The notes under the pieces: model-generated
What the model was told of the DNA's origin: nothing
Seen by the model: the letters and a program-made list of their open reading frames with translations, nothing else
Databases searched by the model: none
Program-made: the position numbers and the translations under genes
In this document: positions 1-26,063 of the stretch, piece by piece
Numbering within the stretch: the first letter of the stretch is position 1
Layout: each line of letters opens with the position of its first letter
Source of the DNA: Cyanophora paradoxa CCMP329
Lineage: Eukaryota; Plantae; Glaucophyta
Direction of reading: 5' to 3'
DNA: 26,063 nucleotides
Assembly (NCBI GenBank): GCA_004431415.1
Contig: QPMI01000274.1
Coordinates: 1 to 26,063 of the forward strand

Positions 1-357
1 GAGGCACTACTGTTTAAGGCGACTCTAGATCTGTCCAGTGTGTAAGGCACGCCGTGCGGAGGAACGCCCCGCGGAAGATCTCGCTCGCGAAAAAGATCCA
101 CTCGCCGTACGCGTCCTCGTACACCTTGCAACTGGAGGTGGGCCGGGGGTCGTAGGCCAGAGGCGATGCTCCGGATCCGGATTTAGTTTCGTGTTCTCCG
201 AATCGAAATTAACCTGCAGCTGCGCATGCGGAGAAAATCCTGCGCATGCAACCGAGGCCCCCACACTGTATCCGACATGAGCCTGCGCGGGATTGTAAGG
301 CGGCGCGGGCGGCCCTAGGCCTAGCGCAGCAGCGGCGGGCCTCGAGGGAGCGGAGGC

Positions 358-615
358 TCAGCTCGGGGGCTCGGGGGCCAGCGCCGGGACGGCGGCGAAG
401 GTGTCGGAGCAGAGCCGGAGCTCGCCCTTGGCCCCCGGGGGAAGAGAGAGGAGGCGGAGATCTAGAGACAGAAGGGATGGTCAGCATGGCCGGGGAGGGC
501 CGGGCGGCGATCGCAAGGAAGCGGGTGCCATGCTTTACTTTGGAGCCTCCCATGACCTCCACGTCGCGGAGGCGCCCGGCCTCGCCCCTGCCGGGGCTCC
601 CCTCCAGCCAGTGCT
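358..615 (-). pseudogene. Possible terminal two exons of an orphan or decayed gene
   Basis: On the minus strand, acceptor ctgcag precedes EHWLEGSPGRGEAGRLRDVEVMGGSKVKH. A putative GC-AG intron ending ctctag (462) follows, then DLRLLSLPPGAKGELRLCSDTFAAVPALAPEPPS* (stop 358-360). No upstream exons or homology recognised. Confidence 0.2.
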
Positions 616-1116
616 CTGCAGTGTTAATTCGGGATCTTTGAAAGGGCGCCGGCGCGCGGAATTTGCAGAAGAATGGCGCTAGCGTTAGCGCTCCGGTTGC
701 GAGAACCGACGTTGACGCATTTGAAAGGAAAGAAGAAAGTCCACTTTGGAATCGGTTGTTAGAGTAAATACACGTTGACGTGCAAGCGCCCTAGTAGTTC
801 GCCTCAGCGAATATCTGGCTTCGATCCTATAGCTAGTGATTTGTACACACTGCATGCGCACACACGTACAGCCTCCCGTTCCACGCGCTATATGAAATTT
901 AAAGGGACTGCACAGCTAGTAGTCGCGTCGAGCTGCAGCTGGTGCCTTCACTTAGCTGTAGGGCGTCGAGTCGTCTGCATGCGCAGAACACGAACATGAA
1001 CATGAACTTAGTCATATCGTATCACGGATTGTGAACGTACACCGTACGTGCGCGTGTCCGCGAGAAAAATTAATACTCACTATGGCTAGCTCTAGCTGTA
1101 GATTTGCATGTAGAGG

Positions 1117-1170
1117 CGTGGCCTGGCGTGCTAGCTCGTCTTTGATTTTCTAAATTGGGCCATCGCCTTC

Positions 1171-1209
<39 letters not shown>

Positions 1210-1366
1210 GGGTTCCGAAAAACCAGGATCAATATCCAGCCAATCCGAAAACAGATAATATATGAAGGACTTACAGCCGTGCAGCTATTGAAAGCGTTTT
1301 GCGATATAATTATAAAGCGTACACAATTTAGTATTTGAAAAATTCGAAGGCTAGCGACTGGCCATG
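1117..1366. mobile_element. Degenerate MITE-like element with central poly-C tract
   Basis: Imperfect ~41-bp inverted repeats: 1117-1157 cgtggcctggcgtgctagc...ctaaattg versus the reverse complement of 1324-1366, catggccagtcgctagc...ctaaattg. Contains a C35 run at 1173-1207. No TSD seen. Confidence 0.3.
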
Positions 1367-1539
1367 GAAGCGAACGCACACGTGCACTGTACAGCTGCTG
1401 CAGGTTCGAATTTCGAAGGTACGCTCCGCGGTACATGTGTAGGCATGCGCAGGCCCCTAGATGTGCAGAGTGCACGTGGAAGCTTAAGCGCAGTACGTAT
1501 ACGTCGCAGCGACGGAAGCCGCCGCGAAAAGTCCGGTGA

Positions 1540-3382
1540 TCAGCCGCGAGGCGGCGGCGCCGACGATGGCGGCTGAGATGAACGGAATGTAAACCACGCC
1601 CGCGGCCGCAGCTGTGGAGTCCATGTGAAGGCCTGCGAAACGACAAGCGATTCCGGTTTCAGCCCGAGGTATTCTTAAGCTTTGTATCGAACGGAAATTC
1701 AAAAAGGCGAAACACACGTTCAGCAACGTGAAATCCGCCTGCGTTAAAACATTGGTCTCGTCAGCATTTGTGCAACTACTAATGGTACAATCTTATAATT
1801 AAGTACATGTACAGGAATCGGATATCGACGACGCACGAAAATGCCGATGGGGCTGCTGAACCGAAGGGTGTAGCTCGTGCTTGGAGTAAAAGCATCCGCA
1901 GGCTGCAGCATGTGACCCATGATCAGCATGTGAATAAAAATTGATTTTCATTCAAATCCGCAATATATATATAATGCTTTCGAATTCCCATTCACGCACC
2001 GCCAGCACAGAGCGCTTTGCACTGCGTCCGTTATTCACGTTGACGTTAACATTGCATGCCGAGACAGATGGTATGCCTGCACGCGAACGTGCCACTGTCA
2101 CGCGTACGACCCCCTCGCGCGCGTCGATGTCTTGCGGCGCAACGCACGGAACGTAATTAGAGTCGAGCTGACGATCGTGCCGTTGATGGCCTTGCACTCG
2201 CGATTGTTGGTTCCGGATCCGGACACGATGAACACGTCGATGCTCGCAGGATGGGGACCGGGGAAGTTCTGCGAAATCAATCACGTGTGACTGCTTGAAC
2301 GTGAAAAATATATAAAGAAACAATCATGCATGTATGGGGGATTCGTTTTCAAAAATCGAGCTCACCTCTCCCGTGACACTAACCTCGCCGCCACCCGCCT
2401 GAGGGCACGAACAACGGGCGTCCTGACGTCCGCCGTGTTGGTGACGGGGTCGAAGGCGAGGTTGAAGCTCGCGCCAATGCCCTGCACGACGATCCTGGTG
2501 ATGTTCTGCGCACGCGCAGGAGGTCAGAGGCAGCGCCGCCAGGAGAACTTCAGTTTCTAGTCAGCTGCGCGTGCGGTTTGGAGCGCGCACCAAACGCGGC
2601 GGCTTGGGCGTGGCCGTTGGCGAAGGGGAGGGGCTCGGGGAAGGAGTGGCCGCGGCCGTGGCGGACGGCGATGTCGCAGGCGTCGGGGACGGAGTCGTCA
2701 GGGCCGCCGGGGAAGGCGTCGCCGAAGGGCTGGGCGTCGACGAGGGGCTGGGGCTGGCCGACGGCGTCGCGCTCGGGCTCGGGCTGGGCGAAGGCGTCGG
2801 GGGGTCCGCGCAGGCGCCGTTGACGACCGTTTTGCCCGCCGCGCAACAGAAGTTGGAGACGTTGACGAGGGGCGGCTGGCAGATGCACACGGGGCGCATC
2901 GCCGCGAACCAGTAGCCCGCGGGATCGGAGGCGACGAAGCGGTCGCGCTCTGGGAAGCAAGCCGCCGGGCGCGAGTTGACGTTTTCAAGGGTATCGAATG
3001 CCGAATCCCATTTTGGTTTGCCGAGTGCATCTGGGTTATCATACGGACTGACGTCGCTGTCGATTGCATTTGTGCAGTTGTACGTAGTGAGAATCTCCTG
3101 CCCGGCGGTGCAATTTGTTTTGATGCAGTAGCTCTCGCCATCGAACTGCTGCACCATGCCCCCGGCATCGACGCAGTCGAGGGATGAACACTGTAAGCAG
3201 TCCGTCGTATCGCCTGGGTTGATGATGATGGAGCGGTCGTATTCCGCGCATTGTGAGCACTTGCCGAAGACCGGCGCCGGAGCAAACGCCGCCACGTATA
3301 CGACGATGATGGACACTGAGAGCTCGAGCGCCCGCCGCAGCTGAACCGAGGCCCGCGCCACCGGCCGCGCGCGCCGTCCCAT
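1540..3382 (-). CDS. Multi-exon secreted/cell-surface protein: signal peptide, Cys-rich domain, Pro/Ser/Thr stalk, IPT/TIG-like beta domain
   Basis: ATG at 3382. Exon 1 (3382-2591, 264 codons) has a hydrophobic N-terminus ([20 protein letters not shown]), 14 Cys, then [10 protein letters not shown] repeats. Further GT-AG bounded exons read [20 protein letters not shown] / [25 protein letters not shown] / [19 protein letters not shown] / [22 protein letters not shown] / ADFTLLN / [16 protein letters not shown] (stop 1540-1542). If the last intron is retained the stop is at 1484. The exon 2 donor is uncertain. Confidence 0.75.
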
Positions 3383-3850
3383 CGCTGAGATTCGAGTCGA
3401 GGAGAAGCTGCAGCTGATCAATATCGATATCGACCAATATGGTCTCTAATACTCTCTACTATAATTATGGAGAAGTCATTGCTAGTCAAGCTTAAGCCTT
3501 TTTCGCTCATGAACGGCGGACTCGCCGAGTCGGGAGGTCGAAGGCCGCTGCGACCCTGTGCCGCAGTGCGGGCTGCACTGCGGCCGCTGCGGCGAATCAT
3601 TGAATTGGCCGGGCAACGTTGACGTGCCAACGTTCAACGGTCACCGGTTAACTTGCCGAATTGGCAATTCTTAACACCTCGGAGACTCGAGCTCGGATCC
3701 CGGAGTCTAACTTCTCCCGATCGATACGAGTATATCATCCCATGATGATCAGCCCAACCCCCTTATGTGCGCGATTCGTGCCTTCTCCGATCAGCCCTAA
3801 CTTAGTGAGTCAATGAGTAGGCTAGTAGCCTACCGCCAGTGGTCCGCCAC

Positions 3851-4239
3851 TAGGGTTGCCTGTCAATTGACATGTCAGTCTACCCTGTGGACATTGACAT
3901 CGGACATTTGACATGTCAACCGACATGTCAATTGACATTGATTATTATATTATATTATATTATATTATATTCCAAAAGTGAGGCGGCGGGCAGCTTGGGC
4001 GAGGTCCTCAGCGCCTCCCCGCTGCCCTCTGCCTCCTTCCTAACATCAGAAACGTGCTGCTAACGCTTGCAGAGTGCTGCTTACATGTTTTTAATCATGA
4101 TTTGCATGCGTTTTGGCTTGTTTGGAGGGGTATCCCCCCAATGTCAATGGACATGTCAACCGGACCCGTGGACATTGACATGACATGTCAACTGACATTG
4201 ACATGTCAATGTCAATTGACATCGGACACGGCAACCCTA
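3851..4239. mobile_element. hAT-type non-autonomous element (MITE 1), 389 bp
   Basis: TIR TAGGGTTGCC (3851-3860) / GGCAACCCTA (4230-4239). Perfect 8-bp TSD TCCGCCAC (3843-3850, 4240-4247). Subterminal TGACA/TGTCA (TGACATGTCA) clusters at both ends. Confidence 0.92.
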
Positions 4240-4287
4240 TCCGCCACTGGTCCGCCAGGCTACCGGTACGGCGGTACTAGTAGTAGG

Positions 4288-4627
4288 TAGAGGTGGGGCT
4301 CGAGCGCAAATCGGCGGCTCGAGCCGGGCTCGAGCCGACACCCCTCGAGCCGCGGGCCGGCTCGAGCCGCCCGAGGTCGGGGTACACAGTCCTCGCCTTA
4401 TATAATATTCGATATATATAACAAAAACCTATATACAATAGCTAGCCGGCTCGCCGGCTCGCCGGCTCGCCCATAACAAAACCCGACCTGGCTCGAGCCA
4501 GCCGCGCCATACCCCTCGAGCCGGCTTGCTCGAGCCGGCCCGCGTGGCCAGAGGTCCGGCTCGACCGGCCGGCCCCTCGGCCCGGCCCGGCCCGGCTCGA
4601 GCCAGCCCGGCTCGAGCCCCACCTCTA
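4288..4627. mobile_element. hAT-type non-autonomous element (MITE 2), 340 bp
   Basis: Perfect 18-bp TIR TAGAGGTGGGGCTCGAGC / GCTCGAGCCCCACCTCTA. 8-bp TSD with 1 mismatch (GTAGTAGG 4280-4287; CTAGTAGG 4628-4635). Many GGCTCGAGCC palindromes around an AT-rich core. Confidence 0.88.
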
Positions 4628-4973
4628 CTAGTAGGAAAGTCTGGACTCCGGCCCTGGAGGCTGGAGGCTGGAGCCCGTACTGTGCGCCAGTACGTGTGCG
4701 TCACACACCGGGTGTACGCGTGTACGGTACCCAGTGTACTACCCACATCTCGGGCCACATCCTCGGCCACATGTCCTACGGTACTGATCATGAGCCATAT
4801 GCATGTTGTATATATACTATATGTATGACGATTTTTAGACTCTGGAATTCGAATCTTTTTTTAATCATAAATCCGGAACCTTGACTTTCGAGCTGGATGG
4901 AATCGCCGCTGCATGCGCAGCTGGATCCGGAATTCGAAATTGCCTGGAATTTTGATACTGTACTAGTACTACT

Positions 4974-5619
4974 CAGTGCTGTCATTATAATGTACGTTTA
5001 TAATTAATGACATTATTTAATGCCCATGAAGTACATTAATTATAAACCGGCGTAAATAATGGACATTATTTAATGTGGGGGGGTATTTTTGGCGCGAAGT
5101 TGATCTCTGACCTTCTAACAGCTTAACAGAGCCGCCGGAACGCTTTAAATCACTGTCGGAGTGGTTCTCGCTGCCTTGGAGAGGTCGACGTGTTGGAGGG
5201 GGTATACGTACATCGACCCCATCCCTTGGCGTGGCGGAGCTGAAGGGGGGCGCACGATCAACGCTCAAACGTTCTATATAAGCCGATAAACACTTCCTTG
5301 AAACTTAGGAAGGCTTTACAAGCTTACAAGCAACTTAGGAAGGCTTAGTTGAGGTGCTAGCTGGATGAGTCTCAGTGAGGCCTTCCTGCAGCTGGGGCCG
5401 GGGCTCCAGGCCTAGGCCATCTCCAGCCTGCCAGGAGGGTCATAAACGACTAGGGACATGCTCTTGCGCCGTTAGATAGTGTTCGCAGCGCCAAAGACGA
5501 GCGGAAAGTGCGTTTAAACGTAATTAATGAGTATTTAATATAATAATACATTATAATACATTATAATGCCTCATTAAATAATGCCCGACCTCCCGTGTCC
5601 ATTATAATGAACAGCACTG
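4974..5619. mobile_element. hAT-type non-autonomous element (MITE 3), 646 bp
   Basis: TIR CAGTGCTGT-CATTATAATG / CATTATAATGAACAGCACTG (one-base gap). Subterminal CATTA/TAATG arrays. The left flank GTACTACT (4966-4973) recurs at 5628-5635, displaced by 8 bp. Confidence 0.8.
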
Positions 5620-5909
5620 GTACAGTGGTACTACTACTGCTAGTATGATATTACGGCATGATACTGTACTAGTACTACTAGTATGATACGAATCGACTTT
5701 TTTCATGGATTCCACCTTTTAACTTGCCAAGTTGCCAAAAAACAAAACAGTGAAGAAGCCTTTGAAGTCTTTGCAATTGTTTTTTGAACGATTCGAGCCC
5801 GATCGCGACGTCCAACGTCGTCCATGATGACGCCGCATGACGGACCATTGACGGTCCATGACGGTCGATGATCGATTGAACTCATTGGAGTTCTGCGCAT
5901 GCTCGTGAG

Positions 5910-6330
5910 CAGGGCTGTCAACATTTTACGCCCCCAAAATGGACCAGAAAATTTTGAGGAATATTCCGGGAACGCTGCGAACGCGTTGCGCATGCGCGCC
6001 GTAGACACACGTTCAAAGCTGCGAAGCACTAAGATAACATCACAATAAGCATTCTGAGAGACGTACGGCATATAGTCTTTTGGAGCTTTGAAACCGAAAT
6101 GCAAGGCCCTTGGTGGGTCAGATGGGGGGGGGGGGGGGGGGGCGCAGCCGCGCAGTATACATTCGAATTCCCCCTGCAAATGTTTTTTAAACGGCCGCGG
6201 GAGTCGCGGCGGGAGTCGCGGACCCGAAAGTTTTCCCAAAATTTTCTAATATTTAATATTCCGGGAACGTTCCAGGCTGATCCCGGAATATTCCGGCTGA
6301 CAGGCAGTGACAGGATGCACTGACAGCCCT
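5910..6330. mobile_element. hAT-type non-autonomous element (MITE 4) with damaged right end
   Basis: Left end CAGGGCTGTCA (5910-5920), right end TGACAGCCCT (6321-6330). Left flank CTCGTGAG versus right flank CGTGAC, consistent with a 3-bp deletion across the TIR/TSD junction. Contains GGAATATTCC palindromes, TGACAG repeats and an internal poly-G run. Confidence 0.65.
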
Positions 6331-6449
6331 CGTGACTCAGAGTCGTGAGTCGTGAGTCGTGTGACCGTCGGACGGCTCGTTCTTCATCTTCTAACTTGAA
6401 CGGATCCGGAGCCAGTTCAGATCATGTGCCGTCGACGTCGAGGGTCGAA

Positions 6450-6767
6450 TCTGACCGGCGATCGCTTGCGCAGGAGCTGCTTCAAGTTCGTCGCACCAGC
6501 CAACGCCAACGCCTGCAGTGCGTGCCCGCCTCCCGTAGCGCTGCGAGCTTGCTCGCATAGAGATTCTCTATTCAATTGGATCGCTAGATCTGCCCCGCGC
6601 ATAGAGCCTTCTCATTGCTCGGCGATCGCTTTGTGTTCGGCGCCATACCCAGCGAGTCCGACCTCTAACAAAGAGCTGCTGGGCCGGCGATCGCTTCTGG
6701 GTTCTCAGTTCTAACGGTCGCCGCGGGCTTGACGTCCACCGCCTTCTCATTGGCCAAGCGATCGCTG
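6450..6767 (+). repeat. 318-bp direct repeat block R (copy 0), upstream of the Myb-like gene
   Basis: By eye identical to 11515-11832 (tctgaccggcgatcgc...ggccaagcgatcgctg). GCGATCGC at 6458, 6622, 6687 and 6758. Confidence 0.95.
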
Positions 6768-7060
6768 AACTTGGATGAATGGGCAATAGGTGGTAGCCAG
6801 GTGCTGCTTGACCCCCGGTTTCTGGGCGGCGCGATCGAGGGAGTTCCTGGACACGGTTTTACTTTTACAAGCTGTGCGGAATGCATGCTCGTTGCTTTGG
6901 CGAAGAAGCGTGGTCGCTCTGGGAGTTCTCGCGAGTGCTGGTGTTCTTCTTGGGTACAGCTACCCCGCCAATTACCTGTACCCAGAGGAGCGCCAACGTA
7001 CACTTTCAGAGCGTCCAGAGCGCCAGATACGGCATCGCATTCGCATGCTTCACGAAGGAC

Positions 7061-8928
7061 ATGGAGTTCCGTCTGCCGCCCGACCCGTTCGGGCCACCGG
7101 GACAGCCGCCTGCGCCAGCGCGGCCGTCTGAGCTTCCAGCTCCGACCTGGTGGGTTGCTGTGCTTTGAACATGCTTCTTGCTTCTTACTTGTGTCAGGCG
7201 ACCGCCGGCTCCGCCGCCTCTTCGGGCCGCGCCACAAGTTCACGGGTTGAACATGCCCTCGCTCGCAGCCTCATTCAGTGCGCCCGTACGACTTCAGTGT
7301 GCGTGAAGAACCTTTGTTTTCACAGTTCCGCCTCATCCGGTCGCGCCCGACTGCTGTAGCTAACTTCGTCGCCGCAGTGCCGTTGCCGTTTCCATCGCTT
7401 CTGGGGCCGCCGGGCCAGAACATCTGGCTCGAGAAACGTGCGCTTTTGCATGCTTGACTCGCCGGTTCGCTTAAACGCGACCGCAGGCGTCCAGTCGGGC
7501 CGTCCGTGGGGAACAAGGCCGTCCCACTTGTCGCCCAGAGCTCAGTACATGGCGCCCCGTGCGCATCTCCGTGCTCCGCGTTTGTGTTTGCCATGCTTAT
7601 AATGATGTTCCGCAGCGCTCCTGGCGCCCCTGCGCCGTCACTTGCTCCGCTTGCGAAGTGGGTTCTTTCCCATTTAAGCTCTTCTCTTGCACGGTTTTGC
7701 GCTGACGCGTTCGCCGGCAGGCGGGCGAAGAGCGATGACAAAGGAGCCAAGTCAGTTGCTTTCCGGTACTTTTGTCCCGACTTCCACCCTGTTCCTCGAT
7801 GCACAGCCTTACTCTTCTTCCTTTTCCTTTTCACAGGTGTGACTGGATGGGCTTTCCGGCGGCTGTTACTCTCATGATCAGCTGCATCGTCGATATCGGA
7901 TTGGAACTGAGGCTCAAGGATACCGCCAGGAACACTGTCGAAACAGATCATGTCACCCAAGCTTTCAACAAGTTTCTTGCCCAAGGTGTCCTGGTACGCT
8001 GACACGGTTGCATTTTCTTCAAGGCTTTGTCTCTGACATGCTTCCCAGCGGGACAACATCAGGCCCTTCGTCCTGGATTTGCAGGGGCTCGACATGTCGG
8101 CAGGGCGCACGAAGTTCCTCCGCAGGTGGCAGAAGGTGGTCAAGTACTACCGCATCTACAACGAAGCAGAGAAGAGCGGAAAGAAGCTCACAGATGCAGA
8201 TTTCCCGTTGAACTTCCAGCTCACACCACAAGACTACATGGTACCCGTCCTGCTCTGCTCCCGACAGCGTGTTCTGGCTGATCACGACGTGATACACTAG
8301 AAAGTCAAGCCCTATCTTGATGGTGCGCCAGAGGAGAACCCACATTACTCAATGGAGTCCGATGGAGATCGGGTTTGCGAAGATTGTGTTTTAATTCCGT
8401 ACCCCCCCGTTGACTTTTTCTGCAGGATCTTCACCCAGTACCGGCTTCATGGCTCCCCTCCTCACAGCTGCAGGAGGAGGGGTCAAGCTCGAGGTGTGCA
8501 CTGTCTTCCTTTCTTCTATCTCTACTGCTGCATGCCTTCAACTGATTTTCTTGCAGTTCCAGCCCCGCAAAGCCGGGGCGCCCGCCCAGGCCTGGCGAGG
8601 GATTGCGAAGTCGCAAATCAACAAGCGCAACCCAACTCAGGTGGCAGCTGAGGGGATGTCAAAGCTTTCAGCCAGTGTTGACCGGGTTGGAGATCAGCTC
8701 AGCCGCAGCAATGAACTTCGTGAACGGGCAGCCGAAGAGCGGGCGGCGGAGGCTAGGGAACGGGCAAAGTTCCGTCGGTTTCTGGTGCATTCTGCAACTG
8801 CTATACTCTTGCTCAGTTCTTTCTTTATTTTACCCACACAGATGGAGCAAGCTAAGAAGAAGGAGGGGCTGGACAAGCGTCCCCGTGAGCCGGGCCCAGA
8901 CTCGGACCAGGAGGGGACGCTATCCTAA
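7061..8928 (+). CDS. Harbinger-associated Myb/SANT-like (trihelix) DNA-binding protein, multi-exon; start and some splice phases uncertain
   Basis: Spliced reading: Pro-rich N-terminus (MEFRLPPDPFGPPGQPP), then R|CDWMGFPAAVTLMISCIVDIG..DHVTQAFNKFLAQGVL|GLDMSAGRTKFLRRWQKVVKYYRIYNEAEKSG (trihelix-like W...RW..V.K.Y pattern). A C-terminal coiled coil follows (SASVDRVGDQLSRSNELRERAAEERAAEARERAKF). At least one indel is probably needed near 8615. Its position next to the transposase supports the call. Confidence 0.7.
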
Positions 8929-8941
8929 CCACTGGAGGCCG

Positions 8942-10573
8942 CTACTGGAGGCCGTACAGGTGGTCCACCTGCCAGTCCCGCTCGGCCTTCGCCTCATTCT
9001 GCTCAGCTTGGTTGGGGGGGGCGTGCCCCTGTGCTGCTCCGCCCGGTGCGTCTCCCTCAGCAGCCTGGTCCAGCGGCCACACATCGTCTCCCAGCTCACA
9101 GACGTTGTGCAGTAGGAAGCACACCTGTTCCGATGCATGTCACATATCAATCTGAAGTGCACGGTTGGTGCTTACATAGATAGTTTGGCACGCCCGACCA
9201 AGGTTCTTGCGGTTGATCCCGGCTTCAAGCTCGAGCCATCTCATCTTCAATCTTCCAAATGCTCGCTCGATGACCTTCCTGCACATTGAATGCACGAAAT
9301 CAAAGTTTCTTTTTGCCAGACCGAGGCCACCAACAATATCTGGTGGCATTTGGTCAGAACCCTTGCTGTACCCCCCCCCTTCTGTAGTACATGTGCCTCA
9401 CCGTGAATGCTGTGTGGGGGAATGCATCCCTTCTCCATGCGGTACCCTCGATCAACAAGCCTGTAATCACCGTCGCTATAGATCATGTTCCGCCCCTTGT
9501 GAAGTCTTGAGTTGTCATACACCCTCTGATCGTGCACGCTCCCTGGATATTTAATGCTCACCTGCTTTCTCATTAGGGCGCAGTACTTGCACTCTTTCAA
9601 CTCACTCACATCATTAAAAACACCATTTGCATTGCAGGCTGCTTGAACATTCAGAGACTTCCTTCCTTTGCGACTGAAGAACTTCGTCCGATGCTGCTGA
9701 GGAGGGTTCTCGATCACGATAAGGGTTCCATCTGAAACAAATATGCATGTCACAATGTACTCGGCACATTGCCTTCGCAAAAAAAATGCTTGCCGACAGC
9801 TCCGACACACTTGGTGAAACCTGTCGCATAGAAGTTCCTTTTGTTCCAGTACTTTGCCAGACTCTCAAATCCAGCTCGAGCCCTGGCCTTCTGCTCTGGG
9901 TACGCGGGAAAAGATCTTGCATATGTGTCTTTCGAAACATCTCACATATGGCTGCCTGCGTGCGGGAAAGCGCTGCAGTCGAACAACACAGTGAGGATCA
10001 AATTAAATACAGAATCGAGGTACCTCACTGAAATCAGCAAACTCACCCTCAGCAATGAAGCCCTGAGATACAGGGAAGTCTCCTTGGAGTGCTTCATAGC
10101 CTGTCCGCTGGCCAAGACGCCTCAGTGTGATTGCAAGCTGCAGTTCCACGGATTGCTGAGCAACATTCCCCCTGGACTTGTATACCCAGCTGTGCTGGAT
10201 TCGATCGTGAATATACGTGAAGGTCGTCACGGTCATGCGAAAAGCCCAGAAGAATTTGGCATCGTAGTCGCCTGCGAACGAAGGCTTTTTTTTGAGGGGG
10301 GAGGAACTTGGGAGAGCTACGCGCAGCCAACGCACCATCCACGATGCGATCAATCATCTCATGCCACCATGTGTGCATTCGCGGCTGGCGGGGACGCCTC
10401 GCCTGCGCCAGAAGCTCCGCCGCCGTAGCCGCGGCTTCAGCGATCACACCGGCGGCCTCCTCCTCGAGCTCCATAGCATCGTCCTCGTCATCATCATCGT
10501 CATCGTCGTCTAGTTCCGCTTTCGCCAGCTCGAAAAGCTCATCCAGATCGGCGTTCAGCAGCGCGTCCCCCAT
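8942..10573 (-). CDS. PIF/Harbinger DDE transposase (HARBI1-like, DDE_Tnp_4), 7 exons, ~423 aa, one frameshift
   Basis: Exons 10573-10336, 10271-10047, 9972-9794, 9731-9610, 9561-9402, 9339-9176, 9124-8942. Motifs: DYDAKFFWAFRMTVTTF, VELQLAITLRRLG, GFTKCVGAV-DGT-LIVI, FFSRKGRKSLNVQAAC, YPGSVHD, LVDRGY, HSMCRKVIERAFGRLKMRW, LLHN. Exons sum to 1271 nt; one base is missing at the GGG 9898-9900. Confidence 0.93.
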
Positions 10574-11410
10574 CGCCGTCACGCGAGATCTGGTATCCCT
10601 CGCGGCCGCGGTGGGCTCCTCGGTCTTTGCTGTCGTTCTTCGGTCGTTCTTCGCGCCCTCACTTACCTCTTCGTACGGCCTCAGAGCTTCCGAGACGACG
10701 ACGGCGTTGCTGGCGGTGGGCCGCGGTCGTGTGTGTGCTGGACAAGGGAGGCTTCGCTGGAAACAGGACGCCGTCGTTTCGGCGACACAAACCCCCACTA
10801 CAACGGCGCGGGTCGCGGTGCATCCCTTCCTGTCTGTCCGCTCTCACGCAGCCAACCGCCACTCATTCTTTCCTGCACGGCCACCTCATCTGCCGTCAGG
10901 CTTTCACGGCGGTGAGCTCGACAGCATCGTCTCTTGCGCCCATCTGACGTGTCTCCGGTGCGCGGGCTGCGCTGGGGCCCGACTCTGTCCGCGCGCGCGC
11001 CGTGCTCAGCCCCGCGGCGCCACGCCCGCCCCGCAGGCGACTTCGCCGCGCCCGCGCACGCGAGGAGTACACATCGCTCGCTTCATCGGCTCACCCGCGG
11101 CGCCGGCGGCGCGCTAGCTACACGCTTTCGCTTGTCCGAGGTTCACATCATCGAATTCTGCAGCCGTCGCCCCTTCCTCGGCCGCTGTAAGGCGGCGCGC
11201 AGGGATTCGATCTCTCAACCATGGCGTCGCCCGGCGGGCCCAGCGCAAGCAGCTCTGAGTCAGTAGGTACGTCCCGGAACCGCCCCTCGGACCTGCCTGG
11301 GCGCGCTTTCTTCCGATCCTTCTAAAAAGCGTGTTTTCGGAGCGAAATTTTGGCACTATGTTCACTATGCCCGCCGGCCGTGGGCTCGGATCTGGCCGGG
11401 GCCTTTTTCA

Positions 11411-11832
11411 AGCGATCGCCGGCGCCGCGTCCGTCGTCCGACGGTTCGCGCTGGCGATCGCCCCGGAGTACTCGGTACCAGGGCCTAGCGATCGCCGGAG
11501 CGATGAGAAGGCTCTCTGACCGGCGATCGCTTGCGCAGGAGCTGCTTCAAGTTCGTCGCACCAGCCAACGCCAACGCCTGCAGTGCGTGCCCGCCTCCCG
11601 TAGCGCTGCGAGCTTGCTCGCATAGAGATTCTCTATTCAATTGGATCGCTAGATCTGCCCCGCGCATAGAGCCTTCTCATTGCTCGGCGATCGCTTTGTG
11701 TTCGGCGCCATACCCAGCGAGTCCGACCTCTAACAAAGAGCTGCTGGGCCGGCGATCGCTTCTGGGTTCTCAGTTCTAACGGTCGCCGCGGGCTTGACGT
11801 CCACCGCCTTCTCATTGGCCAAGCGATCGCTG
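11411..11832. promoter_or_regulatory. GCGATCGC palindrome cluster including R copy 1 (11515-11832); putative bidirectional promoter or protein-binding array
   Basis: Seven perfect GCGATCGC (11412, 11454, 11488, 11523, 11687, 11752, 11823). The composite motif AGAGCCTTCTCATYGCTC(C)GGCGATCGCT occurs forward (11668-11695) and inverted (11487-11515). Lies between the divergent transposase and gene X. Function is inferred. Confidence 0.6.
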
Positions 11833-11863
11833 CTTTTCGGTGTCTTATGCCCGACTGCGCAGC

Positions 11864-14800
11864 ATGTCGACCCAGGAGCACACTCTTTGGGAGGAAGAGA
11901 TGGAGTGGACCTCCAGCTCATCTCCCAACCCCTTCTGGCGGGCCGCGCGGCGGGTGGTGGCCTCGTGGGCGGCCTCGGGGGCGGCTCCGGCCTTGAGCTT
12001 GTCCCCGCCCCTCCCCCTCCCGGGCCCGCCCTCCCCCGGCCCCGCCCCTCCCCCGGCCCGTCCCTCCCCCGGGCCCGCCCTCCCCCGGGCCCGTCCCTCC
12101 CCCCGGCCCGCCCCTCCCCGGGCCCGCCCCTCCCCCGGGCCGCCCCTCCCCCGGCCGCCCCCCCCCGCCCCCCCCCTCCCCCGGCCCCGCCCCTCCCCCG
12201 GGCCCGCCCCTCCCCCCGGGCCCGCCCCTCCCCCGGGCCCGCCCTCCCCCGCCCCCCCCTCCCCCCGGCCCGCCCCTCCCCCGGGCCCGTCCTCCCCCGG
12301 CCCCGCCCCTCCCCCGGGCCCGCCCCCCCCGGCCCTGTCCCTCCCCCTCCCCCCGGCCCGGTGCGCGGCGCGGGAGGCGGCGCGGGAGGCGGCGCGGGAG
12401 GCGGCACGGGAGGCGGCGCGGCGGGTGGCGCCCTGGACGGCGCAGCGGGCGGCGACGCTGGTGGCGCTGGCAGAAGGCGACAAGCACATGCACCCTTCGA
12501 GATCTGTGCGTTTCTCTGTGAAATCTGCACGCCGCCTCTTTGTCTTATCATGTTTGCAGATCTGGACCCCAAGTGCATTATGTGGAGGACATCATCGTCG
12601 ACCTGCCCCTGCCAGATGCTTGCGTGCACTGCGCAACCTGTTGTGGGCACAAAGGGAGCGTTTCGAGGCCCCAAATTTCAGAGTTGTGTTGATTGGCTTG
12701 ATGAGGTGCTCTGCAGCTCAAAGAATTGATCGAATGGAATCTAAGACCAACTTCTCCAGGTGACAGAAGCGGCTCGGCAAGCTCAGGCGAACGCTGTCGG
12801 TTGCAGTTTCGAGGTGAACCAGCAAAGAACCGGACACGGACACTGGAGGATCTCCATGCTCTGAAGCACTTCATGAGCACTGTGCGTCCTCGATCTTCTT
12901 TAGCTTGAGATTCGCCATGAGATACTGCATTTAGGTCGCACTCGAATCGCCAAGCCTTCAGCGCACCGGTCCCGACCCTCATCCAGATGCTGATATAGCT
13001 GCTGGCGACAAGGAAGATACCTCAAGCTCTTCTCAACTCGATGAGCTCATTGATATGGACGTAAGCATCTATCTTTCTTGCCAGTTGAAGCACGGCACTC
13101 ACTGCAGGCACAGTGTGCATTTCTGGGCCTTGGCGTGCCAGGGCGCACGGTGAGTTTGCAGTGGATACGGACCTTCGAGCCAGGCACTACGACTGGCTAA
13201 AGCCCGGGTGACGAGCTTCTATACCAACAAGATCTACATCCGTGAGAGACGACTGCGAGAGATAGATCTGGCACGTGTCCATGCCAGCTTGCCTCGTGCT
13301 TCTTCTGCTTACTTGCTGCCCGGTCAGGTCATCTTGTCTCTGGACTTTCAGGAGGGCAAGGATGACACAAGTACTAGCGATGACAAACGATCATACGCTG
13401 TTGAATCGAAGATGTTCCTATCGCTCTGGATAGAGGTGTTCTTCTACGGGCGATCGAGCAATTCATCACTCGATTTCTACAGTACGTCCCTTCAAATCAC
13501 TGCATTCTATTTTGAAAACCGAAATGTGATGCAGCCCCTGATGATGGCGAGATCCGCTCAGCTGCTGCTGTGCTCACACAGCTTCTGGCCCTGCGGCCAG
13601 GAGACGCTGAGTTGGACCGTGAGCCTGCACGGCACAAGGTCTTGCAAATGCTTTCATGGAGGTGCACGATGCTTTCATGCTCTGTCTTTTCGTAACATGT
13701 TCTTAATTTTATATTAGGTCACAAACGGACAGTCTGAAATCACCTTCTGCGTATGCAAGCGACTCTCGGGCTCAGCCAGCAAGCAATGTACCTTGGCACG
13801 AAGGAAGAAATGAAGGGCCAGTTCCGCAGTCTCGCTCAATCAGTGCACGCAGCACAGCAGCAGACACGGGAAGGCGAATCACTCCAGCTGTGGTATGCAT
13901 CCGGGGGGGGGGGGGGGGGGGGGGGGGGGGAAAGTTTTTTTTTTTACCAATGGCGACGCAGGCTTCATGCATGTGTGGAGCTTGCAGCAGCAGCTGCAGA
14001 GGCCGCGTTGGTGGAAGAGTTGCCACGTGGGAAGGGCGGAAGCGCAAGGCGCAGGACGATCTCGTGTCGTACCCGGAGGTGAAGAAGCTTCTTCGGAAGT
14101 GCAACGCGTACGGAGGCAACAGGGATGTCGGTCGTGGCGGCAAGATTGCAAGCGATGTGCAGGTCCTGCAGGTTGTTCGGAAGAGCGGCAAGGAGCTTCT
14201 TCGCCTTCTTGCAGGGCCGGCAAGCAGCATATCAGTCGGCATTATCTTCTCAGACCTTGTCCGCAAATCGCGTTTTCGGCGGTGGGCGACATTGCCAACC
14301 AGCTCATATTCAAAGGCCTTGTAGATCTAGCCAAGGCATTCGACGACGAGGAGCAGCGTGGGAGGCCGCGCGGCAAGCAGGTCAAGACCCAGGCCCGGCT
14401 CCCGAACAGGCGCCAAGTCCAATGGAGTTCGACTACCCCCCCCTCCAACCCCCCTCCCCCTTCGCTACGCGTACCCCCCCCCCCCGACACGTGGAGCTGA
14501 TGCGCGTACCCTGCCGTTCTCCACAGGCGTGCCACGAGGCAATGGGAAAACCCTGCCGTTCTCCACCACGAAGCGCCGGCGAACGAGCTCTTCACCCGGC
14601 TGCGCATGAAGCCAGAGCTGGCGGTGCGTGCGAGGGTACGAAGACGACGCCACAGAAGGGGTTACTGAACTCTAATTCCGGTGCAGGAGAAATACGGTAC
14701 AGGTCGCGCAGCGGAGAACAGCTTTCAGGCTCTGAAGCAAGTGGCTGCAGTGCTGGAACAGATGGGCTCCAAGTCAGATGTTCTAACACACCGGATGCTG

Positions 14801-15989
14801 AATGGGGGCAACGACTCTGGAGAGGAGTACCCCGAGGTGGACGAACTCGGCGCGACGGCATACAGGAGAACTACACGGAAAGTCCAACAGGTACGAGCAA
14901 CGGTTATCGCAAATGCTCAAGCTCACGAGAAACTCAGCCAAACGGCGCGGGACAATTGGTCGATGTGGACATCGATGTTGAGGCGTATGTGCCTCCGCCA
15001 TACACGAGCGAAACAAGCCTCTATGGCTAGGCACACCTGAGCGGCCTATTCCGACACCCATCCTGTCCTGCTTGTACAGACGGTCCGCGTACCCCCCTTC
15101 TCTTTTCTTTCTTTTCCTTTGTTTCTTTTCCTTCTTATTTCCCTTCTCCCGCTGAACGTGCTCTGACTTGGGCGCGTCGCAGCGTGGCGAACACCGAGAA
15201 CCGATACTTCAACGCGCTGAGCAATACCCTGAAGGCGAAACTGCACTGGTTCCCTGCAATGTCACGGGAGGAAGGAGGCTCCAGATCGGTACGGGGAGCA
15301 TCGCCGTGGTCGCAACCGCGATACGGGACGCGAGGGCAGCGAGCCCCGCAGCACGTGCGTACGTCGAGAAGCTGGCTCGCCTACCGCCAAACGACGGTGC
15401 ACTGGAGTGCACGGCCACGCAAGGTGCCGCGCGCTGCAGCGTCTCCAGTCAAGTGCACCGGCTTGATGTACCGGGAACAACACCGGAGGCAACAATGGTT
15501 ATCCTCCGGGGCTTCACCAATCTCGAGTGGGACCACTGGCCGTGCGCCTCTTCCTTTTTCTACTTGTGGTTTCCTTTTTTCTGTCCATGGATATCAGTAA
15601 CCACTCTTGCTGATTGCCTCGAGCTCATATATATCACGAGCAGAGTCACCATCAAGAGTCACGCCGCTGCATTAGTGCAGGCCCTCCTTCAGCTCTCGGA
15701 GCCTGTGCATGATATGACCTTCCACACGACCGCTGGCTCCATCTTCAAGGCAAGATGCCGAGCTGACCGCGTGCTCGAGATTCTTTTCTCGCCTCGATGG
15801 GGTCGGGTGGTATGCGCCGGGCACCACCAGCGCAGCCCAATGGACTGCGCACCATTTGTTGCGGTTGCGAAAGAATGGTTCCGCAAGCCGCTAGTGGCCG
15901 AGGAGGATCGGTTTGCTGACCCAGGTAGACTAGATGAGCTAGTGGAGCGGTGCAAGCAGTTTGTAGGGCCGCAGTTGAACTTCCAGTGA
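11864..15989 (+). CDS. Unknown multi-exon protein 'gene X', copy 1 (roughly 1000-1100 aa after splicing and indel correction)
   Basis: Consensus start MSTPGAHSLGGRDG, then a Pro/Gly-rich N-terminus. Regular short introns, e.g. 12506-12559, 12882-12934, 13061-13107, 13271-13327 (GC donor), 13482-13534, 13662-13717, 13893-13961, 14624-14686. These join open, protein-like exons (..RARHYDWLKARVTSFYTNKIYIRERRLREIDL|VILSLDF..; ..RKRKAQDDLVSYPEVKKLLRK..; ..LDELVERCKQFVGPQLNFQ*). Each copy has its own homopolymer frameshifts. No family recognised. Confidence 0.7.
12001..12420. repeat. C-rich minisatellite (CCCGCCCTCCCCCGG-like, ~16-18 bp) plus GGCGGCGCGGGA x4-5
   Basis: Directly visible; lies in exon 1 of gene X. 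The G-rich strand has dense G-runs. Confidence 0.9.
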
Positions 15990-16697
15990 GCGTAGAGTTC
16001 TTGAGCGCCTTGCAATTTGTGGAGCAAGTCAAATTTCGTCGATGTACCCCAGAGCCTTCGCTTTTAAGCCACCGAGCCCCCAAGTTTAGGGGGAATGAGT
16101 CGGGGGGTACCCCGACCTTCGAAAGTGAGGCGCGCGACGTCGACGCAAAGCTCGCGCAAAGCTCGCGCATAGCGCTTCGCAGCGCGCGCGCGTGCTCAGC
16201 CCGCGGCGCCACGCCCGCCCCGCAGGCGACTTCGCCGCGCCCGCGCACGCGAGGAGTACACATCGCTCGCTTCATCGGCTCACCCGCGGCGCCGGCGGCG
16301 CGCTAGCTACACGCTTTCGCTTGTCCGAGGTTCACATCATCGAATTCTGCAGCCGTCGCCCCTTCCTCGGCCGCTGTAAGGCGGCGCGCAGGGATTCGAT
16401 CTCTCAACCATGGCGTCGCCCGGCGGGCCCAGCGCAAGCAGCTCTGAGTCAGTAGGTACGTCCCGGAACCGCCCTCGGACCTGCCTGGGCGCGCTTTCTT
16501 CGATCCTTCTAAAAAGCGTGTTTTCGGAGCGAAATTTGGCACTATGTTCACTATGCCCGCCGGCCGTGGGCTCGGATCTGGCCGGGGCCTTTTCAAGCGA
16601 TCGCCGGCGCCGCGTCCGTCGTCCGACGGTTCGCGCTGGCGATCGCCCCGGAGTACTCGTACCAGGCCTAGCGATCGCCGGAGCGATGAGAAGGCTC

Positions 16698-17165
16698 TCT
16701 GACCGGCGATCGCTTGCGCAGGAGCTGCTTCAAGTTCGTCGCACCAGCCAACGCCAACGCCTGCAGTGCGTGCCCGCCTCCCGTAGCGCTGCGAGCTTGC
16801 TCGCATAGAGATTCTCTATTCAATTGGATCGCTAGATCTGCCCGCGCATAGACCGGCGATCGCTTGCGCAGGAGCTGCTTCAAGTTCGTCGCACCAGCCA
16901 ACGCCAACGCCTGCAGTGCGTGCCCGCCTCCCGTAGCGCTGCGAGCTTGCTCGCATAGAGATTCTCTATTCAATTGGATCGCTAGATCTGCCCCGCGCAT
17001 AGAGCCTTCTCATTGCTCGGCGATCGCTTTGTGTTCGGCGCCATACCCAGCGAGTCCGACCTCTAACAAAGAGCTGCTGGGCCGGCGATCGCTTCTGGGT
17101 TCTCAGTTCTAACGGTCGCCGCGGGCTTGACGTCCACCGCCTTCTCATTGGCCAAGCGATCGCTG
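16698..17165 (+). repeat. R block copy 2 with internal 150-bp tandem duplication (16701-16850 / 16851-17001)
   Basis: gaccggcgatcgcttgcgcagg...cccgcgcata occurs twice head-to-tail. Confidence 0.93.
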
Positions 17166-17196
17166 CTTTTCGGTGTCTTATGCCCGACTGCGCAGC

Positions 17197-20100
17197 ATGT
17201 CGACCCCAGGAGCACACTCTTTGGGGAGGAAGAGATGGAGTGGACCTCAGCTCATCTCCCAACCCCCTTCTGGCGGGCCGCGCGGCGGTGGTGGCCTCGT
17301 GGGCGGCCTCGGGGCGGCTCCGGCCTTGAGCTTGTCCCCGCCCCTCCCCCTCCCCGGCCCCGCCCCTCCCCCGGCCCCCGCCCCTCCCCCCGGGCCCGTC
17401 CCTCCCCCCGGCCGCCCCTCCCCCCGGCCCGTCCCTCCCCCGGCCCGCCCTCCCCCGGCCCGCCTCCCCCCGGCCCGCCCCTCCCCCCGGGCCGCCCTCC
17501 CCCGCCCCCCCCTCCCCGCCCGCCCCTCCCCCGGCCCGCCCCTCCCCCGGCCCGCCCTCCCCCGGGCCGCCCCTCCCCCCGCCCCCCCCCTCCCCCGGCC
17601 CGCCCTCCCCCGGCCCGTCCCTCCCCCGGCCCCGCCCTCCCCCGGGCCGCCCCCCCCCGGCCCTGTCCCTCCCCTCCCCCGCCCGGTGCGCGGCGCGGGA
17701 GGCGGCGCGGGAGGCGGCGCGGGAGGCGGCACGGGAGGCGGCGCGGCGGGTGGCGCCCTGGACGGCGCAGCGGGCGGCGACGCTGGTGGCGCTGGCAGAA
17801 GGCGACAAGCACATGCACCCTTCGAGATCTGTGCGTTTCTCTGTGAAATCTGCACGCCGCCTCTTTGTCTTATCATGTTTGCAGATCTGGACCCCAAGTG
17901 CATTATGTGGAGGACATCATCGTCGACCTGCCCCTGCCAGATGCTTGCGTGCACTGCGCAACCTGTTTGTGGGCACAAAGGGAGCGTTTCGAGGCCCAAA
18001 TTTCAGAGTTGTGTTGATTGGCTTGATGAGGTGCTCTGCAGCTCAAAGAATTGATCGAATGGAATCTAAGACCAACTTCTCCAGGTGACAGAAGCGGCTC
18101 GGCAAGCTCAGGCGAACGCTTGTCGGTTGCAGTTTCGAGGTGAACCAGCAAAGAACCGGACACGGACACTGGAGGATCTCCATGCTCTGAAGCACTTCAT
18201 GAGCACTGTGCGTCCTCGATCTTCTTTAGCTTGAGATTCGCCATGAGATACTGCATTTAGGTCGCACTCGAATCGCCAAGCCTTCAGCGCACCGGTCCCG
18301 ACCCTCATCCAGATGCTGATATAGCTGCTGGCGACAAGGAAGATACCTCAAGCTCTTCTCAACTCGATGAGCTCATTGATATGGACGTAAGCATCTATCT
18401 TTCTTGGCCAGTTGAAGCACGGCACTCACTGCAGGCACAGTGTGCATTTCTGGGCCTTGGCGTGCCAGGGGCGCACGGTGAGTTTGCAGTGGATACGGAC
18501 CTTCGAGCCAGGCACTACGACTGGCTAAAGGCCGGGTGACGAGCTTCTATACCAACAAGATCTACATCCGTGAGAGACGACTGCGAGAGATAGATCTGGC
18601 ACGTGTCCATGCCAGCTTGCCTCGTGCTTCTTCTGCTTACTTGCTGCCCGTCAGGTCATCTTGTCTCTGGACTTTCAGGAGGGCAAGGATGACACAAGTA
18701 CTAGCGATGACAAACGATCATACGCTGTTGAATCGAAGATGTTCCTATCGCTCTGGATAGAGGTGTTCTTCTACGGGCGATCGAGCAATTCATCACTCGA
18801 TTTCTACAGTACGTCCCCTTCAAATCACTGCATTCTATTTTGAAAACCGAAATGTGATGCAGCCCCTGATGATGGCGAGATCCGCTCAGCTGCTGCTGTG
18901 CTCACACAGCTTCTGGCCTGCGGCCAGGAGACGCTGAGTTGGACCGTGAGCCTGCACGGGCACAAGGTCTTGCAAATGCTTTCATGGAGGTGCACGATGC
19001 TTTCATGCTCTGTCTTTTCGTAACATGTTCTTAATTTTATATTAGGTCACAAACGACAGTCTGAAATCAACCTTCTGCGTATGCAAGCGACTCTCGGGCT
19101 CAGCCAGCAAGCAATGTACCTTGGCACGAAGGAAGAAATGAAGGGCCAGTTCCGCAGTCTCGCTCAATCAGTGCACGCAGCACAGCAGCAGACACGGGAA
19201 GGCGAATCACTCCAGCTGTGGTATGCATCCGGGGGGGGGGGGGGGCGAGGGGGGTAAAGTTTTTTTCTTACCAATGGCGACGCAGGCTTCATGCATGTGT
19301 GGAGCTTGCAGCAGCAGCTGCAGAGGCCGCGTTGGTGGAAGAGTTGCCACGTGGAAAGGGCGGAAGCGCAAGGCGCAGGACGATCTCGTGTCGTACCCGG
19401 AGGTGAAGAAGCTTCTTCGGAAGTGCAACGCGTACGGAGGCAACAGGGATGTCGGTCGTGGCGGCAAGATTGCAAGCGATGTGCAGGTCCTGCAGGTTGT
19501 TCGGAAGAGCGGCAAGGAGCTTCTTCGCCTTCTTGCAGGGCCGGCAAGCAGCATATCAGTCGGCATTATCTTCTCAGACCTTGTCCGCAAATCGCGTTTT
19601 CGGCGGTGGGCGACAATTGCCAACCAGCTCATATTCAAAGGCCTTGTAGATCTAGCCAAGGCATTCGACGACGAGGAGCAGCGTGGGAGGCCGCGCGGCA
19701 AGCAGGTCAAGACCCAGGCCGGCTCCCGAACAGGCGCCAAGTCCAATGGAGGTTCGACTACCCCCCCCTCCAACCCCCCCTCCCCTTCGCTACGCGTACC
19801 CCCCCCCCCCGACACGTGAGCTGATGCGCGTACCCTGCCGTTCTCCACAGGCGTGCCACGAGGCAATGGAAACCCTGCCGTTCTCCACCACAAGCGCCGG
19901 CGAACGAGCTCTTCACCCGCTGCGCATGAAGCCAGAGCTGGCGGTGCGTGCGAGGGGTACGAAGACGACGCCACAGAAGGGGTTACTGAACTCTAATTCC
20001 GGTGCAGGAGAAATACGGTACAGGTCGCGCAGCGGAGAACAGCTTTCAGGCTCTGAAGCAAGTGGCTGCAGTGCTGGACAGATGGGCTCCAAGTCAGATG

Positions 20101-21303
20101 TTCTAACACAGCCGGATGCTGAATGGGGGCAACGACTCTGGAGAGGAGTACCCGAGGTGGACGAACTCGGCGCGACGGCATACAGGAGAACTACACGGAA
20201 AGTCCAACAGGTACGAGCAACGGTTATCGCAATGCTCAAGCTCACGAGAAAACCTCAGCCCAAACGGCGCGGGACAATTGGTCGATGTGGCATCGATGTT
20301 GAGGCGTATGTGCCTCCGCCATACACGAGGCGAAACAAGCCTCTATGGCTAGGCACACCTGAGCGGCCTATTCCGACACCCATCCTGTCCTGCTTGTACA
20401 GACGGTCCGCGTACCCCCCTTCTCTTTTCTTTCTTTTCCTTTGTTTCTTTCCTTCTTATTTCCCTTCTCCGCTGAACGTGCTCTGACTTGGCGCGTCGCA
20501 GCGTGGCGAACACCGAGAACCGATACTTCAACGCGCTGAGCAATACCCTGAAGGCGAAACTGCACTGGTTCCCTGCAATGTCACGAGGAGGAAGAGGCTC
20601 CAGATCGGTACGGGGGAGCATCGCCGTGGTCGCAACCGCGATACGGGACGCGAGGCAGCGAGCCCCGCAGCACGTGCGTACGTCGAGAAGCTGGCTCGCC
20701 TACCGCCAAACGACGGTGCACTGGAGTGCACGGCCACGCAAGGTGCCGCGCGCTGCAGCGTCTCCAGTCAAGTGCACCGGCTTGATGTACCGGGAACAAC
20801 ACCGGAGGCAACAATGGTTATCCTCCGGGGCTTCACCAATCTCGAGTGGGACCACTGGCCGTGCGCCTCTTCCTTTTTCTACTTGTGGTTTCCTTTTTTC
20901 TGTCCATGGATATCAGTAACCACTCTTGCTGATTGCCTCGAGCTCATATATATCACGAGCAGAGTCACCATCAAGAGTCACGCCGCTGCATTAGTGCAGG
21001 CCCTCCTTCAGCTCTCGAGCCTGTGCATGATATGACCTTCCACACCCGCTGGCTCCATCTTCAAGGCAAGATGCCGAGCTGACCGCGTGCTCGAGATTCT
21101 TTTCTCGCCTCGATGGGGTCGGGTGGTATGCGCCGGGCACCACCAGCGCAGCCCAATGGACTGCGCACCATTTGTTGCGTTGCGAAAGAATGGTTCCGCA
21201 AGCCGCTAGTGGCCGAGGAGGATCGGTTTGCTGACCCAGGTAGACTAGATGAGCTAGTGGAGCGGTGCAAGCAGTTTTAGGGCCGCAGTTGAACTTCCAG
21301 TGA
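17197..21303 (+). CDS. Gene X copy 2
   Basis: Same exon/intron series as copy 1; ATG 17197, TGA 21301-21303; different indels. Confidence 0.65.
17335..17745. repeat. C-rich minisatellite, unit 2
   Basis: Homologous to 12001-12420. Confidence 0.88.
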
Positions 21304-22015
21304 GCGTAGAGTTCTGAGCGCCTTGCAATTTTGTGGAGCAAGTCAAATTTCGTCGATGTACCCCAGAGCCTTCGCTTTTAAGCCACCGAGCCCCCAAGTT
21401 TAGGGGGGAATGAGTCGGGGGGGTACCCCGACCTTCGAAAGTGAGGCGCGCGACGTCGACGCAAAGCTCGCGCAAAGCTCGCGCATAGCGCTTCGCAGCG
21501 CGCGCGCCGTGCTCAGCCCCGCGGCGCCACGCCCGCCCCGCAGGCGACTTCGCCGCGCCCGCGCACGCGAGGAGTACACATCGCTCGCTTCATCGGCTCA
21601 CCCGCGGCGCCGGCGGCGCGCTAGCTACACGCTTTCGCTTGTCCGAGGTTCACATCATCGAATTCTGCAGCCGTCGCCCCTTCCTCGGCCGCTGTAAGGC
21701 GGCGCGCAGGATTCGATCTCAACCATGGCGTCGCCCGGCGGGCCCAGCGCAAGCAGCTCTGAGTCAGTAGGTACGTCCGGAACCGCCCCTCGGACCTGCC
21801 TGGCGCGCTTTCTTCCGATCCTTCTAAAAAGCGTGTTTTCGGAGCGAAATTTTGGCACTATGTTCACTATGCCCGCCGGCCGTGGGCTCGGATCTGGCCG
21901 GGGCCTTTTTCAAGCGATCGCCGGCGCCGCGTCGTCGTCCGACGGTTCGCGCTGGCGATCGCCCCGGAGTACTCGGTACCAGGGCCTAGCGATCGCCGGA
22001 GCGATGAGAAGGCTC

Positions 22016-22335
22016 TCTGACCGGCGATCGCTTGCGCAGGAGCTGCTTCAAGTTCGTCGCACCAGCCAACGCCAACGCCTGCAGTGCGTGCCCGCCTCCC
22101 GTAGCGCTGCGAGCTTGCTCGCATAGAGATTCTCTATTCAATTGGATCGCTAGATCTTGCCCCGCGCATAGAGCCTTCTCATTGGCTCGGCGATCGCTTG
22201 TGTTCGGCGCCATACCCAGCGAGTCCGACGTCTAACAAAGAGCTGCTGGGCCGGCGATCGCTTCTGGGTTCTCAGTTCTAACGGGTCGCCGCGGGCTTGA
22301 CGTCCACCGCCTTCTCATTGGCCAAGCGATCGCTG
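22016..22335 (+). repeat. R block copy 3
   Basis: Near-identical to 11515-11832, with a few indels and substitutions. Confidence 0.93.
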
Positions 22336-22365
22336 CTTTTCGGTGTCTTATGCCGACTGCGCAGC

Positions 22366-22631
22366 ATGTCGACCCCAGGAGCACACTCTTTGGGAGGAAG
22401 AGATGGAGTGGACCTCCAGCTCATCTCCCAACCCCCTTCTGGCGGGCCGCGCGGCGGGTGGTGGCCTCGTGGGCGGCCTCGGGGGCGGCTCCGGCCTTGA
22501 GCTTGTCCCCGCCCCTCCCCCTCCCCCGGGCCCCGCCCCTCCCCCGGCCCGTCCCTCCCCCCGCCCTCCCCCCGGGCCCGTCCTCCCTCCCCGGGCCCGC
22601 CCCTCCCCCCGGCCCGGGCCCGCCCTCCCCC

Positions 22632-22685
<54 letters not shown>

Positions 22686-22689
22686 CCCG

Positions 22690-22726
<37 letters not shown>

Positions 22727-25700
22727 CCCCGGCCCCGCCCCTCCCCCCGGGCCCGTCCCTCCCCCCGGGCCCGCCCCTCCCCCCGGGCCCGTCCCTCCCC
22801 CCGGCCCCCCCCCCTCCCCCCGGCCCCGCCCCTCCCCCCGGGCCCGTCCCTCCCCCGGCCCCGCCCCTCCCCCGGGCCGCCCCCCCCCCCGGCCCTGTCC
22901 CTCCCCCTCCCCCCGGCCCGGTGCGGCGCGGGAGGCGCGGCGCGGGAGGCGGCGCGGGAGGCGGCACGGGAGGCGGCGCGGCGGGTGGCGCCCTGGACGC
23001 GCAGCGGGCGGCGACGCTGGTGGCGCTGGCAGAAGGCGACAAGCACATGCACCCTTCGAGATCTGTGCGTTTCTCTGTGAAATCTGCACGCCGCCTCTTT
23101 GTCTTATCATGTTTGCAGATCTGGACCCCCAAGTGCATTATGTGGAGGACATCATCGTCGACCTGCCCCCTGCCAGATGCTTGCGTGCACTGCGCAACCT
23201 GTTTGTGGGCACAAAGGGAGCGTTTCGAGGCCCCAAATTTCAGAGTTGTGTTGATTGCTTGATGAGGTGCTCTGCAGCTCAAAGAATTGATCGAATGGAA
23301 TCTAAGACCAACTTCTCCAGGTGACAGAAGCGGCTCGGCAAGCTCAGGCGAACGCTTGTCGGTTGCAGTTTCGAGGTGAACCAGCAAAGAACCGGACACG
23401 GACACTGGAGGATCTCCATGCTCTGAAGCACTTCATGAGCACTGCGTCCTCGATCTTCTTTAGCTTGAGATTCGCCATGAGATACTGCATTTAGGTCGCA
23501 CTCGAATCGCCAAGCCTTCAGCGCACCGGTCCCGACCCTCATCCAGATGCTGATATAGCTGCTGGCGACAAGGAAGATACCTCAAGCTCTTCTCAACTCG
23601 ATGAGCTCATTGATATGGACGTAAGCATCTATCTTCTTGGCCAGTTGAAGCACGGCACTCACTGCAGGCACAGTGTGCATTTTGGGCCTTGGCGTGCCAG
23701 GGGCGCACGGTGAGTTTGCAGTGGATACGGACCTTCGAGCCAGGCACTACGACTGGCTAAAGGCCCGGGTGACGAGCTTCTATACCAACAAGATCTACAT
23801 CCGTGAGAGACGACTGCGAGAGATAGATCTGGCACGTGTCCATGCCAGCTTGCCTCGTGCTTCTTTGCTTACTTGCTGCCCGGTCAGGTCATCTTGTCTC
23901 TGGACTTTTCAGGAGGGCAAGGATGACACAAGTACTAGCGATGACAAACGATCATACGCTGTTGAATCGAAGATGTTCCTATCGCTCTGGATAGAGGTGT
24001 TCTTCTACGGGCGATCGAGCAATTCATCACTCGATTTCTACAGTACGTCCCCTTCAAATCACTGCCATTCTATTTGAAAACCGAAATGTGATGCAGCCCC
24101 TGATGATGGCGAGATCCGCTCAGCTGCTGCTGTGCTCACACAGCTTCTGGCCCTGCGGCCAGGAGACGCTGAGTTGGACCGTGAGCCTGCACGGGCACAA
24201 GGTCTTGCAAATGCTTTCATGGAGGTGCACGATGCTTTCATGCTCTGTCTTTTCGTAACATGTTCTTAATTTATATTAGGTCACAAACGGACAGTCTGAA
24301 ATCAAACCTTCTGCGTATGCAAGCGACTCTCGGGCTCAGCCAGCAAGCAATGTACCTTGGCACGAAGGAAGAAATGAAGGGCCAGTTCCGCAGTCTCGCT
24401 CATCAGTGCACGCAGCACAGCAGCAGACACGGGAAGGCGAATCACTCCAGCTGTGGTATGCATCCGGGGGGGGGGGGGGGGCGGAGGGGGGTAAAGTTTT
24501 TTTCTTACCAATGGCGACGCAGGCTTCATGCATGTGTGGAGCTTGCAGCAGCAGCTGCAGAGGCCGCGTTGGTTGGAAGAGTTGCCACGTGGGAAACGGA
24601 AGCGCGAAGCGCAAGGCGCAGGACGATCTCGTGTCGTACCCGGAGGTGAAGAAGCTTCTTTCGGAAAGTGCAACGCGTACGGAGGCAACAGGGATGCGGT
24701 CGTGGCGGCAAGATTGCAAGCGATGTGCAGGTCCTGCAGGCTGTTCGGAAGAGCGGCAAGGAGCTTCTTCGCCTTCTTGCAGGGCCGGCAAGCAGCATAT
24801 CAGTCGGCATTATCTTCTCAGACCTTGTCCGCAAATCGCGTTTTCGGCGGTGGGCGGACAATTGCCAACCAGCTCATATTCAAAGGCCTTGTAGATCTAG
24901 CCAAGGCATTCGACGCAGAGCGAAGCAGCGTGGGAGGCGCGCGGCAAGCAGGTCAAGACCCAGGCCCGGCTCCCGAACAGGCGCCAAGTCCAATGGAGGT
25001 TCGACTACCCCCCCCCCTCCAACCCCCCTCCCCTTCGCTACGCGTACCCCCCCCCCCCGACACGTGGAGCTGATGCGCGTACCCTGCCGTTCTCCACAGG
25101 CGTGCCACGAGGCAATGGGAAACCCTGCCGTTCTCCACCACGAAGCGCCGGCGAACGAGCTCTTCACCCGGCTGCGCATGAAGCCAGAGCTGGCGGTGCG
25201 TCGGGGGTACGAAGACGACGCCACAGAAGGGGTTACTGAACTCTAATTCCGGTGCAGGAGAAATACGGTACAGGTCGCGCAGCGCGAGAACAGCTTTCAG
25301 GCTCTGAAGCAAGTGGCTGCAGTGCTGGAACAGATGGGCTCCAAGTCAGATGTTCTAACACACCGGATGCTGAATGGGGGCAACGACTCTGGAGAGGAGT
25401 ACCCCGAGGTGGACGAACTCGGCGCGACGGCATACAGGAGAACTACACGGAAAGTCCAACAGGTACGAGCAACGGTTATCGCAAATGCTCAAGCTCACGA
25501 GAAACTCAGCCAAACGGCGCGGGACAATTGGTCGATGTGGACATCGATGTTGAGGCGTATGTGCCTCCGCCATACACGAGGCGAAACAAGCCTCTATGGC
25601 TAGGCACACCTGAGCGGCCTATTCCGACACCCATCCTGTCCTGCTTGTACAGACGGTCCGCGTACCCCCCTTCTCTTTTCTTTCTTTTCCTTTGTTCTTT

Positions 25701-26063
25701 TCCTTCTTATTTCCCTTCTCCCGCTGAACGTGCTCTGACTTGGGCGCGTCGCAGCGTGGCGAACACCGAGAACCGATACTTCAACGCGCTGAGCAATACC
25801 CTGAAGGCGAAAACTGCACTGGTTCCCTGCAATGTCACGGGAGGAAGGAGGCTCCAGATCGGTACGGGGGAGCATCGCCGTGGTCGCAACCGCGATACGG
25901 GACGCGAGGGCAGCGAGCCCCGCAGCACGTGCGTACGTCGAGAAGCTGGCTCGCCTACCGCCAAACGACGTGCACTGGAGTGCACGGCCACGCAAGGTGC
26001 CGCGCGCTGCAGCGTCTCCAGTCAAGTGCACCGGCTTGATGTACGGGAACAACACCGGAGGCA
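22366..26063 (+). CDS. Gene X copy 3 (3' end beyond the window)
   Basis: ATG 22366; same exon series; truncated by the window edge. Confidence 0.62.
22505..22980. repeat. C-rich minisatellite, unit 3, with long pure poly-C runs
   Basis: Homologous to 12001-12420; pure C runs at ~22634-22722 may be base-calling collapse. Confidence 0.85.

Follow-up and report, generated by a model that had tools for sequence, protein, structure and literature searches.

The locus analyzed here raises the question of how the genes of a Harbinger transposon came to stand in a row with several copies of a large and unrelated gene. Harbingers are usually regarded as solitary two-gene elements, and they duplicate 3 bp of the target site on insertion (the target site duplication, TSD), usually TWA. 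In a contig of the glaucophyte Cyanophora paradoxa CCMP329 (QPMI01000274.1, positions 1 to 26,063, hereafter the window), the first-pass annotation had noted a repeated block followed once by a pair of Harbinger genes and otherwise by an intron-rich gene, termed here gene X, which was proposed to be a third gene of the same element.

Self-comparison of the window recovered the 318-bp block (R) at starts 6450, 11515, 16698, and 22016, with 98-100% identity among copies, along with a second common block (S; 10991-11514, 16182-16697, and 21498-22015) that ends every internal unit, the Harbinger unit included. The common sequence at each internal junction starts 524 bp before R, and the units follow one another in the order R-Harbinger core-S, R-X-S, R-X-S, and R-X, the last being cut by the window end. 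R is composed of a 154-bp spacer (TCT...ATA) and the 164-bp left end of an element, and the array consists of one 4.9-kb transposase element followed head-to-tail by three near-identical X elements of ~5.0 kb (Table 1). Given this composition, R is neither the shared upstream control block nor the cassette recombination module that it had been suggested to be. Once S and a terminal inverted repeat (TIR) had been found, the views of R as an enhancer acting by itself or as a linker between cassettes were likewise dropped. In the window X is not a third gene within one TIR pair; it occupies its own TIR-bounded unit.

Table 1 Features of the array in the window.
Feature	Position	Strand	Remarks
Spacer at array head	6450..6603	+	154 bp, TCT ... 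ATA
Transposase-encoding Harbinger element	6604..11514	+	4,911 bp; TIR GAGCCTTCTCAT / ATGAGAAGGCTC
Left end common to all units	6604..6767	+	TIR and three GCGATCGC motifs
Partner gene, multi-exon	6801..8928	+	Trihelix/Myb-like by eye only; start uncertain
Harbinger-type DDE transposase	8942..10573	-	~7 exons, with a single frameshift near 10290
End of an exon in DNA specific to the transposase element, then 79-nt GT-AG intron into S	10927..11036	+	Intron 10958-11036
Right end S common to all units	10991..11514	+	524 bp; three GCGATCGC motifs, TIR
Spacer 2	11515..11668	+	154 bp; contains 44-nt exon 11539-11582
X element 1	11669..16697	+	5,029 bp; same ends, without transposase
Gene X copy 1	11863..15989	+	14 exons inside element; Pro/Gly-rich repeat 12003-12421
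Double spacer	16698..17001	+	Two spacer copies joined ATA/GACCGG
X element 2	17002..22015	+	5,014 bp; contains gene X (17196-21303) with a polyA site at 21354
Junction-spanning model	21725..22365	+	Splices seen on variant contigs
Spacer 4	22016..22170	+	
X element 3	22171..26063	+	Interrupted by window end

Block S terminates in the right TIR at 11514, 16697, and 22015, and its perfect inverse lies 154 bp inside R, at 6604, 11669, 17002, and 22171. The TIRs are perfect over 12-13 bp and extend imperfectly to about 28 bp (about 24/28 matching); inverted matches of R to the end of S reach 14 bp, whereas none of 200 shuffles gave more than 11. The motif GCGATCGC was matched 27 times where 1.1 matches were expected, and 26 of the 27 matches fall in the ends and spacers (R and S), where they represent 7 independent sites and point inward (left, GGCGATCGCT; right, AGCGATCGCC). 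The common ends and TIRs that had been anticipated are present; the anticipated TWA duplication was not seen, the units being flanked by ATA and TCT. Neither a matching TSD pair nor a solo insertion was found within the window, and the right end of the array lies beyond it.

Two joints are irregular. At the array start, homology to the other units opens exactly at the TCT of 6450, which corresponds to the TCT trailing the right TIR at other units, and the third R copy carries an additional 150-bp duplication (16701-17003) that forms the double spacer. Both joints sit exactly at the TIR edge with one trinucleotide remaining, and they look like the loss of one unit plus one trinucleotide, making the double spacer a candidate empty site of an excised unit. 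Excision of mPing has been described as leaving such joints (PMC4561436); the clean-excision reading draws on these two joints within the window.

Other elements precede the array in the window: a 389-bp hAT-like MITE (3851-4239; ends TAGGGTTGCC, perfect 8-bp TSD TCCGCCAC), a 340-bp MITE with 17-bp TIRs, many CTCGAG motifs, and 8-bp flanks matching at 7/8 positions (4288-4627), and a 646-bp element with ends CAGTGCTGT, AT-rich subterminal repeats, and no clear TSD (4974-5619). An open reading frame on the minus strand (2561-3421) encodes 286 amino acids, Cys-rich and probably secreted, with a Pro-Ser/Thr repeat stalk and no Pfam match.

The minus-strand gene of the first unit is a DDE_Tnp_4 transposase (PF13359, E 2e-15), with three exons tiling profile positions 3-44, 46-93, and 112-149 and the expected acidic residues present by eye; its frameshift lies in a homopolymer run and is likely an assembly error. 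The partner gene stops 13 bases from the transposase stop, so the two form a tail-to-tail pair. It appears trihelix-like by eye at 7838-8240, and its Myb domain, split by an intron, gave no Pfam or NCBIfam match in an exon-by-exon search. Of the Harbinger pair assigned to this interval, the transposase is borne out by its profile, and the second gene is putatively Myb-like, as judged by eye. For the start of the partner gene, a phase-0 acceptor is available at 6800 and an in-frame ATG at 6881; the sequence behind this acceptor (6800-6873), 33 bases past R, opens with a DPR motif like the start of X. The Myb-like gene may use the same junction exons as X. Two word searches with transposase pieces returned no close relatives. 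Presumed RNA runs contain 41-45% of the sequence words of 6800-16100; X exons can supply at most 31% of the words of this interval, and S and R at most 9%. Some of the Harbinger core is therefore probably in the RNA too.

The later intervals do carry a large intron-rich gene, as had been proposed, and this gene is spliced and expressed. X comprises about 1,100 codons, including two junction exons described below, and opens with a Pro/Gly-rich stretch, followed by helical middle parts in which a basic patch is conserved and by a C-terminus that contains Cys and His. Each of two presumed RNA runs from different studies yielded one 2.3-kb contig with 11-12 listed splice joints over X; after allowing for assembly errors, ten joints fit GT-AG and one GC-AG, and the GC-AG intron (13270-13327) is used in both runs. 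The RNA letter count from exon 7 to exon 13 is 1,181 in both contigs, one below the open frame; the variant of X that is expressed may carry a frameshift near exons 11-12 and hence possibly be truncated. At 19291-19720, DNA contigs contain 26 extra letters in exon 11 relative to the window and a T>C change absent from the RNA, and they apparently represent a second full-length X variant, not the expressed one. A hole in the DNA runs at 19804-21067 carries no evidential weight.

For reading frames and local comparison, we used a cross-copy majority sequence of X. Among 1.8 billion representatives, a homolog was found in one sample only (Logan contig L001 of SRR31724264), matching nearly the whole gene, with 49% identity over 605 residues, shared intron positions, and a conserved basic GKGRKR patch. 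The comparison gave a pN of 0.36 and a pS of 0.74 (pS being nearly saturated and one mis-framed exon pair barely counted), and, judged from this sequence pair, X appears to be under purifying selection. In two runs the homolog contig stops at the same base, 15 nt past the stop codon, as if at a repeat (L001:3323-3338).

Searches for the identity of X returned no Pfam, PHROGs, or NCBIfam match (exon-wise, with limited power), no significant match in PDB sequences, phages, or viral, metagenome and prokaryote contigs, and no trusted match in the ESM Atlas, where a weak ubiquinol-cytochrome c chaperone match at 0.90 had low recognition. A match to P0003 (E 4e-4) was rejected as the chance match of a repeat protein. 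AlphaFold models of X reached a pLDDT of 39-41, which makes the fold searches (best Z 4.7) meaningless. Several enzyme families were considered. An Ulp1/C48 protease was rejected, since the candidate His and Gln of the His-Asp-Gln-Cys set are not kept in the homolog and neither Pfam nor PDB gave a match; a Fanzor/TnpB nuclease was rejected for want of a profile match and of a RuvC-III-like motif by eye. In the comparison with HNH nucleases, EWDHWP and C-x-x-HH are conserved in X and the homolog, with no HNH profile match and with models at the same low pLDDT. Pieces of X gave no Pfam match to a SET or TET/JBP domain in the exon-wise search of limited power. X is an orphan, conserved, expressed gene for which these searches returned no family or fold.

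The RNA runs also bear on how X is transcribed. Both contain a GT-AG joint (21768-22038) that leads from a donor in S (21771) to an acceptor in the spacer (22039), crossing the right TIR. In run X20, the piece 22038-22083 was assigned by depth arithmetic to the same depth-72 contig, which exits at the 22084 donor to a variant X-type start that DNA also shows, at 22356-22383. The corresponding model consists of an exon in S (21725-21770), an intron over the right TIR (21771-22039), an exon in the spacer (22040-22083), an intron over the left end (22084-22364), and the X start at 22365. In three further X20 contigs, sequence like 10927-10954, present in the transposase element only, is joined across a GT-AG intron to the equivalent of the 11036 acceptor; these contigs overlap the depth-72 contig and are not necessarily from the same molecule. 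The junction-splice contigs belong to a sister subfamily, possibly a deleted derivative, rather than to exact window copies, and they show neither transcript start nor strand, the latter being taken from splice sites only.

In the window itself, S at junction 1 offers an ATG at 11221 and the exon 11221-11266 of the junction-spanning model. Neither the 46-nt S exon nor the 44-nt exon of the spacer contains a stop, and at each of the three window junctions they lead into X in phase 0; they are not strictly required because X has an internal in-frame ATG. Since the sister-subfamily contigs splice from S through the spacer to an X-type start, and others begin in transposase-element DNA, X is probably driven from its upstream neighbor element in the sister subfamily and, as we infer, in the window copies. 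The proposed link between X and the transposon genes has held up and is closer than had been suggested: the same pair of element ends flanks X, and the sister-subfamily splices join the right end of the transposase element to an X-type start. A deep RNA contig of 1,846 nt at 21872-22052 (depth 524; the other run has a comparable variant at 747) carries an S end that is 94% alike, followed by the junction and 37 letters of the spacer, and continues into unrelated sequence; we read it as an additional member of the family whose spacer or cargo is different.

DNA word depths, which are uncalibrated sums over contigs and not copy numbers, were 2,766 and 1,364 on X in two runs; S and the left end were deeper than X by a factor of 10-17, and the spacer by a factor of 31-43. 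For R the uncalibrated excess over X is roughly 10-14x, as expected for ends common to many derivatives. A deletion derivative, about 1.76 kb long and diverged in its 3' sequence (joint 17840-21102, a 3,261-bp deletion), was found in both DNA runs and one RNA run.

We consider it reasonably probable that the array represents a PIF/Harbinger family with two same-ended kinds of unit in head-to-tail trains, one encoding the transposase and the Myb-like protein and the other a non-autonomous X unit, X being a passenger of its upstream neighbor. The transposase would act in trans on the shared ends, that is, the 12-bp TIR, and the partner protein would likely bind to the GCGATCGC motifs. The X units could have been multiplied by unequal exchange among the recurring ends, and clean excision of single units could have produced the double spacer and the array start. 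A predicted bidirectional promoter would serve the transposase on one strand and the gene of the next unit on the other, so that a plus-strand transcript would begin head-to-head with the transposase, cross the right end, and be spliced via the spacer exon to the X start. As a role for X, we tentatively propose a nuclear chromatin or anti-silencing helper of the family; a passenger host gene is a somewhat weaker candidate, a nuclease or other catalytic aid is rather doubtful, and other roles account for the remainder.

The same junction data could be taken further. It is possible, though on balance unlikely, that genes of this family are split across the element's own ends, with the promoter and first exons in the right end and spacer and the rest behind the left end, and that X is a new kind of helper on a separate same-ended unit. 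If so, X, and perhaps the Myb-like gene too, would be complete only in a head-to-tail train or a circle.

More doubtful is a different left end for the same family, in which the unit would begin at GACCGG (6453), the "spacer" would lie inside the element, and TCT would be a strictly preferred 3-bp target. TCT would then remain once between neighbors after double insertion and unequal exchange, and the neighbor would supply just exon 1 and the promoter. TCT is indeed found at the array start and at every S-R joint, the spacer holds one oriented GCGATCGC motif and is deeper in DNA than the ends, the diverged 1,846-nt RNA contig retains the junction and the first 37 spacer letters, and TSD-separated dimers are known (bioRxiv 10.1101/158386). 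However, only 2 terminal bases of GACCGG match the right end, versus 12 for GAGCC, and the double-spacer joint lacks TCT, so that a separate event would be needed.

It is improbable that X is a captured host gene carried as passive cargo of the Pack type, with the junction splicing a product of read-through from the transposase promoter and chance splice sites. Pack-PIF elements are known (PMC8903248), and X has 13 ordinary short introns and signs of purifying selection; but Pack elements carry mostly gene fragments, whereas X is whole, its homolog is confined to a single sample among the 1.8 billion representatives, no host-type flank of X occurs among the loose ends listed, and two subfamilies have preserved both the splice sites and the phase. 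An assembly stutter that turned a single copy of X into three is very improbable: the copies do differ almost entirely by 1-nt indels, as is typical of long-read errors, but the word depth of X, the existence of variants and of a deletion derivative, and the 150-bp difference at junction 2 argue against it, and the end structure stands at any copy number.

The array is a real, unusual variant within the PIF/Harbinger superfamily. As in Ping/mPing and Nuwa, a DDE_Tnp_4 transposase is accompanied by a second gene, a short G-starting TIR, subterminal motifs, deletion derivatives, and apparently clean excision; unlike in those systems, no TWA TSD was seen, the units form trains with a conserved 154-bp spacer, and the partner element bears a whole expressed gene of 1,100 codons. 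An additional gene is also associated with the transposase in the three-gene Harbingers HarbingerS (SET domain) and PHISTA (TET/JBP), where it is part of the autonomous element and carries a recognized enzyme domain (PMC12730594), whereas X lacks a known domain and is set apart from the transposase by a right TIR, the spacer, and a left TIR. Coding DNA other than a transposase is enclosed here by the TIRs of the family, as it is in Pack-TYPE elements (Pack-PIF, Pack-MULE), of which neighboring same-orientation insertions can move as one (PMC8903248); unlike their fragments, X is a whole conserved gene with no host source among the loose ends listed. An outer-end composite containing both transposase and X is possible.

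Tandem units expanded by unequal exchange recall the head-to-tail arrays of P, hobo, and Bari1 (bioRxiv 10.1101/158386), which consist of a single element with one TSD between units, whereas in the present array the ends are common to two types of element and exons lie within the junction. Dependence of expression on an upstream neighbor or on joined ends is known from Drosophila HeT-A/TAHRE (PMC2615633) and from the IS2/IS911 junction promoters (PMC3219604), the former retrotransposons and the latter bacterial insertion sequences, in contrast to a eukaryotic cut-and-paste element with spliced exons across its TIRs. VANDAL elements with their VANC anti-silencing proteins (PMC5735166) likewise combine an element-borne extra protein with a short repeated motif in non-coding element DNA; no sequence similarity to X was found, and anti-silencing by X is a candidate role. 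Additional genes in Harbingers, Pack-PIF elements, and tandem arrays are already known separately. In the literature searched, we found no description of junction-dependent expression in eukaryotic cut-and-paste elements, nor of an extra gene combined with same ends, a tandem train, and exons over a TIR junction.

Should expression normally proceed through the junction-spanning transcript, the tandem arrangement would be part of the life cycle of this family, as it is for HeT-A or the IS junction promoters. DNA transposons of C. paradoxa are reported to be CpG-methylated (PMC12344493), and in such a genome X is a testable candidate for counter-silencing.
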